A DNA stretch of 64,000 nt. Origin: an uncultured Chloroflexia bacterium. GTDB lineage: Bacteria > Chloroflexota > Dehalococcoidia > DSTF01 > JALHUB01. The first letter of the stretch is position 1. Each line of letters starts with the position of its first letter. A program made the translations under genes and the position numbers. Below are positions 1 to 64,000 of this stretch, piece by piece. The notes beneath the pieces were generated by a model, which made no database searches, had not been told where the DNA came from, and saw only the letters and a list, made by a program, of their open reading frames with translations. The stretch covers positions 224,001-288,000 of the forward strand of contig OY969814.1 in the NCBI GenBank assembly GCA_963703345.1, given 5' to 3'.

Positions 1-249
1 CCGGTGCGCTGCCCTTCCTGTCGTACTGCCCGCAAGAACGCCCGCACGAACGAGGCCGAGGACGGCTATGTGCGCTACGGCGCCTTCGCCAGCTTCGGCG
101 GCCGCACACCTCGCCAGATGCATCCTGCTACCTGCGCCGAGTGCGGGATGATGACTGAAGTCCCGTTCGTCCCCAGAGGCGACCGCCCCGTCTATTGCAG
201 CACCTGCTACAACAAGCTCCGCGCCCAGGCGAAAACCTCCGAGCTCTAG
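1..249 (+). CDS. CxxC-x17-CxxC zinc-ribbon protein, 5'-truncated by window edge
   Basis: RCPSC plus CAECG...VPFVPRGDRPVYCSTC; stop TAG at 247-249. Confidence 0.8.
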   Translation, partial: PVRCPSCRTARKNARTNEAEDGYVRYGAFASFGGRTPRQMHPATCAECGMMTEVPFVPRGDRPVYCSTCYNKLRAQAKTSEL

Positions 250-276
250 TCCTTACGTCCCAAGTCCGACTTCCGG

Positions 277-305
277 TTGACGCCGCCTCTGCCGATACCT
301 ATACT
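277..305 (+). promoter_or_regulatory. sigma70-type promoter of the ileS leader
   Basis: TTGACG-17 nt-TATACT immediately upstream of the T-box leader. Confidence 0.7.
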
Positions 306-315
306 TGATACTTGC

Positions 316-585
316 GAAAGGCTTTGACGGAGACGAGTAGGCAGGTCGCGCCGAGCAGCGAGTCCAGGTCGGTGGAAGTGGACGCGGCAACGCCGGTCGA
401 AGATCCCTCCCGAGCCGCCGACTGAACGACAGGCCGTCAAGTAGGCTCGGCCGGAGCGCTCACCGTTACCAGGGGCAGGGGCATCGGAGGCATGCCCCGA
501 AAAGTGGTCGCCTCAGGCGACAACGAGGGTGGTACCGCGGGTACGAATCCGGCCCGTCCCTTTCCAGGGGCGGGATTCTTTTTGT
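316..585 (+). promoter_or_regulatory. T-box riboswitch (Ile specifier) with intrinsic terminator
   Basis: Stem I motifs (GAGTAG, GGTGGAAG); Ile specifier ATC at 403-405; T-box GAGGGTGGTACCGCG at 525-539; terminator CCCGTCCCT-ttcc-AGGGGCGGG plus T-tract at 553-583; precedes ileS. Confidence 0.92.
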
Positions 586-596
586 GGAGTCGAAGC

Positions 597-3500
597 ATGT
601 TCAAACCGGTTCCGACGAAGGTAGACTTCCCCGCGCTGGAGCGCGAGATCCTCCGCTGGTGGGAAGAGCAGGGCATGATGCGGAAATACCTGCGCCGTAA
701 CCAGGACTCGCCACGCCGCTGGTCATTCATCGACGGCCCGATCACCGCCAACAACCCAATGGGCGTCCACCACGCCTGGGGGAGGACCTACAAGGACCTC
801 TACCAGCGCCTGAAGACCATGCAGGGCTTTCGCCAGCGCTATCAGAACGGCTTCGACTGCCAGGGCCTCTGGATCGAGGTCGAGGTCGAACGCGAGATGG
901 GCTTCAAGTCCAAGCGCGACATCGAAGAGTTCGGCATCGCCCGCTTCGTCGAAGCCTGCAAGGCGCGCGTCCGCAAGTTCTCCGCCATCCAGACCGAGCA
1001 ATCGATTCGCCTCGGCTACTGGATGGACTGGGACAACTCCTACTACACGTTCTCCGACGAAAACAACTACACCATCTGGCACTTCCTCAAGCGCTGCCAT
1101 GAGAACGGCTGGCTGTACAAGGGGCACGACGTCATGCCCTGGTGCCCTCGCTGCGCCACCGGCCTATCGCAGCATGAAATAGTGACCGAAGGCTACCGCG
1201 AGCTGACCCATCCCAGCGTCTTTCTCCGGCTTCCGCTGGACGGCCGCCAGAACGAGTACCTGCTGGTCTGGACGACGACTCCCTGGACGCTATCGGCAAA
1301 CGTGGCTGCCGCCGTTCACCCCGGCCTCACCTACGCCCGCGTCCGCCTGGGCGACGACGTCTACTACCTGGCGAAGGCGGCGCTGGGCCGGCTCCAGGGC
1401 GACTACGAAGTGCTCGATGAGTTGCGCGGCGAAGCGATGCTCGGCTGGACGTACCGCGGCCCCTACGACGAGCTGCCGCGCCAGGAAGGCGTTGAGCACA
1501 AGGTCATCCCATGGGAAGAGGTCAGCGAGACGGAGGGCACCGGCATCGTCCACATTGCCCCGGGCTGCGGCAAGGAGGACTTCGAGCTCGGGAAGCAGTT
1601 CGGCCTTGCCGTCATCGCGCCTCTCGACGAGTCCGGCAACTTCCTCGAAGGCTACGGCTGGCTGAGCGGCCGCAACGTCGGCGAGGTGGCGCAGCCGGTC
1701 TTCGACCACCTTCAGCGCAAAGGCATCCTCTATCGCACCGAAGACTACACCCACCGCTATCCCGTCTGCTGGCGTTGCGACAGCGAGCTCGTGTTCCGCC
1801 TCGTCGATGAGTGGTTCATCTCGATGGACGAGCTGCGCAACCGCATCGCCGACGTCACGAAGCGGATTCGCTGGATACCTGAGTTCGGCCTAGCGCGGGA
1901 GCTCGATTGGCTGCAGAACATGGAAGACTGGATGATATCGAAGAAGCGCTACTACGGGCTGGCGCTTCCCATCTACGAATGCGATTGCGGCGTCATCAAC
2001 GTCATCGGCGGTGAGGACGAGCTGGAGGCGCGCGCCGTCGAAGGTTGGGACGAGTTCGCGGGGCATTCGCCGCACAAGCCCTGGATCGACGCCGTCAAGA
2101 TAAGCTGCTCGGAATGTGGCAAGACGCTGTCGCGCATTCCGGACGTCGGCACGCCCTGGCTCGACGCCGGAATTGTGCCTTACTCGACGCTCGACTACCG
2201 TCACAATCGACCCTACTGGGAGGAGTGGTTCCCCGCCGACTGGATATCGGAGAGCTTTCCCGGACAGTTCCGGAACTGGTTCTACTCGCTCCTCGCCATG
2301 AGCACGGTGCTGGAGAACCGCGAGCCGTTCCGCACCTGCTTTGGCTACGCGCTCCTCCGCGACGAGCAGGGCGAGGAGATGCACAAGAGCAAGGGAAACG
2401 CCATCTGGTTCGACGAGGCCGCCGACCGCATGGGTGTCGACGTGATGCGCTGGTTGTTCTGCCGCCACAATCCAAGCGCCAATCTTGACTTCGGCTGGCA
2501 CAGCGGCGACGAGGTCCTGCGCGGCTTCATCCTGACGCTTTGGAACACCTACTCCTTCTTCGTCACCTACGCCAACATCGACCGTTTCGAAGGCCAGGCG
2601 GCCAGCGAAACCTCGCGTTCCGATCTCGACCGCTGGCTGCTCTCCGGGCTGAATCAGCTCGTCGCCGACGTCACGGCTGATCTGGAGGAGTTCGACTCCG
2701 CAACCGCCACCCGCCGCATGGAGTCCTTTGTCGAGGACCTTTCGAACTGGTACGTGAGGCGCAGCCGCCGTCGCTTCTGGAAGAGCGAAGACGACGCCGA
2801 CAAGCGCGCCGCCTACGTTACCCTGCACACCTGCCTTGTCACCCTTAGCCGGCTGCTGGCGCCCTTCCTGCCGTTCCTTGCCGAGGAGATGTACCAGAAC
2901 CTCGTGCGGTCCCACGACGCCACCGCGCCGGAAAGCGCCCACCTCTGCGACTGGCCGGTCGCGGACCGCGCGCTGATCGACGAACGGTTGAACGAGGATA
3001 CGCGCCTCGTGATGCGCCTCGTGAGCCTGGGACGGGCCGCCAGGAGCAAAGCCGGCATCAAGGTACGCCAGCCGCTGCCCCGGGCCTACGTGAAGGTGAC
3101 CAGTCATTCGGAAGAAGAAGCGGCGCGCCGGCTCGAAAGCCAGGTCCTCGATGAGCTGAACGTCAAGGAGCTCGTGTTCGTCAAGGACGAGGCCGACTTC
3201 GTCGAGTACCAGGTGCGCCTCAACGCGGCGCTCCTGGGCCCCAAGTACGGCGGCGCGCTGCGGCAAATCGAAGAAGAGCTGCGCAAGCTGGATCCGGCGT
3301 CCGTCGCCGCGGCAATCGCGGATGGAACGCATATCGTCGCCGGCGAGTGGCGGTTGGAGCCTTCCGAGCTCCAGGTGATCGTGAACGATAGGGAGGGCTA
3401 TCGAACGGCGATGGAAGCGGGATACGCCGTCACCGTTCCTACCGAAATCGACGCGGAGTTGCTGGACGAAGGGATGGCGCGCGAGATAGTCCACCGCCTC

Positions 3501-3722
3501 CAGACCATGCGCCGCAACGCCGGCTTCGACATCGCCGACCGCATCGTCACTTACTACCAGGGCGACGAACCGGTCCGCCGCGTCATCACTAACTTCGGGG
3601 ACTACATCCGGCAGGAGACGCTGTCCGTCGATATCGTACTGGAAGCGCCGCCCGCCGCTGCGCACGTCGAGGAGCACATCGTCGATGGACAGACGGTGAC
3701 GCTCGGCGTGGTCCGGTCATAG
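597..3722 (+). CDS. ileS: isoleucine--tRNA ligase, type 2
   Basis: DGPITAN..GVHH, WTTTPWTL, GTGIVHIAPG, DWMISKKRYYG, EMHKSKGN and type-2 C-terminus (EGMAREIVHRLQTMRR); start moved to ATG 597 after the T-box terminator. Confidence 0.97.
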   Translation: MFKPVPTKVDFPALEREILRWWEEQGMMRKYLRRNQDSPRRWSFIDGPITANNPMGVHHAWGRTYKDLYQRLKTMQGFRQRYQNGFDCQGLWIEVEVEREMGFKSKRDIEEFGIARFVEACKARVRKFSAIQTEQSIRLGYWMDWDNSYYTFSDENNYTIWHFLKRCHENGWLYKGHDVMPWCPRCATGLSQHEIVTEGYRELTHPSVFLRLPLDGRQNEYLLVWTTTPWTLSANVAAAVHPGLTYARVRLGDDVYYLAKAALGRLQGDYEVLDELRGEAMLGWTYRGPYDELPRQEGVEHKVIPWEEVSETEGTGIVHIAPGCGKEDFELGKQFGLAVIAPLDESGNFLEGYGWLSGRNVGEVAQPVFDHLQRKGILYRTEDYTHRYPVCWRCDSELVFRLVDEWFISMDELRNRIADVTKRIRWIPEFGLARELDWLQNMEDWMISKKRYYGLALPIYECDCGVINVIGGEDELEARAVEGWDEFAGHSPHKPWIDAVKISCSECGKTLSRIPDVGTPWLDAGIVPYSTLDYRHNRPYWEEWFPADWISESFPGQFRNWFYSLLAMSTVLENREPFRTCFGYALLRDEQGEEMHKSKGNAIWFDEAADRMGVDVMRWLFCRHNPSANLDFGWHSGDEVLRGFILTLWNTYSFFVTYANIDRFEGQAASETSRSDLDRWLLSGLNQLVADVTADLEEFDSATATRRMESFVEDLSNWYVRRSRRRFWKSEDDADKRAAYVTLHTCLVTLSRLLAPFLPFLAEEMYQNLVRSHDATAPESAHLCDWPVADRALIDERLNEDTRLVMRLVSLGRAARSKAGIKVRQPLPRAYVKVTSHSEEEAARRLESQVLDELNVKELVFVKDEADFVEYQVRLNAALLGPKYGGALRQIEEELRKLDPASVAAAIADGTHIVAGEWRLEPSELQVIVNDREGYRTAMEAGYAVTVPTEIDAELLDEGMAREIVHRLQTMRRNAGFDIADRIVTYYQGDEPVRRVITNFGDYIRQETLSVDIVLEAPPAAAHVEEHIVDGQTVTLGVVRS

Positions 3723-3740
3723 ATCAGCAGCAAGAGGAAC

Positions 3741-3775
3741 AAGAAAGAGGAGTCCTGTTCGGACTCCTCTTTCTT
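3741..3775. terminator. bidirectional intrinsic terminator
   Basis: Perfect 15-bp stem AAGAAAGAGGAGTCC-tgttc-GGACTCCTCTTTCTT between convergent genes. Confidence 0.85.
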
Positions 3776-3794
3776 CTCAAACGGGGAGGCGCGG

Positions 3795-4589
3795 TTACGG
3801 GTTGGGTGTAACTGGCGTGTTCGTGGCCGTTGGCGTGGACGTTAGCGTGGGCGTGGAGCTTGGCGTCGGCGTGCACGTGCCGCCGGCGCAGGGTGTCGCC
3901 GTCTTCGTCGGCGTCGGCGTGCGGGTGGCTAGACCTTCGAGATCATCCGGACCGACAACGACCGGCGCCGTCACGTCGTTCGGATTGTGAGTAACAGCGT
4001 CAACCCATATTTCGAACTGGGTTGCGTCGTCGTCCTGCTCAAGTGAGACGTCAAAAGTCCCCGTCCGGCCATTTCTAATGTTGGCGGGACTCGTGAACGC
4101 GCGCCCCACCTTCACGACCTTGCCGTCGTTGTCGAGCAAGGCGACGCAGACCTGGACCTGGAACAAATCGTCGCTGCCGACGTCTATATCACCCGTGATG
4201 TGAGTCGTGTCGCCGCTCGTGGTTGTTGCCACATTGTTCACGTCGAGGTCAGCCTCGGCCTTGGTCCCGAACGTGACAGGTCTAAGAGTGGTCTGAACGT
4301 GATCGACCGTGACGCCGGAAGGCAGGATCGCTTCAACCGGCGAGTCGGAATGGTCCTGCAGCGTGCGGGTGCAGGGGCTAGCGAACTCCGTGGCGATGAG
4401 CCGGTTGCTGCTATCGAAGAAGTCCACCTCGACGGAAGCGGCAACGATATCGGCATTGGTGAGGTTGCTGGCAAGGGCGACGAAATGCGTGTTGTCGTTC
4501 GTGTCTGTGTACAGCGTGCTAAAACGTACGACGCAGCCCGCCGCGAGGATGCCCGTAAGGGCGAGGACGAGGATGAGTAGGCGCTTCAT
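3795..4589 (-). CDS. lipoprotein with two Ig-like (FxLYD-like) beta domains and Pro/Thr tail
   Basis: Lipobox LAAGC; AGGAG RBS; two similar beta-rich repeats (VEVDFFDSSNRLI / VCVALLDNDGKVV); TPTP tail. Confidence 0.7.
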   Translation of the reverse strand: MKRLLILVLALTGILAAGCVVRFSTLYTDTNDNTHFVALASNLTNADIVAASVEVDFFDSSNRLIATEFASPCTRTLQDHSDSPVEAILPSGVTVDHVQTTLRPVTFGTKAEADLDVNNVATTTSGDTTHITGDIDVGSDDLFQVQVCVALLDNDGKVVKVGRAFTSPANIRNGRTGTFDVSLEQDDDATQFEIWVDAVTHNPNDVTAPVVVGPDDLEGLATRTPTPTKTATPCAGGTCTPTPSSTPTLTSTPTATNTPVTPNP

Positions 4590-4779
4590 GATGGCTCCTT
4601 TCGGTGTGTATGGGGTTCGGCAGCTCGGCGGTCTACTTTCATAATAACGCGCGTCGAGAAGGGAAGTTAACGCTGGCTACGGTAATCTTTCGCCATCGAG
4701 GAATTGTCTAAGGTCGCGGCTTCCTTGCGGCCTTGGGCGCGGCTATAATCCTGCATAGCTGGCATTCGAGGATGAGGAC

Positions 4780-5937
4780 GTGAGCGATTCCGACAAGGGC
4801 AGCGCGAAAACGGGGCGGCTCCGCTACCGGCGCATCGTCGCCAAGCTGGGCACGAACCTGCTGACGGCCGGCAGCGACCGCCTCGACCTGGAGGCGATGT
4901 CGTCGCTGATCGGGCAGGTGGCGCGTCTGCACGACATGGGAGCGGAGGTGATCGTCGTGTCGTCGGGCGCGATTGCGGCGGGACGGCAGCGCCTGGGGAA
5001 CGTGCGCACGCGTCGCGACATCCCCATTCGTCAGGTGCTCGCCGCCGCCGGTCAGAGCTACCTGATGCAGCGCTACGACCAGCTCTTCTCGGAGCACGAC
5101 ATGGTGGCGGCGCAGACGCTGCTCAGCCGTCGAGACCTGTCGGACCGCGTGGGCTATCTGAACGCCCGCAACACGCTGCTGGCGCTGCTGGAGCTGGGCG
5201 CGGTGCCGGTCGTCAATGAGAACGACGTGGTGGCGGTCGAGGAGATAGAGGGCGCCAAGATAGGCGACAACGACAACCTTTCGGCGCTGGTGGCGAACCT
5301 GGTCGACGCCGACCTGCTGGCGTTGCTGACCGACACGGCGGGGCTGTACACGGCTGACCCGCGTCTCGACCCTTCTGCGAAGCCCATCCCTCAAGTGGAC
5401 CGCATCGACGAGGAGGTGGAGCGGCTGGCCGGCGGGCCGTCGCACCCGGGCGAGCGCGGCACGGGCGGCATGACGACGAAGGTGCAGGCGGCGCGGCTGG
5501 CGACTTCGGGCGGGACGGCGGTCGTCATTGCCGACGGGTCGGAGGGCGACGTGCTGGTGCGGCTTGCGCAGGGCGAGTCGCTGGGGACGCTCTTCCCGCC
5601 GCGGGTGGAGGGGATGGAGAGCCGCAAGCGCTGGATGCTGTCGCGGTTGGGCGTGCGCGGCCGGATCGTGGTGGACGCGGGCGCGGCGAGAGCGCTGCGT
5701 CGGGAGAGGAAGAGTCTGTTGCCGGCGGGCGTGCTCGAGGTGGATGGAACGTTCGAGCGGGGCGAAGCGGTGGACATCTGCGGGCCGGACGGGGAACGGA
5801 TAGCCTGCGGCATCGCGAACTACGGTCGGGACGAGGTGGAGGCGATTCGCGGGCTGCGGTCGGAGCGGATTGAGGAGACGCTAGGGTACGAGTTCGGGTC
5901 GGAGGTCGTCCACCGGAACAACATGGTGCTGCTCTAG
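4780..5937 (+). CDS. proB: glutamate 5-kinase with PUA domain
   Basis: IVAKLGT, VSSGAIAAG, VPVVNENDVV, GDNDNLSA, GTGGMTTKV, C-terminal VHRNNM. Confidence 0.97.
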   Translation: MSDSDKGSAKTGRLRYRRIVAKLGTNLLTAGSDRLDLEAMSSLIGQVARLHDMGAEVIVVSSGAIAAGRQRLGNVRTRRDIPIRQVLAAAGQSYLMQRYDQLFSEHDMVAAQTLLSRRDLSDRVGYLNARNTLLALLELGAVPVVNENDVVAVEEIEGAKIGDNDNLSALVANLVDADLLALLTDTAGLYTADPRLDPSAKPIPQVDRIDEEVERLAGGPSHPGERGTGGMTTKVQAARLATSGGTAVVIADGSEGDVLVRLAQGESLGTLFPPRVEGMESRKRWMLSRLGVRGRIVVDAGAARALRRERKSLLPAGVLEVDGTFERGEAVDICGPDGERIACGIANYGRDEVEAIRGLRSERIEETLGYEFGSEVVHRNNMVLL

Positions 5938-6060
5938 CGCCGCTGGGCGCTTGCCTGCTGGCTTGCCTGCTGGCCGGCGCCCTCCTGCCACCGCCACCCG
6001 CGTTGCGCTTAGCTGCAAGCAACCGCTCGTATTCCCGCCCGCCCACCCACATATGTTTTT

Positions 6061-6133
6061 CTCGAAGAAAGAGTCTCAGGGGGACACCCCCTGAAACCCC
6101 CGGCAGAGGAGGCCCTCTGCACTCCCTCTTGAG
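6061..6133. repeat. composite palindromic (REP/MITE-like) element
   Basis: TCAGGGGG-aca-CCCCCTGA (6076-6094) and GCAGAGG-aggc-CCTCTGC (6103-6120) enclosed by an imperfect outer inverted repeat. Confidence 0.45.
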
Positions 6134-6142
6134 GAAGACGCA

Positions 6143-6637
6143 ATGATCCAAGAGTGCACGGTTGAGGATGCGGAGCGCATCTGCTTCGTCGTCAATGAGG
6201 CGGCGGAGGCGTATCGCGGCGTCATCCCCGAGGACTGCTGGCACGAGCCGTACATGCCGCTCGATGAGCTGCGTCGCGAGATGGGGTCGATGCGGTTCTT
6301 CGGCTGGGATGAGGGCGACGGCCTAGTCGGGGTGATGGGATACCAGCCGCTGGGCGAGGTCACGCTGGTCCGGCACGCGTACGTTCTGTCGACGCGTCAG
6401 CGCGAGGGGATTGGGGGCAGGCTGCTGGCGCACCTGATGGCGATGCCGTCGGGGAGGTTGCTCGTCGGGACGTGGAAGGCGGCGACGTGGGCTGTGCGGT
6501 TCTACGAGTCGCACGGCTTCCGTCGACCGGGGGAGGAGGAGAGCCAGGAGCTGCTGCGTCGCTACTGGGAGATACCGCAGCGGCAGAGGGAGACCTCGCT
6601 CGTGCTGGAAATGAGGAGCCGGCCGACAGGGAGGTAG
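6143..6637 (+). CDS. GNAT family N-acetyltransferase
   Basis: AYVLSTRQREGIGGRLL acetyl-CoA motif and AVRFYESHGF. Confidence 0.9.
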   Translation: MIQECTVEDAERICFVVNEAAEAYRGVIPEDCWHEPYMPLDELRREMGSMRFFGWDEGDGLVGVMGYQPLGEVTLVRHAYVLSTRQREGIGGRLLAHLMAMPSGRLLVGTWKAATWAVRFYESHGFRRPGEEESQELLRRYWEIPQRQRETSLVLEMRSRPTGR

Positions 6638-6639
6638 GC

Positions 6640-7269
6640 TTGACCAGTAGAGCGGTCGGTCTGGCGACTCTGCTCGTCGCGCTGCTCGCGCTCATCCTCT
6701 TCGCGCGCGAGATGGCGAGGATAACGCCGTCATCGTCGCCTTCGCCGGCGACTGCAACTGCAGCGGGCGTCGTCGCCAGCGCGACGCCCACCCGCACGCC
6801 GACCGCCAGCGCCAGCACGACGCCACCCGCCTCGCCTACGCCCACGCCCGCGGTCTTCGCCGGCATCTGCGTCTCTATCGGTGGCCTGCCCGATCGCGGC
6901 TGCACGCCGGGTGCCGTCGACCCCGCCGTGACGCAGGACAACCTCTCGACGACGATCTGCCACGCAGGCTACACGGCTACAGTGAGACCGCCGGTCGACT
7001 ACACCAACGCGCTCAAGAAGTGGCAAATGGGCCTCTACGGCGAGCCCGGCACCGCCGCCGAGTACGAGGAGGACCACCTTATTCCGCTGGAGCTCGGCGG
7101 CAGCCCCCGCGACCCGAAGAACCTGTGGCCGGCGCGGAACGTCTACCACGGCGCGTCGGAGAAGGACGTCGTGGAGAACGGGCTGAATGCGCTCGTGTGC
7201 GATGGGCAGATGACGCTGAGCGAAGCGCAGTCGAGGATAGCGGCCAACTGGCAGACGGCGCTGCCCTGA
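6640..7269 (+). CDS. membrane-anchored/secreted HNH-like protein with Pro/Thr linker
   Basis: TTG start after GGAGG; N-terminal hydrophobic helix; PT linker; YEEDHLIPLELGG...NLWP motif. Confidence 0.7.
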   Translation: MTSRAVGLATLLVALLALILFAREMARITPSSSPSPATATAAGVVASATPTRTPTASASTTPPASPTPTPAVFAGICVSIGGLPDRGCTPGAVDPAVTQDNLSTTICHAGYTATVRPPVDYTNALKKWQMGLYGEPGTAAEYEEDHLIPLELGGSPRDPKNLWPARNVYHGASEKDVVENGLNALVCDGQMTLSEAQSRIAANWQTALP

Positions 7270-7329
7270 CCCGCAGCGAGGGACATCGTGGGCCTTAGGA
7301 GATGTGTTGCCTAGAATTCAACAGGCTGT

Positions 7330-7926
7330 TCAGGAAGTAGTGGCGATAGCGATGCCTATTGCCACGGCAACCGCAACGGCGATGGGAAATAGATAGATTC
7401 CAACTCTTAACACCGCCCTAAGCAAAGGAAGTTGGAGCGATTTATGCAGATTCAAGGCCTTGAGGTGCGCATCATAGAAGCACTGCAGCGCATTAGCCAA
7501 TTGATTGATATCTCCCTTTAGTTCGCGACCCTTCACCAGAAGGTCGGCGATCTCGCGTTGGCCAGCAATGATCTCATGTTTCTCGGGCATAGTGCCGTAC
7601 AATAGCCGTTTCAACTCGTATTTGCTCGCGGACCTTTCGATTTGGTAGAGCCGATTAGCTACCATTTTCTCGGCAGGTTCTACGGCTGCCCGCCGAAGGT
7701 GATCGGCAGCATCATGGACATGCTGCGTTACCTCAGCCGGATCGGTCGCCTGTGCCGCAAAGTAGAGATGGTCAAGCGCGTCGCGGAGTTCAGTAATATT
7801 GGAGAGCGCACGAATTCCCTCGGTGGTCTCAAAATGAATAATCGCATCGCGGGCCAATCTGTACGTTGGCCCGCGAAGTAGTTCGATGATTGGGGCGGCT
7901 AAATCAGGGGGTGCTTCGAGTGCCAT
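7330..7926 (-). CDS. hypothetical helical protein with RX4H motif and C-terminal TM helix
   Basis: ATG 7926 after GGAG; ELRDALDH; hydrophobic C-terminus; visibly lower GC than flanks. Confidence 0.65.
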   Translation of the reverse strand: MALEAPPDLAAPIIELLRGPTYRLARDAIIHFETTEGIRALSNITELRDALDHLYFAAQATDPAEVTQHVHDAADHLRRAAVEPAEKMVANRLYQIERSASKYELKRLLYGTMPEKHEIIAGQREIADLLVKGRELKGDINQLANALQCFYDAHLKALNLHKSLQLPLLRAVLRVGIYLFPIAVAVAVAIGIAIATTS

Positions 7927-8197
7927 GCCTCTCCAGCAATCGCTCAAGTGCCTTGTCGCGGCGGGCAAATTCCTTATCGCTCAACGTTCGATAGTAGCGA
8001 CTGTCAGCCAAGCCGTCCCGCGTCTTGAGATCCTCGGTCTTGTCAATATTCAGCCGATGCTCTACCTCTTTCAGGGGAACATCCCGCATCGTATTCGCAA
8101 TTGCGTCGATCTGCTCTCTCGTCCGCATTGGCGGCCGACTTCCCGATATCACAGCCCTGAGTTTCCCGAGTAGGGGAGGTGACCTGAACATCCTCAT
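7904..8197 (-). CDS. small charged hypothetical protein overlapping the downstream gene
   Basis: 97-aa ORF with AAGGA RBS; 23-nt overlap with 7330-7926. Confidence 0.55.
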   Translation of the reverse strand: MRMFRSPPLLGKLRAVISGSRPPMRTREQIDAIANTMRDVPLKEVEHRLNIDKTEDLKTRDGLADSRYYRTLSDKEFARRDKALERLLERHGTRSTP

Positions 8198-8448
8198 GTC
8201 ACGCTTCCTTTCTTCTCCGCTGCCGCCTTCATCATGAGCATCGGCGGACAGCTAAGCCGTCCGAAGGGATCGGCGCTACAATGCACAAGCGGTAGTCGAA
8301 ATCTGGCGGGGAAGACCGGAACACTCGCCGCAGTCCACTCCCTGCGGCTGAGGACGGGTGTAAACGCAGCAGCCTTCCTTGGCTGTAAAGCTTCCCTTGG
8401 TGTCACCCTCCGACTGTCAGCCGATTACCATAAGCCCGTCGTCTATGT

Positions 8449-8476
8449 ATTATGACAGTCTGCCATAGATTGTCAA
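8449..8476 (-). promoter_or_regulatory. sigma70-type promoter overlapped by a palindromic operator
   Basis: Minus strand TTGACA-16 nt-CATAAT with extended TG; inverted repeat TGACAGTCT-n5-AGATTGTCA at 8453-8475. Confidence 0.6.
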
Positions 8477-8616
8477 GCGCGTACACCTGAGTTTCGCAAC
8501 AGGCTATATGCAGAGGTGTGGGGCTACTGGAAGAGGATTGCGCGCTAGTGTATGCTTAACGGCGTAACTTTCCCCTGCCTACGGCGGGCAAGCCTTCCAG
8601 CGGAGGAGACACTGCG

Positions 8617-9903
8617 ATGACTGTCACTACATCTGAAGTTCGAGCAAAGGGCGAGGCGGCAAAGGCCACGGCGCGTCGCATGGCGGCGCTGTCCACGGAC
8701 GCCAAGAACGCGGCGCTCCACGCTATCGCCGACGCGCTGCTGGCGCACGAGCGGGAGATCATCGCGGCGAACCAGGCGGACTACGCCGAGGGCAAGCAGG
8801 CCGGCCTCAGCGACGAGATGCTGGAGCGCATGATGCTCGACCACGCCCGCGTCGAAGGCATCGCCGCCGATACGCGGAACGTGGCGAAGCTGCCGGACCC
8901 GGTCGGCGAGCGCTTCGACCTGACGATTCGCCCCAACGGGCTGGTCATCGGCAAGATGCGGGTGCCTATCGGCGTCATCGGCGCCATCTTCGAGAGCCGG
9001 CCGAACGTGGCGGTGGACATCGCGTCGCTGTGCCTGAAGTCGGGCAACGCCTGCTTGCTGCGCGGCGGCGAGGAGTGCGCGCGGTCGAACACGCTGCTGG
9101 GGCGCATCACGGCGGAGGCGGCGACGAAGGCGGGCGTGCCGGAAGGGGCGATCCAGCTCGTCGAATCGCTGGACCGGGCGCTGGTGCGCGAGATGCTGAA
9201 GATGAACGACGTCATCGACCTGCTGATCCCACGCGGCGGGCCGGGCCTGGTGTCGATGGTGCGGGAGAACGCGACGATGCCGGTGGTATCCGCGGCGGCG
9301 GGCGTCTGCCACACGTACGTCGACAAGGCGGCGGACCTGGCGATGGCGGTGAACATCGTCAACAACGCCAAGACGCGCCGCCCGACGATCTGCAACGCGC
9401 TGGAGTGCCTGCTGGTGCACCGCGACGTGGCGGAGGCGTTCCTGCCGCAGATAGCGTCGAAGTGGTCGGAGAAAGGCGTCGAGATGCGCTGCGACCCGAC
9501 GGCGCTGAGCATCCTGCAGAAGTCGGACGGGTCGAAGGGCTGGAAGACGGTGCCCGCGTCGCCGGACGACTTCGGCAAGGAGTTCCTGACGTTCATCGCG
9601 GCCGTCAAGGTCGTCGATTCGCCCGAGGAGGCGATGGCGCACATCGCGCGCTACGGCTCGGGCCACTCGGAGGCGATTGTGACGTCGGACTGGCCGACGG
9701 CGGAGCGCTTCCTGTCGGAGGTCGACGCGGCGGCGGTGTACCACAACGCGAGCACGCAGTTCACGGACGGCGCGCAGTTCGGGCTGGGCGCGGAGATCGG
9801 GATATCGACGCAGAAGATGCACGCGCGCGGGCCGATGGCGCTGAAGGAGCTGACGACGTATAAGTGGGTGATCCTGGGAAACGGCCAGATTCGCCCATCG
9901 TAG
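8617..9903 (+). CDS. proA: gamma-glutamyl phosphate reductase
   Basis: VPIGVIGAIFESRPNV, LIPRGG, CNALE, SGHSEAI, NASTQFTDG, GISTQKMHARGPM. Confidence 0.97.
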   Translation: MTVTTSEVRAKGEAAKATARRMAALSTDAKNAALHAIADALLAHEREIIAANQADYAEGKQAGLSDEMLERMMLDHARVEGIAADTRNVAKLPDPVGERFDLTIRPNGLVIGKMRVPIGVIGAIFESRPNVAVDIASLCLKSGNACLLRGGEECARSNTLLGRITAEAATKAGVPEGAIQLVESLDRALVREMLKMNDVIDLLIPRGGPGLVSMVRENATMPVVSAAAGVCHTYVDKAADLAMAVNIVNNAKTRRPTICNALECLLVHRDVAEAFLPQIASKWSEKGVEMRCDPTALSILQKSDGSKGWKTVPASPDDFGKEFLTFIAAVKVVDSPEEAMAHIARYGSGHSEAIVTSDWPTAERFLSEVDAAAVYHNASTQFTDGAQFGLGAEIGISTQKMHARGPMALKELTTYKWVILGNGQIRPS

Positions 9904-9931
9904 ACACGCCCGTAATAGCAAGGAGGAAAGG

Positions 9932-10282
9932 ATGCCGGACTACTACTTCGAGCGGGAGTGCCGGACGTCGCACTCGGAATCGTTCTTGATCGAAGCCGAC
10001 GGCGCCGACCTGGGGCGCGTCGACCTGCATTACACGCTGGGCGTCACCTACGCCACGCTGTGCGTCCCCACCGGCACGTCGGAGGACGACATCCAGGAGC
10101 TCATCTCGGAGATCGACGAGCGGCTGGTGATGACCAACGACCCCTACCGCGAGGACTTCATCGTGACCGTGTGGGCCGGCCAGGAGCTGGGCGTGTACTC
10201 CGAAGAGGAGGAGGAAGAAGAGGACGAGGAGGAGGAAGAAGACGAGGAGGAGGAAGCGGAAGGGAACGGCCACCGGGACTAG
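9932..10282 (+). CDS. small acidic protein with poly-Glu/Asp tail
   Basis: AGGAGG RBS; host-like codon usage; EEEEEEEDEEEEEDEEEE tail. Confidence 0.8.
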   Translation: MPDYYFERECRTSHSESFLIEADGADLGRVDLHYTLGVTYATLCVPTGTSEDDIQELISEIDERLVMTNDPYREDFIVTVWAGQELGVYSEEEEEEEDEEEEEDEEEEAEGNGHRD

Positions 10283-10330
10283 CCAGACCGGTGAGCCACG
10301 GAATGCAACCGGAGAACGCTTCTTTGCCGC

Positions 10331-11706
<1,376 letters not shown>

Positions 11707-11957
11707 CGGCGCGTCTCCTTCGTGATGCGAGTGATGTGGTTGGTCATGAGTCCGACCCTGGCCCATAGTATATAGCACGCGCCGCGCTATCGGCTGCGGG
11801 CGGTTGGCTCAACGCGGATTCGAGGCTAATCGACCGCGTATAATTGCAGCTATGCTGGGTCTCAGGTTCGGATTCTCAATCTGGGTGAGACGCCCGACCT
11901 ACGCGACTGCGATGGTCGGGGTCGCCACGACGAACGTTGGCTTGAGTCCGTCGGCCT

Positions 11958-12887
11958 CTAGCGGGGCAGGGGGCGAGGCTCCGTGTAGCGGCCGTCGTCG
12001 GGCTCCAGGTGGATCGTGACTTCGGCGCCGGGCAACCGCTCGACTATCTCCCGCTCGATCCGGTCGCAGATTTCGTGCATCTCCCGCACGCTCTTGCTCG
12101 CCTCGACGATGAGGTGCAGCTCCACGTAGCGCTCCCGCCCTGAGCGGCGCGAGCGCAGCTTGTGAAAGCCTCGAACGTCGCCGGGATAACGCTGGATGGT
12201 CTCCAGGACGACGTCTTCTTCCTCCGTCGGCAATCGCACGTCCATGATCTGCCGCGAGGCGGCGAGGGCGATGCGGATCGCGGAGAAAATGAGGAAGGCG
12301 CTCAGCATCAGGGCGACGACAGCGTCGAACTCGCGCCTGCCGGTCAGGCCGACGAGGGCGAGGGCAACGACCACGGCGGCGGCTTGGCCCAGGTTCGTCC
12401 AGAGGTGTCGGGTGCCGGCGGCCAGCGCCAGGGAGCCGGTCGCGCGGGCGGCTCTCGAAACGTAGAAGGCGACGCCCAGGTTGACGGCGCCGGTTATCGC
12501 CATGGCGACGATGCCGAGGCCGATGTCGATCTTCGCCTCGCCAACGACGAGCCGGTGCAGCGCCTGGTAGAAGATGAAGAAGCCGCCGATGGCGATGAGG
12601 AGCGCTTCGATGGCCGCGGCAATTCCTTCCGCTTTGCCGTGGCCGTAGGGATGCTCCAGGTCGGCGGGCTTCGCTGAGAGCCGGACGCTCCAGAGGTCGA
12701 ATGAAGAGGCGCCGATATCCTCGCCGCTGTCCACGGCGTCGGAGAGAACGGCGATGCTCCCGGTCATGATCCCCACGACGAGCTTCAGCACGAGAACGAC
12801 GCTGTTGGAGATTACAGGGACGACGGCCGCGCGCGATGCGGGGTCGTCCAGGAAGGCGGGCCGTCGGCGGATCAACGGCAGGCTCAC
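11958..12887 (-). CDS. cation diffusion facilitator transporter
   Basis: GSIAVLSDA, PADLEHPYGHGKAE, six TM segments, C-terminal TIHLEP. Confidence 0.92.
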   Translation of the reverse strand: MSLPLIRRRPAFLDDPASRAAVVPVISNSVVLVLKLVVGIMTGSIAVLSDAVDSGEDIGASSFDLWSVRLSAKPADLEHPYGHGKAEGIAAAIEALLIAIGGFFIFYQALHRLVVGEAKIDIGLGIVAMAITGAVNLGVAFYVSRAARATGSLALAAGTRHLWTNLGQAAAVVVALALVGLTGRREFDAVVALMLSAFLIFSAIRIALAASRQIMDVRLPTEEEDVVLETIQRYPGDVRGFHKLRSRRSGRERYVELHLIVEASKSVREMHEICDRIEREIVERLPGAEVTIHLEPDDGRYTEPRPLPR

Positions 12888-13918
12888 CGCGAGAGGTCTC
12901 CTTCCTCCAGCTCGGCAAGAGGCGGCGCTGAGGGCGCGGGCGCGGCTCTGAGGGCGGCGCGGGCGCTAATGCGTCGCGTGGTGATGGCGAGGACGGCGAG
13001 GCCGACGAAGACGCCGAACCAGAGCGTCGTGAAGCGTATTATCAGCGCGGCCAGGGTGGCCACGCTCTTGCTCATACCTTCGACCATAACCTGCAAGAGG
13101 CCGGTGATGCCGCCTTCGGCCACGCCGAGGCCGCCCGGAGCGATGATGATGACGGCGCCCGCGAGCGTGGAGATGGGCAGGATGAACGCCGCCTTCAGGA
13201 GCAGCATGCCGGAGCCGTGGTAGCCGAGGCCGGTGAGGACGAGGTAGAAAGCCACGACTTCGCCGCCCCAGGAGATGAAGCTCAGGAACGTCGTGAGGAT
13301 CAGGCTCCAGGGCTCGAAGAGGACGTAAGTGGTCTCGTAAAACTCCTCGACGCGGGTGGCGAAGCGCGAAAGCACCGGCGCGCGCTCGGCGGCGTGGAGG
13401 ATGGCGCGCATGGTTGGACGGTGGCGCGTCACGACCATGGCCACGACGCAGATGAGGACGACGACCACGAACACCTCCCACGCCTCGCCGAAGACGATAA
13501 AGCCGGCGACGGCCAGCAGCAAGAGGGCGACGCTATCGGTAAAGCGCTCGGCGAGAAGGATGGGCGCGGTGCGCAGGAAGGGAATGCCGCGCATCTCCTG
13601 CAGCAGGTAGCTCTTCAGCCATTCGCCGAACTTCCCCGGCGTAATGACCATCGCCAGGCCGGAGAAGAAGGCCAGGAAGCTCTCCGTCTTCGACACGTCG
13701 TGGATGCCGATCTGATGCAGGTAGAAGTGCCATTTGATGAAGCGGATGACGTAGTTGCACATGGAGAGCGCCAGGAGCAGCGGCAGGAGCTCCCAGCGAA
13801 AGTCGCCCAGGCGTCCCAAGATGTCAGAGAAGTCGCCGTAGGCCATGAGGGCGACGACTACGATCATTCCGAGCAGGAGAGACAGGATGAACTTGCCGCG
13901 GAGATTCTTCAGGGTCAA
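12884..13918 (-). CDS. lysylphosphatidylglycerol synthase TM / flippase-like membrane protein
   Basis: TPGKFGE, ERFTD, PGGLGVAE, IRFTTLW motifs; polytopic. Confidence 0.85.
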   Translation of the reverse strand: MTLKNLRGKFILSLLLGMIVVVALMAYGDFSDILGRLGDFRWELLPLLLALSMCNYVIRFIKWHFYLHQIGIHDVSKTESFLAFFSGLAMVITPGKFGEWLKSYLLQEMRGIPFLRTAPILLAERFTDSVALLLLAVAGFIVFGEAWEVFVVVVLICVVAMVVTRHRPTMRAILHAAERAPVLSRFATRVEEFYETTYVLFEPWSLILTTFLSFISWGGEVVAFYLVLTGLGYHGSGMLLLKAAFILPISTLAGAVIIIAPGGLGVAEGGITGLLQVMVEGMSKSVATLAALIIRFTTLWFGVFVGLAVLAITTRRISARAALRAAPAPSAPPLAELEEGDLSR

Positions 13919-13945
13919 AAGGGCATCCTCTCCGATGGAGGGTCT

Positions 13946-15034
13946 TTAATAGCTCTGGAAGAGCTTCCCCCATTCAGTCTGGAGGGCCTGCTTTACTCTC
14001 TTTCGACCGACGAGAGGGTACCAGAAGTAGTTGTAATACACGTTGGAGGCGAAGAACGCCCAGGGGACTATCGGCGTGCGGAGCAGGAGCTTCTCGAAAG
14101 GCTTGAGGGGGCCCCAGTAGATCAGCTTCTGGCCGCGACTGGCGAACGTATCCTCGTCGCTGCGAAAGCCGAAGTTGATGCCGTCGATGTCCATGCCGAC
14201 GATATCGATCTTGCTTGGGTCGCCGCAGCCGAGGCCGCGCTCGTGAGCGAGACGGATGAATTTGAGGGAGAGCGGGTCGAAGCCCATCAGCTTCGCGGCC
14301 ACAGCGTCGATGGCGACCTGGTCGGCGCTGGCGAGGAGGAGGTTCTTGACGTGAGGTCGCATGGCGCGGGGGCCCGGGCCGTCGCCGGCGATGGTGCCGT
14401 CCATGACGGCAAAGATGCCGGGGTGAATCTCCTTCTGGATCGTCAGCAGGTCGACCAGCGTCTCGTGGATGACGGAGTGGGTCCAGTGGCGTCGATAGCT
14501 GAGCAGGCCGCCGAATGCGTTCTTCATCGCGCCGGTCGTGGTTGTGAAGACGTGGGTCTTGAGCGTGGGCAGGTGGATGACGTTCTTGCCGATGAGGGCC
14601 TGCGGGACCTTGATGCCGTCGGGGAATACTTTGTCGAGGACGAGCATCTCGCCCTTCGGCTTGTAGTCGACCCAGACGGCGTCTTTGTCGGTGAGGTGGA
14701 CGCTCTTGAGGCCGTAGCGGTCGAGGACGGCCTTGTGCTTGTTCCTGACCTCGCCGTCATGAGAGTCGACAACGACGGTGCCGTTCTGGGCGGGCATAAT
14801 CCCGTCATAGCCGTCGCGGAGAAGCGTGCGGACAACGCCTTCGAGTTGCCAGGGCGTTGTGGAGCAGCCCGGGTAGTAGTGCTGCCAGGAGATGTTGATC
14901 TTGAGAACGGTCTCGACGTCGCGCGGCAGGGCGCCCATCGAACCGGCGATGTGCATTACGTGTGCAATGTCGTCGAGGACAGTCGGCGCGCTCGTGTAGA
15001 CGACGGCTACGCGAGAGCGTGATTCTGCTGTCAT
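13946..15034 (-). CDS. DUF362 family protein
   Basis: LKINISW, LPTLKTH..TTGAMKNAFG, DGTIAGDGPGP, SADQVAID. Confidence 0.85.
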   Translation of the reverse strand: MTAESRSRVAVVYTSAPTVLDDIAHVMHIAGSMGALPRDVETVLKINISWQHYYPGCSTTPWQLEGVVRTLLRDGYDGIMPAQNGTVVVDSHDGEVRNKHKAVLDRYGLKSVHLTDKDAVWVDYKPKGEMLVLDKVFPDGIKVPQALIGKNVIHLPTLKTHVFTTTTGAMKNAFGGLLSYRRHWTHSVIHETLVDLLTIQKEIHPGIFAVMDGTIAGDGPGPRAMRPHVKNLLLASADQVAIDAVAAKLMGFDPLSLKFIRLAHERGLGCGDPSKIDIVGMDIDGINFGFRSDEDTFASRGQKLIYWGPLKPFEKLLLRTPIVPWAFFASNVYYNYFWYPLVGRKRVKQALQTEWGKLFQSY

Positions 15035-15249
15035 GATTGTCCTTCTGGTTTCTCCGGCGCCGGCGTCGGCCCCGGTAAGGTGAGCAATCGTACGGCTATT
15101 ATAAGGCGGCGGCTGATTCGGCGTCTATTGTGGGCGGCTGGTCAGTGGTTGCCTTGACAAGCCGCCAAGGGCTTCTGTAAAGTTGATGAAGCTAATGCTC
15201 GACAGGGACCGGCGGCGGAAGCCGGTTTCTGCGCTAATGGAGGCAACAC

Positions 15250-16173
15250 GTGACGCAAGAACCGGAAACGCAAGAACCCCTGCAGGTCGAGGAGCCGCAG
15301 AAGGCGGCGGAAAAGGCGCCATCGCCGCCACCGCGCGGCGCAGTGACCCTTCCTCCTCTCATCATGCAGTTCATCGTCGGAGTGGCGGCGGCGATTGCCG
15401 TCGTCGCGGTAGCGGCGGGAATCAACCACGCCTGGCCGATCTTCGGATCCGGCTCGTCGGGAGGGACGCAGGTAACGGCGCCGCTACCAACGGCCGCGGC
15501 GAACCCAACGCCCTCCTACCTCACTGCCGAGAAGTTCCGTGAGGCCACGCCGGTCACAATCGACATCGCCGACGCGCCGACGCAGGGGCCGAAAGACGCC
15601 AAGGTGACGATTGTCGAGTTCTCCGACTTCGAGTGCCCGTACTGCGACAGGTTCGTCACCCAAACGCTGCCGTCGATCTTGAAGAACTACGGCGACAAAG
15701 TCCAGTTCGCTTTCCGGAACTACCCTCTGCCGGCAACCATGCATCCTTACGCAGAGAAGGCCGCCGAGGCGGGCGAGTGCGCGAATGACCAGGGCGCCTT
15801 CTGGCAGTTCCACGATCTGGCCTTCCAGAACCAGACGGCGCTGGCGGGAATGGTGCAGGCGGACGCGACGAATGGCGTGAACCAGGTAGTGGCGCAGCTC
15901 AAGCAGTACGCGACCACGATGAAACTGGACACCAACGCCTTCAATAGCTGTCTCGACTCAGGCGCAGACAAGGCGAAGGTCGATTCCGATATGAAGGCCA
16001 TGAGCGATGCGATGTCGGAGGCGGGCGTATCCAGCTTTGGAACGCCTTCGTTCTTCATCAACGGTAAGTTCGTGAGCGGCGCCTACCCTTACGACAGCAG
16101 CGCATCGGGCTACGCGGACGGGATGTTCACGTTCCAGCAGGCGATCGACGACTCTCTGGCGGCGGCCCAGTAG
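15250..16173 (+). CDS. membrane-anchored DsbA-like thioredoxin-fold protein
   Basis: TM helix, EFSDFECPYC, GTPSFFING. Confidence 0.9.
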   Translation: MTQEPETQEPLQVEEPQKAAEKAPSPPPRGAVTLPPLIMQFIVGVAAAIAVVAVAAGINHAWPIFGSGSSGGTQVTAPLPTAAANPTPSYLTAEKFREATPVTIDIADAPTQGPKDAKVTIVEFSDFECPYCDRFVTQTLPSILKNYGDKVQFAFRNYPLPATMHPYAEKAAEAGECANDQGAFWQFHDLAFQNQTALAGMVQADATNGVNQVVAQLKQYATTMKLDTNAFNSCLDSGADKAKVDSDMKAMSDAMSEAGVSSFGTPSFFINGKFVSGAYPYDSSASGYADGMFTFQQAIDDSLAAAQ

Positions 16174-16204
16174 CAGCGAAGAAGATAGCAGCTAAATCGG
16201 GCGG

Positions 16205-16425
16205 CTAGGAAAGGGCGATATCGCCACTCTTGCCGCCCGATTTCTTTAGCAAGCGCACGCCCTCGATTCGGATCCCGCGCTCCACGGCCTTGCACATGTC
16301 GTAGACGTGAGGCGGCAACGACGACGGCCGTCAGCGCTTCCATCTCCACACCCGTCTTCCCCGTGCAGCGGTCGGTGACGGAGATGCGCAGGTAGTCGAT
16401 GCGGCGTCCGCAGGCGTCGAAAAAC
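16205..16425 (-). pseudogene. moaA'-'moaC fusion remnant
   Basis: DACGRRIDYLRISVTDRC (MoaA N-terminus) joined to [14 protein letters not shown] and, after a frameshift, YDMCKAV...[11 protein letters not shown] (MoaC C-terminus). Confidence 0.88.
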
Positions 16426-16434
16426 GTGGACGCC

Positions 16435-17049
16435 TCAGGAGCTTCTCGCGGTCTCACGAAGCATCTCCCTGAGGACGGCGCAGGCCTGGCGGGCGGCGTC
16501 GGCGCGGTGGCTGATGGCATTCTTCTCGTCGGCTGTCAGCTCGGCCATCGTGCGGCCGAGCTGCGGCAGGTAGAAGACGGGGTCGTAGCCGAAGCCGTGA
16601 TGGCCGCGCGGCTCTTCCGTGATGACGCCCGGGCATTCGCCTTCGAAGAAGCAGACAGCGCCGTCGGGCGAGGCGAGGGCGATGAAGCAGCGGAAGCGGG
16701 CACCTCTCTTCTCCGGCGGGACGTCCTTCATCTGCGCCAGGACGAGCTCGACGCCCTGCTCGTCCGTCTGGTCGGGGCCGGCATAACGAGCGGAAGAGGG
16801 ACCGGGCCGCCCGCCCAGCGCCTCGACCTCCAGGCCCGAGTCGTCGGCGAGGGTGAGGAGGCCGCTGGCCGCCGCGAAGGCTTCGGCCTTGATACGCGCG
16901 TTGTCGGCGTAGTCGCTGCCGCTCTCCTCGACGGATAGGTTTAGCCCAAGCTCAGCGGGGCTGACCAACTGCCAGCCGCAGCCCCGGAGGAGGGCGCCGT
17001 ATTCCGCCAGCTTACCGGCGTTGTTGGTGGCGATGAGCAGTTGCGGCAA
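16435..17049 (-). CDS. rdgB: non-canonical purine NTP pyrophosphatase (RdgB/HAM1)
   Basis: IATNNAGK, ADDSGLEV, GFGYDPVF, KNAISHR; start may be TTG 17049 or ATG 17091. Confidence 0.95.
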   Translation of the reverse strand: MPQLLIATNNAGKLAEYGALLRGCGWQLVSPAELGLNLSVEESGSDYADNARIKAEAFAAASGLLTLADDSGLEVEALGGRPGPSSARYAGPDQTDEQGVELVLAQMKDVPPEKRGARFRCFIALASPDGAVCFFEGECPGVITEEPRGHHGFGYDPVFYLPQLGRTMAELTADEKNAISHRADAARQACAVLREMLRETARSS

Positions 17050-17227
17050 GGGAGTCGTTTTTGCTTTCGACGAGGTCAGTGCTAAGTCCATGCTAGCGAT
17101 TGGACGCCAAACGTGTCAAACGATGCGCTCCTTCGCCTGCCGGAAAGCGCTTGTCGATTTCCCTGTGCTATAATCTTGGCGGTTTCCATTGAACCTCCAG
17201 AAACGCTCCCAGAGGCCCGCACTCCCG

Positions 17228-18562
17228 ATGGACTATCACCAGGCGCTGGAATACCTCCTCAGTTTCACCGATTTTGAGCGCAGCGGCGGCTTTTCGCCCC
17301 GTCCGGACGTCCTACCGGTGCGGGAGTTGTTGCGGCGACTCGGCGAGCCCCAAGAGGGGCGGCTGACGGTGCACGTCGCCGGCAGCAAGGGCAAGGGCAG
17401 CACGGCGGCAATGATCGCTTCCATCCTGCGGGCGAGCGGTTTGAAGGTGGGGCTGTATACGAGCCCGCACCTCCACAGTATCTGCGAGCGGTTCCGTCTC
17501 GACGGCGAGCCGATCTCGCGGCAGGCGTTCGCGCGCCACGCCGCGATGCTGCCGGAGGCGCTGGCGGCGGTGAACCGCGAGCTGCCGCAGCGGACGCTGG
17601 TCACATTCGATCTGTTGACGGCGATGGCGTTCCTGGCCTTCGCCGAGGCGCGGGCGGACGTGCAGGTGGTGGAGACGGGTCTCGGCGGCCGCGTCGACTC
17701 GACGAACGCGATGGAACGGAAGGAGGTTTGCGTCATCACGTCGCTGAGCCTGGAGCACCAGGCTATCCTGGGCGACACGCTGACGCAGATCGCGGCGGAG
17801 AAGGCGGGGATAGTGACGCCGGGCGCACGCGTCGTGCTGGCGAGCCAGCAGGAGGCCGTCGGCGGCGTCATTCGCCGCGCCTGCCAGGAGCGCGGGGCGG
17901 CTCTCGTCGAAGCAGACCGCGCTTGCAGCTTCGAGCGGCGCTGCGCCGGCATCGAGGGGCAGGAGCTGAGGCTGCGGACGCCGCAGGGAGAATACGATCT
18001 GTGGCTGCCGCTCCTGGGACCGCATCAGGCGGAGAACGCGGTGGCCGCCGTGCTGGCGGTCGAGGCGCTGCGGGACTGGGGCGTCGAAGTCTCGCCGGAG
18101 GAAGTCCGCGAAGGCCTGGCGAAGGTGCGCTGGCCGGGGCGCCTCGAGGTGCTGCGGCGCGAGCCACTGCTCCTGGCGGACGGGGCTCACAACGAAGAGT
18201 CGGCGCGGAGGCTGCGCGAGACGCTGATGGACGACCTGGGCTTCAGGGAGGCGACTTTTGTGGTCGGCGTGTCGAAGGACAAGGACACCATCGGGATGGA
18301 GCGCCAACTACGGCCGATGGCGAAACGGCTGATCGCGACGAGCTCGCGCCACCCCCGAGCCCTGGAGGCGGAGCAAGTGGCGGCGGCGTTCTCGCTGGAC
18401 GGCGTGCGGGCGTCGCCGGTGGCGTCGGTGTCAAGCGCTGTCGACGCGGCGCTGGCGGAAGCCGGACGCCAGGAGCTGATCTGCGTCGTCGGCTCGCTGT
18501 TCGTAGCGGCGGAGGCGCGGGCGCACGTCCTGGGCGTCGAGCATGAAGTGATCGGCGGTTGA
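17228..18562 (+). CDS. folC: folylpolyglutamate/dihydrofolate synthase
   Basis: HVAGSKGKGST, YTSPHL, ETGLGGRVDSTN, WPGRLE, DGAHN, GSLF. Confidence 0.95.
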   Translation: MDYHQALEYLLSFTDFERSGGFSPRPDVLPVRELLRRLGEPQEGRLTVHVAGSKGKGSTAAMIASILRASGLKVGLYTSPHLHSICERFRLDGEPISRQAFARHAAMLPEALAAVNRELPQRTLVTFDLLTAMAFLAFAEARADVQVVETGLGGRVDSTNAMERKEVCVITSLSLEHQAILGDTLTQIAAEKAGIVTPGARVVLASQQEAVGGVIRRACQERGAALVEADRACSFERRCAGIEGQELRLRTPQGEYDLWLPLLGPHQAENAVAAVLAVEALRDWGVEVSPEEVREGLAKVRWPGRLEVLRREPLLLADGAHNEESARRLRETLMDDLGFREATFVVGVSKDKDTIGMERQLRPMAKRLIATSSRHPRALEAEQVAAAFSLDGVRASPVASVSSAVDAALAEAGRQELICVVGSLFVAAEARAHVLGVEHEVIGG

Positions 18563-18617
18563 ACCGACATGGCAGTGGCTTTAGAATTCGAGATCGAGCG
18601 CGGGGCATGTGCGAATC

Positions 18618-18643
18618 TAGGGGGAGGACTTTAGTCCTCCCGC
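18618..18643. repeat. REP-like palindrome, copy 1
   Basis: TAGGGGGAGGACT-tt-AGTCCTCCCGC; related copy at 30247-30291. Confidence 0.5.
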
Positions 18644-18685
18644 TGCTTGCCAGGCCCCCTTGAAGCTAGAATGCAGGAATCGAGC

Positions 18686-19939
18686 ATGAACAACAATTCG
18701 GGACGTCGCGCGGTAATCACGGGCACGGGAGCGATAACGCCGCTTGGCCTGACGGTTGACGATTTCTGGCAGGGCTGCGTCGAAGGGCGCTCGGGCATCG
18801 TGCCGATCACGAAGTTCGATTGCAGCCGCTACCCGGTGCAGATCAACGGCGAAGTGCAGGGATTCGACGCGGCGAACTACATCGACTACAAGGAGTCGCG
18901 GCGGATGGCCCGCTTCACGCAATTCGCGGTGGCGGCGTCGCGGGAAGCGATAGCGAGCTCCGGCCTGCGGCTGGACGAGGAAGACAAGACGAGCATCGGC
19001 GTCCTTCTCGGCAACGGCAACGGCGGCTTCCCGAACACGGAGGACGCCATGCGAACGCTGGTCACGAAGGGCGGAATGCGCATCGACCCGTTCTATATTC
19101 TCAAGATGCTGCCTAACATGGCCGCCGCCACGGTCGCGCTCCAGTACGGCTTCCAGGGGTATAACAACACGGCGATCACGGCCTGCGCGGCGTCGACGCA
19201 GGCTATAGGCGAGGCGTTCGAGGTGGTGCGTCGCGGACGGGCTGAGGTGATGCTGACGGGCGGCACGGAAGCCGGCATCAGCGAGCTGGGGCTGGCGGGC
19301 TTCTGCGTCATGCGGGCGCTTTCGACACGCAACGATGAGCCGACGAAGGCGAGCCGCCCGTTCGACAAGGACCGCGACGGCTTCGTTTGCTCGGAAGGCG
19401 CGGCGATCCTGGTGCTGGAGAGCCTGGACCACGCCCAACGGCGCGGCGCGACGATACTGGGCGAGCTGGCAGGATACGGCGCTTCTTCGGACGCGCATCA
19501 CGTCGTGGCGCCGTGCGAGAACGGCGAGGGAGCGCAACTGGCGATGAGCCGGGCGCTGGCGGACGCGGGCCTGCGGCCGGAGGAGATCGACTACATCAAC
19601 GCGCACGGGACGTCGACGCTGCTGAACGACGTGGCGGAGACGCGCGGGATCAAGGCCGTCTTCGGCAAGCAGGCGTACAAGGTCCCGCTAAGCTCCACGA
19701 AGTCGATGATCGGCCACGTGCTCGGCGGGTCGGGAGCGCTGGAGGCGGTGGCGTGCGTCCAGACGCTGCGGACCGGCGTCATTCATCCCACGATCAACCT
19801 GGACAACCCGGACCCGGAGTGCGACCTGGACTACGTGCCGCACAAGTCGCGCAAAGCGGAGGTGCGGACCATTCTCAAGAACAGCTTCGGGTTTGGCGGG
19901 CAGAATGCCTGCCTGGTGTTCAAGAAGTTCGAGGAGTAG
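18686..19939 (+). CDS. fabF: beta-ketoacyl-ACP synthase II
   Basis: TACAAS, SRPFDKDRDGFV, INAHGTST, STKSMIGH, NSFGFGGQN. Confidence 0.97.
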   Translation: MNNNSGRRAVITGTGAITPLGLTVDDFWQGCVEGRSGIVPITKFDCSRYPVQINGEVQGFDAANYIDYKESRRMARFTQFAVAASREAIASSGLRLDEEDKTSIGVLLGNGNGGFPNTEDAMRTLVTKGGMRIDPFYILKMLPNMAAATVALQYGFQGYNNTAITACAASTQAIGEAFEVVRRGRAEVMLTGGTEAGISELGLAGFCVMRALSTRNDEPTKASRPFDKDRDGFVCSEGAAILVLESLDHAQRRGATILGELAGYGASSDAHHVVAPCENGEGAQLAMSRALADAGLRPEEIDYINAHGTSTLLNDVAETRGIKAVFGKQAYKVPLSSTKSMIGHVLGGSGALEAVACVQTLRTGVIHPTINLDNPDPECDLDYVPHKSRKAEVRTILKNSFGFGGQNACLVFKKFEE

Positions 19940-19943
19940 ACAA

Positions 19944-20921
19944 TTGCGAATACTCGTCGTAGGCGGAGCGGGCTATATCGGCAGTGTGACAGTGGCGGAG
20001 CTTCTGGAGGCGGGCCACGAGGTCGTCGTCTTTGACAGCCTGGTCACCGGGCACGCCGAAGCGGTGTCGCCCGGCGCGGAGCTGGTCGTCGGCGACCTGG
20101 CGGACGCGAAGCTTGTGGAGAACGTGTTCGCGCGGCGGAGCTTCGACGGCGTTGTGTACTACGCCGGGTTCATCGCCGCCGGGGAATCGATGCAGGACCC
20201 GGGCAAGTACTTCCTGAACAACGTTGGCCACCTCATCAACCTCCTGAACGCCATGGTGAAGTACCAGGTACTGCGATTCGTCTTCAGCTCAAGCGCCGGC
20301 GTGTACGGCGAGCCATCGAAGACGCCGATAGAGGAGGACGCATTGCTGGCGGCCGTCAATCCGTACGGCGAGTCGAAGGCGATCGGCGAGCGGCTGCTGC
20401 GCTGGTATGACAGCCAGTGCGGGCTCCGATACGTATCGCTGCGCTATTTTAACGCCGCCGGAGCGACGGAAAGCCTGGGCGAGGACCACCGGCCGGAAAC
20501 GCATCTCATCCCGGTGGTGTTACAAGCGGCGGCGGGCAAGCTGCCCTCCCTTGAGATCTACGGCTCGGACTACCCGACGCCGGACGGCACCTGCATCCGC
20601 GACTACGTGCACGTCTCGGACCTGGCGCAGGCGCACTCTCTGGCGCTGGAGCGAACGCTCAAGGGCAGCGCGGTCTACAACGTCGGCAACGGACAGGGCT
20701 TCTCGAACGGCGAAGTGGTGGAGACGGCGCGTCGGGTGACGGGAAAGCCGATCGTCGTGCGCAACGCGCCGCGTCGAGAGGGCGACCCGGCCGTCCTGGT
20801 TGCCAGCGCGGTGAAGGCGAAGGCGGGACTCGGCTGGGAGCCGCGTTTTCCGGACCTGGAGCCGATCATCGAGAGCGCGTGGCGGTGGCACCAGGCGCAT
20901 CCGAACGGGTACGAAAGCTAG
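19944..20921 (+). CDS. galE: UDP-glucose 4-epimerase
   Basis: GGAGYIGS, FSSSA, YGESK, LRYFNAAG, DGTCIRDYVHV; TTG start after GAGGAG. Confidence 0.95.
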   Translation: MRILVVGGAGYIGSVTVAELLEAGHEVVVFDSLVTGHAEAVSPGAELVVGDLADAKLVENVFARRSFDGVVYYAGFIAAGESMQDPGKYFLNNVGHLINLLNAMVKYQVLRFVFSSSAGVYGEPSKTPIEEDALLAAVNPYGESKAIGERLLRWYDSQCGLRYVSLRYFNAAGATESLGEDHRPETHLIPVVLQAAAGKLPSLEIYGSDYPTPDGTCIRDYVHVSDLAQAHSLALERTLKGSAVYNVGNGQGFSNGEVVETARRVTGKPIVVRNAPRREGDPAVLVASAVKAKAGLGWEPRFPDLEPIIESAWRWHQAHPNGYES

Positions 20922-20946
20922 TCGAAGAAACGCCCGTCCGCCGCGA

Positions 20947-22018
20947 CTATTTCCACGTTTGGCCTAGAATCCGTAGCCAGTTCTCGTGCGTCACCTTTCG
21001 CAGGGCTGCCTCGTCATAGCCGGCCGTCCGCAGCGCCTCGATGAGCTTCGGCAGGCCGGCAACGTCCCCCAACTCCGCCGGGATTGTCGAGCCATCGAAG
21101 TCCGAGCCGAGCGCGACGTGATCGATGCCGATGCGTGCGGCAACGTAGTCGAACGTGGCGCACAATCTCGGCGATCGGCGTGTCAGCCTCCTGGTGTCCG
21201 TCGGCGCGCAGATTGCCCGCAAAGAAGATGACGCCGATGACGCCGCCCGACGCGCCCACGGCGTCGAGCTGCTTATCGGTAAGGTTGCGGGTGGAGCGGC
21301 AGAGCGCGTGGGCGGCGGTATGAGTCACGGCGAGCGGCGCCTCGGAGAGGGCCGCCACGTCCCAGAAGCCGCGCTCGTTCAAGTGCGAGAGATCGAGCAT
21401 GATTCCCAGCTTGTTGCAGGCGCGGACAAGGTCCTTCCCGCGCTCGCTGAGACCGGGCCCTACGTCGGCCGAGCCGGGGAAACGGAATGGCGCGCCCGTG
21501 GCGAAGACGTTCGGACGGCTCCAAGCGATGCCCAGCGAGCGGAGGCCAGCGGAGTAGAAGACGTGCAGCGCGTCGAGGTCCGGGTCAATCGCCTCCGCGC
21601 CCTCGAAGTGCAAAACCGCGGCAATGTCCCCTCGGCGCAGGCAATCGGCGATTTCGTCGACGTTGCGGACCACGCGCAGCTTGCCGCCGGACTGCGTCTC
21701 CAAACGGAAGAGGTCCGCCATGACCGCCCTGGTGAACCGCTGCGCATAAGCCAGCCCTAGCGGCGGTGGCAGCGGGATGTCGTAGCCTTCGTCCCCGAAC
21801 GCGAGGGGACCTGGCGTGTCGTGGCCGGATTCGCTCGGAGGAACGAAGATCGCGAAGAAGCCGCCGCCGAAGCCCCCCTCGACGGCGCGCGGAAGGTCAA
21901 CGTGGCCGCGACTGCTGCGCTCTAGGAAAGAGCGGTCGCCGTCCGGACCGGGACAATGGAGGGCGACGAGTGTGTCGTTGTGGCCGTCGAAGACGGGCGG
22001 CCCGGATGGCGCAGGCAT
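20947..22018 (-). pseudogene. membrane dipeptidase (peptidase M19) with a single frameshift
   Basis: FDGHND, HFEG, DLSHLN in 21014-22018 frame; GIDHVALGSDFDG...ENWLR in the next frame; one extra base near 21151-21155. Confidence 0.85.
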
Positions 22019-22117
22019 TATGCCTCCTGGTTGCGGAATGCGGAGGGTCGGCAGGGAGCATGACGATATGGGGCTATACGGCCGGCTTCGTAGCGCGGCG
22101 AACCGACAGTCGAGAGA

Positions 22118-22366
22118 TCAGGCCGGTGCGGCGACTTCCCGCGGAAGCATTCCCTCCAAAATTCGTTCCAGCGCCATCGTGTGAGAACAGAGGCCTCTAC
22201 CGGCGAAGAAGTTGCATGAGCAGCGCCAGCCGCCGGCGTCGAAGGTGACGTTATGGGAGTGATTGTCACCCTGGAACTCGACGTCGAAGCTCTTGAAGCG
22301 CAAGCGGTGTCGCTCTTCAGAGTAGCGCTTTGCCTTCTCGATCTTGCCGATGAAGCTGGAATTCAT
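22118..22366 (-). CDS. small SWIM-type zinc finger protein
   Basis: WRCSC...LCSH (CxC-xn-CxH); AAGGAG RBS. Confidence 0.85.
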   Translation of the reverse strand: MNSSFIGKIEKAKRYSEERHRLRFKSFDVEFQGDNHSHNVTFDAGGWRCSCNFFAGRGLCSHTMALERILEGMLPREVAAPA

Positions 22367-22503
22367 CTCTGCTCTCCTTGGCTCAGAAACAGGGAATCAA
22401 AAGGCACCTGACGCCTACGCCGGTGCCTTGTTTCGATATTCAGTTGAAGCGGCGCCACCCATCCCTGTCATCACTCCTCAGTGGGGCGCTGTACTCTGAT
22501 ACT

Positions 22504-22532
22504 ATTCTATCGGCAGGCGGGAGGGTCGTCAA
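22504..22532 (-). promoter_or_regulatory. sigma70-type promoter for the SWIM-gene leader
   Basis: Minus strand TTGACG-17 nt-TAGAAT. Confidence 0.7.
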
Positions 22533-22577
22533 GACGGAGTTCATGTGGACAGATTCTGTGGAATCTGCTACAGTCGA

Positions 22578-22653
22578 TGGTGCGCCGGGGGAGATTCGAA
22601 CTCCCGACCTCAGGGTTAGCGGCCCTAAGCTCTATCCGCTGAGCTACCGGCGC
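22578..22653 (-). tRNA. atypical tRNA: Arg-type body, anticodon loop CCGCUAA (nominal anticodon GCU)
   Basis: GCGCCGG-TA-GCTC-AGCGGATA-GAGC-T-TAGGG-CCGCTAA-CCCTG-AGGTC-GGGAG-TTCGAAT-CTCCC-CCGGCGC-A-CCA; all four stems pair; 76 nt; encoded CCA. Confidence 0.9.
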
Positions 22654-22703
22654 ATCACGAGGAGAGTGGATCGTGCTAACAGGCGCCTGTCCACTCTCTT
22701 CTA

Positions 22704-23429
22704 TTATTCCGCTTCCTCCGAACTCGCTTGTGGCACCTCGTATTCCTTCATCTGGTCGATCAACGCGAACACGAAAACCCTATCTTCACCTTCGAGGTCG
22801 AAGGGGTTAAAGTCCACCGTCAGAGACACGCGTCCGCCGCTTCGCAATTTGAGTAGCCGAGTATGACCATCGCCCGACGGCGGATGTGGCCGATTCGTCT
22901 GGTCCGGCTTACTTTGTTGCCGGCGCTTCCCCTTGGTGTCGCCGGTGGCCGTCTTCTTCACCGGGGCTCTGTTCCGTGCCCTCTTTGATATATGGGAGGC
23001 AATTGGTAAGTCAGCGGCCCTGGCCGCGTTTATCAGAAAGCTCGCCGCCTTGCGGCGCGTAGGATCCGTCGCACCCAAATTCGTCAAGGCGTCGTCGAGC
23101 ATCTTAGGGGTCATGCTACGGAGTCCATCGACCAAGTCCGCGCCGTATGCGTCGCGTAACATCTCTGCTAACAGCGCTTTGCGTTGGTCGTTGTTAGCCC
23201 CAGCGAGATTCGCAAGTTTGTCCATAGGCACGTCCCCTTCAAGAAGTCCAAGGAACCGAAGCCCTGGCATTAGCTGCGCGCCAACACTTCCAGCGAACTT
23301 TGGCTCCCACAGAGAACGATCTATCCGGCTAGGCGTCGTACCCATGTCCTTTAGCCAATCAAGGCACGTGACGAAAGTCGCGTAGCTAATGTAGGTCGGT
23401 AGGCGGTGATCCGTCTGTTCTTGCACCAT
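22704..23429 (-). CDS. DUF5343-like hypothetical protein
   Basis: YISYATF...PSRIDRS...LMPGLRFLGLL...LRDAY pattern recalled for DUF5343; AAGGAG RBS; lower GC. Confidence 0.6.
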   Translation of the reverse strand: MVQEQTDHRLPTYISYATFVTCLDWLKDMGTTPSRIDRSLWEPKFAGSVGAQLMPGLRFLGLLEGDVPMDKLANLAGANNDQRKALLAEMLRDAYGADLVDGLRSMTPKMLDDALTNLGATDPTRRKAASFLINAARAADLPIASHISKRARNRAPVKKTATGDTKGKRRQQSKPDQTNRPHPPSGDGHTRLLKLRSGGRVSLTVDFNPFDLEGEDRVFVFALIDQMKEYEVPQASSEEAE

Positions 23430-23845
23430 TGTGGCATCGCTCCTTTCCCTTACCGCACACCTTACGCGAGAAGCAGTGCCGCTGTCAAGCGGTGCGCGGA
23501 CACAGTTTGAGGTTCTATTCGGCACTGCCCTTAAATAGTCGCTGGAAGGCGGGCGATGCCATGTTCCAGCGTGGTGACACACTGCGGCTTAGGGGTTCTG
23601 ACGGAAGGCCAGCAGTGCTTCGTGTTTGGAGGGATAAGGGTGACGGCTTATCGTTGTATTCTGAGCGTGGGTACGAAAAGGGCTGCCGGGTTGTCGGGCG
23701 CGGAGGCAACTGCTAGAATCGATAACTGCCTCGGTTATCGACGGTCCGTTTCCCGGGAGGTTGGGATGCGATCCCGGAAGAGTCGCTCTTCACCATATCC
23801 CCTGACGCCGCCTTTCCCGCCGCCTGCCGCACGGGCCGAATCCCC

Positions 23846-24826
23846 ATGAGCTACGCCGTCGCCTTCGAACCGTTCGATGCCGTGCGCGACGAGTGGCTGG
23901 CGCTCCTGTCGCCGCCCAGGGCGCGAGACGTCTTTCGTCACCCCCGCTGGCAGGAGGTCTGGCTGCAGGAGTTCGACCGCCAGGCCGACGCGCGTTTCCT
24001 GACGGTCCGGGACGGCGTCCGGCTCGTCGGGCTGGCCTCGCTGCTGGATGAGGGCGAGCGCGTAACCTTCCTCGGCGACCACAACATCTGCGACTATATG
24101 GACTTTGTGCTCGCCGCCGGCGGCGAGGAAGGCGTCCTGGCGGCGATTGTCGATGCGCTGTTCGAGGGCGGGCGCCGTGAGATAGCGCTCTGGGGGCTGC
24201 GAGAGGACTCGCCGACGCCGGCGCTGCTGTCGCGGCTGGCCGGGGAACGCGGCTGGAGCGTGACGCAGGAGGAAGAGGCGACCTGCCCGCAGCTCGACCT
24301 GCCGCCGACGTGGGGCGAGTACCTGGAGTCGCTGTCGGGCAAGAACCGCCATGAGCTGCGCCGGAAGATGCGCCGCTTCCAGAAGACGGTGGGCGAGATG
24401 GAGATGCGGGTGCTCTGCTCGCCGGCGGAGGTCGCGGAAGGGATGGACGATTTTCTGCGCCTGATGACGCTGAAGTCGGACAAGGCGCAATTCATGACGG
24501 AGACGATGGAGCGCTTCTTCCGTCGCATCGGCCCGGCGATGGCGGAGGAAGGTCTGGCCGGCATGTGCCTTTTCGAGCTGGGCGGTAAGCGGGTCGCGGG
24601 AGTTTTCTGCTTTGAGGACGCGGAGGAGACGCTGCTCTACAACAGCGGCTTCGACCCGCGCTACGCCGATCTTTCCGTTGGGCTGCTGTCGAAGGCGGGC
24701 TGCCTGCGGCATGCAATCGAGGACGGGCGGCGGCGACTGGACTTCCTGCGGGGGGACGAGCCGTATAAGTACGACCTGGGCGCCGGGGACCACCAGGTCT
24801 ATCGATGCCTTATCAAGAAGGCGTGA
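23846..24826 (+). CDS. CelD/BcsL-like (FemAB-fold) GNAT protein
   Basis: CDYMDF, LPPTWGEYLESLSGKNRHELRRK, YNSGFD, LDFLRGDEPYKY. Confidence 0.88.
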   Translation: MSYAVAFEPFDAVRDEWLALLSPPRARDVFRHPRWQEVWLQEFDRQADARFLTVRDGVRLVGLASLLDEGERVTFLGDHNICDYMDFVLAAGGEEGVLAAIVDALFEGGRREIALWGLREDSPTPALLSRLAGERGWSVTQEEEATCPQLDLPPTWGEYLESLSGKNRHELRRKMRRFQKTVGEMEMRVLCSPAEVAEGMDDFLRLMTLKSDKAQFMTETMERFFRRIGPAMAEEGLAGMCLFELGGKRVAGVFCFEDAEETLLYNSGFDPRYADLSVGLLSKAGCLRHAIEDGRRRLDFLRGDEPYKYDLGAGDHQVYRCLIKKA

Positions 24827-24854
24827 CTCAGGCTACAATGAGACAGAGGACGCA

Positions 24855-26081
24855 GTGAAGCGAATCGCCGTAATCAGCGCGCACACCTCGCCGCTGGCGC
24901 CGCTCGGCTACCGGGAGACCGGCGGCATGAACGTCTACGTCCGCGAGCTGAGCCGCGAGATGGGCCGCCGCGGATACGCCATCGACGTGTTCACCCGACG
25001 CGCCGAGCCCGACGCGCCCGCCGTCGTATCGCCCAGCGAGAACGTGCGGGTTGTGCATCTGCGCGCGGGCCCGGAAGGCGGCGAGGGCAAGCGACAGCTC
25101 TACGGCCACCTGCGCGAGTTCGAGCGCGAGATGCTGTCGTTCCAGCAGGCGGAAGGCGTCGAATACGACCTCATCCACAGCCACTACTGGCTCTCCGGCC
25201 TCCTCGGCCTGCGACTCCGCGACCGCTGGGACGTGCCGCTGGTGAACATGTTCCACACGCTGGGCGAGTTGAAGCGGCGGGCAAGCGGCGGCGAGGAGCC
25301 GGCGATACGCGAAGAAGTGGAGCGACGCGTCGCGCGAGAGGCGGACGCCATAGTGTGCGCCAGCGAGCACGAGAAGCGAGCGCTGATCGACATCTACGGC
25401 GCGGATGCGACGCGAATAGCCGTCGTGCCGTGCGGCGTCGACCTGGCGCGCTTCCGGCCGCTGGACAAGGAGATGGCGCGGCGGTCGCTGGGGCTGAACG
25501 GCGAGAAGATGATCCTCTTCGTCGGGCGGATGGAGCCACTGAAGGGGCTGGACGTTCTGCTGGGCGCGGCGGCGCGCCTGGATGAGGAGCCCGCCTTTAA
25601 GGTCGTGGTCGTCGGCGGCGACGGCAACGGCACGGGCGAGGCGCTGCACCTGACGAGGCTGAGCGCCAGCCTGGGGATTGCGGACCGCGTCAGCTTCATG
25701 GGACCGGTCGGACACGACAAGCTGCCGCTTTACTACAACGCCGCGGACGTCTGCGTCGTGCCGTCGCACTACGAGAGCTTCTGCCTGGTCGCGCTGGAGG
25801 CGATGGCCTGCGGGACGCCGGTCGTGGCGTCGCGCGTGGGCGGGCTGAGCGTGACGGTGCGCGACGGCGAGACGGGATACCTGATAGAGCATCAGTCGCC
25901 GCAGCCGTTCGCGGAGAGCGTGGCCGCGCTGCTCGCCGACGAAGAGCTGCGGCTAAGCTTCGGCAGGACGGCGAGCGAGGCGGTGACGGGCTTCGGCTGG
26001 GAACGCATCGCCGATTCCATCGCGGCCTTGTACGACGAAGTGGCGGCCCGCAGGAAGCAGCGGCCGGCTTCGACGCCATGA
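24855..26081 (+). CDS. MshA-like GT4 glycosyltransferase
   Basis: SAHTSPL..G..TGGMNVYV, IHSHYWLSG, FVGRMEPLKG, PSHYESF.LVALEAMACG. Confidence 0.88.
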   Translation: MKRIAVISAHTSPLAPLGYRETGGMNVYVRELSREMGRRGYAIDVFTRRAEPDAPAVVSPSENVRVVHLRAGPEGGEGKRQLYGHLREFEREMLSFQQAEGVEYDLIHSHYWLSGLLGLRLRDRWDVPLVNMFHTLGELKRRASGGEEPAIREEVERRVAREADAIVCASEHEKRALIDIYGADATRIAVVPCGVDLARFRPLDKEMARRSLGLNGEKMILFVGRMEPLKGLDVLLGAAARLDEEPAFKVVVVGGDGNGTGEALHLTRLSASLGIADRVSFMGPVGHDKLPLYYNAADVCVVPSHYESFCLVALEAMACGTPVVASRVGGLSVTVRDGETGYLIEHQSPQPFAESVAALLADEELRLSFGRTASEAVTGFGWERIADSIAALYDEVAARRKQRPASTP

Positions 26082-26914
26082 TCATCGACTTCCACACCCA
26101 CATCTTCTCGCCTGAAGTCGTCGAAAGACGCGAGGAGCTCCTGGAGCGGGAGCCGACCTTCCGCGAGCTGTACGCGCGGCGGGACGCCCACCTGGCGACG
26201 GCGCAGGAGCTCTTGCGCAGCATGGACGAGGCGGGCGTCGATGCCAGCGTGGTGCTCAACTTCGCCTGGCACGACACAGAGCTGTGCCGTCGCACGAACG
26301 ACTACATCCTGGAGTCGGCGGCGGCCAGCGGTGGGCGGCTCATCCCGTTCTGCCTCTTCGCGCCGGGCGAGGGCGCTGTCGACGAGATGGAGCGCTGTCT
26401 TGCGTCGGGGGCGCGCGGCTTCGGCGAGCTGCGCCCGGAGAGCCAGGGCTGGGAGCTCGAAGACGAAGCGCTGTCGGCGCCGCTGGGTCGCCTGGCGAGC
26501 GAGAGCGGTGTCCTCCTGCTGTTCCACGCGTCGGAGCCGGTAGGGCCGGGGTATGCGGGCAAGGAAGGGCAGTCGCTAGGCTCGCTGTACCGCTTCATCG
26601 AGAAGTGGCCGTCGGCGAAGGTCGTCGCGGCGCACTGGGGCGGCGGCCTCCCGTTCTACAAGCTGATGCGTCGCGCGCACGAGACGCTGGCGAACACGTA
26701 CTTCGACACGGCGGCGACGCGCTTCCTCTACCGCCACGAGGTCTTTCGTCGCGCCGTCGACATCGTCGGTGCCGAGCGCGTGCTGTTCGGCAGCGACTTC
26801 CCGTTGCTGTCGCAATCGCGCTGCCTGCGAGAGGTGGACGAGGCGCAACTGAGCGACGGCGAGAAGGCCCTCATCCTCGGTGAGAACGCCCGGCGACTGC
26901 TGCAACTGCCATGA
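26078..26914 (+). CDS. amidohydrolase family protein
   Basis: IIDFHTH, AAHWGGG, YFDTA, LFGSDFP; ATGA overlap with upstream gene. Confidence 0.9.
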   Translation: MIIDFHTHIFSPEVVERREELLEREPTFRELYARRDAHLATAQELLRSMDEAGVDASVVLNFAWHDTELCRRTNDYILESAAASGGRLIPFCLFAPGEGAVDEMERCLASGARGFGELRPESQGWELEDEALSAPLGRLASESGVLLLFHASEPVGPGYAGKEGQSLGSLYRFIEKWPSAKVVAAHWGGGLPFYKLMRRAHETLANTYFDTAATRFLYRHEVFRRAVDIVGAERVLFGSDFPLLSQSRCLREVDEAQLSDGEKALILGENARRLLQLP

Positions 26915-27522
26915 GGGAGAAACAGGACCGCGGCCTGCGGCTCTTCGTCGCCTGCGAGCTGCCGTCGGAGGCGCTGGAAGCGCTGGGACGCATTCAAGCC
27001 GAGCTGCGCGAACTGGGCGCGGGACGGTTGCGCTGGGTGCGTCCGGAGGGCATTCACCTGACGCTGAAGTTCCTTGGCGCTGTCGCCCCCGATAAGGCGC
27101 AGCGCGTCACTGACGCCCTGGCTGCAGCGATTGTCGAGCCGTTCACGCTGGCGCTGCGCTTCGACCGGCTGGGCAGCTTCGGCGGCCGGATGCGATTGCG
27201 CGTGATCTGGGTTGGCCTGGCGGGCGACGTGGAAGAGCTGTCGGCGCTGGCGGAGACGGTGGAGAAGGCGCTCGGGCCGCTCGGCTTCCCGCGCGAGAGC
27301 CGTCCGTTTGCGCCGCACCTGACGCTGGCGCGCGTGCCCGACGAGATGGGCATCGAGGAGCGGAGCCGGCTGGCGGACCTGGTGGCGGCGTACAGGCTGT
27401 CGGAGATGTCTTGCCCGCCCGGGCCGTCGATTACGGTGTCGGAGGTGGCGCTGATGCAGAGTCTCCTTTTGCCCGGCGGCGCCCGCTACGAGCAGCGCGC
27501 CGCCTTCCCGCGCGTCGAGTGA
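26911..27522 (+). CDS. thpR: RNA 2',3'-cyclic phosphodiesterase (2H phosphoesterase)
   Basis: RLFVA, HLTLKFLG and PHLTLAR (two HxT motifs); ATGA overlap. Confidence 0.92.
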   Translation: MREKQDRGLRLFVACELPSEALEALGRIQAELRELGAGRLRWVRPEGIHLTLKFLGAVAPDKAQRVTDALAAAIVEPFTLALRFDRLGSFGGRMRLRVIWVGLAGDVEELSALAETVEKALGPLGFPRESRPFAPHLTLARVPDEMGIEERSRLADLVAAYRLSEMSCPPGPSITVSEVALMQSLLLPGGARYEQRAAFPRVE

Positions 27523-27651
27523 GGGCCTCATTCTATATCTGGCCCATCGCCTTCTTGCTCCGGGCGTACGCCGCTTGAGGGATGCACGATCCGCCGGATC
27601 GGTCGAATTTGGAGTAGAGAGGACCTTTCGTGATCGCCAGGGAGGAGGCCG

Positions 27652-27900
27652 ATGATACCGTTGCCCGCCGACTACTACCACGAGCCCTTGCACGATTGGC
27701 GCATGTGCGAACAGTGCAAGAGCCGGACGGGGAAATGGATATGGCTCCTGGCGCGGCACGCCCCAATGCGGGTGTTTTGTGATAAGTGCGTGCCCGCCGA
27801 CAAGGGAATCCGCACCCGCTACACTCCTCAGCAGAATCGCTTCATCGAGGTCTACGAGCGCGGCCGCTCGAAGGAACTGAGGGAACAGGACAGCGCCTAG
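27652..27900 (+). CDS. small CxxC...CxxC zinc-finger protein
   Basis: GGAGGAGG RBS; CEQC and CDKC. Confidence 0.65.
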   Translation: MIPLPADYYHEPLHDWRMCEQCKSRTGKWIWLLARHAPMRVFCDKCVPADKGIRTRYTPQQNRFIEVYERGRSKELREQDSA

Positions 27901-28141
27901 AGCGGCGCAAGAATCTTCGAATCAGTCGCTGCCTGCCGCCGGGGGGCATCGCGCACCGCTACCAGCCGGCCGAAAACGGCTACGTTGAGCTCTACAATCG
28001 ACAGCGCCGCCATGAGGCGCGCGAGAACAGCCGATGACAAGTCGGTGCAAGAGCGAACACCTGCCGCGCGGTGTATAATCCGAGCCGGAATGGAGACCAA
28101 CGTTCTTCGTTAGGGCGAGCAGTCGGGCGAAGGAGTGGCTC

Positions 28142-28711
28142 ATGTTCTTGCTGTTGGTGCTCATCCGAAACCCTATTGCCTTTATCAGAGCAGTGACTCT
28201 GGATTTTACGTTCGGCCATCCGGTCTGGGCTTATGGCCGCTATTCGTATAGGTCGCGTGGCTTACAGCAGGAGGCAATCAGCTACGTTCTGTTTCCTGAT
28301 GACGTGAATAGAAAAGGGCTCGTTGACCCAGCGGCCTGGTATGCGGCTGCTCACAATATCGCCAGGTTCGAACTATATCGTGCAAGCAGGGACTATGCTC
28401 TCAAAGGCAACACGGGGAAGTATGTTTGGCGGAAGGTGTTCGGGCCGGTTACACCAGGGACACACGAGTTGCATGTCATCGCAGCGGTGGCCAGCAAGAC
28501 GACGGGCCGTATAGTGCTAAGGGCTCTCGGCATTTCTGCATCGCAGGAGCGGATCGAGTCAGCCTTGGTGTTCCCCAGGTATCTTCGGTGTGTCCTTGGA
28601 CTCGTTACAGACGCGCTCCAGGGGGGAGTCAGAGGCAACGAAGGCAGGCGCTTACTGGCACAGGTCGCGCTTGCAGGCGCAGCTATATATCTTCTTCTCA
28701 CGGTGTTATGA
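28142..28711 (+). CDS. hypothetical protein with hydrophobic termini
   Basis: 189-aa ORF, lower GC, C-terminal TM-like segment; start uncertain. Confidence 0.5.
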   Translation: MFLLLVLIRNPIAFIRAVTLDFTFGHPVWAYGRYSYRSRGLQQEAISYVLFPDDVNRKGLVDPAAWYAAAHNIARFELYRASRDYALKGNTGKYVWRKVFGPVTPGTHELHVIAAVASKTTGRIVLRALGISASQERIESALVFPRYLRCVLGLVTDALQGGVRGNEGRRLLAQVALAGAAIYLLLTVL

Positions 28712-28955
28712 TCCCGCGGCCTGGCCGCGCGCTCAATCCGCGCGCTCCGGGTGGCGATGAAGGCTTCTCTCGCTGGCGATGTGGCCTAAGAAGGGCGGAA
28801 TCCGCCGTTGATTCTCTCTTGCCCAGATCGAGCTCTCTGCGCCAGCCCTACAGGTATTCTTCTGCAAAAATCAAGCCCCAAAACGGGACTTGACCTTAAC
28901 GATCCGCCCTCTCCGCCGGTACAATAACTGGAAGAGTCTTTCAAGGAGGACAACG

Positions 28956-29255
28956 ATGGCCGACAGAACATTTCATCCAACCGATCTCGAATTTCTCGGC
29001 TTTGAAAGGGACGCCGCCTTCAACTGCCATCGTTGCGGCGGCGAAGGGAAGCACCCTGTCATGCTGAGAGACGAGCATGGGCAAGAAGTGCTGCTCGGCA
29101 AAGGCTGTGTGTGCTTGGAGGCAGAACGTCGCATGCGGGAGGGACACACACCGCTCTTCTGTGGGATTTGCCGAACGCCGATACCGCTCGACACCATGAG
29201 AAATCTCGTGAGGGCCGAAAACAACCGCAGGCAACGCGAGGCGAGGCGATCCTAG
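28956..29255 (+). CDS. small Cys-rich zinc-finger protein
   Basis: AAGGAGG RBS; CHRC, CVC, CGIC. Confidence 0.65.
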   Translation: MADRTFHPTDLEFLGFERDAAFNCHRCGGEGKHPVMLRDEHGQEVLLGKGCVCLEAERRMREGHTPLFCGICRTPIPLDTMRNLVRAENNRRQREARRS

Positions 29256-29362
29256 CACCCCGAGAAGTGACGGAAAACGGCAACTCTCCCCTTGCTGCAG
29301 TGCTTACAAGACGCCTTCGACGTGTTAGCCGGCGACGACTATGGCTCTGTTTCTGACATGCA

Positions 29363-30136
29363 CTACTCTACCGGAAAGAATGCCCATGTATCTGTGTCAA
29401 CCACCTTGACCTGTCCGGACAGCACGTCTTGAACTTCAAGCCGGGCCGGCCCTGTCTGAAACCTCTCACCGAAATTAGACTTCATGAAGTAGAGATCCAG
29501 ATCGAACTCGGTGTGGCCGCGGACGTGTTCGTGGTGCTCCAAGTTGATGTCCGTCGGAAGGTGAGGCACGTCCCCGACCTCAGAGGCAAGTATGACGCTA
29601 AAATCCTTCTGAGTTCGAATGCAGGGGCCATTGGCGTAGATGATCTCCTCGTTTCCGTCGCCCAGATAGTCAACTGTCGCAGGAACGTGCGGTACGGCCA
29701 TTCGGAGGCGAAGGAGGACTCTCTTCATGCCACGGTTGACGATAAAAACGTCGGTCACCATATAGATGCAATGCTCCTTCGTTCCTGCCACTGGCGGGGT
29801 GACGCTCCCAAGCCCGCCGGTCGTCACGTACAAGTTGAGGGGCTGATGGACAGACTCCGATTCCGCAACGAGCCGAACGCCCGCGTTCACGGCCAAGAGG
29901 AAGAGCGTGCCGAGAATGATTGCGGGTGTTCCGCCGGGAACGTGCCCAGCGACGTCACCCAAAGCCTCCACCTTGTGCGCCTGCGTGATGCCAAAGAGAA
30001 ATAGCAGGGCCACAGCCGTCTGGAGCCTGCCGATCCAGTCTAAGTGACTCGGGATGGGGCGCAGGCAGAGCGCCAGATATCGGAGCACGACGCGCAAGAG
30101 AGGCATGAGGGAAGCCTGTCTCGTCTGCGTTTCCAT
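29363..30136 (-). CDS. hypothetical membrane protein (N-terminal TMs plus beta-rich domain)
   Basis: 257-aa ORF, two hydrophobic segments; TATAAT 8 nt before ATG. Confidence 0.6.
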   Translation of the reverse strand: METQTRQASLMPLLRVVLRYLALCLRPIPSHLDWIGRLQTAVALLFLFGITQAHKVEALGDVAGHVPGGTPAIILGTLFLLAVNAGVRLVAESESVHQPLNLYVTTGGLGSVTPPVAGTKEHCIYMVTDVFIVNRGMKRVLLRLRMAVPHVPATVDYLGDGNEEIIYANGPCIRTQKDFSVILASEVGDVPHLPTDINLEHHEHVRGHTEFDLDLYFMKSNFGERFQTGPARLEVQDVLSGQVKVVDTDTWAFFPVE

Positions 30137-30246
30137 TTGGCGGCATTATACACCAGCCTACGGGCGGCGCGTCCGAAGCCAGTCGTGACGCGAACCCCTT
30201 ACGATCCCGCCCCGCCCCTGCTATCCTGACCGTGGGTGATTATCTC

Positions 30247-30291
30247 GTAGGGGAGGCCTGCCCGCCTCAGGAGGGACTTTACTCCTCCCGC
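30247..30291. repeat. REP-like palindrome, copy 2
   Basis: GTAGGGGAGG...GGACTTTACTCCTCCCGC, shares core with 18618-18643. Confidence 0.5.
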
Positions 30292-30445
30292 GTTCCGGAT
30301 TCCGACGATGGAGCTTACACTTCGGCCCGCTTTTCGACGCGTTTTTTGCGCACCTTTCTAGATTCACTCCGTCACAACGCAGATTCAGAGAGACGCACGA
30401 AAAATAATTGAATTCAATGGGTCAATTCGGCCGATGGACGCCCCG

Positions 30446-31549
30446 TCAGGCGTAGCCGAGCGCCTTCTCTATCGCCGATAGCTCGGCGGGAAGCTCCAGC
30501 AGGTCCACCTTCGCCTTCATCGCCGTGTCCGGGTCCTTCAGGCCGCTGCCGGTAATGATGCAAACGACGGTCTGACCCCTCAGGTCCATGCTCTCGTGAG
30601 CCACCTTCAGCAGGCCCGCCACGCACGCCGCCGACGCCGGCTCGCAGAAGACGCCCTCTTCCCGCGCCAGGCGGTAGTAGGCGTCCATGATCTCGTCGTC
30701 GGTCACCGAGCGGATGTCGCCGCCGGACTCGTCGCGGGCGGCCGTGGCGAACTTCCAGCTCGCCGGGTTGCCGATGCGGATGGCCGTCGCTATCGTCTGC
30801 GGCTCTTCGACGGGGTGCCCGAGGACGATGGGCGCGGCGCCGGCCGCCTGCCAGCCCATCATGCGCGGTCGCTTCGTCGCCCGGCCGAGGTCGTGGTACT
30901 CGCGGAAGCCGCGCCAGTAGGAGGTGATGTTGCCGGCGTTGCCGACGGGGATGAACAAGAAGTCGGGCGCGTCGCCGAGGGCGTCGACGATCTCGAAGGC
31001 GGCGGTCTTCTGCCCCTCAATGCGATAGGGGTTGACGGAGTTGACGAGGGCGATGGGATGGATGTCGGTGATGGTCAGCGCCAGGCGCAGGGCGGCGTCG
31101 AAGTTGCCGTCGATGGCGATGACGCGGGCGCCGTGCGCGACGGCCTGCGCCAGCTTGCCCTGCGCGATGCGTCCCTTCGGCACGAGGACGTAGACCTGGA
31201 GGCCGCAGTGCGCGGCGAAGGCGGCGGCGGAGGCGCTGGTGTTGCCGGTGGAGGCGCACATGATCGCCTTGTCGCCCTCCTCGACGGCCTTGGCGACGGC
31301 GACGACCATGCCGCGGTCCTTGAACGAGCCGGTGGGATTGCAGGACTCCAGCTTGAAATAGAGCGCCTCGCAGCCGACCTCCTTTTCGAGATGCTGGGAG
31401 CGGACGAGCGGCGTGCCGCCCTCGCCGATGTAGAGCATGGGCGTCCGGCTGGTGATAGGCAGATGGTCGCGGTAGCGTCGGAGGACGCCGGGCCCGCGAT
31501 CGGCTAGACCTCGGTCGCCGGTGTCACTCGTGGAAGAGGCCGAGGGCAT
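30446..31549 (-). CDS. thrC: threonine synthase
   Basis: NPTGSFKDRG, CASTGNTSAS, NSVNPYRIEGQKT, PVGNAGN, TGSGLKD. Confidence 0.96.
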   Translation of the reverse strand: MPSASSTSDTGDRGLADRGPGVLRRYRDHLPITSRTPMLYIGEGGTPLVRSQHLEKEVGCEALYFKLESCNPTGSFKDRGMVVAVAKAVEEGDKAIMCASTGNTSASAAAFAAHCGLQVYVLVPKGRIAQGKLAQAVAHGARVIAIDGNFDAALRLALTITDIHPIALVNSVNPYRIEGQKTAAFEIVDALGDAPDFLFIPVGNAGNITSYWRGFREYHDLGRATKRPRMMGWQAAGAAPIVLGHPVEEPQTIATAIRIGNPASWKFATAARDESGGDIRSVTDDEIMDAYYRLAREEGVFCEPASAACVAGLLKVAHESMDLRGQTVVCIITGSGLKDPDTAMKAKVDLLELPAELSAIEKALGYA

Positions 31550-32537
31550 GCTGTTGAAGCTCCTTTATCTCCCGTTCCAGGTCGCTTATCTGACGTCGTT
31601 TGAGCTGCTCCTGGCTCTGGGTCAGCTTGAGGAGGTGCTCGGCGAGCTCCTGACGGTACTCGTCGAGGCGCTCCAGGAGGGCGTCGAGGCGCCCCTCGTA
31701 GCCGTGGTGCTTGCCTTCGAGGGCGGCGAGCAGGCGCTGGTGCTCATCGCGGGCGGTGGAGAGGGAGGTGACGAGCTCTTCGAGCTGGTTCAGGTGCGTC
31801 TCCAGACGTTGTCGCTCCGCGCGGCCGAGGTCGATGCGCTCCGGAAGCTCATTGAGCGCCGTCAGCCGCTGCTCGTGGTCGGCGATCTCCGACTCGATGC
31901 GGCGCACGACGTCGCCGAGGAGTCGCGTGCGTTCGCTCGTGGTTTCGCCGGCTCGCAGCGTGTTCTCCATGGCGGCCTCGAACTCGGGTAGCCTCTGGTC
32001 GAGCCGGTTCACGGCTTCGAGTGTGCGGCTAGCGCGGCCCTCGAGCTCATCGAGGCGCTGCTGGAGCTCGGCTGTCTGATGGGCCGTGGCGGCGGCCGAT
32101 TCCTGATAGCGCTTGCCGGTCTCCTCGATGCCGTTCTGGCGCTCTTGCCAGGAGGCGATCTGGCGTTCGAGGTCCTGCGCCTGTCGCGCGAGGTCTGCCC
32201 TCTCCCCGCGGATGTGCTCGTTCTCCGCTTGTTGCTGTCGCGCGGCCTCCTCGGCGTGGGCGCGGGCGCGCTCCTGCTCCTCGCGGAGGCGGGCTGTTAG
32301 CGTCTGAAGCTGGCGGACTTCCTCCTGGAGGAGGGTCAGGGCGGAAAGCTGAGTATTGAGGACGGCGAGAGCCTCGTCCTGGTGACGCGACCGGTCGACG
32401 AGGTCGGATAGCAGCGCCTGGAGCTGTTCAACCTGTTGCTCAAGTTTCGCGGCCTGGACTTTGGCGTTGTGGACCTCGTCCTGAAGCCACTGAGAGCTGC
32501 CCGGCGCGGCCTTTATCTCCTGTTCCTCGGGAGACAT
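31524..32537 (-). CDS. long coiled-coil protein
   Basis: E/Q/R/L-rich heptad pattern over nearly the whole length. Confidence 0.8.
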   Translation of the reverse strand: MSPEEQEIKAAPGSSQWLQDEVHNAKVQAAKLEQQVEQLQALLSDLVDRSRHQDEALAVLNTQLSALTLLQEEVRQLQTLTARLREEQERARAHAEEAARQQQAENEHIRGERADLARQAQDLERQIASWQERQNGIEETGKRYQESAAATAHQTAELQQRLDELEGRASRTLEAVNRLDQRLPEFEAAMENTLRAGETTSERTRLLGDVVRRIESEIADHEQRLTALNELPERIDLGRAERQRLETHLNQLEELVTSLSTARDEHQRLLAALEGKHHGYEGRLDALLERLDEYRQELAEHLLKLTQSQEQLKRRQISDLEREIKELQQHALGLFHE

Positions 32538-32549
32538 CTGCCGTACCCC

Positions 32550-33863
32550 CTACGCCTCGATGCGGATGAAGCTGCCTATTTCATGAACGACGTCGAGGGC
32601 GGCGACCTCACGCAGCGCGGTCTGCACGGCCTTCTCCTGCGCCTCGTGCGTTGTCATGACGATCTCCGCCGTCTGGTCGGCCTCGTTCGACTCCTTCTGG
32701 ATGAAGGTGGCGATGCTTATCTGGTTATTGCCGAGGACGGCGGCGATGCGCGCCAGGACGCCGGGCCTGTCCGCGACCGTCATACGCATGTAGTAGCGGG
32801 TGCGCAGATCATCGATCGGTCGGAGGACGAGGGCGTCGCGGGCAGTCCAGCGCAGCGGCTGTCCGCCGCCGTGCGTGAGGGTGTGAGCGGCGTTGAGCAC
32901 GTCGGCGACGACGGCGCTGGAGGTGGCTTGGGGTCCGGCGCCCGGGCCTTCGAACAGGACGCGGTCGAGGAGGTCGCCTTCGACCTGGATGGCGTTGAGC
33001 ACGCCGTCGACCTTCGCCAGCGGCTCCTCTTCGGCCAGCAGGACGGGATGAACCCGCGCCTGAACTGCGCCGTCCTCTTTCTTGCCGACGGCCAGCAGCT
33101 TTATCGTATAGCCCATCTCGCCGGCGTAGCGGAAGTCTTTGGCGCCGAGACGGGTGATCCCCTCGCGGTAGACCTGGTCGGGCGTGACGGTGGTCCGGAA
33201 GGCGAGACTGGAGAGGATGGCGAGCTTGTAGGCGGCGTCGATGCCTTCGACGTCGTTTGTTGGGTCGGCCTCGGCATAGCCGAGCGACTGGGCGTCCCGC
33301 AGCGCCTCGGCGAAATCGCGGCCGTCTTTGCTCATGGAGGTGAGGATGTAGTTGGTGGTGCCATTGATGATGGCGGAGACGGCGGTGATGTCATTTGCCA
33401 GGAGATCGCGCTTGAGGGGGGCGATAATCGGTATGCCGCCGCCGACGCTGGCTTCGTAGAGGATGTCGACGTTGTTCTGCTGGGCCGCGGCCAACAGCTC
33501 CGGGCCGTGCTTGGCCATGACCTCCTTGTTGGCGGTGACCACGTAGCGTCCCGCCTGGAGGGAACGTCGCATGAGGTCGAAGGCGGGGTTCTCGCCGCCG
33601 AGGAGCTCGATGACGATGTCGAGGTCGGCGAAAGCGAGAAAGGCTTCGGCGTCAGGCGTTACGATGGTCGGGTCGAGGCCGAGTGCTGCCGTCTTGTCGG
33701 CGTCCTTTTCCAGGACGCGGGCGAGGACAAGGGGACAGCCAAGCTGCTCGGAAAAAGGGGCCTGCTTTCCCAGCAGGACACGGGCGACGCCGCTGCCGAT
33801 GACGCCGACCCCCATGAGCCCGACGCGGACGCTACTCCGGCTACTGGCCAGTTGGCTGTGCAG
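32550..33863 (-). CDS. hom: homoserine dehydrogenase with ACT domain (probable CTG start at 33863 or 33851)
   Basis: VRVGLMGVGVIG, VVTANK, EASVGGGIP, NGTTNYIL, GYAEADP, DRPGVLA. Confidence 0.95.
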   Translation of the reverse strand: MHSQLASSRSSVRVGLMGVGVIGSGVARVLLGKQAPFSEQLGCPLVLARVLEKDADKTAALGLDPTIVTPDAEAFLAFADLDIVIELLGGENPAFDLMRRSLQAGRYVVTANKEVMAKHGPELLAAAQQNNVDILYEASVGGGIPIIAPLKRDLLANDITAVSAIINGTTNYILTSMSKDGRDFAEALRDAQSLGYAEADPTNDVEGIDAAYKLAILSSLAFRTTVTPDQVYREGITRLGAKDFRYAGEMGYTIKLLAVGKKEDGAVQARVHPVLLAEEEPLAKVDGVLNAIQVEGDLLDRVLFEGPGAGPQATSSAVVADVLNAAHTLTHGGGQPLRWTARDALVLRPIDDLRTRYYMRMTVADRPGVLARIAAVLGNNQISIATFIQKESNEADQTAEIVMTTHEAQEKAVQTALREVAALDVVHEIGSFIRIEA

Positions 33864-34929
33864 TTGGCGCTACCCCCGATCCGAGGCTCTTTGCGATATC
33901 CTCAAGGTGCGTGATCATTGAGTTGTCGCTGAGGTAAGTGCGATCGATGGAGATCTGGTCGCTTATCTGTTTTTGCCAGTTGGCGTACGACTGGTTTTCG
34001 ATGTCCGTTCGCTCGGTGTCGGTTACCTGCATGGACGACGACTTCTCGGTCAGCTCATAGATGTAGAACGAGTTCAGGTAGGCCAACGGCTGCGTTCTGT
34101 CGCCGACGTTGAGGGCGAAGACAGCGTTCTCGATGTCGGTCGGATAAGCGCCGCGGGGAACCCAGCCCAGGTCACCGCCCTTGTTCTTGCTGGTCGTGTC
34201 CAGAGAGATATCCGCGGCGATAGTGGCAAAGTCTTCGCCCTTGGCCAGCCGGTCCTGGACTGTCTGCGCATCCTGCTGCGACTGGACCCGGATGTCGCTC
34301 AGATGTACCTGCTCGGTGGCGTCGGGGATGGCCGCGCGGATGTGCTGGCGGATCTTGTCTTCGAGGAGTTGGGCTGCGATGAGCTCGCGGTACTCGTCCG
34401 GGGTGAAGCCACTGTTCTTAACGAGCGTGCGATAGGCTTCGGCGTAGGTCGCCTGGTCGGTGGAGTCGGAAAGGCCCAGGTTCTGGCGGATCTTGGCATC
34501 GACCTCATCGTCGCTGACGCTGACGTCAACCTGCGGAGCGCCGACGCGATCTACCTCGTCGCTCGTGAGATCGCTGAACGTTTGCGCCAGGGCCTGATCG
34601 TAGTTGTTCATGATCGGCGTGCCGGGAGCGGCGTTCTTGATCACGTAGCGGAGGCGCTTCTCGACGTAGTTCATCTGATAGGCGCGGTCGCCGACTTTGA
34701 GTACCGTCTCGTGCTGCGGACGGTAGCTGGTCTGCAGGTAGCCGAAGATGCCGATCCCAACGACCGCGAGGGCGGCAACGATGACGCCACCGAGGACGAA
34801 TATCTGAGCGCGGCGCTGGTTGTCACGACGCTTCGCCGTGCGCGATTTCCCGCGAGCTCCCGCACGCCGTCTCTCCTGACGTGATGTTCCCGGACCGCCT
34901 GCGCTAGGGACGCGACCAAAGATGCCCAT
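33841..34929 (-). CDS. membrane-anchored PpiC/SurA-type peptidyl-prolyl isomerase
   Basis: TM helix, SurA-N-like region, GEDFATIA..S.D...GGDLGW. Confidence 0.85.
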   Translation of the reverse strand: MGIFGRVPSAGGPGTSRQERRRAGARGKSRTAKRRDNQRRAQIFVLGGVIVAALAVVGIGIFGYLQTSYRPQHETVLKVGDRAYQMNYVEKRLRYVIKNAAPGTPIMNNYDQALAQTFSDLTSDEVDRVGAPQVDVSVSDDEVDAKIRQNLGLSDSTDQATYAEAYRTLVKNSGFTPDEYRELIAAQLLEDKIRQHIRAAIPDATEQVHLSDIRVQSQQDAQTVQDRLAKGEDFATIAADISLDTTSKNKGGDLGWVPRGAYPTDIENAVFALNVGDRTQPLAYLNSFYIYELTEKSSSMQVTDTERTDIENQSYANWQKQISDQISIDRTYLSDNSMITHLEDIAKSLGSGVAPTAQPTGQ

Positions 34930-35008
34930 GGTAGCTAACGCTCACTTTCCTCCAGGTACGGGTGAATTTGAAGGGAGAAGTCCAACGGTTTCACCAGTCG
35001 GAGGGAGG

Positions 35009-35383
35009 TCAGCCGCGGTTAGGCGAGGGACCGGTTGTCCGAAGGTGGTCGGCTGTATAGGGCAGCAACGCCAGGTGCCGTGCCCTCTTCAAGGCGATGG
35101 TAAGGCGTCGCTGGTGCCTGGCGCAGGTGCCGGTCTTGCGCCGGGGCTCGATCTTGCCGCGGTCGGACAGGTAGCGACGCAAGGCGTCCACGTCCTTGTA
35201 ATCGATGCGGGCCACTTTCTCGGCGCAGAAGAAGCAGACTTTGCGACGGGAAGTGTAGCGCGGCCTTCTTCGTTCGGGGCGGGCCCCCTCCGCCGGACGC
35301 TCTTCCTCCGTCGCCGCTGCCGTTGCCTGCTCCGGCTGAGTCACTTCCGCCTCTATTGGATTCTCGACTTGCTCTTCATTCAC
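35009..35383 (-). CDS. rpsR: 30S ribosomal protein S18 (Cys-containing form)
   Basis: [33 protein letters not shown]. Confidence 0.96.
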
Positions 35384-35470
35384 CAGTTTGCTCAGCCGCC
35401 TCTCTCAAAATGGTTCTTCAAATGGACAAGGACAGTATACGCCTCCGACGGCTATCGTTGAAGGAGCCGC

Positions 35471-35875
35471 CTATTCGAACGGCAGGTCGTCCGGTTCGAT
35501 AGTTTCCTGCAACGGTTCCTCTTCCGCCAGAGGCGCTGCCTGGACGCGGTCGAGGAAGAGTACGGTGTTGGCTATGACCTCTGTACGAAAGCGCTTCTGG
35601 CCGTCCGGAGCTTCCCAGGAGCGGGTGCGCAGGCGTCCTTCGATATAGGCGCGGCGACCCTTCTGGAGGAACTGGCTGCAGTTTTCGGCCAGGCGGCTCC
35701 AGGTAACGATGTTGAACCATTCGGTCTCTTCGCGGCGTTCGCCTTCGGGAGTCGTATAGTTTCGGCTGGTTGCGACGCGAAAGGTGGCCACGGGATTGCC
35801 GTTGGCGGTATACCGCATCTCCGGATCAGTGCCGACGTTGCCGATGATCATTACCTTGTTCAAGCCGCCCGCCAT
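35471..35875 (-). CDS. ssb: single-stranded DNA-binding protein
   Basis: NKVMIIGN..DPEMRY, EGRLRTRSW, DDLPF tail. Confidence 0.97.
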   Translation of the reverse strand: MAGGLNKVMIIGNVGTDPEMRYTANGNPVATFRVATSRNYTTPEGERREETEWFNIVTWSRLAENCSQFLQKGRRAYIEGRLRTRSWEAPDGQKRFRTEVIANTVLFLDRVQAAPLAEEEPLQETIEPDDLPFE

Positions 35876-35914
35876 AGCTACGACTCCTTTCGCCGGACGA
35901 ATCCTTTCGGCCGG

Positions 35915-36202
35915 CTAATCCTCAGCCTTCACGAGAAGATGGCGCAGTACTTCTTCGGACAGGTGCAGGGACGCCTCAAGCTCGGCGGTCTGCGAGGGTT
36001 CCATGCGGAAGTGCGTGATGACGTAGTTGCCTTCGCGGCGGCTCTTGATGGGATAGGACAGCCGACGCTTGCCCCAGGGGTTGACGTCGACGATTTCGCC
36101 GCCGCGGGAGGTGACGAATTGCGTCATGCGTTCGACCGCGGCGGAGGCCTGTTCATCCTCCAGCTCCGGGTCGATGACCAGTACTAGCTCATATTCGCGC
36201 AA
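35915..36202 (-). CDS. rpsF: 30S ribosomal protein S6
   Basis: REYELVLVI, WGKRRLSYPI, EGNY, VLRHL; TTG start after AGGAGG. Confidence 0.96.
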   Translation of the reverse strand: MREYELVLVIDPELEDEQASAAVERMTQFVTSRGGEIVDVNPWGKRRLSYPIKSRREGNYVITHFRMEPSQTAELEASLHLSEEVLRHLLVKAED

Positions 36203-36313
36203 TAGCCTGCTTCCTCCTGTTCGTTGAATAGAGAGCAAACAGCCTCGACCCTCCGCTCAAATCGGACCGGTCGGGCTTTGAAAGACTGTCAGCCTGAAGG
36301 GTCAAGCGGCGAA

Positions 36314-36342
36314 ATTATAGTTCCAAGAAACGGCGAAGTCAA
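36314..36342 (-). promoter_or_regulatory. sigma70-type promoter of rpsF-ssb-rpsR
   Basis: Minus strand TTGACT-17 nt-TATAAT. Confidence 0.8.
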
Positions 36343-36401
36343 TGGCGACTGCACCAGGGCGACGGGCCGGCTTTCGCCAGATGACGGAAAATGGCGCTGC
36401 G

Positions 36402-37868
36402 TCAGGCGGGCCAAAGGTGCGTAGTATGGCTTCGGCGCTGGCGCACTGCCGCTCCTGTCCGGTAGGCCGCATCGGTAACCGCGCGCGCTACGGCCCGCGC
36501 GACATGACGGTTGAAGACGCTGGGAACTATGTACTCCTCGTGCAGCTCTCTCTCCGGCACCTGGGCAGCGATTGCCTCTGCGGCGGCGAGCTTCATCTCT
36601 TCGTTCACAGTCGTCGCGTGAGCGTCGAGGAGGCCGCGGAAGAAGCCGGGGAAGCAGAGCACGTTGTTGATCTGGTTCGGGTAGTCGGAGCGGCCGGTGG
36701 CCATTACGCGCACGTACGGCTCGGCCTCTTCCGGTGGTATCTCGGGGTCGGGATTAGCCATGGCGAAGACGATCGGGTCGGGGGCCATCGCGCGCAGGTG
36801 ATCGACGGTTAGCATTCCGGGCCCGGAGAGGCCGATGAAGACATCAGCGCCTTTAATGGCGGCCGCGAGTTCGCCCTTGACCTGGCGCGGGTTCGTGTTC
36901 TCGGCGTACCAGACCTTCTCTTTGTTCATGTGCTCGGTGCGCCCCTTGTAGAGGGTTCCAGCGCGGTCCACGCCGATTATGTCCTTGACGCCGGCGGACA
37001 TCAGGATCTTGCTGCAGGCGACGCCGGCCGCGCCGACGCCCAGGAAGACGACCTTCAGGTCCTCCATCTTCTTGTCAACGACCTTGACAGCGTTGAACAG
37101 TCCGGCAAGGACGACGACCGCTGTGCCGTGCTGGTCGTCGTGGAAGACGGGAATGTCCAGCTCCCGCTTCAGCCGTTCCTCGATTTCGAAGCACCGGGGA
37201 GCGGCTATGTCTTCGAGGTTGATGCCGCCGAAGACTGGACTGATAGCCTTGACGACCTGGACGATCTCATCAGTGTCCTTAGTTTGGAGGCAAATGGGCC
37301 AGGCATCGACGCCGCCGAACTCCTTGAAGAGGATCGCCTTGCCTTCCATGACGGGAAGCGCAGCGGCCGGACCGATGTCGCCGAGGCCGAGGACAGCGGT
37401 GCCGTCCGTGACGACGGCGACGGAGTTGCCCTTGACGGTTAGACTCCAGACGGCCACGGGCTCGTGGTAGATGGCCTGACAGATACGGGCGACGCCGGGG
37501 GTGTAAGCGGCGGAGAGGTCGCCGCGCGTGTTTAGAGGCACGCGGCTGTTGACTTCGATTTTTCCGCCGAGGTGGAGCAGGAAGACAGGATCGGAGATGC
37601 TGCGAAGGCTTACTTTCTCGAGCGACTTTATGGCCTCGGTGATCTGATGAGCGTGTTCTATGTCACGGGCGGTGAAGGTGATGTCGCGGACCATGGTGTC
37701 GCGGGTGGACTGGACGATGTCGACGGCACCGATGTCGCCGCCGGCCTGGCCGATAGCGGAGGCTATCCTGCCGAGCATACCGACCTGATTGGGGTAGGCG
37801 GTCCGAATAGTGAGGGTGTAGCCGCCGCCGGGTACGTCACCCTTGATTGCTGTCATTCGCCGTTCCAT
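36402..37868 (-). CDS. malic enzyme with N-terminal ACT domain
   Basis: AYTPGVA, VTDGTAVLGLGDIG, PVMEGKA, INLEDI, FHDDQHGTA, ATGRSDYPNQINN. Confidence 0.95.
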   Translation of the reverse strand: MERRMTAIKGDVPGGGYTLTIRTAYPNQVGMLGRIASAIGQAGGDIGAVDIVQSTRDTMVRDITFTARDIEHAHQITEAIKSLEKVSLRSISDPVFLLHLGGKIEVNSRVPLNTRGDLSAAYTPGVARICQAIYHEPVAVWSLTVKGNSVAVVTDGTAVLGLGDIGPAAALPVMEGKAILFKEFGGVDAWPICLQTKDTDEIVQVVKAISPVFGGINLEDIAAPRCFEIEERLKRELDIPVFHDDQHGTAVVVLAGLFNAVKVVDKKMEDLKVVFLGVGAAGVACSKILMSAGVKDIIGVDRAGTLYKGRTEHMNKEKVWYAENTNPRQVKGELAAAIKGADVFIGLSGPGMLTVDHLRAMAPDPIVFAMANPDPEIPPEEAEPYVRVMATGRSDYPNQINNVLCFPGFFRGLLDAHATTVNEEMKLAAAEAIAAQVPERELHEEYIVPSVFNRHVARAVARAVTDAAYRTGAAVRQRRSHTTHLWPA

Positions 37869-38098
37869 GGTGCCTCCCTTCAGCCAACATTATACGGCGG
37901 GCTGAACGAGAGACACCAGCATGGGTAGGAGATATCGGATAGGAACTATACGCCGGGAAGACGAACCTCCGCGAATGCATCGGCGGAGATCCCGGACGGA
38001 GTTCGCGCTGCGGTCGCCATTCACGTCGGCGACTTCGACGTTATTGGCATGGCTGTCGTTGTTTGTGTCCTTCGCGGTGGTCGGAGCCGTGCCGAACT

Positions 38099-40432
38099 CT
38101 ATGGTCCGGGCGTCGGCGCGATCAGGCTGCAAGGGAACTGCGCGATCAGGCCGGTGACGTAGCGAGCGATCAGCATCGCGTCCAACATGGAGAGCCCGTT
38201 CGAACAGCTCACGTCCCCCATCGTCTCGTCGACTGTCGAGCAATCGATGAGCCCCGCGATGCACTGATTGATGCGCAAGGCGTCGATCATGGTCACGACA
38301 CCGTCTTTGTCGGCGTCGCCGAGGATGCCGACCCGAATGCTGCCATCCCTATTCACGTAGGGAATGTTTGTGCCCGTCGTGTCCTGGAGTGCGCTGATGG
38401 TCAACTGCAGCGGACCCACTGAGGTTGCGGCGCCGACGGCGGTGAAGGTGATGTCCGCGAAGGGGATGGTGCCGGTCGCGCCGGCAGACGTCCGCGCTCC
38501 TACTACAAGCACCGCGTCAAGGCCTAGGCGGTCGTTGTCCCAGTTTACATTGCAGTTGCCGTTGTCCATCACGCCGCCCGGGTTTGAGACGCAGGAGGTG
38601 GCGTGCACAACGTTCGGATCGTAGGAGACGATTATCGAGTAGTTCCCCAGGCCCGGCGTGCAGATGCCATCTGTCCGCAGGCGGACGGTGATGCTTGCGC
38701 CGGGAAGGACGCTCCCGGACCGAATGCTGACTATGCCGGTGCAGGCGGGAACAGTCGGCGTCGGGGTGCGGGTGGGTGTAGGCGTCGGCGTGTTCGTGCG
38801 GGTGGCGGTCGGTGTGGGGGTTATCGTTGCGGGCACAGGCGTCGGCGTTGGGGTCGCAGTCCGGGAGGGCGTGACGGTTGGTGTACTAACGGGTGTCGCT
38901 GTCCACGTCGGCGTTCGGGTCGCGGTTCGGGTGGGCGTAAGGGTTGGTGTGCGCGTGCTTGTGGGTGTCGCTGTCCGAGTCGGCGTCGAAGTCCTGGTGG
39001 GAGCAGCGGTCGGCGTTGCCGTAGGCGCGATTGTTGCCGTAGCTGTGCGTGTGCTGGTCGGAGATGGCGTGCGGGTGACGGTCGAGCTCGGCGTAGGCGT
39101 CTGAGTCGCTGAACCGGTGGGCGAGGGTGTGATGCCCGGCGACGCAGGAACGTCGACATAGTAAGCATAGGTTTCGATGGCGCACTCGCCGTAGCCGACC
39201 TTGAAGTAGCCGTTACCGTTCCAGGTGCTGCCCCAACTGTTCTTGACTATCCAGTAGCCTCCGGCGTCGTCGTAGCCCGTGATTACGACGGCATGGTTGG
39301 CGCCGGTGTCGGTGGTGCAATGGTAGACGCCCTGAGCGTCAAAGGTGCCGCCGTATCCGCCGCCTACTCCCATGGCAACGACCAGGGGGCCCTTGTCGAC
39401 GAGGGTCTGCTTCATCTGGGCGGCGGGAACGGCGGTGACGGCGTTAATCTTCACCGACCGGCTCTGGTAGTCGCTGCAGCGGTTGGCGCAGGTGGCGTTG
39501 CTGCAGGCGCCGCCGCTGTGATAGACGCAGTTGGAACCACAGCTCGAGCTGCAGGTGCAGTTGGACTGGTCGACGTAGGGCATGCAGGCTTCGTCCGGTA
39601 CTCCGTTGTCGCGGACGTATGAGAGGGCGCTCACGTAGTTGCCGCCGCAGCAGTTGCCGTAAGAGCCCATGGTGTAACAATCGGAGACGAGGTACTCCTC
39701 GGAGAGATCGAGGCTGAGGTTGGCATTACCGCTCTTGATGTTGTAGGTCCCTTCCGTCACGCCGGCGCTGGCGAACGCCCAGCAGGAGCCGCAGGAGCCC
39801 TGGTTCTTGACGCTGGTCATCCAGTTCTGACCGTTCTGGTTGCGCCAGTCGAAGGAGGCGGGAGCCGAGACAATGATGTCGTTGGGCTGGCCGGAAGGGG
39901 CCGGACTCTGGAGGGAGGGGACGCTGCTGCGGGTGGCCTTTCGGCTCAGGTCCATCAGGTTATCGACGGAGCCGACGTCTTGCTTGCTGCCGACAGTGAC
40001 GCATTCGGCGTAGTCGCGGGAGAGCGAGCCACGGTTGTCGCGCTTCGTGATGACGTCGAGGCCCTGCTTGGCACAATAGGAGTGTTGCTTGCCGCATTCG
40101 CCGTTGAGGAAGCTCCACTCCTCACAGCTGCTGCCGTCCGGGAAAACGCAGACTCCTTGCTCGCTGCCGTCAGCCGCGCTGGAGATGCGGTAATCGTAGC
40201 CGAGGTCCTTGCAATAGGTTGCGGCGGGATTCGCCATGCCGAGGCGGTCGCCGTTGTTGCTGCCGCCGCCGCAAGTGGCCGGCGCCTGGCTGGAGAAGTC
40301 TTGCGCGGTCGCCTGTTCAGGGGAGGCCGAATCGCGGGAAGATTCTCCGCCAGCGTGTCCAAGGATTATCCAGGATACGACGAGTACCGCAACAACCGCG
40401 GCTATGGCCGCAACAGACAGCTTGTGACGCAT
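38099..40432 (-). CDS. exported papain-like (C1A) protease with DUF333-like, PT linker, cohesin-like and dockerin domains
   Basis: MANPAATYC; [23 protein letters not shown]; TPT linker; GDADKDG..ID and GDVSCSN..LD repeats. Confidence 0.88.
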
Positions 40433-40630
40433 AGTCTACCCCCTGGCTCCAGAGAAGATGGTCCCGTTTCAATTTATCGACTGGTCGGCAGGAATCTGTT
40501 CGAAAGCGGCAAGAGCGAGGGCCTGCTCAGGGCGCGAACCAGGAGCAGCAGGATACGGGGGCGGAGGTCTCGGGAGTAAGGATGACGAAGCTTGCTATGG
40601 GGCGTTTTGAAGAGCGTCCGGAGAGAGAGT

Positions 40631-40706
40631 TGGCGTCCCTGGAGGGATTCGAACCCCCGACCCGCTGCTTAGAAGGCAGCCGCTCTATCCCCTGAGCTAC
40701 AGGGAC
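40631..40706 (-). tRNA. tRNA-Arg(UCU)
   Basis: GTCCCTG-TA-GCTC-AGGGGATA-GAGC-G-GCTGC-CTTCTAA-GCAGC-GGGTC-GGGGG-TTCGAAT-CCCTC-CAGGGAC-G-CCA. Confidence 0.97.
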
Positions 40707-40714
40707 GCTTCAGA

Positions 40715-41203
40715 CTACTGTCGCGCGGTCTCTACTTTGTAGTAGTTGCCTCGCGCCCTGTCGCTGTGCCGAATGTCGACTATCCGCAGGCCACTGAGGT
40801 CGGGACTTGTTGTTACGTACTTCTGAAGCCAGCGACCCAGGGGCTGCGCGGCGAGCACGGCGAGCATGGAGGCGAGCAGAACGCTGGGGAGTCTTTCCCA
40901 GCGATTGCGGTTGCCGGCGCTTAGTGTCGAAGCAAGGCCGGCCATGACTCCGGCGACGACGAGGTTCGTTCCGCATAGTGGCGAAACCGCCAGCACCGAC
41001 TCGCCGGCTTGCAGGCGGCTAAGTCCCTGCGCGGCGGACTCCTGGACGTCCTGCGGAGGAACGTTGCCGTAGATGTAGAAGCCGCCGGCGGTGGCGCGAC
41101 CAACGAGGCGGACGTCCGGGCCAAGCCGCCCCATGAGGATAGATATGGTTGCGTGTTCCAAAGCGTGGTTCCGGCGAACGGAACCTATTAGTCGATTCAA
41201 CAT
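40715..41203 (-). CDS. DUF6391-like protein
   Basis: RRNHALEHAT...LAVSPLCGTN...LQKYVTT pattern; GGAGGAG RBS. Confidence 0.7.
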   Translation of the reverse strand: MLNRLIGSVRRNHALEHATISILMGRLGPDVRLVGRATAGGFYIYGNVPPQDVQESAAQGLSRLQAGESVLAVSPLCGTNLVVAGVMAGLASTLSAGNRNRWERLPSVLLASMLAVLAAQPLGRWLQKYVTTSPDLSGLRIVDIRHSDRARGNYYKVETARQ

Positions 41204-41279
41204 CTCTCCTCCCAATCCCACTTCGAGTATATCACAGGGTTATCGGCGCGCCGATGACGAGGCTGTTGGCCCCGGTAGG

Positions 41280-42617
41280 CTAGTTCTTCGTTACTCCAGG
41301 GAGGCCTGTCTTGCCGGAAGACGACGCGGTCACGTTCAGCGTACGCTTCTCGCCGGTTTGCGGTGCGGAGATCGTGACGGTGGCCTGCGCGGCGCCTTTC
41401 GGCAGTTGTGCGGAGTTGACCGTCAGAGTCAGCTTGCCGTCGCGAACACAGTTGGCGCCGGCGGTGCAAGCGACGTCGCTGCCGAGGGCGACGCCAGCAG
41501 AAGGCGAAATGGTAAGCCAAGAAGCCGAGGACGTGGCTCCCCAGACGAGGATGCCGGTGCCGTCGTTGCCCAGTTCAACGTCTTGAGGGGTGAAGGTCTT
41601 GCCGGCGCCGAGGGACAACGAGACGTCGGAACTGTAGACGTCGAGCTTGGGGGCAGCGAGGATGGCCGACGACGCAGACGCTGCCGGCCTCTGCGTCGAG
41701 TCAACGTGCCAGGGGAACGGAGTCGGTATGTCCATGTTGACGTAGGGGGCGAGCCAGTTGGCGAGCTGAAGAGGATTGCGCCACTTCGGGTCGCTCAGGT
41801 CCGGCAGGGTGAGGGTGAACGGCTGCCAGAGTTGCTTGCCGTCGACGACGGGAGGGTTGCCGGCGCAGCCCCAGACCAACTCCTGATAGGGATATTTGCT
41901 GCGGTCGTGGCCGAAGCCGTCGGTACCGGGGCCGCAGCTATAGGGAGTGCGCGGCCAGGGGGCGTAGATGGGGTCGAGAGGATGATTGCTGCGATTGGCG
42001 CCGGGGCCGCTGAAGCCGTTGTAACTCCAGACAGCGAAATACCAGTTTTCGACGATGCCCGGGTCGCCGCTTGTATCGGTCCCGGCGATGGGCCGGCTCT
42101 CCGGCGCAGAGTTCCATTTGTCGGCGAGGATGGCGCCGCCGCGGGCGATGTTATAGGCGTAGTGAGTCGCGACGAGGAGTTGTTCCGGCGTGATGGTGTT
42201 ATTGCTGCCGAGGGGCACAGTCATGCCGCTGGTCACCTGCATTACGCCGTGACCGCAATCCTTGGAGATGAGCGCGGGCCCGATGCCGTCGAAGGGGGAG
42301 TTGCGCGTCTGAGCGATCGAGCTCTCGATCCAGCCGATCGACCTCAGGAGGATCGGCGGGATGACCGGCTCAACGCTAACGCGCACCTGCCGAGGTCCCT
42401 TCTCCAGCCGCGGGAGGCCGAAGTAGGTGTTGCCGGGAGCGATCAGGTTGAAGGCTGCCAGGTCCATGGCGGCGAGGTCCAGGGAGCGGTCCTTGGGACC
42501 TTCGTAGGCCATGGGCGTGACGGCGAAGGCGCAGGCGTCAGCGCGTAACGGTTTCCCACCCGTTGATGCCAGCGCGGCGACGACCACCACCAGAGCCAGA
42601 AAAGCAATTCGCTTCAC
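41280..42617 (-). CDS. secreted lysozyme-like/lytic transglycosylase protein with BACON-like domain
   Basis: Signal peptide; IGWIES, GVMQV, NIARG, WSYNG motifs; C-terminal L.W..TSSASWLTISP. Confidence 0.7.
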   Translation of the reverse strand: MKRIAFLALVVVVAALASTGGKPLRADACAFAVTPMAYEGPKDRSLDLAAMDLAAFNLIAPGNTYFGLPRLEKGPRQVRVSVEPVIPPILLRSIGWIESSIAQTRNSPFDGIGPALISKDCGHGVMQVTSGMTVPLGSNNTITPEQLLVATHYAYNIARGGAILADKWNSAPESRPIAGTDTSGDPGIVENWYFAVWSYNGFSGPGANRSNHPLDPIYAPWPRTPYSCGPGTDGFGHDRSKYPYQELVWGCAGNPPVVDGKQLWQPFTLTLPDLSDPKWRNPLQLANWLAPYVNMDIPTPFPWHVDSTQRPAASASSAILAAPKLDVYSSDVSLSLGAGKTFTPQDVELGNDGTGILVWGATSSASWLTISPSAGVALGSDVACTAGANCVRDGKLTLTVNSAQLPKGAAQATVTISAPQTGEKRTLNVTASSSGKTGLPGVTKN

Positions 42618-43759
42618 CGCGCGCTGCCCTCCTCTGTCCGCCAACCAAGGACATCGACGTCGCTGCTAGACGAGACGGTACGGCGCATGCCGTCGGCGCC
42701 GGCGACGGTGACCCAACTGCGACCCGGATCGGTCACTGAGTTGCCCTCGTAGAACCGAACGGCCAGGTAGGCGGCGTCCGGCGACCACGACAGGGGGACG
42801 TCAAAGCCCCGCGGCGGCGCGGCGAGCAAGCGCACGGGCGGCCCGCCGAGAGCAACGACCTGAAGCACCGGCGCGCCGCTGTCTGCCCGCGAATTCAGCC
42901 GGCCGATGGTGACGCCGCTGCCGTCGGGGCGCCAGATGGGGCTGAACTCATCCATGCCGCTGGCGGAGACGGCAGAGGCATTGAACGACTTGTCGGACGC
43001 GACGTCCAGCACCTCGGCGCCGTAGGAAATCCTGTCGCCGGACGACCGGGCGGCGAGAAAGGAGAGCTGCTTGCCGTCGGGCGAGAGGTGCCAGTCTCGG
43101 ACGAAGTCGTCGCTGAGATGAGCGACGGCGTCGTCGTCGCTGCCGTCCGGCCGGATGACGCCGAGGTCGCTGCCCGCAGGGGATAGGCGCAGGTAGAAGA
43201 GGGCGCCGGCGGGCGTGAAGCCGACGGGGAGGAGACCGTCGGCGGAATCGTAGAGCGTTGTCTCGTCGCCTCCGGTGGTGACGGCGACGAGCTGGAAGCG
43301 GCCGGTGCTGCTATCGCTGCGGCGGAAGACGACGGCGGCGCCATCCGGCGACCAGACCGGCGCGACGGGCAGATCGGCGTCGGAGGCGAGTCGCTTGCGG
43401 TTGTGGCCGTCGGCGTCCATCACCCATATTTCCGCCGGCGAGTCGATGGCGGGCACGGCGTCGGGCGGCAGTACCGTGTAGGCGACACGTTTGCGGTCGG
43501 GAGAAAGGGCGGCGGATATGCCGTACTCCGGTGCGTGAGCGATCGTGGCCAGACGGGTGCGTTGGCTCGGGTCGTCTGCGCGGGCGGACCAGATGGTGTC
43601 GCTGCCGGAGCCGAACTCGGAGTAGACGAGAAGGGGAGGGCCGCCGGCCTTGACAGAGCCTTCGCTGCCTCTGACGAAAGCGCCTATTCCCGCGCAGAGG
43701 CCGCCGGCGAGAGCTATGACCACGGCTGCGGCGAAGGCAACCTTGCCGGCTCGCTTCAT
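42614..43759 (-). CDS. secreted TolB-like beta-propeller protein
   Basis: Repeated SPDR/WSPDG/LSPDG/WRPDG blades; N-terminal hydrophobic segment. Confidence 0.8.
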   Translation of the reverse strand: MKRAGKVAFAAAVVIALAGGLCAGIGAFVRGSEGSVKAGGPPLLVYSEFGSGSDTIWSARADDPSQRTRLATIAHAPEYGISAALSPDRKRVAYTVLPPDAVPAIDSPAEIWVMDADGHNRKRLASDADLPVAPVWSPDGAAVVFRRSDSSTGRFQLVAVTTGGDETTLYDSADGLLPVGFTPAGALFYLRLSPAGSDLGVIRPDGSDDDAVAHLSDDFVRDWHLSPDGKQLSFLAARSSGDRISYGAEVLDVASDKSFNASAVSASGMDEFSPIWRPDGSGVTIGRLNSRADSGAPVLQVVALGGPPVRLLAAPPRGFDVPLSWSPDAAYLAVRFYEGNSVTDPGRSWVTVAGADGMRRTVSSSSDVDVLGWRTEEGSAR

Positions 43760-43866
43760 GATGCGCACAGCGCTTGCGGCCAAGACCATCCCTCGCTTGG
43801 CGATTGCAGGCCGACCGGGCCGCGCGCTTCAGCCTATCGGACCGATCCCCTGCCTTCTGACTCCGC

Positions 43867-44523
43867 CTACGCCCTTGGCTCCGATGGCTCCGGTTTCTGC
43901 CAGAACCTCCTGGCGTGCCGGTAGACGTACCAGGCAATCAGCGCCACCAGCACGATGAGAATCGGCAGGTCTGCCGGTCGCATCCAGTTGCGGATCCTCT
44001 CCCAGTGGGTGCCCAGCGCGTAACCCGCCCAGGCCAGCCCCAGTGACCAGGGAAAGGAGCCGACAAACGTGTAAATGCTGAACCGCCAGACGTTCATGCG
44101 CGCGATGCCCGCCGGCAGGCTGATGAAAGTCCGCAAAACAGGCAGGACGCGCGAGAAGAATATAGCCCAGGTGCCGTACTTTGTAAACCACCGCTCCGCC
44201 ACGTCGAGATCGTGGGGTGACATGAGGACGAAGCGACCGAAGCGGTTGACGAGGGGCCGCCCGCCGCGGGCGCCGACGTAGTAGGCGGCGAGGGAGCCGC
44301 CAAGGTTGCCGACCGCGCCGACAAAGGCGGCCACGAAGAGCCAGGGGATGCCCAGCCCGTGATCCTTGACGAGCATCCAGCCCGCCAGGGGCATGATTAT
44401 CTCGCTGGGAAGGGGGATGCAGGCGCTCTCGAGGGCCATGAGCAGCGCGACGCCGGGCCAGGAGATGACGTCGTACGTGCCGCGTATGAAGTCGAGCAGT
44501 GCGTTCTCTATGCCGCCGGTCAG
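43867..44523 (-). CDS. DedA family membrane protein (probable CTG start)
   Basis: LMALESACIPLPSE, WFTKYG, RVLPVLRTFISLPAG; in-frame extension up to CTG 44523. Confidence 0.92.
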   Translation of the reverse strand: MTGGIENALLDFIRGTYDVISWPGVALLMALESACIPLPSEIIMPLAGWMLVKDHGLGIPWLFVAAFVGAVGNLGGSLAAYYVGARGGRPLVNRFGRFVLMSPHDLDVAERWFTKYGTWAIFFSRVLPVLRTFISLPAGIARMNVWRFSIYTFVGSFPWSLGLAWAGYALGTHWERIRNWMRPADLPILIVLVALIAWYVYRHARRFWQKPEPSEPRA

Positions 44524-44584
44524 TTTCTATATCTCCCCACGTGTCTATTCGCTGGCCGAGTCTAGCAAGGCGTGAATCCGGCTG

Positions 44585-44857
44585 TCAAGGCACGGGCCAG
44601 GGTTGGCCGTCATGGCGCATCGTCGATTTGCGGATGACGTGGGCGCGGGTCCAGCGGCCGCAGCGCGGGCAGCGCAGGAGCTTCCAGCCGCCCGAGAAGT
44701 CGAAGGCGTGAGGGCTGATGAAGTCCAGCGGAGCGGAAATCGCGAACTCGTTGTCACAGTTCCGGCAGCGATAGGCGAAGGTGCGGGTGTGCCAGGTGAC
44801 GACGAGCAGGAGAGCGCCAACGGCCAGAACCAGCCCGATGATCATCCACATCCTCAT
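44585..44857 (-). CDS. small membrane-anchored zinc-ribbon protein
   Basis: TM helix, YRCRNC and LRCPRCG. Confidence 0.7.
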   Translation of the reverse strand: MRMWMIIGLVLAVGALLLVVTWHTRTFAYRCRNCDNEFAISAPLDFISPHAFDFSGGWKLLRCPRCGRWTRAHVIRKSTMRHDGQPWPVP

Positions 44858-44976
44858 ACCAGTTTGCGGCGTTGCGAGTGGAAGGTCAATCGCCGTCGAG
44901 GGCGGGCGGCATGCGGAGATGGGACGCCGTCAGAGGCGGTGCTATAATATTCGTGACAAATGCTAAGGGTCATGAA

Positions 44977-45702
44977 TTGATATTTCTGGCGTATTCCGAT
45001 CTGCTGCGCGTCAGCCTGACGCTTTTCCTTGCTTTCTTCGGCTCGGTCATCGGGGCGTTGCTCGTCGGCATCACCTTCCACGAGTTCAGCCATTGCCTGA
45101 CGGCGTCTCTTCTCGGCGACCCGACGGCGCGCAACATGGGCCGCCTGACGTTGAACCCAAAGGCCCACCTCGATCCGATGGGCGCCATGCTGCTGCTTAT
45201 GGTGGGCTTCGGCTGGGGCAAGCCAGCGCCGGTGAACCCGTACCGCCTGAGCATCGGACCAAAGGCGGGTATGGCGGTGGTGGCAGCAGCGGGGCCGCTG
45301 TCCAACTTGGTGATTGCTGGGCTTGCCGGTTTTCCGATACACGCCGGACTTCTGCCCTGGCACACGCCGTTCGTCGTCTATAGCAGCGCGATGCATTGGA
45401 CGAGCCAGGACTACCTGGGCCTCTTCCTTAGCTCGACGGTCATATTCAACATCATCCTTGCTCTCTTCAACCTGCTGCCGCTGGCTCCCCTCGACGGCTT
45501 TCGTATCGCCGTCGGCATCCTGCCGCAAGACCTGTCTATAGCGGTGGCGAGGCTGGAGCCTTACGGCATGGCCATCCTCCTAATCATCTTCATGCTGCCC
45601 TGGATGACCGGCGGCCATTACGGGATCTTTCAGACCCTATCTCCCGCCATCGATCGCTTGGCGAGCGCTTTTACGGGGATGAACGGTGGCGTTTTTGGCT
45701 AG
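44977..45702 (+). CDS. site-2 protease (M50)
   Basis: HEFSH, GRLTLNP, AAAGPLSN, FNLLPLAPLDG. Confidence 0.93.
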   Translation: MIFLAYSDLLRVSLTLFLAFFGSVIGALLVGITFHEFSHCLTASLLGDPTARNMGRLTLNPKAHLDPMGAMLLLMVGFGWGKPAPVNPYRLSIGPKAGMAVVAAAGPLSNLVIAGLAGFPIHAGLLPWHTPFVVYSSAMHWTSQDYLGLFLSSTVIFNIILALFNLLPLAPLDGFRIAVGILPQDLSIAVARLEPYGMAILLIIFMLPWMTGGHYGIFQTLSPAIDRLASAFTGMNGGVFG

Positions 45703-46195
45703 GAGCCTTTACCGTTCGCGCCAGTTCTTCCGTTCCGTCGGCGCGTCGATTACGGACGAGGAGAAGGGAGAGGTCGCGGGCCGGTTGAGCAGCGAGCAGC
45801 AACGGCTCTTCTTCGCCATGACCGCGCGCGACCAGCGCCACTCTCTGGACGTCTTCCACCTTTTGCTGCGACACGGCCAGACCGACGAGGAGCTGCTCTC
45901 GGCCGCGCTCCTGCACGACACCGGCAAGGGGCGCGTCAGGGTCTGGCATCGCGTTGTCTACGTGCTGTTGCGGGCGACCTCAAAGCGGCTGTTTGATAGA
46001 GTAGCCTCGATCGAGAGCGGATCGTGGCGCGGTGCGCTGGCCGCTATCGCCGACCATTCGCGTCGCGGCGCCGTGCTGGCCGGGGCAGCGGGCGCGTCCG
46101 AAGGCACGGTGCGGCTCATCCGGCAGCACGAGGAAACCGAAGGCGATCTCGATCCGCGCGTCTCGACATTGCGGGCGGCGGACGAGTCCTGCTGA
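45686..46195 (+). CDS. HD-domain protein
   Basis: DQRHS, AALLHDTGK, IRQHE, LRAAD. Confidence 0.85.
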   Translation: MAFLARSLYRSRQFFRSVGASITDEEKGEVAGRLSSEQQRLFFAMTARDQRHSLDVFHLLLRHGQTDEELLSAALLHDTGKGRVRVWHRVVYVLLRATSKRLFDRVASIESGSWRGALAAIADHSRRGAVLAGAAGASEGTVRLIRQHEETEGDLDPRVSTLRAADESC

Positions 46196-46217
46196 GAGCG
46201 CGAATCCAGGAGGCGGC

Positions 46218-47237
46218 TTGGCGAAGATAGCGATCATCGGGCTGGGACTGATCGGCGGTTCGCTGGGGCTGGCGCTAAAGCGTTCGCGGCTGCGGGACGC
46301 CGAGATCGTCGGCTTTTCCCGCAGCGTGGAGACGCGGGAGAAGGCCAGAAAGGCGGGCGCCATCGACCGCGCGGCCTCGGATGCGCAGGAGGCCGCCAGG
46401 GACGCGGCCATCGTCATCATCGCCACACCCATCCTCACCATCCGCAAGACGATGGAGGACATCGCCTCCGTTCTGCCCGCGAACTGCGTCGTTACCGACG
46501 TCGCCAGCACGAAGGCGCAGGTCATGAGATGGGCCGCGGAGCTTCTGCCCGCGCAGGTGAGCTTCGTCGGAGGGCACCCGATGGCCGGGAAAGAGCAGTC
46601 CGGCGTCGACGCGGCGGACGCGGCGCTGTTCGAAGGCAAACCGTACTGCGTCGTGCCGTCGCCGCAAGCGGACGAGGCGGCAGTGAACGCGGTGGTCGGG
46701 ATCGCGGAGCTTGTCGGGGCGACGCCCTTGTTCATGGACGCGGAGGAGCACGACAGCTACGTCGCCGCCGTCAGCCACCTGCCGCTGGTCCTGTCGACGG
46801 CGCTGTTCTCGTTGGTGCGGGAGAGCGCGGCCTGGCCGGAGATGTCGCGGCTGGCGTCGAGCGGCTTCCGCGACGTGACGCGGCTGGCCTCCGGCAGCCC
46901 GGAGATGAGCGAGGACATCTGCCGGACGAATCGCGAGAACGTCATCCACTGGCTGGACCGTATGGTCGCGGAAATCCGGAAGTACCGCGAACTGATCGAA
47001 AGCGACGACGAAGAGGCGCTGTTCCAGGCATTCGCGAAAGCGAAGCGGGAGCGCGGCGAGTTCCTCGCCGGCGGCGCCCCACCGCGTCGAGAAGAGCTTC
47101 CGGCGGAGGCGGGCGTCAGCGTGAGCGACCTGCTGCTGGGCCGCTGGGCCACGCAGCGCACGCGCGAGATAATGAAGGCGCTGGAGAAGGAGCCGCCGTC
47201 GCAGCGGCGAAGGGAACGCCCGACGAAAGAGCGCTGA
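46218..47237 (+). CDS. tyrA: prephenate dehydrogenase
   Basis: IIGLGLIGGS, TDVASTK, GGHPMAG, HD..VAAVSHLP, GFRDVTRLA. Confidence 0.94.
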   Translation: MAKIAIIGLGLIGGSLGLALKRSRLRDAEIVGFSRSVETREKARKAGAIDRAASDAQEAARDAAIVIIATPILTIRKTMEDIASVLPANCVVTDVASTKAQVMRWAAELLPAQVSFVGGHPMAGKEQSGVDAADAALFEGKPYCVVPSPQADEAAVNAVVGIAELVGATPLFMDAEEHDSYVAAVSHLPLVLSTALFSLVRESAAWPEMSRLASSGFRDVTRLASGSPEMSEDICRTNRENVIHWLDRMVAEIRKYRELIESDDEEALFQAFAKAKRERGEFLAGGAPPRREELPAEAGVSVSDLLLGRWATQRTREIMKALEKEPPSQRRRERPTKER

Positions 47238-48541
47238 TGCAGAGAAGGATCTCGTCGCCGCGCAGGTTTGGCGGCTCGCTGACCGTGCCGCCCGACAAAT
47301 CGATCTCCCATCGCGCCGCCATCCTCAACGCCATCGCCGACGGCCCGGCAGCCGTCGAAAACTTCCTGCCCGCCGCCGATTGCCTGGCGACGCTGGCGTG
47401 CCTGCGGTCGCTCGGCGTCGAATGGTCGCTCGAAGAGAAGCGAGACGGCGGCAGCGACCTGGCGATCGAGGGCAAGGGGCTCGCCGGCCTGCGCGAAAGC
47501 TCGGACGTCCTAGACGCCGCTAACTCCGGCACGACGCTTCGCCTGCTGGCCGGTCTTCTCGCGGGGCGGCCGTTTCTTTCCATCCTCACTGGCGACGAAT
47601 CGCTGCGCTCGCGGCCGATGGCGCGCGTCGTCGAGCCGTTGCGGCAGATGGGGGCTCAAGTGTGGGCGCGCGACAGCGATACGTTGGCGCCGCTGGCCGT
47701 CCGCGGCGGGCGATTGCGCGGCATCACGTACCATTCGCCGGTTGCAAGCGCGCAGGTGAAGTCGGCGGTGCTGTTGGCCGGCCTTCAGGCGGAGGGCGAG
47801 ACGCTCTTCGCGGAGCCGGCGCGCTCCCGCGACCACACGGAGCGCATGCTGCTCGCCATGGGCGCCGATCGCAAGGAAGAGGGCGGCATGCTGCGGCTGA
47901 GGCCGCTGGAGCGGGATCTGACGCCGCTGAATCTCTCCGTCCCAGGCGATTTCAGCGCCGCCGCTTTCTGGCTGGTCGCGGCCGCATTGCATCCGAACGC
48001 GGAAGTCACGTTGCGGGGCGTCGGCGTAAACCCGACGCGGACGGGCCTGCTGGACGTGCTGCGCGAGATGGGTGCCGATGTGGTCATGAGCAATGAGAGG
48101 ATGGAAGCCGGCGAGCCGGTCGCGGAGCTACAGGCGCGGTCGAGCAGACTGAAGGGCGTGACCTTGGGAGGAGCGACGGTCGTGCGACTCATCGACGAGG
48201 TGCCGGATCTCGCGGTTGCGGCCGCGTTGGCGGAGGGTCGGACGGTGCTGCGCGACCTCGGCGAGTTGCGCGTCAAGGAGTCGGACCGGGTGGGCCTGAT
48301 GGTGCGGGAAATGCGGCGAATGGGCGCGACTATCGACGAGGAGGGCGACTCGCTGGTCATCGAAGGGAAGGAACGGCTCAAGGGCGCGACGTGCGACAGC
48401 CACGGCGACCACCGTCTGGCGATGGCGCTTGCGGTGGCGGGCCTTCTCGCGGAGGGAGAGACCGTCATCGAGAACGCGGAGGCGACCGAGGTGTCCTATC
48501 CGGGCTTCTGGCGCGACCTGGAGGCGCTGGCAACGCAATGA
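47237..48541 (+). CDS. aroA: EPSP synthase
   Basis: DKSISHR, NSGTT.RL, SAQVKSA, RDHTE, NPTR, ELRVKESDR, DHR. Confidence 0.97.
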   Translation: MQRRISSPRRFGGSLTVPPDKSISHRAAILNAIADGPAAVENFLPAADCLATLACLRSLGVEWSLEEKRDGGSDLAIEGKGLAGLRESSDVLDAANSGTTLRLLAGLLAGRPFLSILTGDESLRSRPMARVVEPLRQMGAQVWARDSDTLAPLAVRGGRLRGITYHSPVASAQVKSAVLLAGLQAEGETLFAEPARSRDHTERMLLAMGADRKEEGGMLRLRPLERDLTPLNLSVPGDFSAAAFWLVAAALHPNAEVTLRGVGVNPTRTGLLDVLREMGADVVMSNERMEAGEPVAELQARSSRLKGVTLGGATVVRLIDEVPDLAVAAALAEGRTVLRDLGELRVKESDRVGLMVREMRRMGATIDEEGDSLVIEGKERLKGATCDSHGDHRLAMALAVAGLLAEGETVIENAEATEVSYPGFWRDLEALATQ

Positions 48542-49155
48542 ACGCCAACGAACCGGTCGGCGCGGCGAAGCCCATCTTGCTGGTAATCTCCGGGCCTTCC
48601 GGCGTCGGTAAGGACGCGGTGATGGCGCGCCTGCGAGAGGCGTTGCCTGAAGTGCAATATGTGAGGACGGTGACGACGCGTCGGCCGCGGCCGGGCGAGC
48701 GCGACGGCGTCGACTACCGCTTCCTGACGGATGATGAATACGACCGCCTTATCGCGGAGGACGGCTTCCTAGAGCGAGCCTCGGTCTACAGCCATCGCTA
48801 CGGCGTCCCCAGGGGCGAAGTGACACACGCGCTGACGCGCGGCCAGGACGTCGTCGTTCGCGTGGACGTACAGGGCGCGGCGACGATAAGGCGCCTGATG
48901 CCGGAAGCCGTGCTCGTCTTCCTGGCGCCGGAGTCGGATGAGGAGCTGGAGCGGCGGCTGCGCGAGCGGGCGACGGATGACGGTGCCGACCTCCGCCTGC
49001 GTCGCGACACGGCCGCGCGGGAGATGGCGCAGCGGGATGCGTTCGACTACGTGGTCGTGAACGCGGAGGGCCGGCTGGACAAGGCCGTGGCCCGGATCGT
49101 CGCCATCGTCGAGGCCGAAAAGCAGGCCGCCGACAAGTCGCGCGCCTCTCTTTGA
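48538..49155 (+). CDS. gmk: guanylate kinase
   Basis: GPSGVGK, TTRRPRPGE.DGVDY.F, DVQGA. Confidence 0.95.
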   Translation: MNANEPVGAAKPILLVISGPSGVGKDAVMARLREALPEVQYVRTVTTRRPRPGERDGVDYRFLTDDEYDRLIAEDGFLERASVYSHRYGVPRGEVTHALTRGQDVVVRVDVQGAATIRRLMPEAVLVFLAPESDEELERRLRERATDDGADLRLRRDTAAREMAQRDAFDYVVVNAEGRLDKAVARIVAIVEAEKQAADKSRASL

Positions 49156-49259
49156 TCTCCTCGTTCCCCCGCCTCTTCCCCTTATCGCCGCCTTCGAGGA
49201 AACTACGGCCAGAGAGACGGATTTCCTGCTCTGCAATTCGCTTGTTTTAAAAAGATGCT

Positions 49260-49277
49260 TGGTGCTATGGTTCACAA
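49260..49277. promoter_or_regulatory. candidate Rex operator overlapping the atp operon -10
   Basis: TGGTGCTATGGTTCACAA vs consensus TTGTGAAnnnnTTCACAA (11/14). Confidence 0.45.
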
Positions 49278-49310
49278 GCCGGAGCCAGCCCGAGCGCCGG
49301 AGCGAGTCTG

Positions 49311-49535
49311 ATGGGCGGTCTGCCGCCGGCGCTGAGGCTATTGGGCATTGGCTGGTACGTAGCCTTCTGTATAGCCGCGGGCGTCGGGGGGGGCGTCTGG
49401 CTTGATTCGAAGCTGGACATATCTCCGGCCTTTACTCTGGCGGGGTTGTTCCTTGGGTTGTTTCTGGCCTTCTGGGGCGGCTACCGCATGTTGATGGACG
49501 TAGTATCAGCGATCGGTCCGAAGAAGAGGGGCTGA
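49311..49535 (+). CDS. AtpZ/AtpI family protein
   Basis: Two TM helices with G.WLD....P motif; first gene of atp operon. Confidence 0.85.
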   Translation: MGGLPPALRLLGIGWYVAFCIAAGVGGGVWLDSKLDISPAFTLAGLFLGLFLAFWGGYRMLMDVVSAIGPKKRG

Positions 49536-49536
49536 G

Positions 49537-50622
49537 GTGGGCAAGCTCAAGTGGGCTCTGATCATCGCCGGAATCTTGGTGCTCACGCTGGTGGGCTTCA
49601 CGTCTCTGCGTTCGGCGCGCCCAATCGTCGAGCTGAAAGCGGAGAAGCTTCTCGACATCGGGCCTTTTTCACTGACCAACACGATCCTGACCTCCTGGAT
49701 CGTAATCATTGTCTTGTCGCTTCTCTTCTTCTTCGCCACCCGGCGGATGTCTCTGATTCCGCGTGGCCTCCAGAACTTCGTCGAGATGGTGATCGAAGGC
49801 TTCTACAACCTGGTTGCGCAGACAGTCGGCGAGAAGCACGGCCGCCGGTTCTTCCCGGTTGTTGCGACCATCTTTCTCTATGTTGTCGCTTCCAACTGGC
49901 TCGGACTTCTGCCCACGGTGGCGACCGTCGGCAAGGTGGAGCCGATGGAGACCAAGTCGGGCGAGGTACAGGAAAAGGGCGTTGTCTTCCAGCAGGTGGC
50001 CGGCGTCAATATGATCATGCCGGGCTTCCCGTCCTGGCCGCCACACGAGCCGGACAGCATCACGCTCGAGCTGCCTGCTAACGCCACAGAAGGACAGAAG
50101 GTGGTTGCGCTTGAGGAGGCAACGAAAGACCTGAAGTCGGACCAGAAGGCGGGCGTTCTCGTACCGTTCTTCCGCAGCGTCAACACCGATATCAATGGCC
50201 CCCTGACGCTCGCGATCGTGTCGGCGATCTTCGTCGAGTTCTGGGGTATCTCCACGCTGGGGTTCTTCCGCTACGGGAGCAAGTTCTTCAACGTGAAGCG
50301 GCTGCTCAAGGGTGACATCTTCTACGGCCTAGTCAACTTCATAGTGGGTATTCTTGAGTTTATCGCCGAGGCCGCTCGGCTGGTGAGTTTCACCTTCCGA
50401 CTCTTCGGGAATATCTTCGCCGGGGAGATCCTATTTCTAGTAATAATCTTCATGCTGCCGGTGCTGGCTTTGGACGTGGTGTACGGCCTGGAGCTGTTCG
50501 TTGGCCTGATCCAGGGCTTCATCTTCGCGATGCTGACGCTGGTGTTCGGCATAGTGGCTGTGACCTCACACGAAGAAGGAGAAACCGAGGCCTCAGGACC
50601 GGGCCCGACGGTGCCGCCTTAG
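49537..50622 (+). CDS. atpB: ATP synthase subunit a
   Basis: PRGLQN, NWLGLLP, SFTFRLFGNIFAGE, ELFVGLIQ. Confidence 0.96.
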   Translation: MGKLKWALIIAGILVLTLVGFTSLRSARPIVELKAEKLLDIGPFSLTNTILTSWIVIIVLSLLFFFATRRMSLIPRGLQNFVEMVIEGFYNLVAQTVGEKHGRRFFPVVATIFLYVVASNWLGLLPTVATVGKVEPMETKSGEVQEKGVVFQQVAGVNMIMPGFPSWPPHEPDSITLELPANATEGQKVVALEEATKDLKSDQKAGVLVPFFRSVNTDINGPLTLAIVSAIFVEFWGISTLGFFRYGSKFFNVKRLLKGDIFYGLVNFIVGILEFIAEAARLVSFTFRLFGNIFAGEILFLVIIFMLPVLALDVVYGLELFVGLIQGFIFAMLTLVFGIVAVTSHEEGETEASGPGPTVPP

Positions 50623-50677
50623 TCGAACTGTTGGCCGACCCGGTTGAAACCCGTAAGACTAATTGAGGGAGGAAAGG

Positions 50678-50941
50678 ATGGACCTGATCAACATGTTTCC
50701 GCTGCTAGCGATAACCGATGTTGCCATGAGATTCATTGGGGCCGCCTTCGCAATTGCCATCGGCGGCATAGCCCCGGCACTTGCCATCGGCATGCTAACC
50801 GGCAAGGCCATGGAGGCCCTGGGCCGCAACCCGGAGGCGCAGCCGGTCATCACCACGAACATGATCCTGGGCATTGCCTTCGCCGAAGCTATCGCTATCT
50901 ACGCGCTCGTGGTAGCGGTCATGATCGGCTTCGTGTTCTAG
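50678..50941 (+). CDS. atpE: ATP synthase subunit c
   Basis: GRNPEA, FAEAIAIY. Confidence 0.96.
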   Translation: MDLINMFPLLAITDVAMRFIGAAFAIAIGGIAPALAIGMLTGKAMEALGRNPEAQPVITTNMILGIAFAEAIAIYALVVAVMIGFVF

Positions 50942-50974
50942 GGATTCAAAACTGCCCGGAAGAGGGGACGTATC

Positions 50975-51511
50975 GTGGATGCTCAGGGAATCACTATCCT
51001 AGGAATCGGTGCCCTAGGAATCAACTTGCCGGGACTGCTGGCGCAAATCATTGGCTTCGCCATTCTGCTCGGAATTATGCGGGCGGTAGCGTACAAACCG
51101 ATCCTGGGGATGATGGATCAACGCTCGCAGCGGATACGGGAGGGGCTTGAAGCGGCGGAGAAGATGAGGGAACAGGCGGCGCAAGCCGACGTCACTGTTC
51201 AGGCGCGCTTGGAAGAGGCGCGTCAGGAAGGCCAGGGGCTCATCGGCTCGGCGCAGCAGATCGCCAATCGCATCCAGGAAGAGGCGCGACAGGCCGCTCA
51301 GACAGAGGCGGAATCGCTTCTGGCCAGGGCCCGCAACGAGATCGCCCTGGAGCGCGACGAAGCCATCGCGCAGATACGCCGCGAGTTCGGCGACCTGACG
51401 ATCACGGCCGCCGAGAAGGTCATTGGGCAGTCCCTGGACAGGAAAGCCCACGAGCGCCTGATAGAGGAAGTGCTGGCGCAGTCGAGCTTCCAGCAGAGCG
51501 CGCAGCAATAG
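50975..51511 (+). CDS. atpF: ATP synthase subunit b
   Basis: TM then YKPI..MMDQR and coiled coil, AAEKVI. Confidence 0.95.
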   Translation: MDAQGITILGIGALGINLPGLLAQIIGFAILLGIMRAVAYKPILGMMDQRSQRIREGLEAAEKMREQAAQADVTVQARLEEARQEGQGLIGSAQQIANRIQEEARQAAQTEAESLLARARNEIALERDEAIAQIRREFGDLTITAAEKVIGQSLDRKAHERLIEEVLAQSSFQQSAQQ

Positions 51512-51572
51512 CGCCTGAACCCGTCGAGACGGAAGTCGGCGGGCCGGCGTTGGCACGGCGCGGAGGCAGAGC

Positions 51573-52151
51573 ATGATAGTCGAGGCAGCAGCGAAGCGTT
51601 ACGCGCGGGCCGCCTTCGCGGTGGCCCTGGAGCAGGGCGACCCGAGGCGCTGGCTGGGCGACTTGGGCGAGCTGAGCGAGCTCATCGCGCGAGCGGACGT
51701 CTCGGCGGTGCTTCAAAGCGACCGCGTGCCGGACGCGGAGAAAGACCGTCTCCTGAAGGCGGCCCTCCCCGATGTCGCGCCCGGCGTGCTGAACCTGGCG
51801 CGACTGCTGGTAGAGAAGCGCCGGATCCGCCTCGTCGAACAGATACGGGCGGAGTTCTCGGACCTCCTCGACGAGCATGAGGGCCGGGCGCGGGCGCTCG
51901 TCACCACGGCGGTGCCTCTGAGCGACCAGCAGAAAGCCGAGGTGGCGGAGAAGCTGGGCGTCATCACCGGCAAGAAGGTGAGCCTGGAGCAAGCCGTGAA
52001 CCCCGACATCCTGGGCGGACTCATCGCGCGCGTCGGCGACACGTTGATCGACGGCAGCACACGTAGCAGGCTCCTCGCTTTGAAGAAGAGTCTTCAGGGA
52101 AACGGCGGCTGGGTCCCGACCCTCGGAGAAAGCGCCGCCGAGAGCGGCTGA
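51573..52151 (+). CDS. atpH: ATP synthase subunit delta
   Basis: AKRYARA, NPDILGG, IDGS. Confidence 0.95.
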   Translation: MIVEAAAKRYARAAFAVALEQGDPRRWLGDLGELSELIARADVSAVLQSDRVPDAEKDRLLKAALPDVAPGVLNLARLLVEKRRIRLVEQIRAEFSDLLDEHEGRARALVTTAVPLSDQQKAEVAEKLGVITGKKVSLEQAVNPDILGGLIARVGDTLIDGSTRSRLLALKKSLQGNGGWVPTLGESAAESG

Positions 52152-52187
52152 GTTGCATAGGAAGACAGTTGCAGCGGAGAGAGTGAT

Positions 52188-53699
52188 ATGGCAGTACGGC
52201 CCGAAGAGATAGCATCCATCCTGAAGCAGCAGATCGAGAACTTCGGCGCTGCGGTCACCGCCGTTGACGTTGGAGTTGTGATCGAGGCCGGCGACGGCAT
52301 TGCCCGCGTCCACGGTCTATCCAACTGCCTGGCGGGCGAGCTCGTCGAGTTCGAGAACGGCGCCATGGGCCTGGCCCTCAACCTGGAAGAGGACACTATC
52401 GGCATCATGGTGCTGGGCGACTACACGACTCTCGGCGAGGGCGCGGAAGTGCGCTCCACCGGTCGCATCGTGCAGGTACCGGTCGGGGAGGCGCTGATCG
52501 GACGCGTCGTCGACCCACTTGGCAATCCTATCGACGGCAAAGGACCTATCTCCACGGATAAGATGCGCCCGGTAGAGCGCATCGCTCCCGGCGTCGTCGC
52601 GCGCCAATCGGTCAACACGCCCGTCGTCACCGGCATCAAAGTCATCGACGCCATCACGCCGATCGGCCGCGGGCAGCGCGAGCTCATCATCGGCGACCGC
52701 ACGACGGGCAAGAGCGCGCTGGCCATCGACACGATCATCAACCAGAAGGGCGGCGACTTAACGTGCATCTACGTCGCCATCGGGCAGAAAGAGTCGAAGG
52801 TGGCGCAGATAGTGGCGCTGCTCGAGCAGCACGGCGCCATGGAGCACACAATCGTCGTCGTCGCCGGCGCCGCCGACCCGGCGCCGCTGCAATACCTGGC
52901 GCCTTACTCCGGCTGCGCCATGGGCGAGGATTTCATGGAGGCCGGGAAAGACGCCCTAATCATCTATGACGACCTTTCGAAGCACGGTTGGGCCTACCGG
53001 CAGGTGTCGCTGCTGCTGCGGCGACCGCCGGGACGCGAGGCTTATCCGGGCGACGTCTTCTATCTGCACAGTCGTCTGCTGGAGCGCGCGGCGAAGCTAT
53101 CGGCGGAGCTCGGCGGCGGCTCGCTGACGGCGCTGCCGATCATCGAGACGCAGGCGGGCGACGTATCCGCTTACATTCCGACAAACGTCATCTCCATCAC
53201 GGACGGCCAGATCTACCTGGAGACCGACCTCTTCAACGCCGGCATCCGACCGGCTATAAACGCCGGCCTTTCCGTGTCGCGCGTCGGCGGCGCCGCGCAG
53301 AGGCGGGCGATGCGCCAGGTGGCGGGCCGTCTGCGGCTCGACATGGCGCAGTACACCAACGTGCAGGCGTTCGCGCAGTTCGGCACGTCGGAGCTGGACG
53401 TGGCGACGCGGAACCAGCTCGAGCGCGGGCAGCGCGTGACGGAGGTGCTGAAGCAGCCCCAGTACGAGCCGATGAACCTGCACGAGGAGGTGGAGATCCT
53501 ATACGCCGCAATCAACGGCTTCCTGGACGACGTGCCGGTAAACAAGATCCGCGACTTCGAGACGGCGTTCCACAAGTTCATGGCGAGCAGCCATCCGGAC
53601 CTGGGACAGCAGATCGAAGATAAGAAGGAGATCACGCCGGAGATCGAGGAGGGGCTGAAGTCGGCGATCGGCGAGTTCAAGCAGACGATGCCTTACTAG
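52188..53699 (+). CDS. atpA: ATP synthase subunit alpha
   Basis: [37 protein letters not shown]. Confidence 0.98.
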
Positions 53700-53738
53700 G
53701 CGTCCGTTATCCGTCGACAGACAGACTGACGAGAAAAC

Positions 53739-56029
<2,291 letters not shown>

Positions 56030-56069
56030 CGGCGCGGCCCGCCTGAGGCGGGCGAGAGGAAGCTGATCG

Positions 56070-56513
56070 ATGGCAAAGCTGAGCGTTGACGTTATCACGG
56101 CCGAGCGAGTCGTGTTCTCCGACACGGACATCGATGCCGTTGTGGCGCCGGGCGCCGTCGGCGAACTGACGGTGCTGCCGTCGCACGCGTCATTCATAAC
56201 GTCGCTCGTGCCGGGCGAGCTGCGGCTGCAGAAGGCCGGCAGCGACGAAACGTACATGATGGTCACCGGGGGTTTCCTGGAAGTGCGCGACGACAAGGTC
56301 GTCATCCTCGCGGAGTCGGCGGAGCGCGCCGAGGAGATCGACATCGCCCTGGCGCAGGAAGCGCGGGCACGAGCCGAGAGGCAACTGGCCAGTCGCGAGG
56401 CCGCCGTCGATATGAGCCGCGTGCAGGCCGAGCTCAGGCGCTCTCTCATCGCCATCAAGGTCGCGGAGCGAAGGCGCCGTCGCCGCCCCGGTGACCAGGG
56501 CCCCCTCCAGTAG
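56070..56513 (+). CDS. atpC: ATP synthase subunit epsilon
   Basis: GELTVLPSH, GGFLEV, helical C-terminus. Confidence 0.96.
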   Translation: MAKLSVDVITAERVVFSDTDIDAVVAPGAVGELTVLPSHASFITSLVPGELRLQKAGSDETYMMVTGGFLEVRDDKVVILAESAERAEEIDIALAQEARARAERQLASREAAVDMSRVQAELRRSLIAIKVAERRRRRRPGDQGPLQ

Positions 56514-56657
56514 TCCGCGACGATACGTCATTTGACCCCACAGTCCCGCGTCGGCCAGACCCCTGTGCCCTGTTCGACGACGAGCCGGCGCGGCTTGAAG
56601 TCGGCCGGTAGTGATGGTAGTGTTAGGCCCGAAGCAACTTACGCGATTGGCGAGATT

Positions 56658-57947
56658 GTGGCAGGAGACCGTTTTCTCGTAGAGGGCGGCCATCGCCTGG
56701 AGGGCACCGTGCGCGTGAGCGGCAACAAGAACGCCGCAATCCACGCTATGGCGGCCACTCTCCTCACATCCGACGACTGCTACCTGGAGAACGTTCCGGC
56801 TATCCAGGACGTTCGCTTCATGGTGGAGATTCTTCGCGCGTTGGGCGCTACCGTCGAATACACGTCGCCTTCGTCGCTGCGGGTGAAGGCGGACGGCGTC
56901 GACAAGCTGGAGGCGCCGAGCGAGCTGGCGACGCATCTGAGGGGCAGCTTCCTGGTCATGGGGCCGCTGCTCGCGCGTTTCGGCGAGGCAACATGCTGCC
57001 CCCCCGGCGGCGACATCATCGGACTGCGGCCGGTCAATGTGCACCTGGACGGCTTCCGTCGCCTGAACGCTAGCGTCGGCCGCGACGGCGATAAGTTCAC
57101 GGCCCGCACGGAGCGGCTGCGCGGCAGCAGGATTTTCCTCGACTATCCCAGCGTCCTCGGCACACAAAACCTGCTGCTGGCGGCGACGCTGGCGGAGGGG
57201 CGGACGACGCTGGTAAACGCGGCTGCCGAGCCGGAGATTGAGAGCCTGGTCGAGATGCTGACGCGGATGGGAGCGCGCATCTCCGGCGCGGGCCGTCACA
57301 CGATCGAGATAGAAGGCGTCGGCGAGCTGCACGGCGCCCGTCACACGATCATTCCCGACCGCATCGAGTCGGGCACGTTCGCGATAGCGGCGGCGGCGAC
57401 GCAGGGCGACGTCGAGATCCTGGAGGGCGTGCCGCGGCAGCTCGACGCGCTGATCTGGAAGCTCGAAGAAGCGGGCGTCGAGGTCAGGGAGACTGACGCA
57501 GGGCTGCGCGTGACGAGCAGCGGGCCCTTGCAGGCGATAAACGCGCAGGCGGTGCCCTATCCGGGGCTCGCGACCGACCTCCAGGCCCCACTTGCGGCGC
57601 TGTTGACGCAGGCGCGCGGCGTAAGCTCGATCTACGAGCGCGTCTTCGAGAATCGCATGCTCTACGTGGGTGAGCTGCGAAAGATGGGCGCGGAAGTGAT
57701 CACGTCGGGGACAACGGTTATCATAAACGGGCCGACGCCGCTCTTCGCGGCCAACGTGCGGGCCGTGGACCTGAGGGCCGGCGCGGCGCTGGTGCTCGCG
57801 GCGCTGACAGCGGACGGCGAATCGGAGATAAACGATATATTCCATCTCGACCGCGGCTACGAACGGTTCGACGAGAAGCTGAGGTCGCTGGGAGGCCGCG
57901 TTCGGCGCGTACAGGCGCGGGCGCGGACAGAAGCTGGGGGAGGCTGA
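56658..57947 (+). CDS. murA: UDP-N-acetylglucosamine 1-carboxyvinyltransferase (Cys-to-Asp type)
   Basis: [57 protein letters not shown]. Confidence 0.95.
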
Positions 57948-58978
57948 TGTTCACAAAGCGACTGGGAATTGACCTGGGCACGGCGAACGTGCTGGTCTAC
58001 GCGCGGGGAAAGGGCATCGTCATCAACGAGCCGTCGGTGGTGGCGCTGGCAAGTCGCGATAACACCGTTGTCGCCGTCGGTAACGACGCGAGGATGATGA
58101 TCGGGCGAACGCCGGGCAGCATCTCCGTGATCCGGCCGATGCGCGACGGCGTTATCGCCGACTACTTGATCACGGAGGCGATGCTGCGCTACTTCATCAG
58201 CCGCGCCCTGGGGCGTCTGAACCTGATCAAGCCGGAGGTGATGGTCTGCATTCCCGCCGGCGTGACGAGCGTGGAGCAGAGGGCCGTCCGTGATGCGGCG
58301 GAGCAGGCGGGCGCCCGCCGCCCGGCGCACCTGGTGCCGGAGCCGCTGGCCGCGGCGATCGGCGCGGGGATACCGGTGGCCTCGGCGAGCGGCAACATGA
58401 TCGTCGATATCGGCGGCGGACGAGCGGAGGCGGCGATCATCTCGATGTATGGCATCGTCGTCAGCGAGTCGATCCGGATAGCGGGCGACCGGCTGGACGA
58501 CGCCATCGCGGCGTACGTGAAGCGACGGCACAACCTCGTCATCGGCGACCGTACGGCGGAGGAGGCGAAGATCGCCATCGGCAGCGCCTTGCCACTGGAA
58601 GAGAACCTGACCATGGAGATCCGCGGTCGAGACCAGATCACCGGCCTTCCCAAAACGATCGTCATCACTTCGCATGAGATCACGCAGGCGATCCAGGACT
58701 GCCTGGCGAGCATTGTGCAGGCGGTGCGCTCTGTCCTGGAGCGCACGGCGCCGGAGCTGGCGTCGGACGTGATCGACCGAGGGATCGTGCTGACGGGCGG
58801 CGGCGCGCTCCTGCGCAACATCGACATGCTGCTGACGCAGGAGACCGGCGTGCCCTGCCACGTTGCTGAGAACCCGATGAACTGCACGGCGATCGGCGCC
58901 GGGGCAGCGCTGGAGCACCTGGACGTTATCAAGCGCAGCCTGCCGACGGAAGAGGAATCGCTGGTCGCGAGCCTCTAG
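57947..58978 (+). CDS. mreB: rod shape-determining protein MreB
   Basis: [38 protein letters not shown]. Confidence 0.95.
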
Positions 58979-59017
58979 GCGCGCGATTCGTCTTCGAGGC
59001 GTCGTCGGGAGCCGAGG

Positions 59018-59653
59018 CTAGGCGGTGGCGCCCTTCAGGTAGTAGGTCATGCTCTGAAGGGCGAGCACCGGCTCAATGTCCTTCAACTGCGTGCCTTCCG
59101 GCACCCGCAGGGCAACCGGCGCGTAGTTGAGAATCCCCTTGACTCCGGCGGCTACCAGCGTGTCGGCGACCTCCTGGGCGGCTGACGCGCTGACGGCGAC
59201 GATGCCGATCTCGGCGGGACTGCTTTTGAGGAACTGCGGTAGGTTTTTCACGCTGTAGACTTTGACGCCGCCGATTGACTTACCCAACGCGTCGCTGTGG
59301 GCGTCGAAGGCAGCGACGATCTTGAAGCCTTCCGGCGCAAACCCCCTGTAGCTGAGGATGGCGCGGCCGAGGTTGCCGACACCGACCAGCACCATCGACC
59401 ACTCCTGGTCGAGGCCGAGGATGCGCCGCAGCTCGCCGGCCAGACGCTGCACGTTGTAGCCGCGGCCCTGCTTGCCGAAGCGCCCGAAGTAGCTGAGGTC
59501 TTTGCGGATCTGGGCCGGCGTCACACCCAGCTCGTCGCCGAGCTCCTGGGAGCTGACCACCTGACGGCCGTGGTTCTCCAGTACCGCGAGGGTGCGCGCG
59601 TAGACGGGCAACCGGTCCACCACAACCTCCGGCACGCCGATCAGCGTGGTCAT
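59018..59653 (-). CDS. rex: redox-sensing transcriptional repressor Rex
   Basis: RLPVY, IRKDLSYFG.FGKQGRGY, VGVGNLGRA, GILNYAP. Confidence 0.96.
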   Translation of the reverse strand: MTTLIGVPEVVVDRLPVYARTLAVLENHGRQVVSSQELGDELGVTPAQIRKDLSYFGRFGKQGRGYNVQRLAGELRRILGLDQEWSMVLVGVGNLGRAILSYRGFAPEGFKIVAAFDAHSDALGKSIGGVKVYSVKNLPQFLKSSPAEIGIVAVSASAAQEVADTLVAAGVKGILNYAPVALRVPEGTQLKDIEPVLALQSMTYYLKGATA

Positions 59654-59798
59654 TGTTCTCCTCCGGAGGAGAGCGTCTGTCGAGAGCAAGCTTCGTTCGT
59701 CACGCGGTGCGCCCTCGCCGTTTGTGAACCGATTGCGCATTTCGGCACAATGTTATCATCGCCGTTCAAATGGAGTCAACGAAACCGCCGGCTGGGGG

Positions 59799-60044
59799 CT
59801 AGGAGAAGAAGCGGATGAAGGCGGGACCGACGAGGGCGACGAGGAGAAGGATAATGACTACCAGGATGAGCGCGCGGGAGACATATTTGGTCTGCCGCTC
59901 GGGCTCGACGCCGTAGTAGCCGGCCTCCGAGAGGTCGAAGTCCGGATGCGTCGGGTCGTTGGGGTCCAGCTCCCAGCCTTCGCCCTCGGGCTCGCCCTCG
60001 TCATCGGGCTCGTATTCATCTTCGTCTTCGTCGGTCGTGACCAT
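59799..60044 (-). CDS. small acidic protein with C-terminal TM helix
   Basis: D/E-rich N-terminus and ALILVVIILLLVALVG; follows zincin gene. Confidence 0.6.
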   Translation of the reverse strand: MVTTDEDEDEYEPDDEGEPEGEGWELDPNDPTHPDFDLSEAGYYGVEPERQTKYVSRALILVVIILLLVALVGPAFIRFFS

Positions 60045-60051
60045 CGCCGTC

Positions 60052-60420
60052 CTAGTAGGCGCCCATTCGCCGCAGCGCCTCGTCGTCGATGCCGAAGTGA
60101 TGGGCGATCTCATGGCGGAGGACGTGGCCCACCTTCTCCACAACTTCTTCGCTGCTGCGGCAAGCGAACTCGATGGGGCGCTGGTAGATGATAATGCGGT
60201 CCGGCGGAACGAAGTTGTACCATAGGCCGCGTCGGCTCTGCGGCACGCCGCGATAGAGTCCGAGCAGCGTCTGGCCGCGGCGGGCGCCGGAGACGCGAAG
60301 GTCATCGGCGCTGGGGAGATCTTCGACTTCGACGTCTATGTTCGACAGACGCTCGCGGAACTCGTCGGGGAGAGCGAGGAGGGCGCGCTCGACGAGCTCT
60401 TCGAATTGTTCTCTTTCCAT
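60052..60420 (-). CDS. minimal zincin metallopeptidase-family protein
   Basis: LLGLYRGVP, PDRIIIY, HEIAHHFG. Confidence 0.9.
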   Translation of the reverse strand: MEREQFEELVERALLALPDEFRERLSNIDVEVEDLPSADDLRVSGARRGQTLLGLYRGVPQSRRGLWYNFVPPDRIIIYQRPIEFACRSSEEVVEKVGHVLRHEIAHHFGIDDEALRRMGAY

Positions 60421-60539
60421 GACGTTGCCTCGTTATTTGCAGTGAGATCATACCACAGGCGGCAACGGATTGCGGGGCCCGGCGGGCCTTTGCTAGGATG
60501 CGGCTGGAAGGGGGACTTCCCTTGCGATACGGGGAGGAA

Positions 60540-60998
60540 GTGCCGCTGCCGGCCTTTTTCCGGCTCATCCTTCTGGCCGGCCTGGCTGGGGTAGCGTATG
60601 CCATCGTTGCGCCGGCGTTTAGCGGTCTCGGTGGCGCCGGGACTTATGCCGTCTACTATGCGACGATGACGGTCGCACTGGCGCTCATGGTCTTTGCGGT
60701 GGTCACGTTCCGGCGCCTGACGATTGCGGTCAGCGAGGAGGACGTGCGTTTCGGCTTCGGTGTGCTGCGGAAATCGATCCCGCTGGCGCGAATACGGGCC
60801 TGGGAGCCCAAGCGCTACAACTGGCTCCTATACGGCGGCTGGGGGCTTCGATTGGGCTTCGGTGGCAGGCGCGCCTACAGCATCCCCGGCGTGCGGGAGG
60901 GCGTAGAGCTTACCGTCGAGGAGGGCAAGCGGGTACGGCGATACTTCGTCTCTTCCCGTTGCCCCGAGCGTCTTGTCGAAGCCGTAAAAGGTCGCTAA
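60540..60998 (+). CDS. membrane protein with two TMs and a PH-like soluble part
   Basis: GGAGG RBS, two TM helices, YGGWGLR motif. Confidence 0.7.
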   Translation: MPLPAFFRLILLAGLAGVAYAIVAPAFSGLGGAGTYAVYYATMTVALALMVFAVVTFRRLTIAVSEEDVRFGFGVLRKSIPLARIRAWEPKRYNWLLYGGWGLRLGFGGRRAYSIPGVREGVELTVEEGKRVRRYFVSSRCPERLVEAVKGR

Positions 60999-61821
60999 GG
61001 TCTTCCTTCTGAAGCGTCGCGATGACGACGTCCGCTGCCGAAGGAAGGCGCGAGGCCAGCCGGTTGACGACGCGGAAGACGGCGGCGGAAGCGCGGAACG
61101 GCAGCGCCTCCAGGAGCTCGCGCCACGGCGGCAGGAACAGGAACATCGACACGCCTCGCGCGCGGGCGAGTCGCAACCGGCCATTGCCGAGGCCCGTCAG
61201 TAGACGATAGCTGCCGACGAAGGTGTGGTCGCTCGGGATGCGCCAGAATTGGTAGCGCTCCGGCGTCTCGATGCGGAGGGCGCGGCTGAGGTCGTGCATC
61301 GCCTGGCCGATGCGGCAGGATATGCTCTCGTAATTGGCCAGGGCGACGACGAAGTGACCGCCGGGCTTGAGCACGCGCGCCACCTCGCTGACGAAGGCAT
61401 CTCTGTCGGCGAAGTGGTCCATGGCGCCCTGGCACATCACGACGTCGAAGGAACCGCTGCGGAAGGGGAGCGCTTCGGCGACGCCGCGGGTGAGACGCAC
61501 CCGCTTGTGCACCTGATAGAAGCGGAACTGGCCGAGGCGCAACATCTGGTCGGAGGCGTCGATCCCGTACGCCTTCCAGCCGCTGATAGCGAGTCGCGCC
61601 GCCTGCATCCCCAGCCCGCAGCCGACGTCGAGCAGGCGCAGAGGCCCGTTGCCGTTCAGGCGCTGCACGGCTTCGAAGACGGCCCTCTCGGTGCGATGGA
61701 GGTAGAAGGAGGTCTGGCGGTCGTTGAAGACGGTGAACTGCTCGATGCTATAGTCGGTGTCGGGCCTGACGGCTTGCATCCTGCGTGGCCTTTCCGCGGG
61801 TTCAGGAGACGAATTTACCAT
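60910..61821 (-). CDS. class I SAM-dependent methyltransferase
   Basis: LLDVGCG.G, GIDAS, AEALPF..SFDVV, RVLKPGG. Confidence 0.9.
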   Translation of the reverse strand: MVNSSPEPAERPRRMQAVRPDTDYSIEQFTVFNDRQTSFYLHRTERAVFEAVQRLNGNGPLRLLDVGCGLGMQAARLAISGWKAYGIDASDQMLRLGQFRFYQVHKRVRLTRGVAEALPFRSGSFDVVMCQGAMDHFADRDAFVSEVARVLKPGGHFVVALANYESISCRIGQAMHDLSRALRIETPERYQFWRIPSDHTFVGSYRLLTGLGNGRLRLARARGVSMFLFLPPWRELLEALPFRASAAVFRVVNRLASRLPSAADVVIATLQKEDLSDLLRLRQDARGNGKRRSIAVPACPPRR

Positions 61822-61925
61822 TTATCGAATGGAATCGCAAACCGAGCGGAAGATTGCGTCGGAGTCTTGCGCCGTCCACCGGTGTCGACGCATACTGGCA
61901 GCGAGATCGAATGCGGAGGGAGACG

Positions 61926-62411
61926 ATGAAGTTCGACGTGGTGCAAACAGATCTTGGCTGGATGGGCATCGGTTTGAGCGAGCGTGGCCTGCGGACGACG
62001 ACGTTGCCGGTGGCGACGCGCGAGGCGGCGGAGGAGGAGATGCGCCTTCGCGGCGCAGCGACACCGGCGGCGGATGCCGGCGACTGGCCGGAGCGGCTAC
62101 GAAGCTGCGCGCGGGGGGATGATTGGTCGCCCAACGGCGACATCGATCTATCGCAGGGAACGGAGTTTCAGCGCCGCGTCTGGCGGGCGCTCCTCGACAT
62201 CCCACACGGTGAGACGCGAACGTACAAGCAGATTGCTGAGCAGATCGGTCGGCCGCGGGCGGCGCGGGCCGTCGGGCAGGCCGTTGGCGCGAATCCTTTG
62301 CCGATCGTCGTGCCGTGTCACCGGGTCGTTGCGCAAAACGGGCTCGGCGGCTTCGGCGGCGGCCTGGCGATGAAGAAGAGGCTGCTGCGGCTGGAGGGTG
62401 CGACTTCCTAG
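61926..62411 (+). CDS. ogt: methylated-DNA--protein-cysteine methyltransferase
   Basis: GTEFQRRVW, IPHGET.TY, ARAVG, NPLPIVVPCHRV. Confidence 0.95.
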   Translation: MKFDVVQTDLGWMGIGLSERGLRTTTLPVATREAAEEEMRLRGAATPAADAGDWPERLRSCARGDDWSPNGDIDLSQGTEFQRRVWRALLDIPHGETRTYKQIAEQIGRPRAARAVGQAVGANPLPIVVPCHRVVAQNGLGGFGGGLAMKKRLLRLEGATS

Positions 62412-62445
62412 CAGACGCGACGGCCATGCTCCCCGTCAGGGCGTC

Positions 62446-62676
62446 CTAGAGCGGCTCGATGCGTATCGTTCCGCCCATCTTCTCTCTGAGGACGGCGGCT
62501 GCTTCTTCGTGGCGCTCCTCCGGCACGATCACGCGACAACTCCCGGGCGAGACGCCGAGGAAAGAGACGGCGTCAGACGGCTGGATCATCGCCGGGATGC
62601 CCGCTCCGCGCAGGAGCTCACACCACATCTCGGCCGTGAGTTGATCGGGCGCTGTGGCCAGGTTCTTCCACTTCAC
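62446..62676 (-). CDS. DUF2007-like small protein
   Basis: W..LATAPDQLTAEMWCELLRGAGIPA...VIVPEE...A..L. Confidence 0.7.
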   Translation of the reverse strand: MKWKNLATAPDQLTAEMWCELLRGAGIPAMIQPSDAVSFLGVSPGSCRVIVPEERHEEAAAVLREKMGGTIRIEPL

Positions 62677-62786
62677 TGACAGTTTCTCCGCGCGCTTTAC
62701 AGCACGGCTACGAGCGCCTTCGCTCCCGCCATAGATGTTTGCACGCGGAAGAGCGTCGGGCAAGGGGCAGTAGAGCGAGAGAGAGT

Positions 62787-64000
62787 CTACGCCCTCGCCT
62801 GGCGTCGCCAGAGCACGCCGCCCGCCAGGACGAGAACGACGACGAGCGACACCATCCGATGGGCGAAGACGGTCATGCGGGCGTCCTGCATCAGGTCGGC
62901 GGGCAGCCCGGCCAGCGATAAGGCATGCCGCACGAGGAGAAACGGCGTTTGTAGCGCTGGAAATTCCCAGGCGGCAAAGCCGGCGAGGAAGAGCCCCGCG
63001 ATGGCGGCGAACCAGAGCACTGCCGCCGGGACGACTCGCAGCCACTGCAGACGACGCGGCAGCAGCAATGAGGGGATGCCGTCGGGCGAAAACGCCGTGA
63101 GGACCGCGAGCGTCGTGGCTAGCAGTCCACTCTGATAGATGAAAAAGCTGTCTTCGCAGCGGGTCGGAGCGAACTTTTTCTTGAAGCGGTTCAGCAGTCG
63201 GAAGCTGTAGACGACGTCGGCGCAGCTGTAGCAGGCGGCGGCCAGCGTCCGCGCCAGACGGAATCGGCCGTAGGGCTGCTTGCCCGCGGCGCCCTGTAGA
63301 GGCGCGACGCCGAGGCTGAAGAAGGAATAGCCCTCGCGGCGGGCTGCTTCGCGGGCGGCATCGATCAACAGCTCGCTGGTGCCGAAGGGGGCATCGGAGC
63401 GTCGCAGCAACTCCTCGACGAGCATCATCATGCGGGCGCGCGCCGGCGAGCAGACGATTACACCGACGATGCGACCGTCGTGCCTGGCGGTGAATATCTG
63501 CTTCTCGTCTCGCAGAGCCAAGGGGCGAGAGCGCAGGAGGAAGGCCAGCGGCGGCCCCTTGCGCGTGCTCAGCCATTCGGCCGCCACTTCCTCGATCTCG
63601 GCATCTGCGGCCGGCGATGGCTCCAGGTACGCTTCGACGCGGACGCCGCTGCGCCGTGCGCGGTTGATCGCCCAGCGCGCTCGCTTGGCACGGTCCCCCC
63701 GCGGCAACGGCTGCGACAGGTCGAACAGGGGCTCCTCGCCCACCTTCACCGGCTTCAGCCCAAGCTGAGACGAGGCGCTCGCGACGCGGTCCGTCGCGCC
63801 GACGAAGGCGAAACGCCAGCGGTGAGTCTGACAGTAAGCGACGAAGGCGGTCAGCAGGGCCGGGAGGTCCGATTCGGCGCAGACGAGATCGCCACAGGCA
63901 ACGGCGACGCGGCGGTGCAGCTCGAAGGCGACGAAGCCGTCGATATCGGGCGATTCGAAGTAGCGCCAGCCGTCGTACAGCGTCAGGAGCGCCAGCCCGT
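62787..64000 (-). CDS. DUF2156 / aminoacyl-phosphatidylglycerol synthase catalytic domain with C-terminal TMs, 5'-truncated by window edge
   Basis: Frame is open to the window end: AVACGDLV, KVGEE, RRSDAPFGTSELLI, FSLGVAPL, YSFRLLNRFKKKF.P. Confidence 0.85.
   Translation of the reverse strand, partial: GLALLTLYDGWRYFESPDIDGFVAFELHRRVAVACGDLVCAESDLPALLTAFVAYCQTHRWRFAFVGATDRVASASSQLGLKPVKVGEEPLFDLSQPLPRGDRAKRARWAINRARRSGVRVEAYLEPSPAADAEIEEVAAEWLSTRKGPPLAFLLRSRPLALRDEKQIFTARHDGRIVGVIVCSPARARMMMLVEELLRRSDAPFGTSELLIDAAREAARREGYSFFSLGVAPLQGAAGKQPYGRFRLARTLAAACYSCADVVYSFRLLNRFKKKFAPTRCEDSFFIYQSGLLATTLAVLTAFSPDGIPSLLLPRRLQWLRVVPAAVLWFAAIAGLFLAGFAAWEFPALQTPFLLVRHALSLAGLPADLMQDARMTVFAHRMVSLVVVLVLAGGVLWRRQARA

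Follow-up and report, generated by a model that had tools for sequence, protein, structure and literature searches.

The tRNA-ProX genes of Streptomyces and Kitasatospora, as described in PMC10404621 and PMC11415595, are surplus, combine the identity of one amino acid with an anticodon for another, carry a base other than U at position 33 and occur in several anticodon versions, and the tRNA gene presented here is likewise in all of these respects. According to the same two reports, tRNA-ProX has a Pro body with C1:G72 and A33/A34 and an adjacent ProRSx gene (proSx), whereas the tRNA in the window, by which we mean the whole analysed stretch of 64,000 nt from an uncultured Chloroflexia bacterium, has G1-C72, C33, G34 and a DUF5343-like neighbour. 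Unlike tRNA-ProX, the window-type Arg body would suit a normal ArgRS and has no adjoining synthetase, mistranslation is here a prediction, and the wider class is carried by IS1/IS1595 elements and prophages of many phyla. Allo-tRNAs and irregular tRNA polycistrons are likewise mismatched and are described from mobile DNA of soil and sediment, near transposon and toxin-antitoxin genes, as partly active and partly inactive; they have an 8/4 or 9/3 acceptor branch and are mostly of the long-arm Ser type, whereas the window tRNA is a 7/5, short-arm Arg tRNA (PMC5389517). Phage tRNA-Arg(UCU/CCU) with altered loops, for which nuclease evasion was proposed in PMC10264068, share with it the A20 body, C33 and a mobile origin, but keep an Arg anticodon, while the purine at position 34 of the window tRNA changes the codon to Ser. 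The window tRNA works like tRNA-ProX and sits like the allo-tRNAs, and is a member of neither group.

Two further systems are relevant for the genetic setting. Transporter insertion sequences are known in the IS1 and IS1595 families, and relatives of the window tRNA likewise lie between terminal repeats, accompanied by a transposase (PF03400, weak, or PF12762) and small cargo genes; the window copy differs in having neither ends nor transposase. In type I toxin-antitoxin loci a cis-antisense RNA overlies a toxic gene. The geometry is shared, as a predicted convergent promoter and a hairpin bracket the candidate toxic gene; the toxin of type I loci is a peptide, whereas the candidate toxin in the window is a tRNA and its antisense RNA is predicted. 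In the literature covered, largely outside the subscription journals and mostly by abstract, neither Arg-bodied tRNAs with RCU anticodons nor tRNA cargo of IS1/IS1595 elements were described; the supplements of Mukai et al. (PMC5389517) may list such tRNAs.

The gene occupies positions 22578..22653 on the minus strand, on which the sequence, ARAGORN and Rfam agree. ARAGORN called it tRNA-Ser(gct), and it matched RF00005 with 65.4 bits (E 5.9e-12), compared with 68.4 for the tRNA-Arg(UCU) at 40631. The Rfam scan of 21900-23900 gave no family besides tRNA. The features typical of RF00005 were present, i.e., a 7/4/5/5 cloverleaf, G18G19, a UUC T-loop and CCA. The acceptor stem is Watson-Crick throughout, from G1-C72 to G7-C66, the variable loop has 5 nt, and A73 is followed by an encoded CCA. 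In canonical numbering the D-loop AGCGGAUA (22633..22640, minus strand) contains A20 in the order G18 G19 A20 U20a A21. The anticodon loop is CCGCUAA (22616..22622, minus strand; C32 C33 G34 C35 U36 A37 A38), in relatives CUACUAA. The sequence-only reading of this DNA had claimed an intact cloverleaf with A20, short variable loop, A73, CCA and the loop CCGCUAA, all borne out by the sequence, ARAGORN and RF00005, and its claim that the loop differs from that of the 40631 tRNA-Arg(UCU) solely at 33-34 was also correct. At 23 of 76 positions the two genes carry different letters, which rules out a recent origin of the window tRNA by copying from 40631.

The letters of the gene were found again in public contigs. 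A Logan contig of run X1, possibly related to the source sample, spans 22565-22774 at depth 3 with 0 differences, and a contig of run X2, from a separate study, contains the entire tRNA with 2 differences and different flanks. The earlier suggestion to check the loop bases in reads was thus answered by the X1 contig, which has identical letters and neither CTCCTAA nor CTTCTAA. Sequencing error was ruled out by the public contigs and by the finding of the loop class-wide. BLAST of the tRNA against plasmids and phages gave only matches of 75-80%, which were tRNA-Arg wherever they were labelled as tRNA.

The host genome (G000) is a single contig of 2.28 Mb with a GC content of 0.64. Its 16S and the label of one homologue point to a likely member of the Dehalococcoidia within the Chloroflexota. 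It contains a normal long-arm tRNA-Ser(GCU) in single copy at C1:1148450 and Arg tRNAs with five anticodons (UCG, UCU, GCG, CCU, CCG), therefore the window tRNA is surplus. The normal tRNA-Ser(GCU) also rules out a change of the genetic code, in agreement with the sequence-only reading. The CGY Arg codons are served by two GCG tRNAs, and ARAGORN called no ACG tRNA in G000. A second mismatched tRNA was seen at C1:1996314-1996402 (+), with a long arm, A73, Leu-like nearest host tRNAs and the Ser anticodon UGA; it comes after a hairpin and a 156-aa ORF, an arrangement that the window tRNA shares. At C1:1041019-1041088 and C1:1904771-1904849 partial, degenerate copies of tRNA-Arg(CCU) and tRNA-Lys(UUU) were found, which are probably scars of integration. 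Elsewhere in the window, a T-box leader (315-564, +) was noted upstream of ileS.

Bacterial Arg identity is listed in Table 1 of PMC9976931 as A20, C35, U/G36 and A/G73, and Ser identity as the long arm and G73. The window tRNA carries the Arg set A20, C35, U36, A73, and the tRNA-Ser traits of bacteria (long variable arm, G73, G2-C71) are replaced by a 5-nt loop, A73 and C2-G71; since these elements fit the Arg list and not that of Ser (PMC9976931), the body was assigned to the Arg type. The closest host tRNAs were Arg tRNAs (58 and 57), compared with 31-36 for the five tRNAs with Ser anticodons, where assignment by nearest tRNA is noisy (29 of 39 correct in leave-one-out). Both lines of evidence support the combination of an Arg-type body with a Ser anticodon proposed from the sequence alone. 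A20 by itself is not specific for Arg, since ordinary phage tRNA-Thr(UGU) made up 88 of the 120 matches listed for a control with A20 bodies and non-C35 anticodons, which is thus not a clean control. The host ArgRS is intact, with a frame of 571 aa, and the PGFINF loop of ArgRS may have a role in reading A20. The window tRNA retains A20, C35, U36 and A73, and normal Arg tRNAs differ from one another at position 34, so it is a predicted substrate of the host ArgRS. The GCU anticodon pairs with AGC/AGU and with no Arg codon, and the tRNA, if charged in this way, would likely insert Arg for Ser at these codons.

Of the 323 Ser codons counted across 15 genes of the host, 110 are AGY. The DUF5343-like gene uses AGY in 8 of its 14 Ser codons, so the cargo does not shield itself from AGY misreading. 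In transposases beside a tRNA AGY made up 79 of 226 Ser codons, against 464 of 1118 in the comparison (Fisher p 0.07; rank test p 0.02), a comparison confounded by GC and taxon, and AGY avoidance by the cargo was rejected as weak on these grounds. In an alignment of 14 transposases Ser occurred in none of the invariant Arg columns, which rules out a transposase requiring AGY to be read as Arg.

Among 41 genomes searched, the sole true homologue was found in G004, with 83% identity and anticodon ACU. A metagenome scan, with a pattern which fixed only the 3' 31 bases so that T-arm and CCA were constant by design, yielded five loci: one was identical to that of G004, three (L368-L370) were further copies with ACU, and the fifth was an ordinary tRNA-Arg(ACG). 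The subfamily is small, comprising five related distinct copies, in which all 105 of 105 stem cells were paired and 4 of 21 pairs had compensatory changes. Loop variation was confined to C33-G34 versus U33-A34, and UCU or CCU occurred in none of the five. The random variation of the loop among homologues that the sequence-only reading had named as a sign of decay was looked for and was absent, as only Y33 and R34 vary, and AGY reading is thereby preserved across the GCU and ACU versions. Three of the four nearest relatives (G004, L369, L370) are in IS1-type elements. In G004 and L370 the tRNA is enclosed by two IS1-type ends and the transposase is truncated or missing, and in L369 the tRNA precedes a whole transposase; the short flank of L368 contained neither IS ends nor transposase. 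DUF5343 is upstream of the tRNA in L368 and L369, and a HARE-HTH gene in L370.

C33 is unique to the window tRNA among the 53 ARAGORN tRNAs of the genome, the other 52 having U33. On viral contigs, 38 of 57 distinct C33 Arg-type tRNAs bear the ordinary anticodons UCU or CCU; the loops CCUCUAA (20) and CCCCUAA (18 of 57; L172-L234) are possibly a means of nuclease evasion. Yeast tRNA-Leu(GAG) is reported as not significantly impaired by C33 (PMC13492127), and tRNA-ProX are described as mistranslating despite A33 (PMC11415595, PMC10404621). The earlier suggestion that C33 keeps the tRNA off the ribosome was not upheld, given U33 in the relatives, the ordinary viral tRNAs and the yeast precedent, and C33 is no mark of ribosome exclusion. 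Reduced decoding efficiency is possible, because one review describes U33 as necessary for proper loop formation (PMC11122139).

Comparison with congeners delimited a strain-specific insert of 1,147 bp (22540..23686), with a GC content of 0.57 versus 0.64 in the genome. In eight congeners the flanks were conserved, and nothing matched 22540-23686 except the tRNA homologue of G004, located elsewhere. In both G008 and G003 the sequence runs unbroken through the insert site and bears different cargo there, while contigs of the other congeners break or rearrange. A Walker A-like motif was seen in the 413-aa ORF that G008 carries as cargo (L354); the cargo of G003 (L355) has a 384-aa ORF, which we take to resemble P63C proteins. 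An IS1-type end is found in G008 at the junction matching the window insert; at the window locus no IS end was found at up to 5 mismatches, and no IS1-type transposase in the window or in G000. The insert is probably what remains of a cargo element of the IS1 family. IS1595-type transposase genes lie at C1:431417 and C1:1640848, with no adjoining tRNA called by ARAGORN. Self-BLAST found no duplicated 3' piece of the tRNA in the genome, which rules out an integration scar (attL/attR) and with it the integration-target role offered by the sequence-only reading; the window ORFs scanned included no integrase.

Directly upstream of the tRNA and in the same orientation is a DUF5343-like gene of 241 aa (22704..23429, minus strand; weak Pfam match, E 0.1). 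A sense promoter was predicted 29 nt ahead of the start of this gene (TTGACA-18-TAAGGT; 23459..23488, minus strand) and is the likely source of the tRNA transcript. The left boundary is a host SWIM-finger gene (22118..22532, minus strand), outside the element and with its own promoter at 22504-22532. DUF5343 homologues in the order of the host lacked the tRNA in 4 of 4 loci, and the protein had no relative among the viral sequences; a role as fixed partner of the tRNA was ruled out on both counts.

The promoter scan predicted a sigma70 promoter with an extended -10, TGGACA-17-TACAGT (22546..22574, plus strand), directed antisense into the tRNA. A gap of 3 nt separates its -10 from the CCA, and the position is the same in 5 of 5 subfamily copies, two of which are consensus-perfect and a third 11/12, by scores based on rough sigma70 frequencies. 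One of the 53 genome tRNAs attains such a score, and its value equals that of the window tRNA, which belongs to the set. On the 5' side of the tRNA, folding gave a 13-bp hairpin followed by a U-rich tail on the plus strand (22659..22701), which may terminate the antisense RNA or serve as a processing element; a hairpin occupies this place in all five copies, and the terminator scan made no call there. The window hairpin folds at -28.2 on the plus strand versus -20.5, the plus strand being better in 3 of 5 copies, and the whole unit at -70.4 versus -57.3 kcal/mol on the minus strand. Palindromes of 10 bp in the hairpin loops of the window (22670-22690), G004, L369 and L370 are possible operator sites. 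Back-facing promoters scoring at least 8 occurred in 30 of 75 tRNA-less IS1-type elements versus 20 of 75 shuffled ones, in a wider window of 170 nt. In the wider class described below, the antisense promoter was seen in 6 of 24 transposase-adjacent members and in 8 of 116 members overall, and a sense promoter in 15 of 116. A pattern search of viral contigs for antisense promoters directly adjoining a tRNA of any kind returned 60 loci (56 distinct) with two ARAGORN tRNAs, both ordinary; the remaining loci were chance matches or phage promoters.

The wider class was defined by A20, a short arm and an RCU anticodon, and spans many bacterial phyla, some archaea and phages. The records include 58 viral loci and 119 from GTDB, the latter out of 29 of 64 parts (approximately 270 estimated overall), and the pattern occurs in 2 of 401 genomes of the taxonomic class of the host. 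The loops of the 118 parsed members, a few of which are chance matches, were CUGCUAA (36), CUACUAA (31), UUGCUAA (16), CCGCUAA (15), UUACUAA (11) and others (9). CCA is encoded in 34 of 118 and the full acceptor present in 64 of 118, by a rough rule for the 5' end. In viral members such as L032, L034 and L041, the D, anticodon and T arms are kept while the outer acceptor is unpaired and CCA absent. When the D-loop was left unconstrained, 37 of 62 distinct short-arm RCU tRNAs had a GGA-N-A loop. Tallies of nearest neighbours and of position 33 versus 34 pooled searches with different filters and were left out of the evidence. Among the D, anticodon and T stems of the class G-U outnumbered A-C by 58 to 13 and 9 to 3, which identifies the sense strand as the selected fold. 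An IS1-type or IS1595 transposase was found within 2.5 kb in 26 of 79 parsed long-flank loci (80 loci, one cut at a contig end), a raw proportion that may include a background such as ordinary tRNAs would show. The 7-bp acceptor is kept in 23 of the 26 transposase-adjacent members versus 22 of 54 others (53 and the G312 locus). No partner transferase or toxin family recurred beside class members, and the non-ribosomal Arg donor proposed in the sequence-only reading lost its footing for want of such a transferase.

A survey starting from transposases covered 175 loci, 95 of IS1 type and 80 of IS1595. It gave 23 tRNA calls with a T-loop, of which 16 scored at least 40 against the host set; 13 of these 16, with mostly Leu, Ser or Arg bodies by the noisy assignment given above, were mismatched between body and anticodon or had a 6-nt loop, two matched and one was ambiguous. 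Mismatched Leu bodies carried UGG, AGG, UGU, GGA and UUA, other mismatched long-arm bodies AUA and CGC, and Arg bodies GCU and twice ACU, both ACU rows being previously known loci, one of them recovered via the alignment seed. Beside transposases, L417 has a Leu body reading ochre, and L415 and L531 have 6-nt loops (L529-L608, L372-L466). The cargo pattern would fit anticodon swaps which preserve charging and change decoding.

We favour, with a probability of roughly 0.45, a reading in which the window tRNA would be charged by ArgRS and mistranslate Ser (AGY) codons to Arg, as cargo of an insertion sequence damped by predicted antisense transcription. It would be transcribed from the DUF5343 promoter through the hairpin and then undergo ordinary 5' and 3' maturation, CCA being encoded. 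Following the identity rules, the host ArgRS would charge it, and it would compete with the single tRNA-Ser(GCU) at AGY codons. The promoter 3 nt past CCA is predicted to give an antisense RNA of ~130 nt which stops at the hairpin and keeps the tRNA low. The payoff, speculatively, may lie in damage to the proteome under certain conditions, the tRNA serving as cargo for defence or maintenance. The mistranslator reading is weakened by the odd tRNAs linked to transposons and toxin-antitoxin genes, which section 16 of Mukai et al. (PMC5389517) describes as inactive in translation, some charged yet non-decoding, by the many class members without CCA or a complete acceptor, and by the lack of clear AGY avoidance. 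The same inactive and charged non-decoding tRNAs (PMC5389517) speak for a non-translating, tRNA-shaped RNA, which might act as decoy or RNA antitoxin against tRNA-attacking enzymes, or as a processing or insulating element of the cargo transcript. Such an RNA would be folded and perhaps charged, and as a decoy would expose a Ser(GCU)-like anticodon loop from a compact body. We regard this non-translating reading as rather unlikely while noting that many class members keep the D, anticodon and T arms though the outer acceptor stem and CCA are lost, that some elements contain toxin-antitoxin-like genes (DUF4258/DUF2283 in G004, Gp49 and HTH in L269), and that 6-nt loops occur among cargo tRNAs. 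However, transposase-linked copies retain the acceptor (23/26), no toxin family recurs and none lies inside the window insert, and C35-U36 is kept together with A20, as charging with miscoding predicts.

The five subfamily copies, with zero broken pairs, four compensatory changes and AGY reading in 5 of 5 with the parental UCU or CCU in none, speak against a neutral relic, i.e., a phage-type tRNA-Arg captured by an insertion sequence, silenced by a generic back-facing promoter and drifting at position 34. So do the retention of the tRNA in the deleted, non-autonomous elements G004 and L370 and the prevalence of mismatch across cargo bodies. We hold such a relic to be unlikely, even with the C33 Arg tRNAs of viruses, whose anticodons are normal in 38 of 57, back-facing promoters generic in IS1-type elements, the sporadic occurrence (2/401 genomes) and a window element without ends and transposase on its side. 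It is improbable that the product is instead the plus-strand antisense RNA, a mirror tRNA with hairpin of ~130 nt, whose loop UUAGCGG could pair with the loop of the host tRNA-Ser(GCU) via one G-U pair. The constant place of the promoter (5/5, two consensus-perfect, a third 11/12) and the better folding of the plus strand (unit -70.4 vs -57.3 kcal/mol; hairpin in 3/5) agree with an antisense product, and G-U pairing with the CUGCUAA loop would tolerate the Y33/R34 variation; against it are the class-wide G-U excess, which supports the sense fold, the kept D-loop GG, A20 and T-loop, and the promoter frequency of just 8/116, with sense promoters in 15/116. Taken further, the mistranslator reading would have IS1/IS1595 elements spread mistranslating tRNAs as RNA toxins, the window copy being silenced by cis-antisense RNA. 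The swaps would keep charging, with any anticodon allowed on Leu/Ser bodies and N34 alone changed on Arg bodies, and the locus would be an all-RNA toxin-antitoxin or abortive-infection module with the tRNA as toxin. We consider this extension doubtful.

The class is a warning that short-arm genes annotated as tRNA-Ser(GCT/ACT) are mislabelled. Few families of natural tRNAs with dual identity are known, and the window type would require no special synthetase. If it is merely a silent passenger, the class merits description and its importance is much smaller. The locus offers a test of why mobile elements carry tRNAs with the wrong anticodon, and potentially a ready Ser-to-Arg missense suppressor. 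If the mistranslator reading is true, horizontally spread mistranslation would be a general trait, distributed via insertion sequences.
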